64,000 nt of DNA from Macrostomum hystrix (taxonomy: Eukaryota; Animalia; Platyhelminthes): assembly GCA_950097015.1 (NCBI GenBank), contig CATNEN010000002.1, positions 6,510,001 to 6,574,000 on the forward strand, in the 5' to 3' direction. The translations under genes and the position numbers were made by a program. The first letter of the stretch is position 1. Every line of letters begins with the position of its first letter. The notes under the pieces were generated by a model that made no database searches, had not been told where the DNA came from, and saw nothing but the letters and a program-made list of their open reading frames with translations. Shown here piece after piece: positions 1 through 64,000 of this stretch.

Positions 1-11
1 GTGCTTGTGGC

Positions 12-638
12 ATGAAACTCCAAGAGTTGCTCAACGACATTTCAAAGATTCCAGAGTGCGCATTCACAACACGAGAGGCCCTCAGAGCGCTGGCTTTGCT
101 CAAGTTCGGCGATAGAGAAGCGGCCACGAGAGTCCTAGACGAGTACAGGGGACACGGAGTTAGCTGGGGAATATTGTGGCCGTCCGCAAGGTTGGCGTCA
201 GAGGCCAGCATGGGAATTGTGCGCGAGCATCTGCAATTCAACGACTCAACTTGGAAGTTCTGCTTCAATTTTTCCAATCGACCAAACTTCTGCAACGTGC
301 CAGCATCCATAGCTGGATTTTTTCCAATCGAAGTAATAGCTTGCAAAAACTTATTTTACATTAACTTTCATGCATTGTTGTGGGCCTTGCGGTTCGAGCT
401 GCAGACAGAAAGTCCAACGACTTTGCTAGCCTGGATTGAAGGCGTCGCGAACGACACTCACCCTGATGCACAGGAACTGCTTGTTGCTGCCCTGAACTCT
501 AGGAATGCCAGGCACGCTCGCATTATTCTAGATAGGCAGAGAGATGTACCAACGAGAGTGCTCAGCCGCTTCATCCGAATTCTGAGAGAGTACCGGAAAG
601 ATTGGCGCCTACCGCCATCGCTCAACTCGCAATTCTGA
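12..638 (+). CDS. Unassigned 208-aa ORF, possibly the last exon of a gene entering from the left
   Basis: Frame is open back to the window edge, ends at TGA 636-638 and is followed by AT-rich sequence. No motif recognised. Confidence 0.4.
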   Translation: MKLQELLNDISKIPECAFTTREALRALALLKFGDREAATRVLDEYRGHGVSWGILWPSARLASEASMGIVREHLQFNDSTWKFCFNFSNRPNFCNVPASIAGFFPIEVIACKNLFYINFHALLWALRFELQTESPTTLLAWIEGVANDTHPDAQELLVAALNSRNARHARIILDRQRDVPTRVLSRFIRILREYRKDWRLPPSLNSQF

Positions 639-1367
639 GGTCAAATTTCAACGTTAAACTTGAACCATTTGCTTTTTTTAAATGGCATGGTGTAAAAGTA
701 CAAGATCTATTCCTCTCATGTTTAAACATTATCTACTTATGTTTAGCACAAGTTTAACAATTCTCTCAAGCGCAGAAACAACCTAAAATAAGCAGTTTAA
801 GAGTCAGTTTATCATTTCATCAAATTAGCTTTACTCTGAGGATTAAAAAGCCTTCAGCTGCTGTCGGCTGCACACCTGGCTTAATTACAAATTACAAATT
901 TTTATAAAGGAAACATTAACTGGCACTGCAAAAGCACAGACCATACAAAATGTTTCCTTTTGTTCTGCTTTTCTGAGTCCTAGGTACGTGCTACTAAAGC
1001 GATGACAACAATGAGAAAAAGCAAATGGAACAGCACCTTATACACATGAATGAACATTATTGTTCTATTCAACCATCTCTCTTGTTTACGGGCTGCCGTA
1101 CGCTATGTACACATCTCTTGCTGCAGGAAATCTGCTTTCGTGCAGTTAAGAGCCTCTCACTTACCTTTTTCAAGTACGCTCTACCGTTTCTAGCCCGTTT
1201 ACAGTAGTTTAATGGAGGGACGAGAAGTGGTCGTTGCGAGGAATAACAAAGCATACGACTGTATAACTAAAATTCTGTTTCAAGTCTTACAAATACCTTT
1301 TTACTCGGATTTTTAGAAACACTACTCAAAGTAGAATGGTTAAGGACTATTTCTATTTAAACGCGTC

Positions 1368-1690
1368 GGGGCTGAGTAGCATTGTGGTCTAACGCGTTTG
1401 CCTTTCTCGCCAAGGTCCCTGAGCTCGATTCCGCGACGAGGGCGAGGCCACATTAATTTGGGGGCTTGTCGTGCAATTTACGCCATTGAGGGGCCAACCC
1501 CAAGGCGAAGTGAGAGTGTACACTGCCTGCCTGTGTACGGTATCCGTAGGCGTGTGTGCTTAAGAGTCAGCGAAATGGGCACCATTGCCTCCTCGCTGGC
1601 TGCGGGTCTAGTGCTGCCAAATGATGTGCCATTGCCCGCCGCCCTCCTGCAGTTTAATATTACTTTATTACTTTACTTTATTATTATAAA
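1368..1690 (+). mobile_element. tRNA-derived SINE family A, copy 1
   Basis: A-box-like TAGCATTGTGGTCTAACGCG and B-box-like GAGCTCGATTCC, a body shared with five other copies in the window, and a (TTA)-rich tail. Confidence 0.8.
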
Positions 1691-2825
1691 AAAAATAATA
1701 CATAAGTTTATGGCTCATTCAAATCGCAATTAAAATTGTCTTGGACACTCCATTGTTTATTATTTTTTATGAACATTCATTTTAAAATTCAAAAATTGTT
1801 CTTTAAATCAATTGATGGCAAGTGCTGAATGAGTATTTAGGTCACTATTTGACACTAAGTAACAATTGGTTGTACACAGCCTCATTTATCTATTGAATGA
1901 CTAGTGTTTTATTATATGCTTGCAAGCAGGAAAAAGTGAATACTAAGATAGTAGTTGATCCGACCAGTACCGAATGGGTCCAAGATCAGTTTTATGGCTT
2001 CCATGGTTGCAGATCGTTAAGCAAAAAAATACAGTGTCGTTACTGCTCAAAAAACGTTACAATACTTTTTGCAGGAGTAGTAATTATTTTGTTTGAATTC
2101 TCATAGTAACGGTGCGACATATCGTCCGCTTCAGTTGAGCAACATTCGAAATCGGTGAAGAGTCGCTTGAGATTGTCATGGTGACGACAATCAATTATAC
2201 TCCCAATTCAATTATACTTCATGCATACTGACTCCCAGTACACCAGGTTTAGAAAACTCAACATTAATCTTCAGCTAGAAAAAATCTTTGTGTTCATTTG
2301 CGAATCGTTCGCCAAGCTCTGCACCGTCCCCACCTCCGATGCACCGTAGCGCCAAATCGAAAAAAAGGTTTTCGACCTGCTGCCCCGCTGCACCCTTAGT
2401 TACCGAGTGATTTTTCTAAATCGGTGCGTTCGGTGCGCTGCTAAAGAACGGACAATATCCCGGAACTGATGCAGGAAGACGGAAGAACCTGCTAACGGTT
2501 CGTTCGCTAAGCCCAGCTAAGCGGACAAACATGTCTAGCTGGCCCTTGGTAGAGGAGGCAATTCCATTCTAGAGGTCGTTTCGTGTTGCGGTGCATCTCG
2601 CAAAGAGCTGCGCTGATTCGTAGAGACCGTAGCAGGAAATCCTTGTCTTACCGATGCCGAATGGATCAGATGGTGCGAGGATTCCCCCGCCTGTTCTACC
2701 TGGCAGTAAAAACAAGATGAAGGATTCCACCCACCCCGCCACAGCCTCCAGAATGTGAACTCTAAGGCTAAGGTGCAAAACAGAGCGATGGCTCATTGCT
2801 AAGAGTTCGTAAACAACTGCGGGCC

Positions 2826-2833
2826 TATAAATA
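2826..2833 (+). promoter_or_regulatory. TATA box of the P450 gene
   Basis: TATAAATA about 85 nt upstream of ATG 2911. Confidence 0.5.
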
Positions 2834-2910
2834 CGGCATCGCTGAAGGCCCATCCGGCATCACATCTCCAAGGAGCTCAGACTGCACAGCAAGACATTGA
2901 CAAGCACAGC

Positions 2911-4499
2911 ATGAACTTCCTCAAGGATTCGATCTTCGGCAAGCCCGCCGAGCCGGAGAAGCTCAAGAAGAAGATCCCCGGCCCCGGACTACCGCTCTTG
3001 GGCGACCTGCCGACCGCCACCAAGTGGGCGCTGGCGCATCCGGACAAGCTGCCGATGCACCGCACCCTGGAGCTCCACGCACAGTTCGGCCCGGTCTACT
3101 CTTTTGGCGTTGGCTCGGCCACCTTCGTCATCGTCGGCGACCCGGCACTGTTTCGCCAGATGCTGACCCACGAGGACTTTCAGGAGCACATCAGCCTGCC
3201 GTTTCTCAAGACCTTCGGCGCCAGTAAAGGAATCTTCATGGCCGACTACGAGCGCTGGAAGGTGCATAGAAGGTTCAGCCACCGAGTTCTCCGCGACTTG
3301 GGCTTCGGCAAGGTTTGGATGCAGGTGAGAGAGAACAGGTGGACATTCGCGCAGGTCAATATTGTTGATTTGAGCTTTGTGGATAAGATTCTCAATTTGC
3401 TCATTTACTCACTCAGGGAAACATCCGGTGCGAAGCTGGCCATCTGGTAGACGATCTCCGGCTGCGCTGCTCTGAGCCGGTGGAGACGCGTGCCGCAATG
3501 TCCCGCGCGGTGTCGAATGTCATCAACCAGTTGGTGTTCGGCAAACGATTCGACTACAAGGATGTGGAGTTTGCCAGGCAGCTGGAAAATGCCCGCATGG
3601 TCACCAATATCAGCCTGACACTCGTGTTCTTCCCGATGATGTTTCCTTGGCTGGAGGGCCATCCGGATCTCATGAAGGCCCTGCCTGGATCCGCCAGCTT
3701 CGCCCAGGGCTACGCTTTTGTCAAGGCTTTCTGCAAGCGCGAAATCACATGGCACAAGGAGAAGATCGACTTCAACAACAATGAAATGGCCGACCAGCCT
3801 GACGACTTCATCGCCGCTTTCCTCCGCGAACAGGCTCGTCAGGACCCGGATTCAGAGCACTACTTCACTGACGATGACCTCTGCGACATTATCGCCGATT
3901 TCTTCGTAGCCGGCACCGACACGACCGCCGTGGCGCTGACCTGGGCCGCCCTGTTGCTGGCCATGCACCAGGACGTGCAGGACCGAGTCCGCTCCGAGCT
4001 CTTCCACCTTGGCGGCGGCATCCTGGAGAATCAGGCCAGCCTGCACTACACCCGCGCCTTCTGGGACGAGGTGCTGCGCTACTGCATGCTGGTGCCCCTG
4101 AACATGCGCCACTCGATCCGGGACACCAGCATCGGCGGCTACCGCATCCCGGCCGACACGGTCGTCGGCGCCAACGCCTATGCGGTTTCGCGCAACCCGG
4201 AGCTCTTCCCCGAGCCGGAAGTGTTTCGGCCCGATCGCTTCCTGGACGCCGAGGGCAGCTACTCGCGCAGTCCGGCCATGGAGGGCCTGGTGTTCGGCAC
4301 TGGCAAGCGGGGCTGCATGGGCGAGAGCCTGGCCCGCATGGAGATGCTGATCTTCCTGGCCAGCCTGGTGCAGAACTTCCAGCTGGAGCTGCCAGAGATG
4401 GAGCGACCTCGTCTCGTGGAAATCATCGTCGGCGAAGATGGCGCTGTCCATCAGCCGAAACAGCACCGCATCCTGTTCACCGAGCTGCACAGGGACTGA
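2911..4499 (+). CDS. Cytochrome P450, CYP2 clan (exons 2911-3324 and 3417-4499; 498 aa)
   Basis: Motifs PGP, WxxxR (WKVHR), AGTDTT, EVLR (ExxR), PDRF and heme FGTGKRGCMG. A phase-0 GT..AG intron at 3325-3416 joins the two ORFs in frame. Confidence 0.93.
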
Positions 4500-5039
4500 A
4501 GCTCGACAATGACCCTCCTGAACTTGTGCGTACACAGCCAGTCTGCTTTGCGAGCTGTACATCCTACATGATAGTTCTTTTTAGCTTTCTGTTGCGCTTT
4601 TTCTGTAAATATGTACATTTACCGTACATTATCAGTACATTGTTCGACCCTATCCCTAAGAAATAAAGGTAGATTCCCCAAAAAAGTCACGACAATACCT
4701 GCTGTGTTACATTGCGATTCATGCGTTCGTGTCTAAAAAAGAACTTTTTATTGGAAAATTTAGCAACAAAAACAGGCTTTTTGTCGTCCTTTTTACAATA
4801 ATAATTTTCCTAGTCAAATTTTTTGATTTCTTAAATTCTGTTTGTGACTCCGGGACTACATAACTAATTAACAGTTTTATTGAACTTCTACTTCTAGCTT
4901 TGGGCTCTAGAGGTAGACAGCTTTTATATCATACCATACGACAAGTACATGCACATGCGATTAGATGTACAATGGAACCAGATACAGTGTAAGTATAAAT
5001 GTTATAAAATGTATCTAAACTGCGTAATTTGTAATAGAT

Positions 5040-5175
5040 TAGGAGGGTTATAGTTTAGGGGTTAGAGCGTTTGACTCACGTCAGGGGTTCGATTTTCCCA
5101 CTCCACTTCCGAACAGCTGGAACAGTTTGTGTCCATTAGAAAGATATTTAACTCTGTACGTATTGTTTCAGTTCA
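5040..5175 (+). mobile_element. Degenerate SINE family B fragment
   Basis: tRNA-like head (GGGGTTAGAGCG..GGTTCGATT) followed by TTTGTGTCC..AAGATATTTAACTCTG, which matches the better copy at 54335-54615. Confidence 0.55.
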
Positions 5176-6407
5176 GCTAGCTGTATAGTGAGGCTGTTAA
5201 AATTCACTACGTTGAATTACGCTTTCATAGTCAAAATTTCACTAATCCAAAACTTGACGTCGAATCACACAGCAGAGATATGTGACTTCACAACATCACA
5301 AAGTCTCCTATTTTTGCAATGCAATTCGACGTTCTGAAATTTCGGCGCTCTGTTATTTCGGCGTTGGGAAATTTCGGGCCTGTATAGTATATGGTGATGA
5401 TCTTTTGAATTTTTGCGTAGTGAAATTTCTGTTTTTTTCGAAAGCTCCGTTCCCTCAGGCTCGTATTTTTGCATGCTTAATTACAAACCGAATGTCTGTT
5501 ATAGCCTTTATTTGTCGCATCTTATTTATCTATATATATTTTCATTTTTAATAATCCTCACACCAACTCATGATCTCAGTGCTGTATACTTCATAAATTT
5601 TTTATGGCACAAAGTCCTTGACCCATCCATGCCTGAGTGTACGGGTCGACGTCAAACGGAAATGCTCAGTGCCTTGTCGACGTCAAAGACCTCGAATTGC
5701 TAAGCATATAAGCAATAGTAGAAAAAAACTGATTTAGAAGTGTTTAGCGGGTTTAGAAAGTATGTTCTAAAAGCCTTTGTTTCAATGAATTATTTAGTAG
5801 CCTTTGTTGTTTATTTAAGTTTTAAGTTTTTTACTGCTAATTAAACTCTGGTTTCTCTTCATTCCACGCTTAAATCTTTCGTCTTTTACTAAAGTTTTTT
5901 ACTGCTGTGTTCTATGTTTTACAGTTGCCGGATTCCTAAAAATGTAGAATGAGATACTACTTTAAAGACAAATACTTAAGACAGAGAAATAATTTTGCGC
6001 ATTTTCCTATTGCTTATTGCGTGTCACATTAAACCGTTACATACTTTATTGCATAGACATTTTAAACAAAAAATGTCGCTCTTTAGATGTAAATGCAGTT
6101 AGAGAAAGAAATAACTACAAAAATAACATTTTCTTGTGTCGAGTTTGAAGATAAGCTATTTTTAGTAAAGAATACACAATAATTTCAACTTTCTAGTTTG
6201 GTTTATTTATTTTTTTATAACCAAAAAGACTAATCATTATAGGAAAACTTTAAACCGAAGAAATCGTAGTTCTTGAGTTTTATTGTTACAAGCTACTTTC
6301 GAGCTAAGCCATATTCTCAGTTATAAAAGCATCATTTGTTTCTCTGGGAGTATTTTTAGTTGCAGTTCTGTATTTCGCGCCAATTTCTTCGCTTTGTCTT
6401 CTGCACA

Positions 6408-9400
6408 ATGTATGCAAAGGGCAAAGCGAATAGTGTTCCATCAGATGCCCAAGCTCAAGAGAAGTAAGTGAATATTTAAGCTGTGTGATAATTAGAAACA
6501 TTTTCCCCTTTAAATAAAAATTTTCTGACTGCTAACATTTTACACTTTGCGCTAAAAGCATTGCTTGCAATATTTTTTACAAGAATAGAACAAAAACTTG
6601 ATTTATATATATTATGTTTATGATAAGAGAATATAACATGATATGATCTATATATATTTATATTGCATAGATATTAATTTTAGCAGACAGTTGTTTATTT
6701 TTTGTTAAAAATTTGCAATATCTTTGGCCTTTTTCAATATTTTCAATTATTCAGGACTGAGTTGAGTTTCTTCATAAATGGCAGAGCAGCATGTGTCGTT
6801 TCGTTCGTTAAATTATTTTGACAACAGATTTAAATTTGTGGGCACAAAATATGATTTTTGCAGCAATTTATAACTTTTTCAGACTGATATACAAGTATTT
6901 AATCTGTTAGAAGTATTTTTAATAGTTTCTTGTCAATATTTTGTCCATATTGCCTCATCGTATTTGAAATAATTCTCGCAAACATGAAACTTGTAGTTTT
7001 GAAAATCATGCTATACATATTTTCTCGTTTTATACTTGGTTTCTTTTTTCGTAGTAATTAAAAAATACGCATACAAATACCATAGTGTTATTGTAATATT
7101 TAATATTCTAACAATCAACCTGGCATTTGTTCTTGTTACATTTGTTATTCCCACTTGTTATTCATTACAAAAATTACTTGCAGTTTCGTTTTCTATAAAG
7201 AAAATAATTTTACGAATGAAACGACACATATGCCGGCAGAGCTTATTCCCATGGTCCCATGCTGATAATTTCAATTTTATCCACAAATTTCCATGCCAAT
7301 AATTTTCTGCTTATCCACACAGCAGCTTGTATGAATACAGAATAGGTCTACAACTCTTTATATATATGCCGTGCTGTTAATTTCAATTTTATCCACACAG
7401 AGGCGTGCCATTAATTTTTTGCTTATCCACATGGCAGCTTGTATGAATAGGTCTAAAACTCTTTATATAAATATGCCATGCCGTTAATTTCAATTTTATC
7501 CACACAGTTATGTTCTTGGAAATGAGGCCTTTTCAGGTTTGAATGTTTTGTTGAACCCTTGAGCCAATAGATTGACAAAGTTGCCTGTGTGTTACGACAG
7601 TGTTCTACATTTCAACCTACACATTCATTAACCAACATTAATTTCATCCTTTTCAATTATTCTAAATAACAACTTACTAAATATTTTGTCATCGTTACGT
7701 GTTTTCATTTGAATTGTATTGACTTAAAAAGTAAGAAGTCTATCAAAGAAAATCACACAAGTCAACTAGCAGAATTCTAGTCAGCACCAAACTCGTCACA
7801 CACATCATACATACATGCGCAACCTCCCAAATCTTAGCCGGCCTTGCGACTTAGTTTTTGCTCTCATTTGCGACTTAGTTCGTTTCATTGCTCTATTTAC
7901 GACTTAGTTTGCTCTCATTTGCTCTCTTTTTCTCTCCCCTTTTTCCTTTTCTTCACGCCTTCCTTTTTTGTCCCTTGGTCCCCCCTTTGATTTTTTGGCG
8001 CTTGGTCGATTGGTTTTTGCGACTTACCTTGCTTGGCCCTCGTTTCACCCGGCCGGTTCGGCCGGGTCGGCCGGGTGTTGCGCATGTATGCACATCATAC
8101 ATCATTGTTATTATTTTACACTATGCATTGATAGTGTACACTATACACTATACTTTGAAGCAAAAGCCTTATGCTCAGAGAAGAATAGGTAGGGACTTAA
8201 AAGTAGACCTATTCATACAAGCTGCCATGTGGACACGGATCTGTGAGGATAAAATTGTAATTATTTGGCACAGGACTGTGGGAATAAGCACTTCCTTCAT
8301 AAATCACCTTATTGGAAAAAGTTAAAACATCTGGTGTGCCTTTTGGATTTTTCTATAGTATAGCGTGAGCACTTTTCTTACTTAACTGCTACTTGAAAAG
8401 ACTGAGTAGTCAGCAGAAAGAGGCATGGACTGGTCATGAAGACTGACACAAACAGCTGAACACAATTGAAAATGTTAAAAAAATTGACATCAGTAGGCCT
8501 GCCACCTATGGCACAAACGGCGCACCTTCTTGACCATGGGGTGGCGCTAAGGCTCAAGAGCACCTTTCTTAATCCTTCTTAATTGTAAAGTGTGGGTCCA
8601 TGGTTTTTCAACATATTTTCCAATAGGGATAAATTACAAACTTAAATTTAATAGTATTTTATTCTTTATAACAAAACTTTTAAATATATACTCTTAAACT
8701 AAGACTTTATGAATTAAGCTATTATTTACTGGCAATTTCACATGTATTATCTTGTACTATTGTATTTGTACTAGGGCTATTTTATAATGTTTAATATCCT
8801 ACTGAATGCCACCAAAGTTGTGCTAGGGGTAATTAGATAATATAGGCCTATAAGAAAATCCTACTGCTGTTACCAATGTTGTCCTAGTGCTAATTACTAT
8901 TCTAACTTTACTTTCACAATGTTGTTGTATTTATTTTTGTTAATATTCTACTAAAATGTTTTTATATAGGTATTTAATATAATATTGAAAGTAATACTTG
9001 TAGTACAGATCCCAAATAATACTTGTACATGAATCGTTTTCATGTGTCATATGCTTACACTTAGTAATAATAAGATTAAGGAAAGCATCTTAACACAGCT
9101 AGTCTTAATTGTTAGAATAATTTATGGTAGTCCTGGTAGATAAAAAATTACATAAATTAATTAATTATATCAAAGACATTACTAAAATGCAACCTAATGT
9201 TATCTTCTCATTTGTTGTTTACAATGCATAACTTGAAATGTTTTTAATTGCAAAAACATATAAACATACAATTGTAGGCTAGCCCTGTATGTGTATGAGT
9301 ATCTGGTACACATTGGCGCACCCAAGGCTGCTCAATCGTTTCTGTCTGAGATTCGTTGGGAGAAGAATATCACATTGGGCGAGCCGCCCGGCTTCCTCTG

Positions 9401-11998
9401 CTCATGGTGGTGGTAAGTATTGAAACTTATCTTTTTAGAATCTGGATTGTCTGAGAAACGCTCTTGATAAAACAATGAACTGCTCATTAGTCTTGCTAAA
9501 GAACCATATTATTTTTGTCTGAATTGTCTGAATAACTCCCTGAAGAAGCAGTGGATTGTCTTAATAACTCCCTGACGAACCAGAGGATTGTCTGAATAAC
9601 TAACTCCCTGAAAAACCAGAGGATTGACTGAATAAATCCCTGAAGAACCAGAGGATTGTCTGAATAACTCCTTGAAGAAGCAGTGGATTGTCTTAATAAC
9701 TCCCTGACGAACCAGAGGATTGTCTGAATAACTAAATCCCTGAAGAACCAGAGGATTGACTGAATAAATCCCTGAAGAACCAGAGGATTGACTGAATAAC
9801 TCCTTGAAGAAGCAGTGGATTGTCTAAATAACTCCCTGAAGAACCAGAGGATTGTCTGAATAACTCCCTGAAGAGGATTGTCTGAATAACTCCCTGAAGA
9901 GGATTGTCTGAATAACTTCCTAAAGAACCAGAGGATTGTCTGAATAACTTCCTGAAGAACCAGAGTATTGTCTGAATAACTTCCTAAAGAACCAGAGGAT
10001 TGTCTGAATAACTCCCTGAAGAACCAGAGGATTGTCTGAATAACTCCCTGAAGAACCAGAGGATTGTCTGAATAACTCCCTGAAGAGGATTGTCTGAATA
10101 ACTCCCTGAAGAACCAGAGGATTGTCTGAATAACTCCCTGAAGAGGATTGTCTGAATAACTCCCTGAAGAACCAATTAAATGGAGATGGTGAAACCCCCA
10201 AAGCAACGAAGAAACCAACAAGTATACTTGAGTCTCTATGAAGGTCCAAGATTCGCTGAAGAAAAAAGATTTCATTAGCTAGACTAGTAGAGCACTTTAG
10301 GTATAATAACAGCCAATGCCGGCAACAACCTACTCACCTCCGCTTTGAAATTCCCAGCGTGTTCTGGGATCTGTACAGCGCCGCGCCTGAACGCCGAGAC
10401 ACATGCGAGCATACCAGCGAGGCCAAGGCATTTCACGACTATGTGAGTTTCTTGGCCTACAGTTTTTTTTGCCATTTTCACGACATTAGAGATGAAGCGA
10501 TGGGAAGGAGGGTGACTGGCAGAACGGTTAACGCGTTTACCTTTCCCACCAAGGTCCCTGAGCTCGATTCCGCGTCGAGGCGTCAATAATTTGGGGGTTA
10601 AGAGAGAGCTTGGGGGCTTGTCGTGCAAAAATTACTCCATTGAGGGCCAACCTGGCACTGGCACAGTGAGAGTGTACCAGCCTGACGATGAGAAAGTCAG
10701 AGCAGACTTACACCGTTGTGTGAGAGCGTGCCTGTGTACAGTATCTGTGTGCGTGTGTGCTCAGGAGTCAGCAAAATGGGCAGAATTGCCTCCTCGATCC
10801 TCGTGTCACCAAGTAATGGGCCAGTGACTACCGCCATCCTGCAAATATTATAAATATTGTTATTGAGGGGATTGGAAGATAAAGCGGTAAGACCTCCTTA
10901 ATTTGTGCAATATACTGCCCATAAAAACCACGCGAAGGTACAGTGAGGTTGCACACTGTCGCTTACAGTAGCAGTGCGCACAGACTTTTGTCAAGCTATT
11001 CATTCAGTCACCAGGCATCGCCAACCCTTCTTCGCTCACAGGGCTTTGTAAACACGGGCTACCCGCCCGGCATGCCGCCGCACCCGAATCCCCAGGCTGG
11101 CGGCCCTTCGCCGATGCCTCCGACTGATTTCTTCGCCGGCGGCCCGCCCGGCGGCGGCCCAGGCGGCGGCGGACCAGGCGGAGGTCCCGGCGGCGGTCCG
11201 CCTCCACCGATGGGTCCCGTGGACATCCGCGGCGGCCCCGGGCCAGGCATGCCCCGAGGCGGCGGTCCCGGAGGCGGTCCGCCAGGCCCTGGCGGCGGTC
11301 CCGGCATGTCGCGCCTGCCACCGCCCGGCCCAATGTACCGTTCGGGGCCACGGCCAAGCTGGAACCCGATGGGCCCCGCGCCGCCCAACTCCGGGCCCTA
11401 CTCGGCACCGTCGCCGTCGCCCTACAGCGGCGGCCCGCCGCCCGGTCCTGGCACGCCTGGCGTGATGCCTTCGCCGCAGGATTCCACAGCTAGCGGAGAG
11501 TCCATGTACGGCCCGCCGCCTGGCCGGCAGTTGAACCCGCCGCCTCCTATGGGACATCACGGCGGCCCGCCAGCCTACATGCACGACGGCTCCCAGATGA
11601 TGCCCGGCGACATGCCGCCAGGTGGTCATCTGATGAACGGCGGTGGAGGCGGACCCGGCGCCGGCCCAGTTGGCAGCGGCGGCGCCGGAGGTCCCGGTGG
11701 CGGCGGCGGGCCGTCGAGCAGTCCGCACCCGGGCATGCCGCCAGGTCCAACTCCGGTTAGCGACTATCTGCACTACTCCGAGCCGCACATGCACATGCAA
11801 CAGTCCCAGGCCATGCAGTCCCACCCCAGCATGGGTGGCCCTCCGGGTCCCCCTGGCCCGCCCGGCCCGCCGCCGGATCAGAATGACAGCGCGGCGATAC
11901 TCAAGATCAAGGAATCCATGCAGGAGGAGTCGGAGCGCCTATTCAAGAAGGAGAACCATCCGTCTGGCATGGACCAGGATTATTTTGGTCAGCAGTGA
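6408..11998 (+). CDS. Ssdp: Single-stranded DNA-binding / LisH protein Ssdp (SSBP2/3/4 family); exons 6408-6463, 9278-9412, 10358-10442, 11015-11998; about 419 aa
   Basis: Spliced translation [92 protein letters not shown] is the SSDP N-terminus. It is followed by a Gly/Pro/Met-rich region and [13 protein letters not shown]. Introns are GT-AG with consistent phases. An alternative in-phase acceptor near 11041 is possible. Confidence 0.95.
7255..7510. repeat. About 2.3 copies of a ~110-bp tandem repeat in Ssdp intron 1
   Basis: The block AATTTCAATTTTATCCACA...CTTATCCACA..GCAGCTTGTATGAATA is repeated. Confidence 0.7.
7810..8090. mobile_element. 281-bp MITE with 14-bp TIRs and a 9-bp TSD
   Basis: CATACATGCGCAAC (7810) and GTTGCGCATGTATG (ends 8090), flanked on both sides by CACATCATA (7801-7809, 8091-8099). 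Internal GCGACTTAGTT repeats. Confidence 0.85.
9520..10175. repeat. ~32-bp minisatellite (CTGAATAACTCCCTGAAGAACCAGAGGATTGT) with 24-bp variants, Ssdp intron 2
   Basis: Tandem copies are directly visible. Confidence 0.9.
10510..10865 (+). mobile_element. SINE family A, copy 2 (Ssdp intron 3)
   Basis: AAGGTCCCTGAGCTCGATTCCGCG head, GGGGGCTTGTCGTGCAA, CTGACGATGAGAAAGTCAG hairpin and GAGTCAGCAAAATGGGCAGAATTGCCTCCTCG. Confidence 0.85.
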
Positions 11999-14001
11999 CG
12001 CGAGGCTTCAATGATGCCGGTTATTCGGTTAAAACGAACTCTAACTATCAATGAATGCAGCTTCTATTCTTCTTCTACTATTGCTGTTGTTGGCATATAT
12101 ATTATTCATTTATTGATTGACTGCGTATTGACTTTTAGTCTATTATTGGTTTTCATTTCGTATTTCTAGTGTCTGTCAGTGTTGTTGCCCTGTGTTTTAT
12201 ACACACCTGCAGTTTCTGTGCGTCTGTTCTCTAATTGATCTCGTGCGCTGTTTGTTTGTTGTTCTGAATTCCTCTGGCCTCAATCTGTGAGGGCAACAAT
12301 TGATCGATCGACCATTTCCTGATTCTAGATCTTGCATCACAACTTCTAATATACTTGGGGAGCTAGAGTGTGAGTGTGATTCCTGCGTTTGAGAATTGAT
12401 TCCAATTGACGTTTCTATTGAATGTGCGTGAAGTTTAAATTTGCTCGGCCAATCACGCTTGCCCTTGAATGCTTGCGTTATACTGTAAACTGTATGCATT
12501 AGCATATCAGCATATCTATCCATTTATTACCCGACTAAACTTATTAGCAACTGAACAAAATTGCTGCCGAGTCAAGTTTCTTGTTTTTTTATTGATTTAC
12601 TACTCAAATAAATAAGTAGTATGTGCGAGTCAGTTTTCTCTCCGTCATTCGAGAAGTCGCCTGGTCCCATCTGGGATTTATTATTATTATTTGTCTCTTA
12701 TGTTTTTCTCTTTGTTGTGCTTTCCTCTTCTTCCTCAGTTTAAACTATCAGAATTTTTTCTCCTTCGAATTTCTTTTTATTCATTTAGGCCCAGTTAAAC
12801 ATGCAAGATTGACCGAACTGTTTCAATCAACTCTTTTTTGTTTTACTGATATTATTGCTGCTTGTGTATTCGATTTTGTATTGTAATTATGTGCACCGAG
12901 CCATAACACCTTTTTACTTTAGTCTAACTGTCTGCGTCTCGGCCGTATCGTTCTGCCCTCCTTATCGTAAATGTCTTTTCGTGTCCTGTGTCTCTCTATG
13001 TGACCCTTTTTATACGAGTCTACAGTTAGATTCGCACCGATTTACCGGGTATAGGCGTGCAAATACAGTGTAAATATGACTGCTAAACTGTTTTAGGTTC
13101 CCAGTTTTTCTGTTCTGTGTAGTTAAGTAAGCCGTTTCTTAATTTTACTAATTCTCAAGCAAGTTCGTCCCGTTGTCAGCTTATTTTAGTTAGAAAAGCA
13201 ATCTAACGTAATTTTGTGTTCACTTTCACAATATTAAGACTCGTTGTCTTTATGACGTTTCTCGTAAGAAATTGTCAGAGTTCTTGTATACTGATTTTTA
13301 AAGCTTATTAGTCCTTGCTTATTATATATGAACTACAAGCATATAACCTAATGATCAATTTTATCAATTTGTATCAACCGTATAGTTGGCAGCTTTTTTG
13401 CGAGACTAAGTGCCAGGTCGTAACGAAAATATAGAACTGTTGAATTAACGTTTTAACCAACAAATACTAATGTGACAGTAAACACTGGGATCATTTTTTA
13501 TGTTGCACGAGTTTTTTTCAGTTGGTCATGTGTCTATTATAATTTAAAGACATCGTTTTATGCCTTTATCTGACTGCGTTTTTTATGTAATCGAGGCGCA
13601 AAAATGCAATTTCACAATGCCTTAATCATATCCTTCACGAGACCTAAATATCGCAACGCGTGAAGCTTTTAGGACGGATTCTTAATAATTGTTTATTCAT
13701 TTAAATGAAAAGCCTTTAGTATAAATGCATTCTTTATCATAAACCTTGCCCTATAAGAGTTAAGTACAATAAGACTTTTTGTTATTTTCAGGTAACTTTT
13801 GTGCTTGCTTAAATTTGCTTTTTTCAATATTCTAGGAAAAGATATCACCGTCATTTGACTGAACTGAACCAGCATCTGCATCGTCCCTATGTAGTAATTT
13901 AAACATTTCTACATAAAAACCAGATCGTCGCTATCTTAGTATTATATTTCGCGAAGTTTTAAAAAATGGTTCAGATTAAAAAATTATAGGTATTGCTAAA
14001 T

Positions 14002-17000
14002 ATGTCTAAATCAGCGAGTCAAACAAACATTGATAAGAACATCGAGACATCTCAAGAGACCCGTGTACAGATTAACCACGTTTCTGACAGTTTAACACTC
14101 CTACTTTATCTTGGCTTGTTGATTGTGACTATTCTGACTGTTTGGTTGTTCAAGCATAGACGATTTCGCTTTATCCATGAAACTGGGCTTGCTATTTTAT
14201 ATGGTAAGATTCGCTAAGAAGATTATTGCCATGGCGGCATGGCCAAGGGTTCACTGGGTTTCTTTTCCTCGTACAATACAATACCATTTAGATACCAACT
14301 TTTTCAAATTAATACTATACTGTGTAAGGTATTTATTATTATTATGTATTCATAATTTTTGTATTTAATGACATGTATGGCACAGCTAAGCTAATTTACT
14401 CAAACTTAAGGCAAAAATGGAGTTTAGGCCTCTATTATTATTATTATTTTGTATTAGTCAGGAAGGTGGCACAGTGTGTGCCAGAAAATAAATTGGGGAC
14501 AAACTGTGCACCATCTATTATACACATTTCTCATTGTCGAAGTTATAGTGATCACATTTATTGATTGTCAGCTATGTCAATTACTTGCCAAAATCTGACG
14601 TATGGACAACACAGCTTGAAGTAATTAATAGGCAAAGAGCAATAGAAATCGAGTGACACAAACAGACATATATATTGAGATGTGACAAATTTGATTGATG
14701 ATATATTTTAGTGTATTTTATTTTATCTTACATTTAATCTATTTAATCTTACAATCTTACAATATATATTTTATCTTACAATGAATTAAAATGTTTATTA
14801 GTTATTAAAGCAGTATTATTAGAAGAAAACATGTGGGCAAGAGGTGTAAAAACATGGATGTTTAGCAAAAAGGCCATGAAAAAAATTGTACACCTCAATT
14901 AAATATTGATTTTGCCTAAGGACCTCAACGTTTGCCAGATTGTGTACCAAGTACATAATGGACAGTGTTGGGCAAGTTACTCAAAAAAGTAACTTCAGTC
15001 ACCAAAGAAAGTAACTTCCGGTAAAAGTTATTGTATCGCTTTAACAAAAAGTAACTTCTGGTACTCCATTACTTTAAGCCCATTATTTTTTATTTGTATG
15101 TTATTTTATTTGTACTAAATAGACTATATCTTTATATGCTAAATAAAATATGTTATAACCCCTTATAATCACTAATTCACTATGCATTTTTAATCAGTAA
15201 TGAAATTATATCAACAGCAATCTTGCATATTTGTTGTTTGAATAAATTAATTTCCAGGAAAGTTATGAGAACTTTTGACTTGAGTTTTAACTTTTAACAA
15301 GTGTCTTTCCTGGAAATAATTTAACAAATGAGAATGCAGGATTACCATTTCAGCTGCCATTTGAAATGCTTCATAAGTCTTTGAAAGTCAGGTCAGAGAC
15401 CCCAACTTCTGGCTTCCAGACGCCGTCAAGCCAATTGCGGATGATAATCTTTGCTTTCATCCTGGAGTTCTCCTCCTTGTAGGGCTTTTGCGGCTGACTG
15501 ACGTGGCTGAGAAGGTCATCACTGCCATTGCCATCCCCGTTGGAGAGACTGCTGCTGTCAGCTCCATTTCCCAAAGAAGGGAACCAAATGTTCCCAGGGG
15601 TTAGGCATTGGCGATGACAATGTCAGGTGTGCAAATTTGCAGACTCACAGTAAACAGAGTTACAGAGGTCAGATCAAAAAGGATTCAAAGGAATTAGAAA
15701 TGTAAAAAAATTGAATGCAGTCAACAGAAAAAAAATATACAATTAAAATGTAAGTCACAAAAAAGAACAACATACAAATAAAGGACTAAAGAGATGGTAA
15801 AAAAACTGATAAACAATGACAAATAGGAAATTTACACGAATGGGTAAAACAAGCAAATAACACGAAAGTAAAAATTGTAATAGTAACAGAAGTAGCAGAC
15901 TTACAAAAAGTCAATTCCTTTACCAAGTCCATTACCTTACAAAAAAGTAACTTCCGGTAGCAACACTTCTAAAAAAGTAACTTCCGGTAGCAATGCTTCT
16001 AAAAAAGTAACTTCTGGTTGTAACAGAGGAACGGAGGAATGGAAGTTGCCCAACACTGATAATGGACCCATTGTGTGCATCTGAATTTTCAATGGTGAAG
16101 GCCACCTTCTTGACTCTGGACTCAATGTGATATAGTATTAAACAGAAGTGCTAAAACTTCTAAAACATTTTGGAATTAGTTAAAAAACATAGATAGCTAC
16201 TTTAATACATTTCTTTTTACTCTATTAATTGCCTTTTTGTTCCAAAGCAATATCTAATAATTTAAATAAGGTAGACATCAGGTAGGGCACTATATATATA
16301 CTAGCCATCGTTGTCTTAATAGTGCATTCAAACTTTTAAAAAGCAAATAATGTAATTTCAAATGATATATAGTAATTATTCTAGTAATTTTTACTAGAAT
16401 AATTATTATGTTTTTATAACTGTTAGGTATTTGATATGGTAACATTTTTCTAAGTATATGGTAGCATTTGCATAGCTGTATATCGGTCTCTCTGTATCTC
16501 AGTCCAAACTCTAGGTGTCAGCAACAATCTCTAAGGAATTAATTCGAACTTAGTTATTTTTTTCTATCCCATAGTTGCAAAAAGTTAGATTTTTCTTTCC
16601 TCCCTACTTGTGTTTTTGTATCATCTTCAGTAACAAATCACAAATTAACAAATAAAATAATAAACATTAGCAATTTAGTGGCAATTTTCATATAGTAGAA
16701 AAAGTTGTTTAGTTAAAACAAATTATTTGGCAAGTGCTCAACAAAAATATTAGTTTTATTCTTATTATATTATTATATTATTATATTATTTTTATTATAA
16801 TAATATAAATTAACATGGACCACTAAAATATTTTGTGTCATTGAGCTATATTCATTTAAAACACACAATTTATTAATCCTCTAGATAAATTTTCAGAAAA
16901 GTTAATCCATAGTTTTAACTGTGTAGGGTAATGTATCATCAACCGAACAGTGTATCTTCAAAACCGAACAAGAATTTTGACTCCTTCCTTGGTCTCGTGC

Positions 17001-20000
17001 AAGACAGAAACAAGCTATTGTGTTTCACAGAACAACTAATTTGAAAGTTGAAGAAATTATCTACATGCTGAGGCATAATGTGCAATGAAGCATTAAGAGG
17101 AAAGAAAGATATAGATGTTTCAGTAGAATTTTTTTTTGCAAAAGCATACTTTTTAACAACATTTTTTCTGTATGTACTTTAGACAAAGATTGTATGTGGT
17201 TGCTTGCCAATTAAATGACCATAAATGTAGTTATTTATAGAACATGAAAAATGCTTTCAAATGACATAATTCATGATAGTTCACTCCTTAAAATAAGATT
17301 AAACCACTCACTCAAATTATAAAACCAAACATCAAATTCTCTGTTTGGTTTGAAGATACATGAAAATCATTGTTCGGTTTTAGATAAAAAGCAGGAATAA
17401 CTTTTTTCTATTTGACAAAATAGCAAAAGCAGATACTTTTTAGAAAGATGTAACTGTTTTCTATAACTTGGCTTTTGATTTATCATCATATCTTAAATAG
17501 AAAATCTGTAGCTTAAGTTTGAAGTTAAAAAAATACACATTCTTGTTTGGTTGATGATACATTACCCTAGCACTTAAGGAATATGTAAAGGCAGAACCAT
17601 TGAAGTTAAAGCTTTATTTCGTGTAAAAAACATCAGATTTTATGCTATTTCCTGCATTCTGTTTATTTTAGAATTCCATCTTTTTAAAAATAAATAACAA
17701 AGTAATATTTATTGCATTTCAGTTTAATAAATAATCAAAGTAATTCATTTTTATAATAATATATGTATGGTTTTACAAAGTAGAGTGTTTAAACATTTTA
17801 TCTGTTTTGTATAGCTTGCTTTGTATCCCTTGACCTTAGAACTTAAAACTTAGCCTAATGGTCAATGTTGTGTGCGTACGCACGTGAGCCAGGCCTTGGT
17901 GTACACCTGGGTCATTTGATTGGTTGCGGAGTGGGTGGGTGTCGCCACCCCAGTTCTAGCAAATATTATATTGACGCGCGCTTAGCGTGACAGTAAAAAC
18001 GAGAGGTTTGTCTGCACACAAAAAATAGTCTCGGCCTTAGTTATTACAGTCAAAAGCATTCGCTTCTTTAAAAATGACCAATTGTTTATAATTCTTGACT
18101 CTTGAAATCCAAAGCACTAAAGTAAATAAAGGAAGTGACACAGAAAGTTAAATGATTTTTAAGATTACATTTAAAGTTTAAAATTATCCGAAATTGTTCG
18201 GCTCATTGGTGTATATTTGTCTGGAGCTGGGCAGTTCACAGCTTGATGCATTTCACCAGCTTGGCAGCGTCACCGCCGCACTTGGCAACCAGGCAGATGG
18301 CAATGAGCGGCGGCTTGATGGACAGTCCGCAGGTCAGCAGGTTGCTCAGAATGCACAGAGAGCTGGAGATGCCGGCATCCTTGACGCAGCCCCAGTCCAC
18401 AGACAGGAATGGCACCATCTCGTGGACAATGTCGTCCAGGATCTCATCTCGCTGCTGGACAGTGTAGTGAGCGGCGGCGACGGCCACAAAGAAAAGCAGG
18501 GCAACAATGACCTTCATTCTGAAAGTTCGGAGATCAACTTGCAGTTTTAGCGATGATTTTATAATGCAAATGAGGATTATTATTTAAAATGAGAGCCAGA
18601 GGCAGACTTGGCCCAATGAACTTCACTGAAGCTACCGAAGCTAGCAAATGATTTTAAATCTTGAATAGTCTGCTCAACACCAACACACCGACATCTAAGT
18701 CAAGGTGCTCAGCGACACAAATAGTATTTTTTAATGAGCTATGAAGTCGAACTCCCGACCTTTTCAGTAGGGAATCCGAAGCTTTAGCTACGAGAAATAT
18801 TAGAGAGGTAGAAGGCCTTACCTGTCAAGTGTGTGTTCCTATCCGATCTGCGCTTGTGCTTTCTTATTCGGTAGTCGATACATCTCAAATGGCTCAAGAC
18901 CGCACTCTTATTTATAATCGGTTTTCTAGATGCCTGACTGACCTACTAGCTCAGCAACAGCCGGCCGATTCACACAGGGGTGTGGACAATCTCTGATAGG
19001 TTCGATAACAGCCAGCATAGTTTGACAGATGATTTTGACAGTCGAGCTATTCCCAGCTATTTCACTGTCAAGTTAGCTAAATTTTAGACATTTGTTTCGA
19101 AGTTAGGTTTGCCACGAGATAATGTCCAATTAGGGATTTCGATATTCTCATATCAGTTGTAGTGAAGTTTGAGTTTGATTGAAAAATTGTCTACTTGAGT
19201 AAGCCAAAATTTAGATTGCAAATTAACAATTAGTACTCCAGTTTCAGAATTGCACTATTAATCAATCATAGTTTACTGATACAACGTGAGTTGATAAAAC
19301 TGCTGACGCTATGTGATGTTGCACCGTGGTTTGACCAAGACACTTTCCTTCCCTGATTATTCTGTATCACCAAGTAGGAATTTAGTGACTTCTAGCCCAC
19401 TCCATGGACTGAACGGCTGTATCATAATAATTGCAGGATGGTTGTGGGCACTCGCATATCATTTGGTGCCACTCGACCCGTAGCCAGCGAGGAGGCAATT
19501 CTGCCCATTTCGCTGACTACTGAGCACACACACACAGATACTGTACGCAGGCACACACTCACACAGGTTTGTACATCTGCCCTGACTTTCTCATCGTCCC
19601 CAAGCCTTCTCTCAACGGCTGCGCCTCAAGTCAATGTGGCCTTACCGCGGAATCGAGCTCAGGGACGTTGGAGCGAGAGGCGAACGCGTTAGACCGCTCA
19701 GCCACTCAGCCTAAGACTGAACAGCCAGCTGTGCAGCGCAACAGCTAGGCTTGGTGTCCTTTCTGTTCTTTCTTCTCTAAATCAGATTTGGGGATGGTGA
19801 AAATGAAAACAGCAATGCAAACTACATGCCTAAAACATCCATGTCAATGTACAGATTTTAATTCAGATTTTATTTTTAAGCCGACTGCCCCACCTCATCG
19901 ACCATTCCTGTCTCGGTTCAGGCCTAATCGTGGGTATAATCATCAGGTATGGCTCAGCCAGCTATAAGCCCAGCATTCGCAAGCTGTCAATTGAGGACTC

Positions 20001-23000
20001 GCCAGATCTGCCAAATCATCTGCCACCTGAGAAGGTGCTCGTCAACATGTCCGTGCTAAATGAGTCCCAGATCTACGAGTACGATTATAAGCGGCGTCTC
20101 TATGGCAACAATATCAACGCGCCGATTCTGGATGAAAAGGCCACGTTTAATCCTGAGGTGTTTTTTAACATCATACTGCCGCCAATCATATTCTTTGCCG
20201 GATTCAGCATGAAAAGGGTGAGCTGGGATTCGTGGAAGCCAAGTCTGAATCTACATCTTTAATTAAGATATAAATTATAAAGAGTATAAATCTAGATCTC
20301 AGATTGGGATGTGGGATTAGAGACTAAATCTAGATCTTATATTGGGATGTGGGATCAGAGACTGAATCTAGATCTTATATTGGGATGTGGGAACAGAGAC
20401 TGAATCTAGATCTTATATTGGGATGTGGGATTAGAGACTGAATCTAGATCTTATATTGGGATGTGGGATTAGAGACTGAATCTAGATCTTATATTGGGAT
20501 GTGGGATTAGAGACTGAATCGATCTAGATCTTATATTGGGATGTGGGATAAGAGACTGAATCTAGATCTTATATTGGGATGTGGGATCAGAGACGAATCT
20601 AGATCTTATATTGGGATGTGGGAACAGAGACTGAATCTAGATCTTATATTGGGATGTGAGATTAGAGACTGAATCTAGATCTTATATTGGGATGTGGGAT
20701 TAGAGACTGAATCTAGATCTTATATTGGGATGTGGGATTAGAGACTGAATCTAGATCTTATATTGGGATGTGGGATCAGAGACGGACGAATCTAGATCTT
20801 ATATTGGGATGTGGGAACAGAGACTGAATCTAGATCTTATATTGGGATGTGAGATTAGAGACTGAATCTAGATCTTATATTGGGATGTGGGATTAGAGAC
20901 TGAATCTAGATCTTATATTGGGATGTGGGATTAGAGACTGAATCTAGATCTTATATTGGGATGTGGGATTAGAGACTGAATCGATCTAGATCTTATATTG
21001 GGATGTGGGATAAGAGACTGAATCTAGATCTTATATTGGGATGTGGGATCAGAGACGAATCTAGATCTTATATTGGGATGTGGGAACAGAGACTGAATCT
21101 AGATCTTATATTGGGATGTAGGATTAGAGACTGAATCTAGATCTTATATTGGGATGTGGGATTAGAGACTGAATCTAGATCTTATATTGGGATGTGGGAT
21201 TAGAGACTGAATCTAGATCTTATATTGGGATGTGGGATTAGAGACTGAATCGATCTAGATCTTATATTGGGATGTGGGATAAGAGACTGAATCTAGATCT
21301 TATATTGGGATGTGGGATCAGAGACGAATCTAGATCTTATATTGGGATGTGGGAACAGAGACTGAATCTAGATCTTATATTGGGATGTGGGATTAGAGAC
21401 TGAATCTAGATCTTATATTGGGATGTGGGATTAGAGACTGAATCGATCTAGATCTTATATTGGGATGTGGGATAAGAGACTGAATCTAGATCTTATATTG
21501 GGATGTGGGATCAGAGACGAATCTAGATCTTATATTGGGATGTGGGATTAGAGACTGAATCTAGATCTTATATTGGGATGTGGGATTAGAGACTGAATCT
21601 AGATCTTATATTGGGATGTGGGATTAGAGACTGAATCTAGATCTTATATTGGGATGTGGGATTAGAGACTGAATCTAGATCTTATATTGGGATGTGGGAT
21701 CAGAGACGGACGAATCTAGATCTTATATTGGGATGTGGGAACAGAGACTGAATCTAGATCTTATATTGGGATGTGAGATTAGAGACTGAATCTAGATCTT
21801 ATATTGGGATGTGGGATTAGAGACTGAATCTAGATCTTATATTGGGATGTGGGATTAGAGACTGAATCTAGATCTTATATTGGGATGTGGGATTAGAGAC
21901 TGAATCGATCTAGATCTTATATTGGGATGTGGGATAAGAGACTGAATCTAGATCTTATATTGGGATGTGGGATCAGAGACGAATCTAGATCTTATATTGG
22001 GATGTGGGAACAGAGACTGAATCTAGATCTTATATTGGGATGTGGGATTAGAGACTGAATCTAGATCTTATATTGGGATGTGGGATTAGAGACTGAATCT
22101 AGATCTTATATTGGGATGTGGGATTAGAGACTGAATCTAGATCTTATATTGGGATGTGGGATTAGAGACTGAATCGATCTAGATCTTATATTGGGATGTG
22201 GGATAAGAGACTGAATCTAGATCTTATATTGGGATGTGGGATCAGAGACGAATCTAGATCTTATATTGGGATGTGGGAACAGAGACTGAATCTAGATCTT
22301 ATATTGGGATGTGGGATTAGAGACTGAATCTAGATCTTATATTGGGATGTGGGATCAGAGACTGAATCTAGATCTTATATTGGGATGTGGGAACAGAGAC
22401 TGAATCTAGATCTTATATTGGGATGTGAGATTAGAGACTGAATCTAGATCTTATATTGGGATGTGGGATTAGAGGACTGAATCTAGATCTTATATTGGGA
22501 TGTGGGATTAGAGACTGAATCTAGATCTTATATTGGGATGTGGGATTAGAGACTGAATCGATCTAGATCTTATATTGGGATGTGGGATAAGAGACTGAAT
22601 CTAGATCTTATATTGGGATGTGGGATCAGAGACGAATCTAGATCTTATATTGGGATGTGGGAACAGAGACTGAATCTAGATCTTATATTGGGATGTGGGA
22701 TTAGAGACTGAATCTAGATCTTATATTGGGATGTGGGATTAGAGACTGAATCTAGATCTTATATTGGGATGTGGGATTAGAGACTGAATCTAGATCTTAT
22801 ATTGGAATGTGGGATTAGAGACTGAATCGATCTAGATCTTATATTGGGATGTGGGATAAGAGACTGAATCTAGATCTTATATTGGGATGTGGGATCAGAG
22901 ACGAATCTAGATCTTATATTGGGATGTGGGAACAGAGACTGAATCTAGATCTTATATTGGGATGTGGGATTAGAGACTGAATCTAGATCTTATATTGGGA

Positions 23001-26000
23001 TGTGGGATTAGAGACTGAATCTAGATCTTATATTGGGATGTGGGATAAGAGACTGAATCTAGATCTTATATTGGGATGTGGGATTAGAGACTGAATCTAG
23101 ATCTTATATTGGGATGTGGGATTAGAGACTGAATCGATCTAGATCTTATATTAGGATGTGAGATTAGAGACTGAATCTAGATCTTATATTGGGATGTGGG
23201 ATAAGAGACTGAATCTAGATCTTATATTGGGATGTGGGATAAGAGACTGAATCTAGATCTTATATTGGGATGTGGGATTAGAGACTGAATCGATCTAGAT
23301 CTTATATTGGGATGTGAGATTAGAGACTGAATCTAGATCTTATATTGGGATGTGGGATTAGAGACTGAATCTAGATCTTATATTGGGATGTGGGATTAGA
23401 GACTGAATCGATCTAGATCTTATATTGGGATGTGGGATTAGAGACTGAATCTAGATCTTATATTGGGATGTGGGATTAGAGACTGAATCTAGATCTTATA
23501 TTGGGATGTGGGATTAGAGACTGAATCGATCTAGATCTTATATTGGGATGTGGGATAAGAGACTGAATCTAGATCTTATATTGGGATGTGGGATAAGAGA
23601 CTGAATCTAGATCTTATATTGGGATGTGGGATAAGAGACTGAATCTAGATCTTATATTGGGATGTGGGATTAGAGACTGAATCTAGATCTTATATTGGGA
23701 TGTGGGATTAGAGACTGAATCTAGATCTTATATTGGGATGTGGGATTAGAGACTGAATCGATCTAGATCTTATATTGGGATGTGGGATAAGAGACTGAAT
23801 CTAGATCTTATATTGGGATGTGGGATCAGAGACGAATCTAGATCTTATATTGGGATGTGGGAACAGAGACTGAATCTAGATCTTATATTGGGATGTGGGA
23901 TTAGAGACTGAATCTAGATCTTATATTGGGATGTGGGATCAGAGACGAATCTAGATCTTATATTGGGATGTGGGAACAGAGACTGAATCTAGATCTTATA
24001 TTGGGATGTGAGATTAGAGACTGAATCTAGATCTTATATTGGGATGTGGGATTAGAGACTGAATCTAGATCTTATATTGGGATGTGGGATTAGAGACTGA
24101 ATCTAGATCTTATATTGGGATGTGGGATTAGAGACTGAATCGATCTAGATCTTATATTGGGATGTGGGATAAGAGACTGAATCTAGATCTTATATTGGGA
24201 TGTGGGATCAGAGACGAATCTAGATCTTATATTGGGATGTGGGAACAGAGACTGAATCTAGATCTTATATTGGGATGTGGGATTAGAGACTGAATCTAGA
24301 TCTTATATTGGGATGTGGGATTAGAGACTGAATCTAGATCTTATATTGGGATGTGGGATTAGAGACTGAATCTAGATCTTATATTGGGATGTGGGATTAG
24401 AGACTGAATCGATCTAGATCTTATATTGGGATGTGGGATAAGAGACTGAATCTAGATCTTATATTGGGATGTGGGATCAGAGACGAATCTAGATCTTATA
24501 TTGGGATGTGGGAACAGAGACTGAATCTAGATCTTATATTGGGATGTGGGATTAGAGACTGAATCTAGATCTTATATTGGGATGTGGGATTAGAGACTGA
24601 ATCTAGATCTTATATTGGGATGTGGGATCAGAGACGAATCTAGATCTTATATTGGGATGTGGGAACAGAGACTGAATCTAGATCTTATATTGGGATGTGG
24701 GATTAGAGACTGAATCTAGATCTTATATTGGGATGTGGGATCAGAGACTGAATCTAGATCTTATATTGGGATGTGGGAACAAATATATCTTTCAATTTTT
24801 TTTGGCAGAAACACTTCTTCAGGAACATCGGTTCAATTTTGACGTTGGCTTTTCTAGGCACCACAGTGTCCTGCTTTGTCATCGGGTGAGCCTATATAAT
24901 TGCTCAACTAAGCACCTGTTCAATTTGGGATTAAAATCCTTAGCTATATATTATGTTGTCTGCTTTTCAGTGGCATTGTGTTCGGCATCAGTCGGGCCAG
25001 CGCGAGGCTGGCAGCTCAGGTGTCTTTCAGCGAATGTCTGCTGTTTGGCGCTTTCATCTCCGCCACTGATCCAGGTCAGTGATTTAAACTGCATTAACTG
25101 CTTGGCTCATATCTTATTTGGTTTGTAGAGAGTTGTAAAATGTGCTTTTTGCTTAACGCGCTACTTAAAGTAATGCCATAAGGAACTCTTAGCTACAACA
25201 TTTAATCTATTTTTAGGAATGAGTCATACGCTATTTTTAGAAACAGTCATGTGACATGAAACCGGAGAACCGGTTCTTGACAGCTGTGTTTGCTTGAATT
25301 CCAAATATGGTAAAGCAAACAATTATGACTCATCGGGTTCTGCGTCTGTGTTTGCACTGTATTCCAAATATGGTAAAAACTCACAATCATGACTCACTAA
25401 ACAAATATGTGTGACCTAAGTAAACACCCGGTAGTAGAACCGGTTTTTCCCCAAGGTTTTGCTATAAATACAAGCGAAAATCCGAGCTAAAAATTCAGAC
25501 TCGGAGCGGTCCACCGGACTTCAAAACACCTTACGAAGAAGAGGACTCATCTCTGAGGGAAAGACAAGTGGTAAGCGCTTTACTAGACAGAGTAATTTAT
25601 TGCTAGCAATAGTTGTTGAATTGAACTAAGTTTACGAGAGCCACATATCGTCGATAAATTTGAGAAAGGCCTCCTTGTTTCCTAGGATACATTCCTAGAG
25701 GATTATTGATTGATTTGATTTGAGTTATCCGTTATCTTTCGGAGGTAACGAAGAAGACGCCCTTCAGGAGGACCTATCAGAGATATACAAGAGAGATTTC
25801 AATTGTTCACTAGGGCGCACGTTTCTATTGTGAATTCCGAGCTCGAGGAAACCGAAAAGTAATCTGATTCGCTCTCGTCATTTATTGGCCAACAGACAAA
25901 CTCAAGCAGCTGCCAAGAAGACAAAGAAGACAAGACTACAAAGACTCAAGAAACGTAGACTCGAAACCTCACGGTCGACCAGAACAAGAAGAAGGAGAAC

Positions 26001-29000
26001 TTACCGGACTACAAGGATCCAGAAGACTATAAACTACTTAAGGAAGAAGAAGCAATCGCAGTAAGTGTCACGTGACTGTTATAAATTCCTAGGCAATTGT
26101 TCCCCATTGTCTAGAAGTGGGAGTTTCGTGTGTCTGATCAACACGCAAAACTCTTCAACTGGTGATCTCGCCCAGGCCCTGCAATCAAGCCCAGGCCGAG
26201 ATACAAAACATTTTTTGCGGTACCCCTTTCGAATTGTTTTAACATAAAAAAAAAAAGGAAAAAAAATTTTTGCAACTTATTAATTTTGCTTTTGATTTAA
26301 AATAATCCACCGTTTCATAAAAATTTTGTTGCGTCATCCCTCTGAAAAATTTTGCTGTCCCTACCGGATATTGTTTGCACATAAGCCACACGCGTCACTT
26401 CGCTCTATTGTTTGCACACCTGGGAATCGCGCGACTGAACTCACCGGCTCACATTTCAATAACCCCTTTTCAGCGTTAAAAGCGGCATACGTTCCCTGCT
26501 TTGTATAAATTTTTCTCCCTTGTCCTGAGTAAATAATTCCTCTGTGTAAACCATTTTCAATTTGCTGATACACACGCACACGCACACACACACACTTTTT
26601 ATTCACACTAAATCTTGTCAGAGAAGTCAATCTGGACGAACCCTTGAACATCGATCCAGAACTTGAATTATTTCCGTTCCCAGTTGCGAATATGGCACGA
26701 AGAAACTATCAGGTCCATCGTGACATTAAGGAAACGGTCGGAATGTATACAATGGATAAAGATTTCAACACATTCATTGATCACTTTGATTTGGTCTCAC
26801 GCGAATATGGATTACAGAATGCAGAGAAAGCACTCCTCCTACCTCCACTGTTACAAGGAACAGCTCGAGAAATCTATGGAAAATTGACAGCTGCAGTACA
26901 ACAAGATTATCAAGCTCTAGTTACCCAACTGAGAGCACAATTCGCACGGTGTGGAACAAACAGATCGGTACTCCTTCATAAACTTCATAATCGAAAAATG
27001 AGTCCCACTGAGAGTTTTCTCACCTTTGTTGATGACATCCGTAAGATCATCAAAGCATTACATCAGCCTCCACCATTGGATCAAGGAGCTCAACCTATAG
27101 GACCTGCCGAATCAGCTGCACGAGAAAGACAACGTCTTGAAGACCGGGAACAAAGTTTAATACTTCATGTGATTAACAACGCACAGCCTACTTTGCGAGA
27201 TAGACTGCTGAGAGAAACTATTAACACAGAGGAACAATTGCTCCGTTGTGGAATGCAATGGGAAGCTAGCGCACCTCTTATGACTACTCATAATAGTGAC
27301 ACGACACAACTAGCAGAACAATTAAGCAAACTCATGCAGCAACACCAAACTTCTGCTATTGTACCACAACAGCAGAGATATTCCTATCCACAACCACAAC
27401 AGAGATACTTGCACACATCAACTTGTTACACCTGTGGAAGGATCGGTCATTATGCTAGAGACTGCAGATCACGTGGCAACCCACGTTCATACAATGACAA
27501 TAGACAGACCAATTGGACTCGTCCTCCAAGACAGCTTTCAAACCGTAATTGGACAAATAGTCGACAACAAGATAGTAGACCATCTAATGCCATCGTACCT
27601 TATCGTCAACAAAGAAATCCTCCACCTCCAAGACAACCAACGCAAGTCCGTCGACAATACACTCAAGCTATTGAGCCTGAATACACTCAAACTATTGAAC
27701 CAAAGTTCAAGATTGAAGATCTTATGCCAGACTTTTCCGTCAATGTTCTTGATGAACTTGAGAAACAAAAGAAGGAGCAAGAAATCAATGACCTTCATCT
27801 GGACAACGATGGTGCAGCCTATATTACTATAATCGAAAGCGACCATTCGAAAGAGCCGCCCATGCCACAAAAGGAAACAGAGGATACAGAAGAAAACAAT
27901 TTTTACTACAACAATGAGTCAACACAGGAAATACAGAACGACAACACAAGCAACGACAGCAGCTGCATAATGGGTTCATTGTTTGAAGAATTATCGATTC
28001 CCTCGCCAAGAGAAAGTGTTGCCTTCAACACCTGTCAACACATTGAACGAAAACAAGTACAACAACAAATCAAAGGATTATTCAAAATTCCAACGATGAG
28101 TGATCTTTCAAAAATTCTGCAAAACAAAGAAGGCATAGATGAATTGTCCACATCCACAGAAAAGAATAATGAGGACCACAGTGCGACAAATTCACACAAC
28201 ACGTCTGAAGAAAGCATCAGCATGCTACAAATTTTAGTCGATGACATCGACTTGACAGAGACACCGCCTTCGACACCCAAGTACAAACCTGATCCCGAAT
28301 ACGAAAACATAACCCATGTCAATTCATCTGAAGGACAGAATGGACACGATAAAGCAGTGAATACCGAATCATACTACTCGAAGCACGATAGATCTTCTCA
28401 GACTAAAAGTGACTACAATACGTCGATGGAAAATGATGACGATCATATCTATGATGAACCAACAACGTGGATCGACATGAGAACGGATACTACAAGTACC
28501 GTACTGCAAACTCTCAATACACCATTAACATTCGATATGAAACAACCAACCTGGTATAACCAACAAACCAGACCATCAGGATGCAACAACCCATGGCACT
28601 TTTCTATGCGCCTTACTCCACCAATTGGAGAGACAGAAGACCAACGATATTCAATAAACACCAATAAACCGACACCACCAACCAAAGTGAAGAAAAAGAA
28701 ACGACACATACTGATAAGATGGTTGTTTTCAGCCATCGTGATGTTGCTTCTCCCGACAGTTGTACCATCTTCAGTGCCCATGATTTGCCCTACTGATGCC
28801 AACATCCAACCAGTCATCTACAAAATACCAACGGAAATCAAGTGCAGTTACTTTAAAACTAATCAAACAAAACCTATTCCATTAACGATCGATGTCTACA
28901 AAGCAAACACAAAGAAACATAGACAATATGGTATTATCTGTTTCCGAGATAAACATGAACTAGAAAAGGTTTGGTACATCCAATGGAATCGCATCCGATT

Positions 29001-32000
29001 CTGGCAAACAGCACTGCCTGTCACACAAGAAGAATGCCTCCAGTGGAACCAAACATTATTTTCTAAAGATGGAGAACTTCATGCCGATGAAAAGATTGGA
29101 AACTCTCAACTCTTCAGAACCAAGAACAGTGCGAACGGTAGATATGTCCATTGGAACGAATACATATGGCCACGTTACACCACGCACAAACATGCCTTCA
29201 AATACAAAGGACCTTTCCGTGTAACAGCAATGATATCCGCAACAACAGCACGCCTTGCAAATATCCAGGATCCACATCAACCTCAGTTCTATGTTCACAT
29301 TCAACGTTTAAAACGCATCACTAAGGACACTACATTCCTTCCAACGTTACAGAATCCAGACCACACAAAAACAACAAACAAGCACATTGCAACAGCACAT
29401 GCCGAGACACAAACCACAAACACACCACCAAATAATCATACGTATAACTTACGCCCGCGTTAAATTACTCGTTTATTGTTCCCCGTGTAGTGACCGGGAT
29501 TAAGAATAGCACTACAGCTTCTCAAGCTTGTCGTAAAAGGCGACTAAAACCTCTGCTCTCTGCAACGCCCACACAATTTTCGCGAACACTACCATGGACT
29601 GTCCTGTCTGTCTTGAAGAATTCTCATGTAAACTACCATGTATATGTGTCAATAAACACCATGTTTGCGGTTCTTGCTTAAGCCTCGCACACTACAAAAA
29701 ACCATTAAAAAACTGTCCCTTGTGCCGTGGAAATCTCCGCCAATGTATGATATGTAACTCATGGCGAACTGTACAATACTGTCAAAACCAACATTTCATG
29801 TGTCCGCAATGTATAAAGAAGTTTGCCTATCGAGCCATTTTCCAATGTCCTGTTTGCAATAATACCCCACTATTAGTAATCTATAACAAATTTGCGCGTA
29901 TTAAACCAAATTATGGTTGCCAACTTCATCCATTAACCTATACTCTTTTTTCCTCTAATAAGATAATTCAACTTCTAAAAGCATGGCCTATACCACGAAT
30001 TGCTCACAAAACACGTAAAAACATTGTACGATACTCATTGCAATACGGCCCTGAGCTTCGACAATTGTCCATACATGATATTGCACAAAAACTGTTTAAT
30101 CTTGTCGATGACATGAATCTTCATCCCTGTCCCATTTTCTGTACAATTTTACCCACACTAATTTTAAGAAATGAAGACTTATCGTATCTACTGCCACCAC
30201 ACGAATCATATGAATATGTCAACTCCGATCAAGAAGTCCATTAAACAAACCACCCACAGACAACAATGCCAGACTGCCCTATTTGCTTAGACGAGCAGAC
30301 CACTCTAATGCCCATATGCGAAGTCGGACATGGGACATGCCAACAATGCGAGACAGCCGCAAAGCAAACTGGCAACCCAATACGCACCTGCCCAATCTGC
30401 TGTCGAGACAGGGTCCACTGTCTCATTTGCGGTAATCAACCGCAAATACAAATTTGTGACAACCGTCACTGGAGCTGCTTTACCTGCCTAGAGGCACTCG
30501 GCAGTCGAAATATCGACAAATGCCCCGATTGTTTCCTACGGATGCGAGCGGAACCCTTAGCTACGGTACAATTAACACCGGTAGCAGTGGACCTACTGCT
30601 CATGAATGTGCATGACATGGAGCCTCAGGAATTACGAGAGACAATAAAGACGTGGCCGACACCACTACGATGCCAACAACATCGGCAATATTTACTTCAA
30701 CTAGGCGAGCATCTGACACGCCGAGCCGAAATTGTCACGGATACAGAGGCCTACCTCTATATCCTCGAGCATACGGAAGATCCGGCCTACCTGCAACTAT
30801 ATAAACTATTTTGGCCAATAGCCATACTAACGGTCAAAACTCAAGCACAAATACATGAATATATCCGGCATCAATTCAGCCTTGAATAAGTAAAAAAATT
30901 TTTGATTGCATCAACTAGTAAAACAAACAGACCATTGATTATTGCATATACCTTCCCATGTTTATCACTCCCTCATGTTAACCAATACAATCCAAAATTT
31001 TATGTTATTGACAACCCACTATACGCTAAATGTCAAGATACTCTTTGTTATACAATGGTGACGGATTTTCAATGCCAAAATGGTTACACATCGCTTCTCA
31101 AATTGTCAATTTCTTTTCACGAACATTTAACCAACTACTTACACCACTGATATAATCCATTTGTGTTTTAAGGTCTACCCATACGCACCTAAATCCATTT
31201 CACCTAGTCCTGATACTGTCAATACGTGATGTTATCTTATTATTGTTATGCTATTTTCTTTTCCTCTCAACAATAAATTCGGGACGAATTTTTCGTAAAA
31301 AAGGGAGATATTGTAGAGAGTTGTAAAATGTGCTTTTTGCTTAACGCGCTACTTAAAGTAATGCCATAAGGAACTCTTAGCTACAACATTTAATCTATTT
31401 TTAGGAATGAGTCATACGCTATTTTTAGAAACAGTCATGTGACATGAAACCGGAGAACCGGTTCTTGACAGCTGTGTTTGCTTGAATTCCAAATATGGTA
31501 AAGCAAACAATTATGACTCATCGGGTTCTGCGTCTGTGTTTGCACTGTATTCCAAATATGGTAAAAACTCACAATCATGACTCACTAAACAAATATGTGT
31601 GACCTAAGTAAACACCCGGTAGTAGAACCGGTTTTTCCCCAAGGTTTTGCTATAAATACAAGCGAAAATCCGAGCTAAAAATTCAGACTCGGAGCGGTCC
31701 ACCGGACTTCAAAACACCTTACGAAGAAGAGGACTCATCTCTGAGGGAAAGACAAGTGGTAAGCGCTTTACTAGACAGAGTAATTTATTGCTAGCAATAG
31801 TTGTTGAATTGAACTAAGTTTACGAGAGCCACATATCGTCGATAAATTTGAGAAAGGCCTCCTTGTTTCCTAGGATACATTCCTAGAGGATTATTGATTG
31901 ATTTGATTTGAGTTATCCGTTATCTTTCGGAGGTAACGAAGAAGACGCCCTTCAGGAGGACCTATCAGAGATATACAAGAGAGATTTCAATTGTTCACTA

Positions 32001-35000
32001 GGGCGCACGTTTCTATTGTGAATTCCGAGCTCGAGGAAACCGAAAAGTAATCTGATTCGCTCTCGTCATTTATTGGCCAACAGACAAACTCAAGCAGCTG
32101 CCAAGAAGACAAAGAAGACAAGACTACAAAGACTCAAGAAACGTAGACTCGAAACCTCACGGTCGACCAGAACAAGAAGAAGGAGAACTTACCGGACTAC
32201 AAGGATCCAGAAGACTATAAACTACTTAAGGAAGAAGAAGCAATCGCAGTAAGTGTCACGTGACTGTTATAAATTCCTAGGCAATTGTTCCCCATTGTCT
32301 AGAAGTGGGAGTTTCGTGTGTCTGATCAACACGCAAAACTCTTCAGGTTCTGCCTGGGTTTAAAGTACTACCTGTTCATAATCCTACCTGGTTCTTAATC
32401 CTACCTCGTTCATGATCCTACCTGGTTCTTAATCCTACCTGGTTCTTAATCCTACCTGGTTCTTAATCCTACCTGGTTCATGATCCTACCTGGTTCTTAA
32501 TCCTACGTGTTCATAATCCTACCTGGTTCTTAATCCTACCTGGTTCATGATCCTACCTGGTTCTTAATCCTACGTGTTCATAATCCTACCTGGTTCATAA
32601 TCCTACCTGGTTCTTAATCCTACGTGTTCATGATCCTACCTGGTTCTTAATCCTACGTGTTCTTAATCCTACCTGGTTCTTAATCCTACCTGGTTCATGA
32701 TCCTACCTGGTTCTTAATCCTACGTGTTCATAATCCTACCTGGTTCTTAATCCTACCTGGTTCTTAATCCTTCCTGCTTCATAATCCTTCCTGCTTCATA
32801 ATCCTACCTGGTTTAAAGTCATACTTTGTTCATTATCCTACGCTATTAATAATGCCACCTGTTAATAATCCTAATTAATAATTAATAATCCTAACTGATT
32901 CCTAATCCTATCTGATTTGTAATACTACATAATTCACAATTGTACCTGTTTCATTATCCTACCTATTTCATATCCAACCTGATTTATTATCCTACCTGTT
33001 TCATTATCCTAACCTCTTTCATAATCCAACCTGTTTCATAATCCTATGTGTTTCATAATCCTACCTGTTTCATAATCTTACATGATTCATAATCCCTCCT
33101 GGTTCATAATCAACCCGTTTCAGATTGTAAATAATCCATTAGCCGCTTGATTTGTCACTAAATATCTTAATACCATCTCCCCCATCTCATCACAACCTCA
33201 GTGACCGTGCTGGCAATCTTCAGCGATCTCAGAGTGGAGCCAGATCTGTACGCCCTGGTATTCGGCGAGAGCGTCCTTAACGACGCAGTCGCCATCGTCC
33301 TGTCCGAGTCCATCGAAACCTACGATGTTGCCGCCGCCGCGGGCGGTAAAGCCGCCATCGCCGTGCTGAAGGCCATCGGCAGCTTCGCCGGAGTGTTCCT
33401 CGGCGCCATCGGCATCGGCTGCCTGCTGGGATGCCTCACTGCCGCCATCACCAAGTTCACACAGGTGGGCTGGCCTGAATGCACTTAGATATCCAATCAG
33501 CCTTGAGATATCCTATCTCTTATCGAATATCCCATCTCCTTTTATTCATCCCATCCCAATTAGATATAATCCCATCCACATTAGATATCCCATCCTGCAT
33601 TAAACATCCCATCCCACATTATATATCCCAACCCCGTTAGATATCCCATCCTACATTAGATATCCCATCCCACATTAGATATCCCATCCTGCATTAGATA
33701 TTCCATCCTACATTAGATATCCCATCCAGCATTAAACATCCCATCCCACATTAAATATTCCATCCTGCATTAGATATCCCATCCCACATTAGATATCCCA
33801 TCCTACATTAGATATTCCATCCTACATTAGATATCCCATCCTACATTAGATATCCCATCCAGCATTAAACATCCCATCCCACATTAAATATTCCATCCTG
33901 CATTAGATATCCCATCCCACATTAGATATCCCATCCTACATTAGATATCTCATCCTACATTAGATATCCCATCCCACATTATATATCCCAACCCCGTTAG
34001 ATATCCCATCCTACATTAGATATCCCATCCTACATTAGATATCCCATCCCACATTAGATATCCCATCCTACATTAGATATCCCATCCTACATTAGATATC
34101 CCATCCGGCATTAAACATCCCATCCCACATTAAATATTCCATCCTGCATTAGATATCCCATCCCACATTACATATCCCATCCTACATTAGATATCTCATC
34201 CTACATTAGATATCTCATCCTATATTAGATATCTCATCCTACATTAGATATCCCATCCTACATTAGATATCCCATCCCACATTAGATATCTCATCCTACA
34301 TTAGATATCCCATCCTACATTAGATATCTCATCCTACATTAGATATCTCATCCAGCATTAAACATCCCATCCCACATTAAATATTCCATCCTGCATTAGA
34401 TATCCCATCCCACATTAGATATCCCATCCTACATTAGATATCTCATCCTACATTAGATATCCCATCCCACATTATATATCCCAACCCCGTTTGATATCCC
34501 ATCCTACATTAGATATCCCATCCCACATTAGATATCTCATCCTACATTAGATATCCCATCCTACATTAGATATCCCATCCCACATTAGATATCCCATCCT
34601 ACATTAGATATCCCATCCCGCATTAAACATCCCACCCCACATTAGATATCCCATCCCGCATTAAACATCCCGTCCCTATTAGATAATTTTTCCCGAGAGA
34701 GGCCTTACCCTAAACCCCATACTTCCCTTGCCCTCCATACTCGTGCAGGTCCGTGAGCACCCTCTGCTGGAGACCAGCCTGTTTGTTTTGATGAGCTACG
34801 CGACATTCCTGGCTGCCGAGGCTGTGAGAAGCACGGGCATTGTGGCTGTACTGTTCTGCGGCATCTGCCAGGCTCACTACACTTACAATAACCTGTCTGA
34901 CGAGTCCAAGGCCACCACTGTGTCCTTCTTTCGTCTATTGAATTTCCTGGCGGAGAATTTCACCTTTGTCTATATTGGTGTGAGCGTGTTCACCTACAGC

Positions 35001-38000
35001 TCTCACCTGTGGGATCCTGTGTTCATTATGGCGGCCCTACTAGCTATGATTGCCGGCCGGGTGCTCAGCGTCTACCCGCTGTGCTGCCTGCTGAACATCG
35101 GCCGCCGGCGCAGCGGCTGCGCCATCGGCCCCAACCGAATGCACGTCCTGGCCTTCTCCGGCCTTCGCGGCGCGATAGCCTTCGCCTTGGCCATCAGGAA
35201 CACCTCGTCGGACGCTAGGAAAATAATCTTCTCCACCACCCTGATCCTAGTGATGAGCACCGTGCTCATCTGCGGCGGCCTCACCACCCAGATGCTGCAG
35301 TGGATGCGAATCGAGTCAGTGCTATTGTCTTATTTATTAATCCCTCTGAACAATGCGCCGACATGTTAATCCTCGCCTGACATTGCAGAGTGGGCGTCGA
35401 GGAGGAACCGGCCCCCCAGCAACAGCCCGACGGCATGGATGGAGGCTCCGAGGTGCGCACAGAATCCCATTGTCTCTGAATCCCTTTCTTTTTTAAGCTC
35501 CAATGACTTTTGAAACCTCTGAAGACTCATTTTTTCTGAAATCCTATTCCATTTCAAATCCCATTTAGTTTTTAAATCCCATTTAGTATCAAATCCCATT
35601 TAGTTTTAAATCCCATTTAGTTTCAAATCCCATTTAGTTTTAAATCCCATTTAGTTTTAAATCCCATTTAGTTTTAAATCCCATTTAGTTTTAAATCCCA
35701 TTTAGTATCAAATCCCATTTAGTTTTAAATCCCATTTAGTTTTAAATCCCATTTAGTTTTAAATCCCATTTAGTTTTTAAATCCCATTTAGTTTTAAATC
35801 CCATTTAGTTTTAAATCCCATTTAGTTTTAAATCCCATTTAGTTTTAAATCCCATTTAGTTTTAAATCCCATTTAGTTTTAAATCCCATTTAGTATCAAA
35901 TCCCATTTAGTTTTAAATCCCATTTAGTTTTAAATCCCATTTAGTTTTTAAATCCCATTTAGTATCAAATCCCATTTAGTTTTTAAATCCCATTTAGTTT
36001 TAAATCCCATTTAGTTTTAAATCCCATTTAGTTTTAAATCCCATTTAGTTTTAAATCCCATTTAGTTTTTAAATCCCATTTAGTATCAAATCCCATTTAG
36101 TTTTAAATCCCATTTAGTTTTTAAATCCCATTTAGTATCAAATCCCATTTAGTGTCAAATCCCATTTAGTTTTAAATCCCATCTATTAAAAAATCCGAGT
36201 CCGTTAGAAATCATATTTTATCTGTAGTCCAGTTCTTTAATCTTATTTATTTAGTATCCAATTCCGATAAAAAATCACTTTTTAACTGAAATCCTACCTT
36301 AGCAACTAAAAAATCCTAGTCTTTTGAATTTGCTAGTTAAACTCTCATCCTGTATTTATCCTAATTCAACTGATATCACATGTACAAGTAAATCACCTGT
36401 CGCCTAGCTCGTTATCCGAATTTATATTTATTTTAGTCACAGGTGCTCGCTCGGGAACCGAACATACGCGATCGCTCCTGCATCGCGATTTCCTGGCGGA
36501 AATTCGACAACAAGTGAGCCGTTTTTTCGTGTTAAACCTCCTCCCTTCATCTCCAATCACCAGATCCATTCATCACCGATCACCAGATCCATTCATCACC
36601 GATCACCAGACCCCTTCATCTCTGATCACTAGATCCCTTCATCTCCCATCACCAGATCCCTTCATTTCTGATCACCAGATCCCTTCATTTCTGATCACTA
36701 GATCCCTTCATCTCCCATCACCAGATCCCTTCATTTCTGATCACCAGATCCCTTCATTTCTGATCACTAGATCCCTTCATCTCCCATCACCAGATCCCTT
36801 CATTTCTGATCACTAGATCCCTTCATCTCCCATCACCAGATCCCTTCATTTCTGATCACCAGATCCCTTCATTTCTGATCACTAGATCCCTTCATCTCCC
36901 ATCACCAGATCCCTTCATTTCTGATCACCAGATCCCTTCATTTCTGATCACTAGATCCCTTCATCTCCCATCACCAGATCCCTTCATTTCTGATCACCAG
37001 ATCCCTTCATTTCTGATCACTAGATCCCTTCATCTCCCATCACCAGATCCCTTCATTTCTGATCACCAGATCCCTTCATTTCTGATCACTAGATCCCTTC
37101 ATCTCCCATCACCAGATCCCTTCATTTCTGATCACTAGATCCCTTCATCTCCCATCACCAGATCCCTTCATTTCTGATCACCAGATCCCTTCATTTCTGA
37201 TCACTAGATCCCTTCATCTCCCATCACCAGATCCCTTCATTTCTGATCACCAGATCCCTTCATTTCTGATCACTAGATCCCTTCATCTCCCATCACCAGA
37301 TCCCTTCATTTCTGATCACCAGATCCCTTCATTTCTGATCACTAGATCCCTTCATCTCCCATCACCAGATCCCTTCATTTCTGATCACCAGATCCCTTCA
37401 TTTCTGATCACTAGATCCCTTCATCTCCCATCACCAGATCCCTTCATTTCTGATCACTAGATCCCTTCATCTCCCATCACCAGATCCCTTCATTTCTGAT
37501 CACCAGATCCCTTCATTTCTGATCACCAGATCCCTTCATTTCTGATCACTAGATCCCTTCATCTCCCATCACCAGATCCCTTCATTTCTGATCACCAGAT
37601 CCCTTCATTTCTGATCACTAGATCCCTTCATCTCCCATCACCAGATCCCTTCATTTCTGATCACCAGATCCCTTCATTTCTGATCACTAGATCCCTTCAT
37701 CTCCCATCACCAGATCCCTTCATTTCTGATCACCAGATCCCTTCATTTCTGATCACTAGATCCCTTCATCTCCCATCACCAGATCCCTTCATTTCTGATC
37801 ACCAGATCCCTTCATTTCTGATCACTAGATCCCTTCATCTCCCATCACCAGATCCCTTCATTTCTGATCACCAGATCCCTTCATTTCTGATCACTAGATC
37901 CCTTCATCTCCCATCACCAGATCCCTTCATCTCCAATCTCCAGATCCCTACATCCCCAATGCCGCATCCCAGATCATCGCGCTGTAGCACAGAGACTCCT

Positions 38001-38307
38001 AACCCGCAGTTTCCTGAAGCCGCTGCTCACAAATGCTCGGCCACTGCTCACCGAGACCTGCTGCGGCTGCTGCCTTCCACTGGCTCGCCTGCTCACCACC
38101 AATGAGCAGTTGACTCAGGCCGCCGTTCATCGGGACTTGTACTCGGGCGGCCAGGAAGACACGGACATCATTGTGCCGACGGATAGCGGATCACCCGGCT
38201 TCGATGCAGGACACGTGAACAAGGCCGGGCCCGCGCTGCAGGTTGCCATGCCAACCGGCAACGACGGAGATAACAACAACGGCGCCGCTTCGCCGGCCCT
38301 GTTCTAG
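14002..38307 (+). CDS. SLC9A6/7/9: Endosomal Na+/H+ exchanger, NHE6/7/9 type; exons 14002-14203, 19922-20217, 24809-24885, 24971-25074, 33202-33464, 34749-35314, 35389-35452, 36443-36513, 38010-38307 (646 aa from this ATG)
   Basis: Motifs [61 protein letters not shown] and [13 protein letters not shown]. All nine exons join in phase (1941 nt). An extra 5' exon is possible (in-frame acceptor at 13989). Confidence 0.93.
14963..16058. mobile_element. Non-autonomous hAT-type DNA transposon, 1096 bp
   Basis: TIR CAGTGTTGGGCAA at both ends and an 8-bp TSD ATAATGGA (14955-14962, 16059-16066). Subterminal AAAAAAGTAACTTC repeats occur at both ends. Confidence 0.85.
16926..17567. mobile_element. MITE with TA flanks
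   Basis: TA|GGGTAATGTATCATCAACCGAACA at the left end and TTGTTTGGTTGATGATACATTACCC|TA at the right end. Confidence 0.7.
18236..18517 (-). CDS. Small secreted six-cysteine protein (93 aa), intronless, nested antisense in NHE intron 1
   Basis: Signal-peptide-like [16 protein letters not shown], a GC-rich codon island inside an AT-rich intron, six Cys, and TATAAAA about 40 nt upstream on the minus strand. Confidence 0.75.
   Translation of the reverse strand: MKVIVALLFFVAVAAAHYTVQQRDEILDDIVHEMVPFLSVDWGCVKDAGISSSLCILSNLLTCGLSIKPPLIAICLVAKCGGDAAKLVKCIKL
19433..19710 (-). mobile_element. SINE family A, copy 3
   Basis: Reverse complement of the family A head and body (GGAATCGAGCTCAGGGAC, CTGACTTTCTCATCGTC). 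Confidence 0.8.
20295..24781. repeat. ~4.5-kb satellite of a 38-bp unit (AGAGACTGAATCTAGATCTTATATTGGGATGTGGGATT) in NHE intron 2
   Basis: More than 100 tandem copies with recurring variants. Confidence 0.97.
25124..26157 (+). repeat. 5' LTR (1034 bp)
   Basis: Runs TGTAGAGAG...AAAACTCTTCA. Same length as 31312-32345 and no difference seen by eye. TATAAATA at 25463. Confidence 0.95.
26160..26176 (+). other. Putative primer-binding site
   Basis: TGG-starting sequence 2 nt after the 5' LTR. The cognate tRNA was not identified. Confidence 0.6.
26692..29463 (+). CDS. Gag (capsid-like plus CCHC knuckle) fused to a low-complexity spacer, a signal-like helix, a glycoprotein-like fragment and an integrase GPY/F tail
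   Basis: Gag-like [34 protein letters not shown] and [14 protein letters not shown]. Later [22 protein letters not shown], a Cys-spaced segment from PMICP, and YKGPFRV..VHIQRLK. ATG 26692 follows a strong acceptor, whereas the ORF track starts at TTG 26644. Confidence 0.85.
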   Translation: MARRNYQVHRDIKETVGMYTMDKDFNTFIDHFDLVSREYGLQNAEKALLLPPLLQGTAREIYGKLTAAVQQDYQALVTQLRAQFARCGTNRSVLLHKLHNRKMSPTESFLTFVDDIRKIIKALHQPPPLDQGAQPIGPAESAARERQRLEDREQSLILHVINNAQPTLRDRLLRETINTEEQLLRCGMQWEASAPLMTTHNSDTTQLAEQLSKLMQQHQTSAIVPQQQRYSYPQPQQRYLHTSTCYTCGRIGHYARDCRSRGNPRSYNDNRQTNWTRPPRQLSNRNWTNSRQQDSRPSNAIVPYRQQRNPPPPRQPTQVRRQYTQAIEPEYTQTIEPKFKIEDLMPDFSVNVLDELEKQKKEQEINDLHLDNDGAAYITIIESDHSKEPPMPQKETEDTEENNFYYNNESTQEIQNDNTSNDSSCIMGSLFEELSIPSPRESVAFNTCQHIERKQVQQQIKGLFKIPTMSDLSKILQNKEGIDELSTSTEKNNEDHSATNSHNTSEESISMLQILVDDIDLTETPPSTPKYKPDPEYENITHVNSSEGQNGHDKAVNTESYYSKHDRSSQTKSDYNTSMENDDDHIYDEPTTWIDMRTDTTSTVLQTLNTPLTFDMKQPTWYNQQTRPSGCNNPWHFSMRLTPPIGETEDQRYSINTNKPTPPTKVKKKKRHILIRWLFSAIVMLLLPTVVPSSVPMICPTDANIQPVIYKIPTEIKCSYFKTNQTKPIPLTIDVYKANTKKHRQYGIICFRDKHELEKVWYIQWNRIRFWQTALPVTQEECLQWNQTLFSKDGELHADEKIGNSQLFRTKNSANGRYVHWNEYIWPRYTTHKHAFKYKGPFRVTAMISATTARLANIQDPHQPQFYVHIQRLKRITKDTTFLPTLQNPDHTKTTNKHIATAHAETQTTNTPPNNHTYNLRPR
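29594..30244 (+). CDS. Double RING-finger protein 1 (216 aa), cargo of the LTR element
   Basis: CPVC..C-x3-H-x2-C-x2-C..CPLC immediately followed by CMIC..C-x3-H-x2-C-x2-C..CPVC. Confidence 0.82.
   Translation: MDCPVCLEEFSCKLPCICVNKHHVCGSCLSLAHYKKPLKNCPLCRGNLRQCMICNSWRTVQYCQNQHFMCPQCIKKFAYRAIFQCPVCNNTPLLVIYNKFARIKPNYGCQLHPLTYTLFSSNKIIQLLKAWPIPRIAHKTRKNIVRYSLQYGPELRQLSIHDIAQKLFNLVDDMNLHPCPIFCTILPTLILRNEDLSYLLPPHESYEYVNSDQEVH
30266..30889 (+). CDS. Double RING-finger protein 2 (207 aa), paralog of the preceding ORF
   Basis: [19 protein letters not shown] then [19 protein letters not shown]. Shares KxWPxP with ORF 1 in the C-terminal half. Confidence 0.82.
   Translation: MPDCPICLDEQTTLMPICEVGHGTCQQCETAAKQTGNPIRTCPICCRDRVHCLICGNQPQIQICDNRHWSCFTCLEALGSRNIDKCPDCFLRMRAEPLATVQLTPVAVDLLLMNVHDMEPQELRETIKTWPTPLRCQQHRQYLLQLGEHLTRRAEIVTDTEAYLYILEHTEDPAYLQLYKLFWPIAILTVKTQAQIHEYIRHQFSLE
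31297..31308 (+). other. Polypurine tract
   Basis: AAAAAAGGGAGA 3 nt before the 3' LTR. Confidence 0.8.
31312..32345 (+). repeat. 3' LTR (1034 bp)
   Basis: Direct repeat of 25124-26157. Confidence 0.95.
32360..33110. repeat. 17-bp minisatellite (AATCCTACCTGGTTCTT), decaying rightwards
   Basis: Tandem copies immediately right of the 3' LTR. Confidence 0.9.
33545..34685. repeat. 19-bp minisatellite (CATTAGATATCCCATCCTA) in NHE intron 5
   Basis: Tandem copies fill most of the intron. Confidence 0.92.
35565..36180. repeat. 17-bp minisatellite (AAATCCCATTTAGTTTT) in NHE intron 7
   Basis: Tandem copies. Confidence 0.92.
36545..37945. repeat. 23-bp minisatellite with an A-A-B (69-bp) higher-order unit in NHE intron 8
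   Basis: CCAGATCCCTTCATTTCTGATCA twice, then CTAGATCCCTTCATCTCCCATCA, repeated. Confidence 0.92.
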
Positions 38308-39169
38308 TTCGCTGTAGTGGCCTCCTAAAAATAGACAGCAGTGCCAGAATTTGCTTGCTATAAATTAGCTTTTTCTCAACTGTTCTATCTTGTAGAAGCA
38401 ATCTCATTCATTTTCCTTGTCTATCCAGTGATTAATGTGTCTTTTTTATTTTTTTTACTTTTTATACAACTTTTTATACTTATACTACTACTCATAGTAG
38501 TTGAAAAACACACTAGCTAACGATCCACGTGTCTTTGCGCGATTGCACAGCCTTTATTGTTTTATAAAACCTAGCTGTATCAGCTCACCTAACACCTGCA
38601 TATACTAAAAGTACATTGTGGAGTTTAGAACCTCTAGGGTCGGATTCTTTCCGATCGTCACATGCTAACTATTCATTTTAGACATCTCTTTTTATTATCA
38701 TTTTTGCCTCACTCTCTTGTTAATATTTTAGTGTTCGTTTATTTAATTTTTTTCCAGAATTTCAGTTTTGTTTTATTGCAACCACGGAGTTTTACAATGA
38801 CGTGAGGCGGCACACGTCTAGAGCTTTTTTGTTTGTTAATCTGATTGTTTTATAAACTCTGACTATTGTGATTTAGTTTCGGCACATACTTTATTGTATT
38901 CATTCATTTTTCATAGTAAATTTTTCTTACGTTTTGTCATGACAAGCCAGCACTAAACACATTCACATCTTTTGTTTCAAAATTAAAGGCTTGATCTTTC
39001 TATCTCTCTGTGTTGTCAGATTTTTATAGATTATACAGTTTTAATAAACAGTTTACTTTTTTTCTTATCGTCCTTTGAAACAAAAAAGTCGTCTGTTTTT
39101 TACTTTAAAACGAATGAGCTGGTTCTGATTTAGTTCATAATTATTAGGGTCGCTAATGGGCGAAGGTTT

Positions 39170-39245
39170 GGTCACGTGATGCTTCGGTTACGTGATGTTT
39201 CGGTCACGTGATGTTTCGGTCACGTGATGTTTCAGTCACGTGATG
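39170..39245. promoter_or_regulatory. Five tandem E-box units (GTCACGTGAT) at a 16-bp period upstream of the cytochrome b561 gene
   Basis: Motif at 39171, 39187 (GTTACGTGAT), 39203, 39219 and 39235. Confidence 0.55.
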
Positions 39246-39342
39246 ATTTCCGTGTTTTATATTTTATTTAAGTTCATATTCTTTACTTTCTACTGCCAGT
39301 AGCTGATCGCTCGCCAACATTCCATCTTGCAGCGCAGCAGCA

Positions 39343-40017
39343 ATGGTGTCTCATTTCCTGTGCCTCTTATTGGTCGGCTTCTTAGTGTACACCGCCCAGC
39401 CGGGCAGCAGCACATTCAGCTGGCACCCGACCCTCATGTCTGTGGCATTCGGCCTCCTGCTATTCCAGGGCGTCCTGTCCTTCAACCGCCAGTCGTCCTT
39501 TTTTGCCGGCAATCGTGAGCGCCAGACTAACGCCCACGCACTGCTGAACTGGGCCGCCCTGGCCGCCTCCCTGACTGGCGGCTACTTCGTCTGGCGCAGC
39601 AAGGAGGAGCGCGGCCGCCCGCACCTTACTAGCTGGCACTCGTGGATTGGCGCCCTGTGCAATGTCTACCTGCTGGTGCAGTGCCTGGGCGGCGTTGCCA
39701 CCCGCCTGCGCATTGGCGGTGTCCGGCCGGCCGACATGAAGCTGTACCACGCCACCAGCGGCACCTTCATGTTCACCTGCGCCTGCGCCGCCCTGGCCAG
39801 CGGCATGTGGTCTGACTGGTTCAGCGGTCAAGTCACCGGCACCGCCTGGTACGCCTGCTTTGTGTCCGCCTTCCTGCTGGGATCCATTGTGTGCAAACAG
39901 GTGTGCGATCACTACCTGCCTAAACTCACCGCCGGCAGAGCCGCTGATCAGCAGCAGCAGCAGCAGCAAAAGCAGGCAGCGGGCAGCAAGTCTGGAAAAG
40001 GCAGCAAAGCCAAGTAG
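39343..40017 (+). CDS. CYB561D2: Cytochrome b561 domain-containing protein (CYB561D1/D2-like), intronless, 224 aa
   Basis: Six hydrophobic helices. FSWHPTLM, HALLN, HLTSWHSWIG and KLYHATSG supply the four heme His residues. Confidence 0.85.
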   Translation: MVSHFLCLLLVGFLVYTAQPGSSTFSWHPTLMSVAFGLLLFQGVLSFNRQSSFFAGNRERQTNAHALLNWAALAASLTGGYFVWRSKEERGRPHLTSWHSWIGALCNVYLLVQCLGGVATRLRIGGVRPADMKLYHATSGTFMFTCACAALASGMWSDWFSGQVTGTAWYACFVSAFLLGSIVCKQVCDHYLPKLTAGRAADQQQQQQQKQAAGSKSGKGSKAK

Positions 40018-40879
40018 ACCATTATTAACTAATTTAAGTTGATAGTTTACTTTTGATTGTGCCATTAATATCCAACCTGACATTGCGACTCTGGCTCAGA
40101 TTACATTTTCTAGGAAACATTTTGTGGTTTATTTTTGTTTTGATGTCATTTTAATTTACAATTTAGATTTACAAAAATTGGCACAATCAATTCATTTGTT
40201 GTCTGATCTTTTCATTAACATCAAATTAGCACTTTTACCAAATAGGTTTTTAGCTATCTAAGCTTTTCGTTCTGCTGTTAACTAAAAATACCATTGATTT
40301 AGATTTCAGTCTGACTTTAATATCGCTTGATTTTTGTCTTATTAGCTTCTAGATTGTTTAAAATAAACTAAACTAAAGTTTAGTCAATGACGAATGGATT
40401 TACTGAATGACGTCATGATTTTTTGCACAAGTTTAGGCTATTAAGTTTAATTCATTTGTAATTTTACAATATTTATCTGTCTATTCAAATTTGTTGCTTT
40501 TTGTTTTAATCCATTTCATTGTGCATTAACTTTTAAACGCTCGACAGTGTCACGTATGCCATGAATTGACAGGTGATTTTTAACGACCAAAAATCCTTTA
40601 ATTGAATTGAACAATGAACCACATTTGATCAAGTCCGTAGGCTGTTTGCGAAATATTATTGGACCAGTTTTTGTTGTTCTTATTTAATCGCTGCTCCAGA
40701 AAATAATGACCGTTTTTCTTAAAAGTCCACCTTATGGATGAAAATATATTCCGTCCTTTACGTTAGGTTTAAAACGTAAGTTAAAAAACTTTATTTAAAA
40801 ATGAAAAAATTAACAATTTAATCAATCTAAAATAGTTAACAATAATAGCAGAATGAAATATTGCATTGCAGACTCGACT

Positions 40880-41758
40880 ATGCAAACAAAATCCAAAGTG
40901 GCGGCCGCGGCGGCTGTTCGGGCAGGCAGAGCCAAGCGGGACAAGGACGCCATTCGCATCACAGTCGAGCAGGACAATGTCGATGATGACGATTCGGCGT
41001 CATCTGGAAGCGACAGCCGGCAGGAGGAAGAGGTCGAAGACATCGGCAGCGATGCCAGCGATGGCAAACAGAAGAACCGGAAGAAGCCGAAGTCTGTCAC
41101 GGATCGGGCTGGCGGCCCTGCCGGCCTGGCCAACGTGCTGCGCGCCCTCCTGCAGGCCAAGCCAGCCGGCGCCTGCCCGATCCTGGCCAAGGCCCTGACG
41201 GACCGGCAGCGGTTCAAGCCGGCCGCTGATGGAGACGACGCAGAGGCCGGGCAGCCGGACTCGAATGCGGATCTGGGCCGGAAGCGCCGGAAGCTCACAG
41301 CCCAGCATCAGCGCTGGCTCGCCCTCGGCCGCTGCAAGCCGAACCCGTCAGCTGGCGGCGTGGGCGGCGAGCGGGAAGCGGAGCGTCAGCTGGAGCGCAT
41401 CGCCTGCCGCGGAGTCGTCCAGCTGTTCAACGCCGTCAGGGCGCAGCAGAAGACGCTGGAGGCGCGGCTGGCCGGTCGGTCGGAGGCAGGCAGGCAGCGG
41501 GTCCTGGCCTCGCTATCTAGGAATGACTTCCTGGACATGCTGGCTGGCAGGCGGAAGGCGGAGGAAGATCAGAAGGTTGGCGGCGATGCGGCCGAAGACG
41601 ACGAGGAGGACGAGGCGGCTCAGCTGAAGAAGAAGTCGAAGAAGTCCTGGGGAGTGCTGTCAGAGGACTATCTGGTGAAGCCCAACCTCAGCCTGAAGGA
41701 CTGGGATCGGGATTCCTCCGATGAGCAGGAGGAAGCCGAGCCGATGGATGACGATTAG
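40880..41758 (+). CDS. RRP15: Ribosomal RNA-processing protein 15 homolog, intronless
   Basis: EREAERQLERIACRGVVQLFNAVRAQQK, SRNDFLDML, WGVLSEDYL and LKDWD, with acidic and basic termini. ATG 40880 lies 9 nt after a TTGCAG acceptor. Confidence 0.88.
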   Translation: MQTKSKVAAAAAVRAGRAKRDKDAIRITVEQDNVDDDDSASSGSDSRQEEEVEDIGSDASDGKQKNRKKPKSVTDRAGGPAGLANVLRALLQAKPAGACPILAKALTDRQRFKPAADGDDAEAGQPDSNADLGRKRRKLTAQHQRWLALGRCKPNPSAGGVGGEREAERQLERIACRGVVQLFNAVRAQQKTLEARLAGRSEAGRQRVLASLSRNDFLDMLAGRRKAEEDQKVGGDAAEDDEEDEAAQLKKKSKKSWGVLSEDYLVKPNLSLKDWDRDSSDEQEEAEPMDDD

Positions 41759-41984
41759 TGTGCTCAGCCTCGCTTTGAGTCAAGCCCAGCTCGGAATTTC
41801 CTTCCGTATAATTTTCATGTCAATTGAATGATTACCGAAATAAAACCAGCATTTCTGTCCTATCGTAAAATGCACTTTTACGTGTCAGATTTTACGGGAT
41901 TGTGTGTGCTTCTTTGTCCTAAACTTAAGGCTAACTGAAGATTAGCCAATATTGATTAGGATTAAGCAAAAGACTAAGGATTCA

Positions 41985-43880
41985 CTAATAGTAACTGAGG
42001 ATAAAGCAGTAATGACTATGGATTAACTGATAGTAACTGAGGATAAAGCAGTAATGACTAAGGATTCACTAATAGTAACTGAGGATAAAGCAGTAATGAC
42101 TAAGGATTCACTAATAGTAACTGAGGATAAAGCAGTAATGACTATGGATTAACTGATAGTAACTGAGGATAAAGCAGTAATGACTAAGGATTCACTAATA
42201 GTAACTGAGGATAAAGCAGTAATGACTAAGGATTCACTAATAGTAACTGAGGATAAAGCAGTAATGACTAAGGATTCACTAATAGTAACTGAGGATAAAG
42301 CAGTAATGACTAAGGATTCACTAATAGTAACTGAGGATAAAGCAGTAATGACTAAGGATTCACTAATAGTAACTGAGGATAAAGCAGTAATGACTAAGGA
42401 TTCACTAATAGTAACTGAGGATAAAGCAGTAATGACTAAGGATTCACTAATAGTAACTGAGGATAAAGCAGTAATGACTAAGGATTCACTAATAGTAACT
42501 GAGGATAAAGCAGTAATGACTAAGGATTCACTAATAGTAACTGAGGATAAAGCAGTAATGACTAAGGATTCACTAATAGTAACTGAGGATAAAGCAGTAA
42601 TGACTATGGATTAACTAATAGTAACTGAGGATAAAGCAGTAATGACTAAGGATTCACTAATAGTAACTGAGGATAAAGCAGTAATGACTAAGGATTCACT
42701 AATAGTAACTGAGGATAAAGCAGTAATGACTAAGGATTCACTAATAGTAACTGAGGATAAAGCAGTAATGACTAAGGATTCACTAATAGTAACTGAGGAT
42801 AAAGCAGTAATGACTAAGGATTCACTAATAGTAACTGAGGATAAAGCAGTAATGACTAAGGATTCACTAATAGTAACTGAGGATAAAGCAGTAATGACTA
42901 AGGATTCACTAATAGTAACTTAGGATAAAGCAGTAATGACTAAGGATTCACTAATAGTAACTGAGGATAAAGCAGTAATGACTAAGGATTCACTAATAGT
43001 AACTGAGGATAAAGCAGTAATGACTAAGGATTCACTAATAGTAACTGAGGATAAAGCAGTAATGACTAAGGATTCACTAATAGTAACTGAGGATAAAGCA
43101 GTAATGACTAAGGATTCACTAATAGTAACTGAGGATAAAGCAGTAATGACTAAGGATTCACTAATAGTAACTGAGGATAAAGCAGTAATGACTAAGGATT
43201 CACTAATAGTAACTGAGGATAAAGCAGTAATGACTAAGGATTCACTAATAGTAACTGAGGATAAAGCAGTAATGACTAAGGATTCACTAATAGTAACTGA
43301 GGATAAAGCAGTAATGACTAAGGATTCACTAATAGTAACTGAGGATAAAGCAGTAATGACTAAGGATTCACTAATAGTAACTGAGGATAAAGCAGTAATG
43401 ACTAAGGATTCACTAATAGTAACTTAGGATAAAGCAGTAATGACTAAGGATTCACTAATAGTAACTGAGGATAAAGCAGTAATGACTAAGGATTCACTAA
43501 TAGTAACTGAGGATAAAGCAGTAATGACTAAGGATTCACTAATAGTAACTGAGGATAAAGCAGTAATGACTAAGGATTCACTAATAGTAACTGAGGATAA
43601 AGCAGTAATGACTAAGGATTCACTAATAGTAACTGAGGATAAAGCAGTAATGACTAAGGATTCACTAATAGTAACTGAGGATAAAGCAGTAATGACTAAG
43701 GATTCACTAATAGTAACTGAGGATAAAGCAGTAATGACTAAGGATTCACTAATAGTAACTGAGGATAAAGCAGTAATGACTAAGGATTCACTAATAGTAA
43801 CTGAGGATAAAGCAGTAATGACTAAGGATTCACTAATAGTAACTGAGGATAAAGCAGTAATGACTATGGATTAACTGATA
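41985..43880. repeat. Near-perfect 42-bp satellite (ATGACTAAGGATTCACTAATAGTAACTGAGGATAAAGCAGTA), about 45 copies
   Basis: Directly visible. It generates the (MTKDSLIVTEDKAV)n ORFs. Confidence 0.97.
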
Positions 43881-43914
43881 ATTACAAAGGATAACGAACG
43901 AAAGCTGACCAAGT

Positions 43915-44880
43915 GTTAGCCAATAGTATCTATGGATTAGCGGATTAGCCAAGACTAACTGTTGATTAACGGATTAGCCAATACTAACTATGAATTAACG
44001 GATAAGCCAAGACTAACTCTGGATTAGCCAAGACTAACTCTGGATTAGCCAAGACTAACTCTGGATTAGCCAAGGATTAGCCAATACTAACAATGGATTA
44101 ACCAAGACTAACAATGGATTAGCCAAGCATAACTATGGATTAGCCAAGACTAGCCAAGGATTAGCCAAGACTAACAATGGATTAGCCAAGACTAACTCTG
44201 GATTAGCCAATACTAACTATGGATTAGCCAAGACTAACTCTGGATTAGCCAAGACTAACTCTGGATTAGCCAAGGATTAGCCAATACTAACAATGGATTA
44301 ACCAAGACTAACAATGGATTAGCCAAGCATAACTATGGATTAGCCAAGACTAGCCAAGGATTAGCCAAGACTAACAATGGATTAGCCAAGACTAACTCTG
44401 GATTAGCCAATACTAACTATGGATTAGCCAAGACTAGCCAAGGATTAGCCAAGAATAACTATGGATTAGCGGATTAGCCAAGACTAACTATGGATTAACG
44501 GATTAGCCAATACTAACTCTGGATTAGCCAATACTAAATATGGATTAGCAAAGAATAACAATGGATTAGCCAAGACTAGCCAAGGATTAGCTAAGACTAA
44601 CTATGGATTAGCCAAGACTAGCCAAGGATTAGCTAAGACTAACTATGGATTAGCCAAGGATTAGCCAATACTAACAATGGATTAACCAAGACTAACAATG
44701 GATTAGCCAAGCATAACTATGGATTAGCCAAGACTAGCCAAGGATTAGCCAAGACTAACTCTGGATTAGCCAAGACTAACTCTGGATTAGCCAATACTAA
44801 CTCTGGATTAGCCAATACTAACTATGGATTAGCCAAGACTAGCCAAGGATTAGCCAAGAATAACTATGGATTAGTCTAAA
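43915..44880. repeat. Mixed ~9/19/21-bp minisatellite built on GGATTAGCCAAGACTAACT
   Basis: Tandem variants adjoining the 42-bp array. Confidence 0.9.
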
Positions 44881-45020
44881 CTGGCACATCTTTGCAAAGA
44901 TTGACCACGATTCTACCCTAAACTGACCAAGGATTAGCTAAGAAGATTAAGACTAGACTAGACTCTGTTTCAGCTCTCCAGCTAGAGAATCAAAGCGCTG
45001 CAATCGGAGTCAACGCGGAA

Positions 45021-46150
45021 ATGTCTGGCGAATCGAGACGAGTCGGCTTCCTGCCGGCGCTCTCCGCCTACGACCGGGTGCGCAACAAGTGGACTAGAAT
45101 TGTCCTGCTGTCCTTCGCCCTGCCTGCCATCATCTTGTACAAGCAACTCAACAAGCCGGATATTGAGGGCGCTCCCGTCAAGTGAGAAGCTGCTACTTAT
45201 CGATCGAGGGGATAATTCAGACTGGGAACTTGCAGTTCTGAGGCACTGATGGGATCATTAAAAAGGGGATATTACATGCAAGTCTAGAGGAACTGAGGGG
45301 ATTATTCAGATTGGGATATTCCATGCAAGTCTAGAGGAACTGAGGGGATTATTCAGATTGGGATATCCCATGCAGTTTAGAGGAACTGAGGGGATTATTC
45401 AGATTGGAATATTACATGCAAGTCTAGAGGAACTGAGGGGATTATTTAGATTGGGATATTCCATGCAGTTTAGAGGAACTGAGGGGATTATTCAGATTGG
45501 GATAATTCATGCAGTTTAGAGGAACTGAGGGGATTATTCAGATTGGGATATTCCATGCAGTTTAGAGGAACTGAGGGGATAATTCAGATTGGGATATTCC
45601 ATGCAGTTTAGAGGAACTGAGGGGATAATTCAGATTGGGATATTCCATGCAGTTTAGAGGAACTGAGGGGATTATTCAGATTGGGATATTCCATGCAGTT
45701 TAGAGGAACTGAGGGGATTATTCAGATTGGGATATTCCATGCAGTTTAGAGGAACTGAGGGGATAATTCAGATTGGGATATTCCATGCAGTTTAGAGGAA
45801 CTGAGGGGATTATTCAGATTGGGATATTCCATGCAGTTTAGAGTTACTGATGGGAAAATCAATAATTTTCCATTAAGTTAAGGGGATAACTCAAACAGGG
45901 ATCGTGTAACTTCTAGGAAATTTTCGTGATTCCACTCCCGGTTTCCCGCAGGTCCATCAGCACGCTGAGCTTCGCAGACCGCTACCGCACTGAGCGCGCC
46001 TTCAGCCAGTTGAAGAGCAGCAACGAGAGCAGCATGCTGGTGATTGCGCGTGATGCCGGCAAGTCTGTGCAGGTGACCATCACAATGGACGACCTGTGCG
46101 CCAAGGGCTACAGCAAGGCTGTTAGGGACGCCGTGGAGGCTGCCAAATGA
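45021..46150 (+). CDS. Orphan single-pass membrane protein, 119 aa (exons 45021-45181 and 45952-46150)
   Basis: Two GC-rich islands join in phase 2 (AA|G): MSGESRRVGFLPALSAYDRVRNKWTRIVLLSFALPAIILYKQLNKPDIEGAPVK-SISTLSFADRYRTERAF...AVEAAK*. Canonical GTGAG donor and CCCGCAG acceptor. Confidence 0.7.
45215..45850. repeat. 46-bp minisatellite in the intron of the orphan gene
   Basis: GAGGAACTGAGGGGATTATTCAGATTGGGATATTCCATGCAGTTTA in tandem. Confidence 0.92.
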
Positions 46151-46519
46151 TGTTGCTATTGGCGATGCATTGTAAACAATATTTTTTTGCTCGTTTGCAT
46201 GTAGATCATAATGAGTGAAATATATTAGCATTTTTAAACTATTTTTATCTGAATTAAGCCTTTTTAAAGCCAAGTAATTCGGAATGACTATTCGCCTTCG
46301 CATTTTTGATTGTCAACAGTCAACACACACGGATGAACATCCTTATTGAAATTATTGCACTTGCAAACTGGAAGAAGTCCAATGAGCCATTAAGAGAACT
46401 CCTAATTGCAGGGAAGGACTGTTAAGTCTAATTACAGCTGCCAGTCCTAAAAGTTACCGAGCTCTTCAATGCAGCCATGAACTGTTCGATCCATAGCGTC
46501 AAATTAACAGTTTAGAAGG

Positions 46520-47883
46520 TGCCAGAATAGAAGGAACCAGATCAGATTTTATTTGCAGAAAGAATAAAAACAAGCAGAAACAGAAAATTTTTCTGAGCTG
46601 CATTCAAATGAATCTTATTTTAAGTCTGAAATTGAAGCATCAAAGTTAAAAAATGCAACCCCTAAAACAGATGTCGCTGCAAACACAATCCAAACAATCG
46701 ATTGCAGCGCAGCTCCCAACCAGCGCACTTGTCAGCAGTGACTGCTTGACCAACAGCTTCAGTCGCCTCTCGTTAAAGTAGCATGAATCTCCACTGCTCA
46801 AGTGTCACTCCTTCTGGTGGAACTTGCTCATCCTCAACCATGCCGGCTTCCGCCAAACGGTTCTTGAGATTTGACTTCAACGCAGAGTTAGCAAATTCGG
46901 TCGGGTTTAGAAATTGTGAATACGGGGGTAGGATTCGTGTCGTAATTCTGTCCCGATGGTTCTCTCGGATCTCCACATTACGATGAAAATTTGGGCCGTC
47001 CATAAAAATTATCCAGTTTCCGGTAGGGTCCAGTTGATGGCAGCGGTCTGCTAGGTGGTCTAAAAATTATTGAAACCTTTGCTACGTTTGGCCACCTCTC
47101 TGGATGACAGAATGCACCAACCCGAACTCCGACGAAATTGCCATGCAAACCGTAACGTTAGGACCCCTCTGGGTTGTCACCGTGCGCTTCACTGGGTGTC
47201 CACGAGCCGACCTGCCCTGCGACCTCCGGGTCCACAAGTTAAAACCGGTCTCATCTAAGTTAGACAGTGTGAACTCCTGGAGCTAAGTGGAGCATGAAGT
47301 TAGCTTATTCGCTTCTGGCGTCCAGGCTTTCGACTCGGTTAGTGTTTAGGCGAATACGAGCGTATCCGTCCCCTTGGTAGCAAGTTTGACCGTAAAGAGC
47401 CAAACCATCCATTGTTCGATCAATTGTTTTAAGGCTCACCTGTGGCTTGTCAGGAAAGCATCCAATCAGCTTCTCAGCCATTGACTTTAGCGATAGAAAG
47501 GGATTTCACTGCACCTCATGTTGTAAAAAATCTCGCATCTCTGCGTCCATTTTGCAGTTTGCTTCCTTGCGTCCTCCACGAGGCAAAGCTTCCAACCTGC
47601 CAGCTTGTTCGAACGTTGACCGAATACGGTGAACAGAAGTTTTGGATACTCCAAAAAAGACTGACACATCTTTCATCGACAGTCCACGGTGCAAGGCGGC
47701 GACGATGCGCTGTCGATCACGTACAGCAATTTGGGGTGCCATTATTGCTTAACTGATCAAACGAAAGAAAATGAAAGTGTGTTGTCTCTGTGAAAATCTA
47801 ATCTGGTTCCTTCTATTCTGGCTCATCGTTCCACATAGCATGACAAATTGAGTTGTCTATGGCTTACTTTCTCGTGTGAATTC
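46520..47883 (-). mobile_element. IS630/Tc1-like transposon A, pseudogenised, both TIRs truncated
   Basis: HTH-like ORF 47742-47506, then LDETGFNLWTRRSQGRS and DGPNFH..LPPYSQFLNPTE with stops and a frameshift. Confidence 0.85.
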
Positions 47884-47885
47884 TA

Positions 47886-48609
47886 TAGTATTGCTTTTGT
47901 CGCGCTATGTGGAACAGTGGACATGCAAAACGGAACGGCCCATGGAATTCTATGACCAAGCGTTTGAATTCACACGAGAAAGTAAGCCATAGACAACTCG
48001 ATTTGTCAGCTATGTGGAACGATGAGCCAGAATAGAGGGAACGATTTTTAGCTTTTCACAGAGACAACAACACGCTTCCATTTTCTTTCGTTTGATCAGT
48101 TAAGCAATAATGGGGCCCCAAATGAAGTCAAATCTCAAAAACCGTTTGGCGGAAGCCGGCATGGTTGAGGATGAGCAAGTTCCACCAGAAGGAGTGACAC
48201 TTGAGCAGTGGAGATTCATGCTACTTTAACGAGAGGCGACTGAAGCTGTTGGTCAAGCAATCACTGCTGACAAGTGCGCTGGCTGGGAGCTGCGCTGCAA
48301 TCGATTGTTTCGATTGTGTTTGCAGCGACATCTGTTTTAGGGGTTCAAATTTTGTAACTGATGCTTCAATTTCAGACTTAAAATAAGATTCACTTGAATG
48401 CAATTCTGCTTCTGCTTGCTTTTATTCTTTCTGCAAAAAAAGCTAAAAATTGTTCCTTCTATTCTCGCTCATCGTTCCACATAGCATGACAAATTGAGTT
48501 GTCTATGGCTTGCTTTCTCGTGTGAATTCAAACGCTCAGCCATAGAATTCCATGGGCCGTTCCGTTTTGCATGTCCACCGTTCCACATTGCGTGACAAAA
48601 GCAATATTA
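47886..48609 (+). mobile_element. Internally deleted copy (B) of transposon A, in opposite orientation, with ~160-bp TIRs
   Basis: TAGTATTGCTTTTGTC...GACAAAAGCAATATTA. The 5' leader up to ATGGGGCCCCAAAT is joined directly to the 3' end of the A transposase region. Confidence 0.85.
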
Positions 48610-48612
48610 GTA

Positions 48613-50153
48613 TAGCTTTTGTCAGGCTATCTCAGCGAATGGGCATTCAAACTCAGCCAGCCCATCTTGTCACTGCGGTTTTTTTTATTGAAGCTGCTAA
48701 TTTTTACCATAGACATGCATTTTAAGACCATGCTATCTCAGCTTGGGACGAGCAATCTCAGCCAACAAATAAGTTCTACGAGTGTTATTCTGTCTATAGT
48801 TTTGTTAACATATGAAGCTGTTCCGCCAAAATGAGGGCAACCAGCAACGTTGATGGAAGACGCTTGATGTACGCGTGGACGGAAGGACAGGATGTTGGTC
48901 TAGCCGCTACAATTCTTGGCATCAAATTAAAAACCGCTCGCCACATCATTGCCACTTTTGAAGCTACAGGTCGGATTGATGCTCTTCAGCGCAGAGGCCG
49001 GAAGATTGGCTTGCAAGCTGGACGACGAGATGCGCCAAGTGCTCATCGGCCTCTTAAATGAAAATCCGATGGCGACACTGAAAGCATTGCAGACTAATCT
49101 CGCTGCTCAGCTTCCAGACAAGCCACCGGTCTCCATTAAGACAATAGCCAGAGCTCTGGATGGAGCCCTGTATACATTTAAGATTGCCACTAAGAACTGC
49201 GACATTCGATTGAGCGCGAACTCTCCCGCGGTGATAGAGAAGCGACGCGAGTGCGCTACTCATGTCGGGACTGCAGCTGGATACGGTGGTAATCTATATA
49301 GACGAGACGGGGTACAACCTCTGGACGCGCAGATCACAGGGAAGGTCGCGACGGGGTCAGCGAGTGAGACGGCGTTGCCCAACACAGAGGGGTCCAAAAT
49401 CTTTCCATCTGTCTGGCCGTGTCATCTGCACTTGGGTTGGTGAAGAGTGAGTTTTTCAGAGGAGGCCAGACAAAGGAGAGGTTTCAACAATTCATCAATG
49501 ACCTCGTGGAGCAAGTCATCCCAGAAATCGGCAACGCCAGAGTCGGCATAGTCTGCGATGGTCCAAGCTTTCATCGTGGTGTGACAGTGCCGGAGCAGCA
49601 CCGCCATCAGTTTGAAATTCAGCTGCTGCCCGCTTACTCGCCGTTTCTCAACCCGTGTGAGATGGCTCAAGCTGGTGGCCGACCTGATGGAGTCACCTGC
49701 GTGGAATGGCGCATTTTTCTGCTGGAGCGAGTGGGCTGAGACTCTTTGCAAGTTGTGACGCCAATGAAGGTAGTCAGGTGGGAAAGTTCACTGCAACCGG
49801 AGCTTCCCACAATGCACCCAGGAGGTACCTTTCAACTAAACTGAAATAGCCTGTTAACTGATCGTCTCTGGTTGCCATTTTCAAAGTTTGCTCTGTATAT
49901 CCCATCCCATACTCTGTTTTCTGTTACCCAGTTTTTCTCTTGTAAATAGACTGTTTAAAAATGTTAATAAAACTATAGACAGAATAACATAGAACTTATA
50001 TGTTGGCTGAGATTGCCCGTCCCAAGCTGAGATAGCATGGTCTTAAAATGCATGTCTATGGTAAAAATTAGCAGCTTCAGTAAAAAACCGCAGTGACAAG
50101 ATGGGCTGGCTGAGTTTGAATGCCCACAGGCTGAGATAGCCTGACAAAAGCTA
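48613..50153 (+). mobile_element. IS630/Tc1-like transposon C, frameshifted, with ~170-bp TIRs and TA flanks
   Basis: TA|TAGCTTTTGTCAGGC...GCCTGACAAAAGCTA|TA. Transposase pieces from ATG 48831 include YIDETGYNLWTRRSQGRS and DGPSFH..LPAYSPFLNPCE. Confidence 0.88.
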
Positions 50154-50166
50154 TAGTAGTAGTACA

Positions 50167-50236
<70 letters not shown>
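50154..50236. repeat. (TAG)n microsatellite
   Basis: Begins exactly at the right end of transposon C. Confidence 0.95.
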
Positions 50237-50237
<1 letters not shown>

Positions 50238-50402
50238 TATATCAGGTTTATCTGCCGCCTGCTACCTTCTGCCGACACTACCCGAAAGACTTGAACTCGT
50301 ACTGACCACAGAGGCCAACAATTATGAGTGTGAGACTCACATCTCAAAGCTTCAGTGCAGGAGCATATCTACGAAGCAGCGTATTTTATATTCAAACAAG
50401 GC

Positions 50403-50720
50403 GGTCGGTGGCAGAGCGGTTATCGCCTTTGCCTCTCGCACCACGGTCCCTAAGTTCGATTCCACAGCCAGGCCACATTTACTTGGGGCGCAGCCGCGGA
50501 GAGAAGGCTTGAGGGCTTGTCGTGCAATTTACGCACTTGTGGGCCAACCTCCAAGGCACAGTGAAATGTACACTGCCTGACGATGAGAAAGTCAGGGCAG
50601 ATGTACACCTGTGTGAGCGTGTGCCTGCGAACAGTATTTGTGTGCGTGTGTGTCGCTAAATGATGTGCCATTGCCTGCAGCCCTCCTGCAATTATTAATA
50701 TTATTATTTTTATTACTCTA
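50403..50720 (+). mobile_element. SINE family A, copy 4
   Basis: GGTGGCAGAGCGGTTA and GTTCGATTCC boxes, family A body and (TTA)n tail. Confidence 0.85.
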
Positions 50721-52104
50721 AAACAACTCGATTCAGAGACCATTTTCTCCGCATAAGCCCTGAGATCTTATCCTATGATATTCTCACAACTCACCTTTAT
50801 CTCAGGTGAAGCTCCATCCAGCCTCTGTTGAACTTCTTGCCAGCTCAGAGCTTTCCGATTCTGTTGTCGAGACGACGATTCCATCGTTGACTTTTTCTTC
50901 CAACGAAAAACCGGCATCTTGTTGAGGCAGCAATATTATGCTCATGCTAGCATTCTGCGCCATGCTCAGCCAATTTCTTTTATTATAATCAGCGCTTCTG
51001 TTGCGAGCCCGCATGTGAGATTTCATTAATTTTTTCTGCTTGACGACGAAATTTGAAATCCATCCACTTCAGTTTTTACAAGCCTGGCAACAACAAGACA
51101 AGTGTCACTGACAACTGAATCCATGCAGGCATTTTCTAAATCAATCTAGATTTGCCTTCGTGAGACATTTTATGCAGGTGAGACTTAATCCCATCGAATT
51201 TCTGCTAAAAAAGTTCGCGATTCCGCCATGATTTTCACACTTTGAACGGTTGGGAAAAAATAGCGAAGAAGTCATACGGAAACTAAAGGTAAGAAAATAT
51301 CACAGTAATTTATTATTGTAATCACCAGCATAAACTTTTCAAACCGTGAAAAAGATCAAACTTCGAAAAGGTTAAGTAAGATTGGTTAAGGTGCAAGAAA
51401 TTCAAGGGTTTTTACTCGTATTAGAGATGGCAAATGAATGGTCATTCATTTTGATAATTTGAATTAAATTTAACTTTAACTCTTTTGTGTGTAACCTAGC
51501 CAAAGTATTTAGTACTCTGAGTAGGTATATATTTCAGAATCAGCAGTCTACAGAAAATTTACAACAGTTTCATAAAAAGGAGGTCATTCACGGACAGCAC
51601 AAAATTTCGTATTTATAGAAAAATCACAGCCCAAAGAGGCGAGGAACCGTGCCATTTCACGTTTTGGCGGGTAGAAACTGTACCGTGCAATTGCATGTAC
51701 AGTCAGCATTTGGCTTTGGATCCGACTCCAACATGACTTGACAATTACAAATCAAAGATGAGAGCTTTCCTCAGGTGACATCATCAAGCTTAATACCATC
51801 TGGATTCTCTGATCCTGAGCGAGCAGCTTCCTCGCTTATTCCTAGGCCGTCTGGTAGTTCTAACGCCTCCACCTTGGCCTCCGCATTTTTGGTACCCCGC
51901 TCGATGAGGCCCTGGACTGTGGAGATCACGCCAGACATGAACACCAGGCCAAGGTAGATCCACAGTGATATGCCAAACTTGTAGACTGACGAGTTCGCCT
52001 TCTGGCCTGTGGAAAGCGGTTCAAGATGTTTGTTTCACCAGAAAATTCTTACACTGGCCACAAAGGGGTGATGAAGCGTTGACGCAGGGCAAATCGCACT
52101 CAAC

Positions 52105-52395
52105 GAGGTCCATCATTTGGTGACAGTAGACCCGCAGCCAGCGAGGAGGCAATTCTGCTTCACTCACGCACACAGATACCGTACGCAGGCACACACTCAC
52201 ACAAGTGTGTACATCTGCCCTGACTTTCTCATCGTCATTTCACTATGCCTTGGAGGTTAGCCATCATGGGAGTAAATTGCACGACAAGCCCCCAAGCCTT
52301 CTCTCCGCGGCTGCGCCCCAAATGAATGTGTCCTCGCCATGGAATCGAGCTCAGGGACCTTGGTGCGAGAGGCAAACGCGTTAACTGCCCTGACC
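52105..52395 (-). mobile_element. SINE family A, copy 5 (K2P intron 2)
   Basis: Reverse complement of the family A consensus. Confidence 0.85.
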
Positions 52396-54334
52396 CCAGA
52401 TGGATATTATAGACGTCTGAAAATGCGAAAGTTAGGGAAGAAGGGAAAAATATGCCTGTTTGCTGGCGTCTGCTTGACCGTCGACAAATGATGCGTCAAC
52501 ACCCACAGCCGCTCTAGGAATGTCCAAATATTGCACGTTTGTCCAGCACCCTTATTTGGCACCTAGTCAATAAGCGTACTCACCTGCCCACCCAACAGTC
52601 ACTTTACAATACTGCTTAGCAACCAGATGTCATTGTCTGAATAATGTACAGAGAACAAAATACATAGCAATTTGCAACAACGAACAACTAAAGTCTATCG
52701 TACAGACTATCTTTTTGTATCCGTGATGAAGGCTTTCGTACAGTTAAAAACCGAAAATGAATGTAATACACTAAAAGTGGGGAACGAACCTCGCGCTGGC
52801 AGACCGAGACCGGTTTCTGGCTTGTTTGCCTTCGTCAGTCAGCCATAGCCACACGCCGTCCTCTCCCACCACTCTTAGTGTGCACAGAAGCCTCTCCCAC
52901 CCTGCCATTTTATGGCGATACTTTTTTGTGTTATGTGAGAGTTTTGCAGCCAAGTCTTTGCTTTTCTACTGTTGCCAGCAGTTTGAATTGTATCTCTCAC
53001 AATGAATTTAAATTTAGTTTAGAACAATAAACGAAGTTAAATGACTTATGTGCATTTATGTGGGGAATTTCTCTAATATCAACGTACATAGAGTTAAACA
53101 ATGAGCTTTGTAGGCAGGCTTCAACGAAGCCCAACTGTGCCTAAAACATATGCTGTCACACCATATGGCGCACACGTGGTTGAAACAACTGTGCTCAGCG
53201 CGATTTCGTATGGAAGGCTTGGCTGTTTTGGAAATTCTCTGTTGCAAACAGCGACTTTTAATTCACTTTTACTCAGTGCAATCATAGATGGCTAAGATAT
53301 AGAATGGGGTGTAAAAGCCCTTTTGCGTCTCACAGAACTGAGCTATCTGTGTAGAGGGCCGTGAGCTTGTTTAAAAAGCACAATTTGGAGGCTCACCAGC
53401 CACAAAGTCTCCGAATCCGATGGTGGAGAGTGTGACGAAGCTGTAGTACATGCCTTCCGTGTACTTCCAGCCTTCCAATGTCGTGAACACCCCCGCAGGC
53501 ACTAAAATGAACAGCGCCATGCCCACCACGAAGTACAGCGTCGTGGTGACAGCCTCCGGAACACGACCTTTGTCCTTCCAGCACGCGCAGTCCTGCACGC
53601 GCTCCTTCAGCGCCTTGACCCGCTCGGCGATACCGCTGAGTAGGATGGCTAGCAGCGGGATGCCGATGAGGGCGTAGACGCAGCAGAAGGCCTGGCCACC
53701 AGGCGTCGAAGGCGACAGATTGCCGTAGCCAATCGTGGTGATGACGGCCATGCAGAAGAAGACGGCGCTGGGGTAGTCCCACTTGGGCGCCGGGGCGATC
53801 ACAGTGCCATTGTCACCCAGGCGGTAGCCGGCCTTGTAGGTGTCGAGCACCTGGGAGAACAGCGCGCTCAGGTCGTTGGAGTCGACGCATTTGTACTGGG
53901 CTGCAACAAAGAGGGTCGTTGTTGTTTTCTCTCACAGTAAGACCAAAAAATCGCCTACGAAAATAGAGAACATGCCCAATGTGTAGAGTCGAGGTAGAGA
54001 ACGAGGTTCATATTCAGTTTAGGTGAATTCAAAGCGAAAGTGGGAGGCTCTGTCCGCTGCCCTGAGGTCATTGTTTTATTTTAAAATTTTCGTATCTAAA
54101 TGTGTAACTGTTCAATTGTATTTTTCCATGTCCAAAAAACTATGCATTTTTCGAGTAGATCGCAGTTTAGATTTCTGTTTTCAGATTTAATATGTTGCAT
54201 TTTTTTCAATGTGCTTCTGTTATTTTTTAAATCAACCATGTCATGTAGTCCTTGCTCATTATTAATCCAAAATCACCCACGAGTAACAAGTACGAGTATG
54301 ATTGCTGATGCGTATAAACTTTTACAGGCGATAA

Positions 54335-54615
54335 TATAATTGATTACACCTGTCCCAATCGGGCCAGATGTGCAGCCGACAGCACAGCCGCATCTAAAGA
54401 CTGCGTACAGCTGTTCAGTCCAATGGACTGGGGGACGCCACACCTACCTTCAATTATCCCCGTTAAAGCAGGTACCCATTTAACAGCTGGGTGAACTAAA
54501 CCAATGCAGAGTTAAGTGTCTTGCCAAAGGACACAAATTGTTTCAGTGGAGTCGGGAATCGAACCCCCGACCTTCAAGTCGTGAGTCCGACACCCTAACC
54601 ACTAGGCTAAAACCT
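54335..54615 (-). mobile_element. SINE family B: tRNA head plus a conserved-core-like body (K2P intron 1)
   Basis: Minus strand reads TAGCCTAGTGGTTAGGG..GGTTCGATTCCCG, then TGTGTCCTTTGGCAAGACACTTAAC and CACCCAGCTGTTAAATGGGTACCTG. These resemble central domains of Nin/Deu/CORE-type SINEs, from memory. Confidence 0.75.
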
Positions 54616-55252
54616 CTGGTGGAGACTCTATAGGCTATGGCGAATCTATATTGCTTCAGGAAAAGAAAAAATACGATTTTATCAAATCAAAATAGTTAAC
54701 AAAGATAGCCAACCTGGTTACATGCTGAAATTTTGTGAGCAGAAGAAATATGCCTATATTTGTGTTTCCTGATCGTTTAGAATCGTTGAATGTCTCGACG
54801 ATGCCACTGTTCTGTGATTCTGGAAGTTGTTTCATCGGACTGAGTGGAAAATTATAACCCGTGTTTTGCATTTTAATGGCGATTGTTTGAATATTTTGGG
54901 AGACACAGAAAAATAGAAAATGTGGGTATTTCCCCCGCTGTATCTCTAATGTTAATCGGCAAGCACAATGCACATTGTGCGCATGATAATGTAAATGAAA
55001 TAATATTCAACTCGTTCGTCTATTTTCAGTCATTGTTGCGACTGTCGAGCAGAGTTGAGTGTAAGACTTGCTTCTTTTCTCAGGGCATTGTATATTTCTT
55101 ATTGTTTATTGGTTGATTGTGTAAAAATCCTACGCTTTCATGTCCTAAGAAAAACAAAAAATGCCTCACACAGAAACTTTGAGGTCAAAGTGAGCAGCTC
55201 CAGTTCCTTGGATTCCTCTGTTGGCCGTTCGATGTAGTGAAAGCCCACAGCT

Positions 55253-58200
55253 GACTCAGCTGACCATCCTCCGCTGCGAGGAGAGGAAAGCTGGCGAAGC
55301 CAAAAAAGCCAAAGCTCCTGAGTCCGGATCCGGGGCGCAAGCTCCTCCGGCGAAGAAGCAGAGGCAAACGGTGGATCCCCACCCCGGTAAAGCAGCCCGC
55401 GCTGCCGAATCCGGACCTCGCGACCGCAGGCCTGCCAGGTCCACCCGGAGATCTGGGCTGGTCCAGCGTGCGCTGGAACAAGCCAGGACTCTCAGGGCGC
55501 ACCTGAAACCTGCACCTGGTTTGAGGCTAGCACTCACCAGGCGGATCGCGCCATCCACGTTGACCTGACCGACGAGGCGAGCCTGGGCAGTATCGGCGTC
55601 ACGACGCAAAGGGACGGCGAGGGAGACACTCTTGCTGGGCAAATGCCCGCTGAGGGCTCCTCAGCCACCCTGACCGCCGGGGACGCCGAGATTCCCATGG
55701 AGCTTTGCGAGCCTTCCATCTCCGAAAAGGAAGAGGAGGAATTGCTACGCGACTCCCCGACTGCGCGGCCATGATCAGCAGTCCAGGAATTAGCTGCCTG
55801 CAGATTAATCTGCAACACAGCGTCGCAGCTTCGGCTAACCTGATGCGTCAAGCCGAGCTCGACAAGCCGGGTCTCATCCTAGTCCAGGAGCCGTGGACCT
55901 CCAAAGGTAAGCCCCAAAACGTGCCTTCTGGGTACAACTGCTTCTGCGTTAGCCCCCGCGAGGCGAACCGGCCACCTAGAGCCTGTATCTTCGGGGCCAA
56001 AACCCTCGGTGCTTGGCTCAGACCCGACCTGTCTAACGGGGATATCTGCGTCATTCAGTCTGAGGATCTGCTGCCTGGGAGAACCACCCTCGTTGCCTCG
56101 GTTTACCTACCAGGTGACGTAGCGGTCGTCCCCCGGACGCTCACCACCCTGGTCGAACTCTGCTCTGCCAGGAATTATGAGCTGATGGTCGCCGGCGACA
56201 TCAACGCCCACCATACCCACTGGGGCAGCACAGGGATAAACCAGAGAGGCGAAGACCTCCTGTCCTATGTTACCTCTACGACCCTGGAGTTCTGTAACTC
56301 TGGGTCTACGCCTACTTTCGACAATGGACGCTGGTCAGAGGTGATTGACGCCACGCTCGCTTCACCCAAGCTCTTTCAGAGTATTGGGGTGTGGCGCGTG
56401 CTCCCGGTGCCGTCCCTCTCTGACCATAAGTTCATTCACTTTCGTGTGGCGAGCGCTCGCAGCCTAAACCACATCACGTGGAGACGGAACGCCAGAAATA
56501 CTGATTGGGAAGCCTTCAGGCATGCCTTGGAGACGACCCATCGGTCTTCGGGCCAACCACCCACTATTTCGACGTGCCGAGAGGCGGACGAGTGCGCGAC
56601 TGTTTTAACAGAAACGCTAACCGCCGCCTTCGAGGCTGCCTGTCCCCTAAAAGCCTACAAAGGGAAGACATCTGCGCCGTGGTGGAATCCTCAGCTCGGC
56701 GACCTCCGTCGCAGAGCGAAGAGATTACACCGCAGAGCGAACAAAACCAGGAGCCCTGCAGACCAGACCGCCTACCTTGAAGCCATCCATGAGTTCAAGA
56801 GGGAGATCAGGACTGCCAAGGCCCAGAAGTGGCGCCAATACTGCGAGGAGCTAGAGGGCTCACGCCCCACCTCCAGAATTGTCAAAGCACTTACGCTAGA
56901 CAAAATGTCCAAGCTCTCCTCGGTTAAGCGAACCGACGGCACGTCAACTGACAACCCAGGAGAAACGCTTGAGGTCATGCTCTCTGCCTTCTTCCCCAAC
57001 GAACCAACCAACCTGACCACCTCAGACCACACTGAGGGAGGCCAGATGCTGGCTGCCTCTATCATCACGGAGGACCGCATCGTTAAAGCGGCCACCTCCT
57101 TCAAGCCTTTCAAGGCTCCAGGGCCTGATGGCATCGTACCTGCCTTTCTTAGAGAGGCGGTTAAATGCCCAGGTTTCCTGCGCTCTCTTTGCAACCTCTA
57201 TCGAGCCTGCATCACGCTCGGGTACGTCCCGCAGGCATGGACCGAGGCGAAGGTGATTTTTATCCCGAAGCCAGGCCGCCCGGACTACCAGTCTATAAAA
57301 TCCTTCAGACCAATCAGCCTAACCACCTTCCTGGTCAAGCTGATGGAGAGACTAGTGCTGTGGCGCCTTCTCTCAGTGGAACTGAAGAACGCGCCGCTCA
57401 GCGACAACCAGCATGCTTTTCGGGCGGGTCGCTCCACCGAAAGCGCGCTGCACGTTCTGGTCGACAAATTGGAGAAAGCTGTGCTTGGCACCGGCTTCGC
57501 CTTAAGCGTCTTCCTAGACATTGATGGTGCCTTTGACAACGTCCTCTTCGAAGCGTTCCGCAAAGCCCTTTACGAGAGGCACACTCACTCGTCCCTCACC
57601 AGATGGATCATGTTTATGATCAGTCATCGCACGGTCACTGCCAACCTGCTGGGCCACCAACGGACGGTCCCCGTCCGCAAAGGGAGCCCGCAGGGAGGGG
57701 TCCTCTCTCCTATTCTCTGGAACATGGTCATTGACGAGCTCCTCCGTGACGACCGTCCTGACCCAATCCTGAAGGTGGGGTATGCGGACGATGTCACTGC
57801 TGTGGCGTCTGGCCCATCCCCTGACACTCTCAGGGACCTCCTTCAGAATTTCATCCACTCTGCTGAACAATGGGCGGGTCGCTGTGGTCTGAAGCTCTCC
57901 GAGACCAAGACTGCAGTGATCATGTTCACCAGCAGAAACAAGTGGCAGATACAGCCGCTTAGGCTTTACGGTAAGGAAATTTCCTTCTGTAAGCAAACCA
58001 AATGCCTAGGGATCACCTTGGACCATAGGCTGAACTGGTCTCCCCATGTTCAAACCAAAACCAAGAGGGCCCTCGCGATCCTCGCGCAGCTGCGGAGGGC
58101 CGTTGGCACCACCTGGGGGCTCACCCCCAAGCGCCTCTGGTGGATCTATACTGCAATGGTCAGGCCAGCTGTCTCGTACGGCAGCTTGATCTGGGCCAGT

Positions 58201-59585
58201 GCCCTGCAGATGAAGACCTGCCTGGAGGCACTTAGGAAAACGCAAGGGCGCGCTTGTCGCATGACCATGAGTGCCCCACCGTCTGCTCCTTACGACGGCC
58301 TCAATGCCTTCCTCGACGCTACCCCGCTGGACATTTTTGTCCGCAGGGAAGCCGCCAAAACAGCGCGTCGGCTCATTGACGCCGGCGTCCGCTTCACGCC
58401 GCAAAGAGCAATGGCAAAACGCAAACTTCTGCCTCACACCGATCTGTGCCTTCGTGACTTGAAAGATGGCGGCGGACTCCACGTCTTATCTGACGGCGAA
58501 CCACGCACTCTCAATCTCACCCAGCGCTACAAAATCATCATTCCCTCGAGGGATGACGCTAACGACCACTGGAACCACCAGGAGGTCCACTGCTACACGG
58601 ACGGATCCCTAAAAGACGGCCTTGCCGGCTTTGGGGTCTGCATCCTGATCAACGGCCGCGTCGTCGCCACGCATGCCCAACATACTGGGAGACTCTCCAC
58701 GGTCTTCCAGAATGAGATCCTTGCCATCAGCTCTTGTGCCGCAGAGCTGAATGCCAGGAATACGAGAGGAGAGACCATCATCATCCACTCTGACAGCCAA
58801 GCGGCCTTACAAGCCCTTTGCCGCACCACCACGTGCTCCCGGACAGTCGCTGACTGTGCCCGGCAACTCAACCTCCTGGCCAGTAACAACACGGTCAAGC
58901 TGAGCTGGATCCCAGGGCATGCGGGCTTCCCAGGGAACGAGCTTGCGGATACCCTTGCCAAGCAAGGTGGCTCAGGCTCTCTCCTGGGACCTGCTCCCCT
59001 GGTCCCGATCCCCATCACGGTCATCAATCGCCTTATTGATGACTGGGCTGAATCCCTGCACAGGGACAGATGGGCGGGCACCCAGAACTGTCGGCAATCC
59101 CGTGCCGCAGTTCCGCGCCCGTCTCGCAGGCTCAGGAGCATCCTTTTGAACCAAAACCGGAAGGATATCCGCGCCCTCGCCATGACCCTCACGGGCCACG
59201 GCTACCTCGCTAGGCACTGTTTCCTCCGGGGTGACCTTGAGAGTGAACTCTGCCCATTCTGTGAGTATGACACCGAAGATGCTGAGCACTTTGTCTGTCA
59301 CTGCCCTTTCTTTAACAGAGACCGGCTTCGCTACCTCGGGCCCAACCCGTCCATGGACGAGATCTGCCAGCCCGACAGCATTCCACGGCTCGTCCAGTTC
59401 CTTCGTGCAACAAGACGAGCCACTTTCTTCCCCACGGAAGACAACGCTGCAGGACGGACCGGCGGACCACCCTGACCGGCCCCGCGCCCTTGCCTGTCTG
59501 CGGGCCTACAGGGGTTAGCGGTATGGGCGACCCTCGCCTCCCCGCTGCGTCCATGGACCACCCTGCAGCTAAGTCAAAGTAAGTC
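55253..59585 (+). mobile_element. Non-LTR retrotransposon (I-group, LOA/Lian-like), 5'-truncated in ORF1
   Basis: 12-bp TSD AAGCCCACAGCT (55241-55252, 59586-59597), an (AAGTC)-type 3' tail, and an ORF1 remnant whose TGA overlaps the ORF2 ATG (ATGA). Confidence 0.93.
55771..59475 (+). CDS. LINE ORF2: APE endonuclease, reverse transcriptase, RNase H and CCHC (1234 aa, uninterrupted)
   Basis: APE: QINLQH, QEPW, GDINAHH, SDH. RT: KAPGPDG, RPISL, DIDGAFD, PQGGVLSP, YADD. RNase H: YTDGS, SDSQAA, WIPGH, GNELAD. Zn finger: CPFC..EHFVCHC. Confidence 0.95.
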   Translation: MISSPGISCLQINLQHSVAASANLMRQAELDKPGLILVQEPWTSKGKPQNVPSGYNCFCVSPREANRPPRACIFGAKTLGAWLRPDLSNGDICVIQSEDLLPGRTTLVASVYLPGDVAVVPRTLTTLVELCSARNYELMVAGDINAHHTHWGSTGINQRGEDLLSYVTSTTLEFCNSGSTPTFDNGRWSEVIDATLASPKLFQSIGVWRVLPVPSLSDHKFIHFRVASARSLNHITWRRNARNTDWEAFRHALETTHRSSGQPPTISTCREADECATVLTETLTAAFEAACPLKAYKGKTSAPWWNPQLGDLRRRAKRLHRRANKTRSPADQTAYLEAIHEFKREIRTAKAQKWRQYCEELEGSRPTSRIVKALTLDKMSKLSSVKRTDGTSTDNPGETLEVMLSAFFPNEPTNLTTSDHTEGGQMLAASIITEDRIVKAATSFKPFKAPGPDGIVPAFLREAVKCPGFLRSLCNLYRACITLGYVPQAWTEAKVIFIPKPGRPDYQSIKSFRPISLTTFLVKLMERLVLWRLLSVELKNAPLSDNQHAFRAGRSTESALHVLVDKLEKAVLGTGFALSVFLDIDGAFDNVLFEAFRKALYERHTHSSLTRWIMFMISHRTVTANLLGHQRTVPVRKGSPQGGVLSPILWNMVIDELLRDDRPDPILKVGYADDVTAVASGPSPDTLRDLLQNFIHSAEQWAGRCGLKLSETKTAVIMFTSRNKWQIQPLRLYGKEISFCKQTKCLGITLDHRLNWSPHVQTKTKRALAILAQLRRAVGTTWGLTPKRLWWIYTAMVRPAVSYGSLIWASALQMKTCLEALRKTQGRACRMTMSAPPSAPYDGLNAFLDATPLDIFVRREAAKTARRLIDAGVRFTPQRAMAKRKLLPHTDLCLRDLKDGGGLHVLSDGEPRTLNLTQRYKIIIPSRDDANDHWNHQEVHCYTDGSLKDGLAGFGVCILINGRVVATHAQHTGRLSTVFQNEILAISSCAAELNARNTRGETIIIHSDSQAALQALCRTTTCSRTVADCARQLNLLASNNTVKLSWIPGHAGFPGNELADTLAKQGGSGSLLGPAPLVPIPITVINRLIDDWAESLHRDRWAGTQNCRQSRAAVPRPSRRLRSILLNQNRKDIRALAMTLTGHGYLARHCFLRGDLESELCPFCEYDTEDAEHFVCHCPFFNRDRLRYLGPNPSMDEICQPDSIPRLVQFLRATRRATFFPTEDNAAGRTGGPP

Positions 59586-60307
59586 AAGCCCACAGCTCCG
59601 AGAAACAGGTAGGCGACGACAACGGCTAGCAGGATCAGCAGCGTCTTCCAATGCATCTTCGACGACTCCGCGGCGGCTGATCGCGAATGGGCCTCTAGTA
59701 GAATGGAGACGCGGCGTCCAACGCAGGTGAGAAGCCGGTTGACAGTGGTTCAGTTGTCATGGAAACAATTCTATCTGCAGCATGCACCTTATCCTAATAT
59801 ACATGCATTCTTAAGTGTCTGTGGGCCTGCCAAATGCTGCTCTAGGTGGTGGCAATTCACAAAGCTGGAGTTGAGGAAGGAAACCAGTAGGATTGGGATT
59901 GGGTTTTTGGGGAGTTTGGATGCACCGACCACCTGCCTATTGTTTATTCCTCTGCCTTTAGGCGTCCAACTCCGACTCCTGTTGACTATTTTTCTCCCTG
60001 CTTCTGCATTCTATCTATGTTTTCCTGTCTACTTGTAAAAGTCTGGCTTTGCTGCCGATGCGTTGTCATGGTTACCCAGAAAGATAGAAGCTGCAGGGAG
60101 CAGCGGGATACGGGTGTGGGATGGCGAGGGAGGAGAGACAGAATCTGGGTAAGTTTTTTGCGAAAGGATTCAATACAACACAGGAATATAGGGAAATTTT
60201 TAACTTATTCGGCTCATGATGCTCTGGTCCAAGGGTCGGCAAATTTATTAGCTCGAGGGCCAAAGAGAGAACTTAAAAGACGACAGCGGGCCGCATTGAC
60301 TGTAGAA

Positions 60308-60545
60308 ATATGAGACAGGGGAGAGATGAGACAGGGGAGAGATGAGACAGGGGAGAGATGAGACAGGGGAGAGATGAGACAGAGGAGAGATGAGACAGGG
60401 GAGAGATGAGACAGGGGAGAGATGAGACAGGGGAGAGATGAGACAGGGGAGAGATGAGACAGGGGAGAGATGAGACAGGGGAGAGATGGGACACGGGAGA
60501 GATGGGACACAGGAGAGATGAGACATGGGAGAGACGAGACTAAGG
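60308..60545. repeat. 16-bp purine-rich minisatellite (TGAGACAGGGGAGAGA)
   Basis: Tandem copies. Confidence 0.9.
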
Positions 60546-60611
60546 AGAGATAAGATAGGGGAAGGATGAAGCAGGGTCCCTCAGCTCTGATTCAACATTT
60601 CCTTCAGACAT

Positions 60612-60790
60612 TGTACACACCTGTGTGAGCGTGTGCCTGCGTACGGTATCTGAGTGCGTGTGTGCTCAGGAGTCAGCGAAATGGGCAGAATTGCCTCCTC
60701 GCTGGGGTCTAGTGACCAAAGGATGTGCCATTACAAATAATATTATTCAGCCAGCAATCATTATTATTATTATTATTATTATTATGGTTA
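60612..60790 (+). mobile_element. SINE family A, 5'-truncated copy 6
   Basis: 3' half of the family A body plus an (ATT)n tail. Confidence 0.75.
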
Positions 60791-61739
60791 AACTTGCTTA
60801 CATTTTGAGCGCACATTTTACTGGCTTTGCTTCACCACTAATTTCCCATTCGATATTTTTACAGTCAATGTTAGTGATTTTGTGACTTATTGTTGTGTCG
60901 ACTGTGTCTACTTTCGACACGAAGTGTCGTTGCTGTTTTTCTTAGATTTAGTTCCAGGAAAATGGATTGCCTGTTCTTCTGAAATAGAAGAACGAGCTGC
61001 AAAAGCAGTTTTGGGAAGAAACTGGGACAGGAAAACGTGGAGCCTCGTTATAAAAAATAAAGGTTTAATTTTAGAATCTTTTGCGAGATCTGTGTTTTGC
61101 ACTTGCTTTGATTAAAAGGATCCGCCATTTATTCAAGGTAAGTCACTTGTGCATGACGTGGCTCAGAAGATAATGTATTCATGTATTGTGTATGAACAGA
61201 ACAAGGATATGTAAAAACAACAAGCAAGGTGTAAAACTTCATAATAATGTGTTCACGAGCTATAAACAAGGACTGAATTGAACGACAGCGCAAAATATCT
61301 CTCACATATCAGAATTGAAACCATCATGCCCGCAAAACTCTACTGTAACGAGTAGAGAGACTCGAACTTTAGTGTATATTTGAAATCTATAAAGTAGCAT
61401 TTCCTGGATACCAAGAAGCTAAACAACCGAACAAAGTTATACTCGAGTGCTCAAACGGTTGTTTGCGTGTCACTTTTCAGAGCCTTCTAAATTGTTGTAC
61501 AATTAAGTGCTATTCCTTGACAGTGGAAGGACCACACTATTTACCCACTGGACCACGGGGTAGTTCAAAGCTCCCAAACCGAATGAACAATTTTCGTGAA
61601 ATCATGTATAATAATTTTCAGCCCTTTACGACCTTTCAGAGACGAACGAGTCAGCATCGTTGAGATATTCAGCGAGTCTTGTCGAAGACCCTGGTGACAA
61701 GGAAAGCCAACATTGCTCTGCAAGAACCTCTCGGTTTTT

Positions 61740-61740
61740 C

Positions 61741-61803
<63 letters not shown>

Positions 61804-61837
61804 TAGTAGTAGTAGTAGTAGTAATAGTAGTAGTAGA
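61740..61837. repeat. (TAG)n microsatellite abutting Gypsy gag
   Basis: Directly visible. Confidence 0.95.
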
Positions 61838-64000
61838 TGGCGACGAAGATTTCTCGCAGTGGACTCAGAAACTGGAGCTTGTCACTAAGCTGCAGAAGAT
61901 CACCGACCTGGCTTCCTTTCTGCCACTCTTCCTAACGGGTGGTGCCTTTGCCGTCTACCAAGGCCTAGACGAAGCCAGCAAGACTAACTACAAGACGCTC
62001 AGCGCAGCCTTGGTCTCTGCGTTCAGCCTCACCAAGTTCAAGGCCCTTGAGGCGTTCGTCTCCCGAAGACTGGGTCCTGGGGAGTCAGTGGATGTTTTTC
62101 TGGCCGACCTGACAAGGCTGGCACGCCTGGTCGACGAGATGCCCGGAGACGAATGGATAAAGTGCGCGTTCATTCGCGGTCTACCCGGCGCAGTGAGTCA
62201 GCAGTTAGTCGCATCGTGCTCACTGGAAGAACTGGAGATCTCCGATTGTTGAAATCTCTCAATTGTTGAAAAGGCGCGAATCCTCATGATCGATCGTGAT
62301 TTCTACGTCTACGTCGGAGCCGAGAACGCTAAGGGCGCAGAGAAAGCTGTTCGACGCAACACGGTCACCTGCTACTCGTGCGGCAAGGAGGTTCATCTCA
62401 GCTGGGAATGCCAGAGTCGCGGGAACCGTACTAGACAGAGCTGCTACGTCTGTGGAAACACCGGCTACGTGTGCTCTCATTGCCCCCAGCGTGTAAATAC
62501 ACCAAACGAGTAAGGGAAGCCCAAAATTTCTGCGCAAACCGGCTTCCCACTGGATCTGCGCGCCTACCGTCGTTGATTGTTAATGTTAACGGTTCTACTG
62601 TTGTGGCCCTGGTCGATACTGGTTGCTCCAGGTCTATTGTGTCGCCAAGGACCTACGGACTATGGAAGACGCGCACCACAGAGAAAGTCACCATGATGAA
62701 TGGAGATGCAGCAGAGTGCGGATGGAAGGCAGATGTACTGTTGACTGTGCGCAGCAGCCGGGTATCGCTAAGTTGTCTCGTTCTTGAAATTCTACCCGGT
62801 TTCGACTTGCTTCTTGGTGTGGACGCCATCAGGCGATTGGGTGGCGTCAATGTTAGCAGCGCCGGCCGCACCGTTTCCTTTGGTGCATTGAGAGACCCAT
62901 CCGGTGTGGAACCGGGGCCCAAAGCAGTCCCGGCGAGAGACTCGGCCTCAGTGGCGAGTGGTCCGGCGAGAGACTCGTCACCGGCGGCGAGTGGCCCGGC
63001 GAGAGACTCGTCACCGGCGGCGAGTGGCCCGGCGAGAGACTCGTCACCGGCGGCGAGTGGCCCGGCGAGAGACTCGTCACCGGCGGCGAGTGGCCCGGCG
63101 AGAGACTCGTCACCGGCGGCGAGTGGCCCGGCGAGAGACTCGGCCTCAGCGGCGGGTGGCTCAAACAGTGATTCAGCATTGCAAGAGCGCCATCCGGGGT
63201 TCGAGCGGACCGAAGACTCGGTACTCAAACCATGTGCGCTGCTAAGTGAAGCCAAGTGGGCTTCTAGTCCATCAGGCGATAACCGCGAGCTGATCGAGGA
63301 CGTGGACTTCTCTGCTTGGTTCGCAGACGGTAAATGGACGGTTGCATGGAAGTGGCTCGGAGAAGCTCCAAGCTTATCTAACAGAATAGCGCAGTACAGA
63401 GTGCCGCCGGAAGCAACGGAAGATTACGAGGCCGAGATCAGGGAGTGGGTGCGTCTGGCTGGCTCGTACCGTTCGACGGCGAGTGCAACGGTATAATCCC
63501 ACTGATGGCGGTTGTGCAAGTCAACAAAGCGAAGTTGAGACCTGTAATGGACTATCGTGAGTTGAATCAGCACGTATCTAGCCACACTGCCGATAGCGTC
63601 GTCTGCGGAGCAAAAATTCGCGAATGGAGGCGACTGGGCGAGAATGCCAGCGTCATTGACCTGCGAAAGGCCTATCTGCAGTTGAGAGTTGAGCCCTCGC
63701 TCTGGCGTTACCAGGTGGTGGAGTTCAAAGGCCGCCGCTACTGCCTAACGAGACTCGGCTTTGGCCTGAACGTGGCTCCAAGAATCATGACCGCGGAAGT
63801 CAACAGAGTGCTCTCTATGGAGGAGGACGTGCGCGCTGGCACCGACTCGTACATAGACGACATTATCGTGGCCAATGACAGTGTCCCGAACGAACGCTTT
63901 CTGAATCTCCTATCACGCTTTGGGCTCGACGCGAAACCGCCCGAAAGTCTCATCGGAGGCCGGGTACTGGGTCTGCGCATCTTCTGCCGCGAAGACGGGG
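61835..64000 (+). mobile_element. Degenerate Ty3/Gypsy gag-pro-RT, running off the window
   Basis: Gag KLELV..PLFLTGGAFAVYQGL with a stop at 62252 and two CCHC-like knuckles. Protease ALVDTGCS. A 33-bp repeat (x7) in the linker and a frameshift near 63450. RT RPVMDYRELN, DLRKAYLQL, RLGFGLNVAP, YIDDI. Confidence 0.9.

What the first reader, a model, noticed from the sequence alone, without database searches (positions are those of the whole stretch)
29594..30889. Recently mobile LTR element carrying two paralogous double-RING (E3-ligase-like) cargo genes
Seen: between two 1034-bp LTRs (4-bp TSD, PBS, PPT), gag is followed by two intact ORFs 21 bp apart. Each starts with two back-to-back C3HC4-type RINGs (C-x2-C..C-x3-H-x2-C-x2-C..C-x2-C) and ends in a helical domain sharing KxWPxP. 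They are clearly homologous yet highly diverged, and they share the A/C-rich, G-poor strand bias of gag. Established: RING-HC domains typically recruit E2 enzymes as ubiquitin ligases, and viruses use RING E3s to destroy host restriction factors. Inference: this is a long-retained, duplicated accessory module kept while pol was lost. It may be an anti-silencing or anti-host-defence system of a retroelement family that I do not recognise as described.
Basis: partly seen in the sequence, partly recalled or inferred. Interest (0 to 1): 0.9.

Follow-up and report, generated by a model that had tools for sequence, protein, structure and literature searches.

The report
Retroelement carrying two double-RING accessory genes
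A recently active retrovirus-like mobile element of a flatworm carries two related genes for proteins with two ubiquitin-ligase-type (RING) zinc domains; at least one is made from its own spliced messenger RNA, much as retroviruses express accessory genes, and I found no published description of this.

Summary
Window 25124-32345 is an LTR element with identical 1034-bp LTRs, a GGTT target duplication, a PBS and a PPT. It carries two intact ORFs 21 bp apart (A 29594-30244, B 30266-30889).

- **Fold:** each ORF has two C3HC4 RINGs plus a helical domain with a conserved W-P motif.
- **Family:** "pol was lost" applies to this copy only, which is a 4.9-kb internal deletion. A 12.1-kb sibling has one 2600-aa ORF for gag, a class III glycoprotein, PR, RT, RH and IN, followed by the same two RING genes.
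- **Selection:** dN/dS against other copies is 0.18-0.45, while out-of-frame controls are mostly near 1.
- **Conservation:** an A-type homologue (40% identity) sits directly after an integrase 64% identical to this family's, in an independent assembly. A B-type relative is a Macrostomum lignano protein.
- **Expression:** contigs of four runs that behave like RNA join a GTAAGT donor in the LTR (26060) to an acceptor at 30260, making ORF-B's AUG the first in the message.
- **Structure:** AlphaFold2 (pLDDT 92.8) gives RING folds nearest RING1B and TRIM21. The helical domain has no clear relative.
- **Dispensability:** a RING-less subfamily with intact gag-pol has spread to at least three sites.

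E3-ligase activity and any target are inferred, not shown. First readers noted other copies in this genome.

The parts
25120..25123 (+). 5' copy of the target-site duplication GGTT
25124..26157 (+). 5' LTR (1034 bp, TG..CA). TATA box at 25463, preceded by two CArG boxes and three AP-1-like sites.
25571..25895 (+). Intron inside the LTR leader (GT..AG, 1-nt ambiguity). Contigs of all four runs join ...25569/70 to 25895/96.
25896..26060 (+). Leader exon 2, ending at the major splice donor (GCA|GTAAGT; GT at 26061-26062). The donor hexamer is invariant in 15 LTR variants.
26160..26176 (+). Primer-binding-site-like sequence (TGGTGATCTCGCCCAGG), 2 nt after the LTR. The tRNA was not identified.
26692..29463 (+). 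Fused ORF: gag with one CCHC knuckle, an acidic/low-complexity stretch, a signal/TM helix plus the N-terminal part of a class III glycoprotein, and the integrase C-terminal tail. It is the product of the internal deletion.
29182..29192 (+). Deletion junction with 11-bp microhomology. About 4.9 kb (rest of env, PR, RT, RH and most of IN) is missing relative to the full-length sibling.
   Evidence: loose ends at 29184
29594..30244 (+). ORF-A: 216 aa with two C3HC4 RINGs and a helical domain. No dedicated spliced mRNA was seen.
30258..30259 (+). Splice acceptor AG (CCCACAG|ACAACAATG). The exon starts at 30260, 6 nt before the ORF-B ATG.
30266..30889 (+). ORF-B: 207 aa with two C3HC4 RINGs and a helical W-P domain. 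Its AUG is the first in the spliced subgenomic mRNA.
31297..31308 (+). Polypurine tract AAAAAAGGGAGA
31312..32345 (+). 3' LTR, identical to the 5' LTR. Its copy of the donor lies at 32248.
32346..32349 (+). 3' copy of the target-site duplication GGTT
33202..33488 (+). Host Na+/H+ exchanger exon to which the LTR donor is spliced in contigs of all four runs (chimeric LTR-host RNA)

Best explanation
ORF-A and ORF-B are genuine, conserved accessory genes of a currently or recently active flatworm Ty3/gypsy endogenous-retrovirus-like family. A full-length member is LTR, gag, class III env, PR, RT, RH, IN, RING-A, RING-B, LTR (12.1 kb). The window copy is a non-autonomous deletion derivative that kept both genes.

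Shown: transcription starts in the LTR. The unspliced RNA serves gag-env-pol. A subgenomic mRNA removes 26061-30259, which puts ORF-B's AUG first, as retroviruses and Drosophila gypsy do for env and accessory genes.

Inferred: each protein is a RING-type E3 ubiquitin-ligase subunit. RING1 keeps the usual E2-contact residues: C-P-[IV]-C-L at the start and C-P-x-C-R at the end, where the Arg aligns with the TRIM21 residue after the last Cys. RING1 is therefore the likely catalytic domain. RING2 lacks that Arg and is more likely structural. The lineage-specific helical domain with the conserved W-P motif would be the substrate or partner-binding part.

Speculative: the targets are host factors that restrict or silence the element, or the element's own proteins.

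Sub-confidences: real, selected accessory genes 0.9; ORF-B expressed from a spliced mRNA 0.85; E3-ligase function 0.55; counter-defence role 0.25. The overall confidence given (0.55) is that of the E3-ligase reading.
For: - **Element anatomy:**
- **Full-length sibling:** one 2600-aa ORF with CCHC, PR, RT, RNase H and integrase, followed by the same two ORFs (1 synonymous difference in A, none in B).
- **Recent activity:** LTR pairs of three copies are identical.
- **Purifying selection:** A omega 0.18-0.30 (p 2e-6 to 5e-4) in five of six comparisons and 0.42 (p 0.06) in the sixth. B 0.38-0.44 (p 0.001-0.004). B' 0.24-0.29. Out-of-frame controls are mostly near 1. The RING halves are more constrained than the tails.
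- **Homologues:** P0002 (A-type, 40% identity) lies directly after an integrase 64% identical to this family's. P0001 is a Macrostomum lignano protein. Zinc ligands are conserved in 12 sequences.
- **RING identity:** the profile hits TRIM21 and RING1B RINGs (E 1.6e-4). AF2 pLDDT is 92.8. Foldseek's 50 listed PDB hits are mostly RING or U-box E3 domains, the best local fits being 2.5-2.6 A over 49 residues at 35-37% identity; none reaches E <= 0.001. RING2 matches the RNF213 RING at Z 4.9.
- **Expression:** a GT..AG joint 26060->30260 appears in all four runs. The contigs from 30260 on are identical to the window. The joined form is absent from the genome assembly. ORF-B's AUG is the first AUG.
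- **Splice-site conservation:** donor and acceptor are conserved, and a CAG lies directly before the B' ATG.
Against: - No biochemical evidence of E2 binding or ubiquitination exists.
- Pfam RING hits are below the gathering scores.
- In the young copies, ORF-B has Cys where every other RING1 in the alignment (10 of 10) has the Arg after the last RING1 Cys.
- ORF-A has no detected mRNA of its own. Contigs over it are at the level of unspliced RNA and come partly from diverged copies.
- ORF-A is frame-broken in all older copies examined.
- A RING-less subfamily with intact gag-pol and identical LTRs occurs at three sites with one shared breakpoint, so the genes are dispensable in cis.
- The four runs are not labelled as RNA. 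That they are RNA is inferred from contig-set size (42-50 Mb against a 220-Mb genome) and from canonical splice joints. All four come from one study.
- Near-identity of the RING region between the window and the sibling is part of a mosaic (recombinant) pattern and is not evidence of selection.
Confidence: 0.55

Rival explanations
1. The proteins are non-catalytic zinc-finger regulators or structural factors. Candidates are a Rev/CERV-like factor that handles unspliced genomic RNA, a transcriptional regulator, or a matrix-like RING protein such as arenavirus Z. In this reading the cross-brace zinc domains serve only for protein or RNA binding.
For: The related nematode element Cer1 encodes CERV from a spliced mRNA, and CERV is required for export of unspliced genomic RNA (PMC10309623). 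This element likewise keeps strong splice sites in its genomic RNA and so needs some way to export unspliced RNA. ORF-B of the young copies lacks the conserved Arg after RING1. RING2 lacks it throughout. Weak Foldseek rows include Lassa Z.
Against: RING1 keeps the residues that typically contact E2 enzymes, and its best matches are catalytic RINGs (TRIM21, RING1B, RNF4, cIAP2, BIRC7). There is no basic RNA-binding patch or NLS-like motif evident in the sequences (by inspection only). CERV has unrelated domains.
Confidence: 0.25
2. Only ORF-B is a working gene. ORF-A is a decaying duplicate that happens to be intact in the two youngest copies.
For: A spliced mRNA was found only for ORF-B. ORF-A carries frameshifts or stops in every older copy examined, whereas ORF-B is intact in L003 and L004 at 8-10% DNA divergence.
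Against: ORF-A has the lowest dN/dS of the three types (0.18-0.30; RING half 0.07-0.23). An intact A-type homologue at only 40% identity sits right after integrase in another assembly. Contigs drop rare isoforms, so a missing joint does not show absence.
Confidence: 0.15
3. The ORFs are a passenger: a recently captured host RING gene, or chance ORFs, with no function for the element.
For: The module is dispensable in cis. A word-based search with ORF-B alone found no homologue.
Against: dN/dS is well below 1 with out-of-frame controls mostly near 1. The zinc ligands are conserved across 12 diverged sequences. The position after integrase is conserved in a 64%-identical pol lineage. The ORFs have no introns and share the element's G-poor composition. 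ORF-B has a dedicated splice acceptor. No near-identical host copy was found in the genome.
Confidence: 0.03

Closest known systems
GAG-ENV-POL 'errantiviruses' of Platyhelminthes, Nematoda and Bryozoa with gB-type (class III) ENV (PMC13524379, eLife 2026)
   Same: A Ty3/gypsy backbone with a class III fusion glycoprotein between gag and pol. In the sibling this is PF24664 at E 1.6e-6. The host appears to be a flatworm, and multiple near-identical copies are present.
   Different: In the terms I searched, that paper does not mention RING, zinc-finger or accessory genes downstream of pol. Here two extra genes follow integrase, and one has its own spliced mRNA.
Cer1 CERV of Caenorhabditis elegans (PMC10309623)
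   Same: An accessory protein of a Ty3/gypsy element expressed from a spliced subgenomic mRNA. Cer1 is reported as sister to a flatworm gB-type element.
   Different: CERV is a five-exon product overlapping the polyprotein frame, with helical, multimerising and GTPase-like domains and one Cys loop. It has no RING domains. Homology was not tested here because no CERV sequence was at hand.
Subgenomic env mRNA of Drosophila gypsy and of retroviruses (own knowledge)
   Same: A donor in the leader is spliced to an acceptor just upstream of the 3' ORF, so that its AUG becomes the first in the message.
   Different: The product here is a soluble double-RING protein with no signal peptide or transmembrane helix. 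The env of this family lies elsewhere, between gag and pol.
Viral RING E3 ligases: herpesvirus ICP0 family, baculovirus IE2/PE38 (own knowledge; 1chc appears)
   Same: A virus-encoded C3HC4 RING with E2-contact residues, used in those viruses to degrade host restriction factors.
   Different: Those are DNA-virus proteins with a single RING and unrelated remaining sequence. This one has tandem RINGs plus a W-P helical domain, and it is encoded by a retroelement.
Lentiviral Vif, Vpx/Vpr and Vpu (own knowledge)
   Same: Retroviral accessory proteins from spliced mRNAs that direct host defence factors to ubiquitin-dependent degradation.
   Different: They recruit cellular cullin-RING ligases and carry no RING themselves. 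The resemblance is functional and hypothetical only.
Additional ORFs (aORFs) of plant and rotifer LTR retrotransposons (PMC7264820, PMC5408684)
   Same: Extra conserved ORFs beyond gag-pol in LTR elements, often in the env position.
   Different: The reported types, as I recall the rotifer paper's abstract (only partly shown), are env-like, GDSL lipase, DEDDy exonuclease, dUTPase and antisense ORFs. I read neither paper in full.

Membership tests
RING-HC (C3HC4) zinc finger | Eight zinc ligands in C-x2-C-x(9-39)-C-x(1-3)-H-x(2-3)-C-x2-C-x(4-48)-C-x2-C order, conserved among relatives | tested here: met
   Both halves of A, B and B' fit the pattern. The ligands are at least 90% conserved in 12 sequences.
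RING-HC (C3HC4) zinc finger | Sequence-profile match to curated RING models | tested here: inconclusive
   Pfam zf-C3HC4 scores 18.6 bits (cut-off 21) and Sina_RING 20.5 (cut-off 29.3) for B. ORF-A has no hit. The family profile against PDB hits TRIM21 RING at E 1.6e-4 and RING1B at 2e-3; RING2 hits BRE1, CBL and MDM2 only at E 0.05-0.15.
RING-HC (C3HC4) zinc finger | Cross-brace RING fold | tested here: met
   AF2 model of B: pLDDT 92.8, pTM 0.83. Foldseek gives RING1B at 2.6 A over 49 aa and TRIM21 at 2.5 A over 49 aa, probability 0.97-0.99, though no hit reaches E <= 0.001. VIA gives Nse1 RING for residues 1-51 and RNF213 RING for 47-100, both Z 4.9. This is a prediction only; zinc geometry was not inspected.
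RING-type E3 ubiquitin ligase (function) | E2-contact residues and an Arg/Lys 'linchpin' after the last Cys | tested here: inconclusive
   RING1 has C-P-[IV]-C-L and C-P-x-C-R, aligned to TRIM21 CPICL and CPVCR. The window's ORF-B has Cys at the Arg position. RING2 lacks the Arg. This is sequence inspection only.
RING-type E3 ubiquitin ligase (function) | E2-dependent ubiquitin transfer | not testable with these tools
   Needs biochemistry.
RBR (RING-between-RING) ligases | RING1, IBR and RING2 with a catalytic Cys, with roughly 50-aa domains separated by linkers | tested here: not met
   No IBR match in Pfam. The two domains are both canonical C3HC4 and only 6 residues apart. No RBR protein is among the structural matches.
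Ty3/gypsy (Metaviridae) LTR retroelement | LTRs with TG..CA, short TSD, PBS, PPT, gag with a CCHC knuckle, and pol in the order PR-RT-RH-IN | tested here: met
   for the window copy. for the full-length sibling (RVP, RVT_1, RT_RNaseH, Integrase_H2C2, rve in that order). No RT phylogeny was made, so the clade is not assigned.
GAG-ENV-POL gB-type errantivirus-like elements | Class III fusion glycoprotein encoded between gag and pol | tested here: inconclusive
   PF24664 Monjiviricetes_fusion at E 1.6e-6 and 26.8 bits, against a cut-off of 27. Atlas feature score 0.89 with 190 of 256 shared features. The domain was not folded.

The most novel reading that the evidence does not exclude
This would be the first retroelement known to encode its own RING E3 ubiquitin ligases. 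The pair of paralogues, expressed like retroviral accessory genes, would ubiquitinate host silencing or restriction factors (for example piRNA-pathway, chromatin or innate-immune proteins). That would make it a Vif/ICP0-like counter-defence invented inside a metazoan LTR retroelement, with the novel W-P helical domain as the fast-evolving target-recognition module.
Probability: 0.25. Interest if true: 0.85.

Novelty: new variant of a known kind. Interest (0 to 1): 0.68.

Why it matters
Accessory genes that manipulate the host are a hallmark of complex retroviruses, and very few are known in invertebrate LTR retroelements. Here an active flatworm element has a retrovirus-like splicing programme and two selected genes with an E3-ligase fold. 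If they are ligases, they give a direct handle on what restricts retroelements in flatworms: their substrates would be candidates. Flatworm stem-cell genome defence is studied, but the factors the elements themselves fight are unknown. The module would also be a compact tandem-RING architecture with a new substrate-binding domain. The natural RING-less and pol-less derivatives in the same genome provide built-in comparisons.

Tried and rejected
- **Word-indexed search with ORF-B alone:** no hit. The same tool with the 12-sequence profile found two proteins. The full HMM scan was needed to find relatives.
- **First AF2 run:** with a 5-sequence alignment it was unusable (pLDDT 52.8).
- **A-B heterodimer test:** no verdict. 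The score was 0.00, the partner was poorly folded and my alignments were not used. This is no evidence either way.
- **C-terminal helical domain:** only generic helical-bundle matches, Z at most 5.9. Atlas shape search gave TM at most 0.38 by the query.
- **Pol-A fusion by frameshift:** rejected. In five copies a stop lies 19 codons before the ORF-A ATG.
- **C-to-T hypermutation as the cause of the many TAA stops:** rejected. The spectrum is ordinary and transition-rich.
- **Near-identity of the RING region between the window and the sibling as evidence of selection:** rejected. Differences are mosaic along the whole element.
- **Literature:** five full-text searches and term look-ups in five papers found no RING-encoding LTR retroelement.
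- **The tRNA matching the PBS:** not sought.
Full report
**1. Observation**

The element spans window 25124-32345 on the + strand.
- The two LTRs (25124-26157 and 31312-32345) are identical over 1034 bp and run TG...CA. They are flanked by a GGTT duplication.
- A TGG-initiated PBS-like sequence starts 2 nt after the 5' LTR, and a purine tract ends just before the 3' LTR.
- ORF-A (29594-30244, 216 aa) and ORF-B (30266-30889, 207 aa) are intact and 21 bp apart.
- They are paralogues at 30% identity, E 1e-10.
- Both carry two consecutive C3HC4 motifs only six residues apart, then a helical part with a conserved K-x-W-P motif.

The one correction concerns the upstream ORF. It is not plain gag but a fusion of gag, the start of a glycoprotein and the integrase tail.

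**2. What the element is**

The genome (220 Mb, 42 contigs) holds many LTRs of this family: 143 first-look candidates, of which 40 were scored, at 87-100% identity. About a dozen places carry RING-ORF sequence.

A sibling on another contig has identical LTRs and one uninterrupted 2600-aa ORF. That ORF contains a CCHC knuckle, aspartic protease, RT, RNase H and integrase in Ty3/gypsy order. It is followed by the same two RING ORFs, with one synonymous difference in A and none in B.

The window copy lacks about 4.9 kb of this ORF. The junction lies at 29182-29192 and has 11 bp of microhomology. "Pol was lost" is therefore a property of this copy, not of the family.

The roughly 1000 residues between gag and protease in the sibling match the class III fusion-glycoprotein model PF24664 (E 1.6e-6, 26.8 bits against a cut-off of 27). 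They also resemble rhabdovirus-G and gB clusters in the Atlas (score 0.89). This GAG-ENV-POL order has been published for Platyhelminthes elements (PMC13524379).

One relative of ORF-B is a Macrostomum lignano UniRef entry. Earlier follow-up notes on this genome call the host a Macrostomum-type flatworm. I take that as the likely host group.

**3. Are the RING ORFs selected?**

Against other copies at 5-10% DNA divergence:

| ORF | dN/dS | p | Out-of-frame controls |
|---|---|---|---|
| A | 0.18-0.30 in five comparisons; 0.42 in the sixth (L005) | 2e-6 to 5e-4; 0.06 for L005 | 0.6-4.3 |
| B | 0.38-0.44 | 0.001-0.004 | 0.52 in one frame (p 0.03-0.04), 1.2-1.35 in the other |
| B' | 0.24-0.29 | 3e-4 to 7e-3 | 0.7-7.1 |

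B' is a third type, 42% identical to B. It replaces B in some copies whose ORF-A is still 92-93% identical in DNA, which indicates module exchange.

The RING halves are more constrained than the tails (A 0.07-0.23 against 0.17-0.43). The comparisons share the window sequence and related copies, so they are not independent.

Older copies carry frameshifts and stops in A, as expected of dead insertions. B is intact in two of them.

**4. Relatives elsewhere**

A profile of five family proteins, scanned against 1.8 billion representatives, found eleven proteins.
- P0002 is A-type at 40% identity. It lies directly after an integrase that is 64% identical to this family's, on an independent Logan contig.
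- P0003, P0004, P0005 and P0010 are further diverged members on short contigs.
- P0001 is a M. lignano protein holding two full B-like units and part of a third.

The module is thus old relative to the copies here. It evolves faster than pol and keeps its place after integrase.

**5. Fold**

- The family profile matches the RINGs of TRIM21 (E 1.6e-4) and RING1B with its first domain. The second domain matches BRE1, CBL and MDM2 RINGs weakly.
- With a 12-sequence alignment, AlphaFold2 gives a confident model of ORF-B (pLDDT 92.8, pTM 0.83).
- Foldseek's 50 listed PDB matches are mostly RING or U-box E3 domains. The best local fits are 2.5-2.6 A over 49 residues at 35-37% identity. None reaches E <= 0.001.
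- VIA-align assigns residues 1-51 to the Nse1 RING and 47-100 to the RNF213 RING, both at Z 4.9.
- Residues 116-207 form a helical bundle without a convincing relative, Z at most 5.9.
- RING1 keeps C-P-[IV]-C-L and C-P-x-C-R, which align to the TRIM21 residues that contact the E2 and ubiquitin (the interpretation rests on my own knowledge).
- The window's ORF-B has Cys in place of that Arg, unlike the other ten RING1 sequences in the alignment.

**6. Expression**

Four runs of one study hold the region as contigs. They are not labelled as RNA. I infer that they are RNA from two facts. Their contig sets total 42-50 Mb against a 220-Mb genome, and they contain canonical splice joints.

- In all four runs a contig joins 26060 to 30260, skipping 4199 nt with GT..AG ends. 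The donor is GCA|GTAAGT inside the LTR. The acceptor is CCCACAG|, 6 nt before the ORF-B ATG.
- A further intron inside the LTR leader (25571-25895) is also removed.
- The leader exons hold no ATG, so ORF-B's AUG is the first in the spliced RNA.
- The joined form is absent from the genome assembly at up to 3 mismatches.
- The contigs from 30260 to the 3' LTR are identical to the window. They carry k-mer depths of 44-125, against 6-15 for gag contigs. The tool warns that such depths are a poor measure of expression.
- The donor hexamer is invariant in 15 LTR variants. The acceptor is kept in B-type copies, and a CAG lies directly before the B' ATG.
- No joint was seen upstream of ORF-A. Its mode of expression is unknown. 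A candidate AG lies at 29489-29490.

**7. Dispensability**

A subfamily found at three sites shares one breakpoint that removes ORF-A after codon 64 and all of ORF-B. The one copy fetched whole has an intact 2607-aa gag-env-pol ORF and identical LTRs. The RING genes are therefore not needed in cis. They may act in trans or give a conditional advantage.

**8. Interpretation**

The best reading is a complex, retrovirus-like Ty3/gypsy element whose 3' accessory genes encode RING-type E3-ligase-like proteins.

| Status | Claim |
|---|---|
| Shown | Anatomy, family membership, purifying selection, conservation across lineages, predicted RING fold, spliced mRNA for B |
| Inferred | E3 activity, with RING1 catalytic |
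| Speculative | Counter-defence targets |

The main rival is a non-catalytic regulator, by analogy with Cer1 CERV.

Five full-text searches and term look-ups in five papers found no description of RING-encoding LTR retroelements. First readers of this scan noted the same module in other windows of this genome.

Noticed in passing
L046:1326-3518:- (full-length sibling); window about 28700-29180 holds the N-terminal remnant: The roughly 1000 aa between gag and protease match a class III viral fusion glycoprotein: PF24664 at E 1.6e-6 and 26.8 bits (cut-off 27), and Atlas 0.89 to rhabdovirus-G/gB clusters. The domain is in frame within one 2600-aa gag-env-pol ORF. GAG-ENV-POL order in flatworm elements is published (PMC13524379).
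   Followed up: partly
window 26060/32248 -> 33202: The LTR splice donor is joined to an internal exon of the host Na+/H+ exchanger gene (acceptor AG at 33200-33201) in contigs of all four runs. This is an LTR-initiated chimeric transcript of the host gene in whose intron the element sits, in sense orientation.
   Followed up: partly
window 25220-25470 (and 31408-31658): The LTR U3 has two perfect CArG boxes (CCAAATATGG at 25301 and 25364) and three AP-1-like sites (25220, 25326, 25390) upstream of the TATA box at 25463. In 2000 shuffles, at least that many occurred 6 and 1 times. This suggests an SRF/AP-1-type, immediate-early-like promoter.
   Followed up: partly
window 25571-25895: A 325-nt GT..AG intron lies wholly inside the LTR leader and is removed in the contigs. 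Genomic RNA must keep it for the LTR to be regenerated.
   Followed up: partly
window 25124-32345 compared with L045/L046: Differences from the full-length sibling are mosaic. There are none in 26247-27878, 31 in 27879-29564, 2 in 29565-31844, and a cluster in the 3' part of the LTR. This pattern is typical of recombination between co-packaged RNAs.
   Followed up: partly
L007:962-1471:-, L006, L011: In some copies ORF-B is replaced by a third paralogue type (B', 42% identical) while ORF-A stays 92-93% identical in DNA. The accessory module is exchanged between lineages.
   Followed up: partly
window 30401-30403 (ORF-B codon 46): The young ORF-B copies have Cys where the other ten RING1 sequences in the alignment have the Arg following the last RING1 cysteine. 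That is the position of the E2~ubiquitin 'linchpin' in known RING ligases.
   Followed up: no
P0006 (612 aa, ENA contig of 8.6 kb): This protein is made of ten tandem repeats of about 61 aa, each matching the W-P part of the helical domain (E 6e-11). It may be a satellite derived from this domain in another organism.
   Followed up: no
G000 C1:9266811-9267258, C39:14594559-14594813, C1:5698416-5698538, C1:10867357-10867524: Distant RING/helical-domain matches (33-58% identity over parts) lie outside the family copies. They may be other element families or a host relative.
   Followed up: no
window 22000-24600, 32300-32900, 33460-34400, 35460-36200, 36400-37700: The host introns around the element are filled with long minisatellite arrays of 17-, 19-, 23- and 38-bp units.
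   Followed up: no
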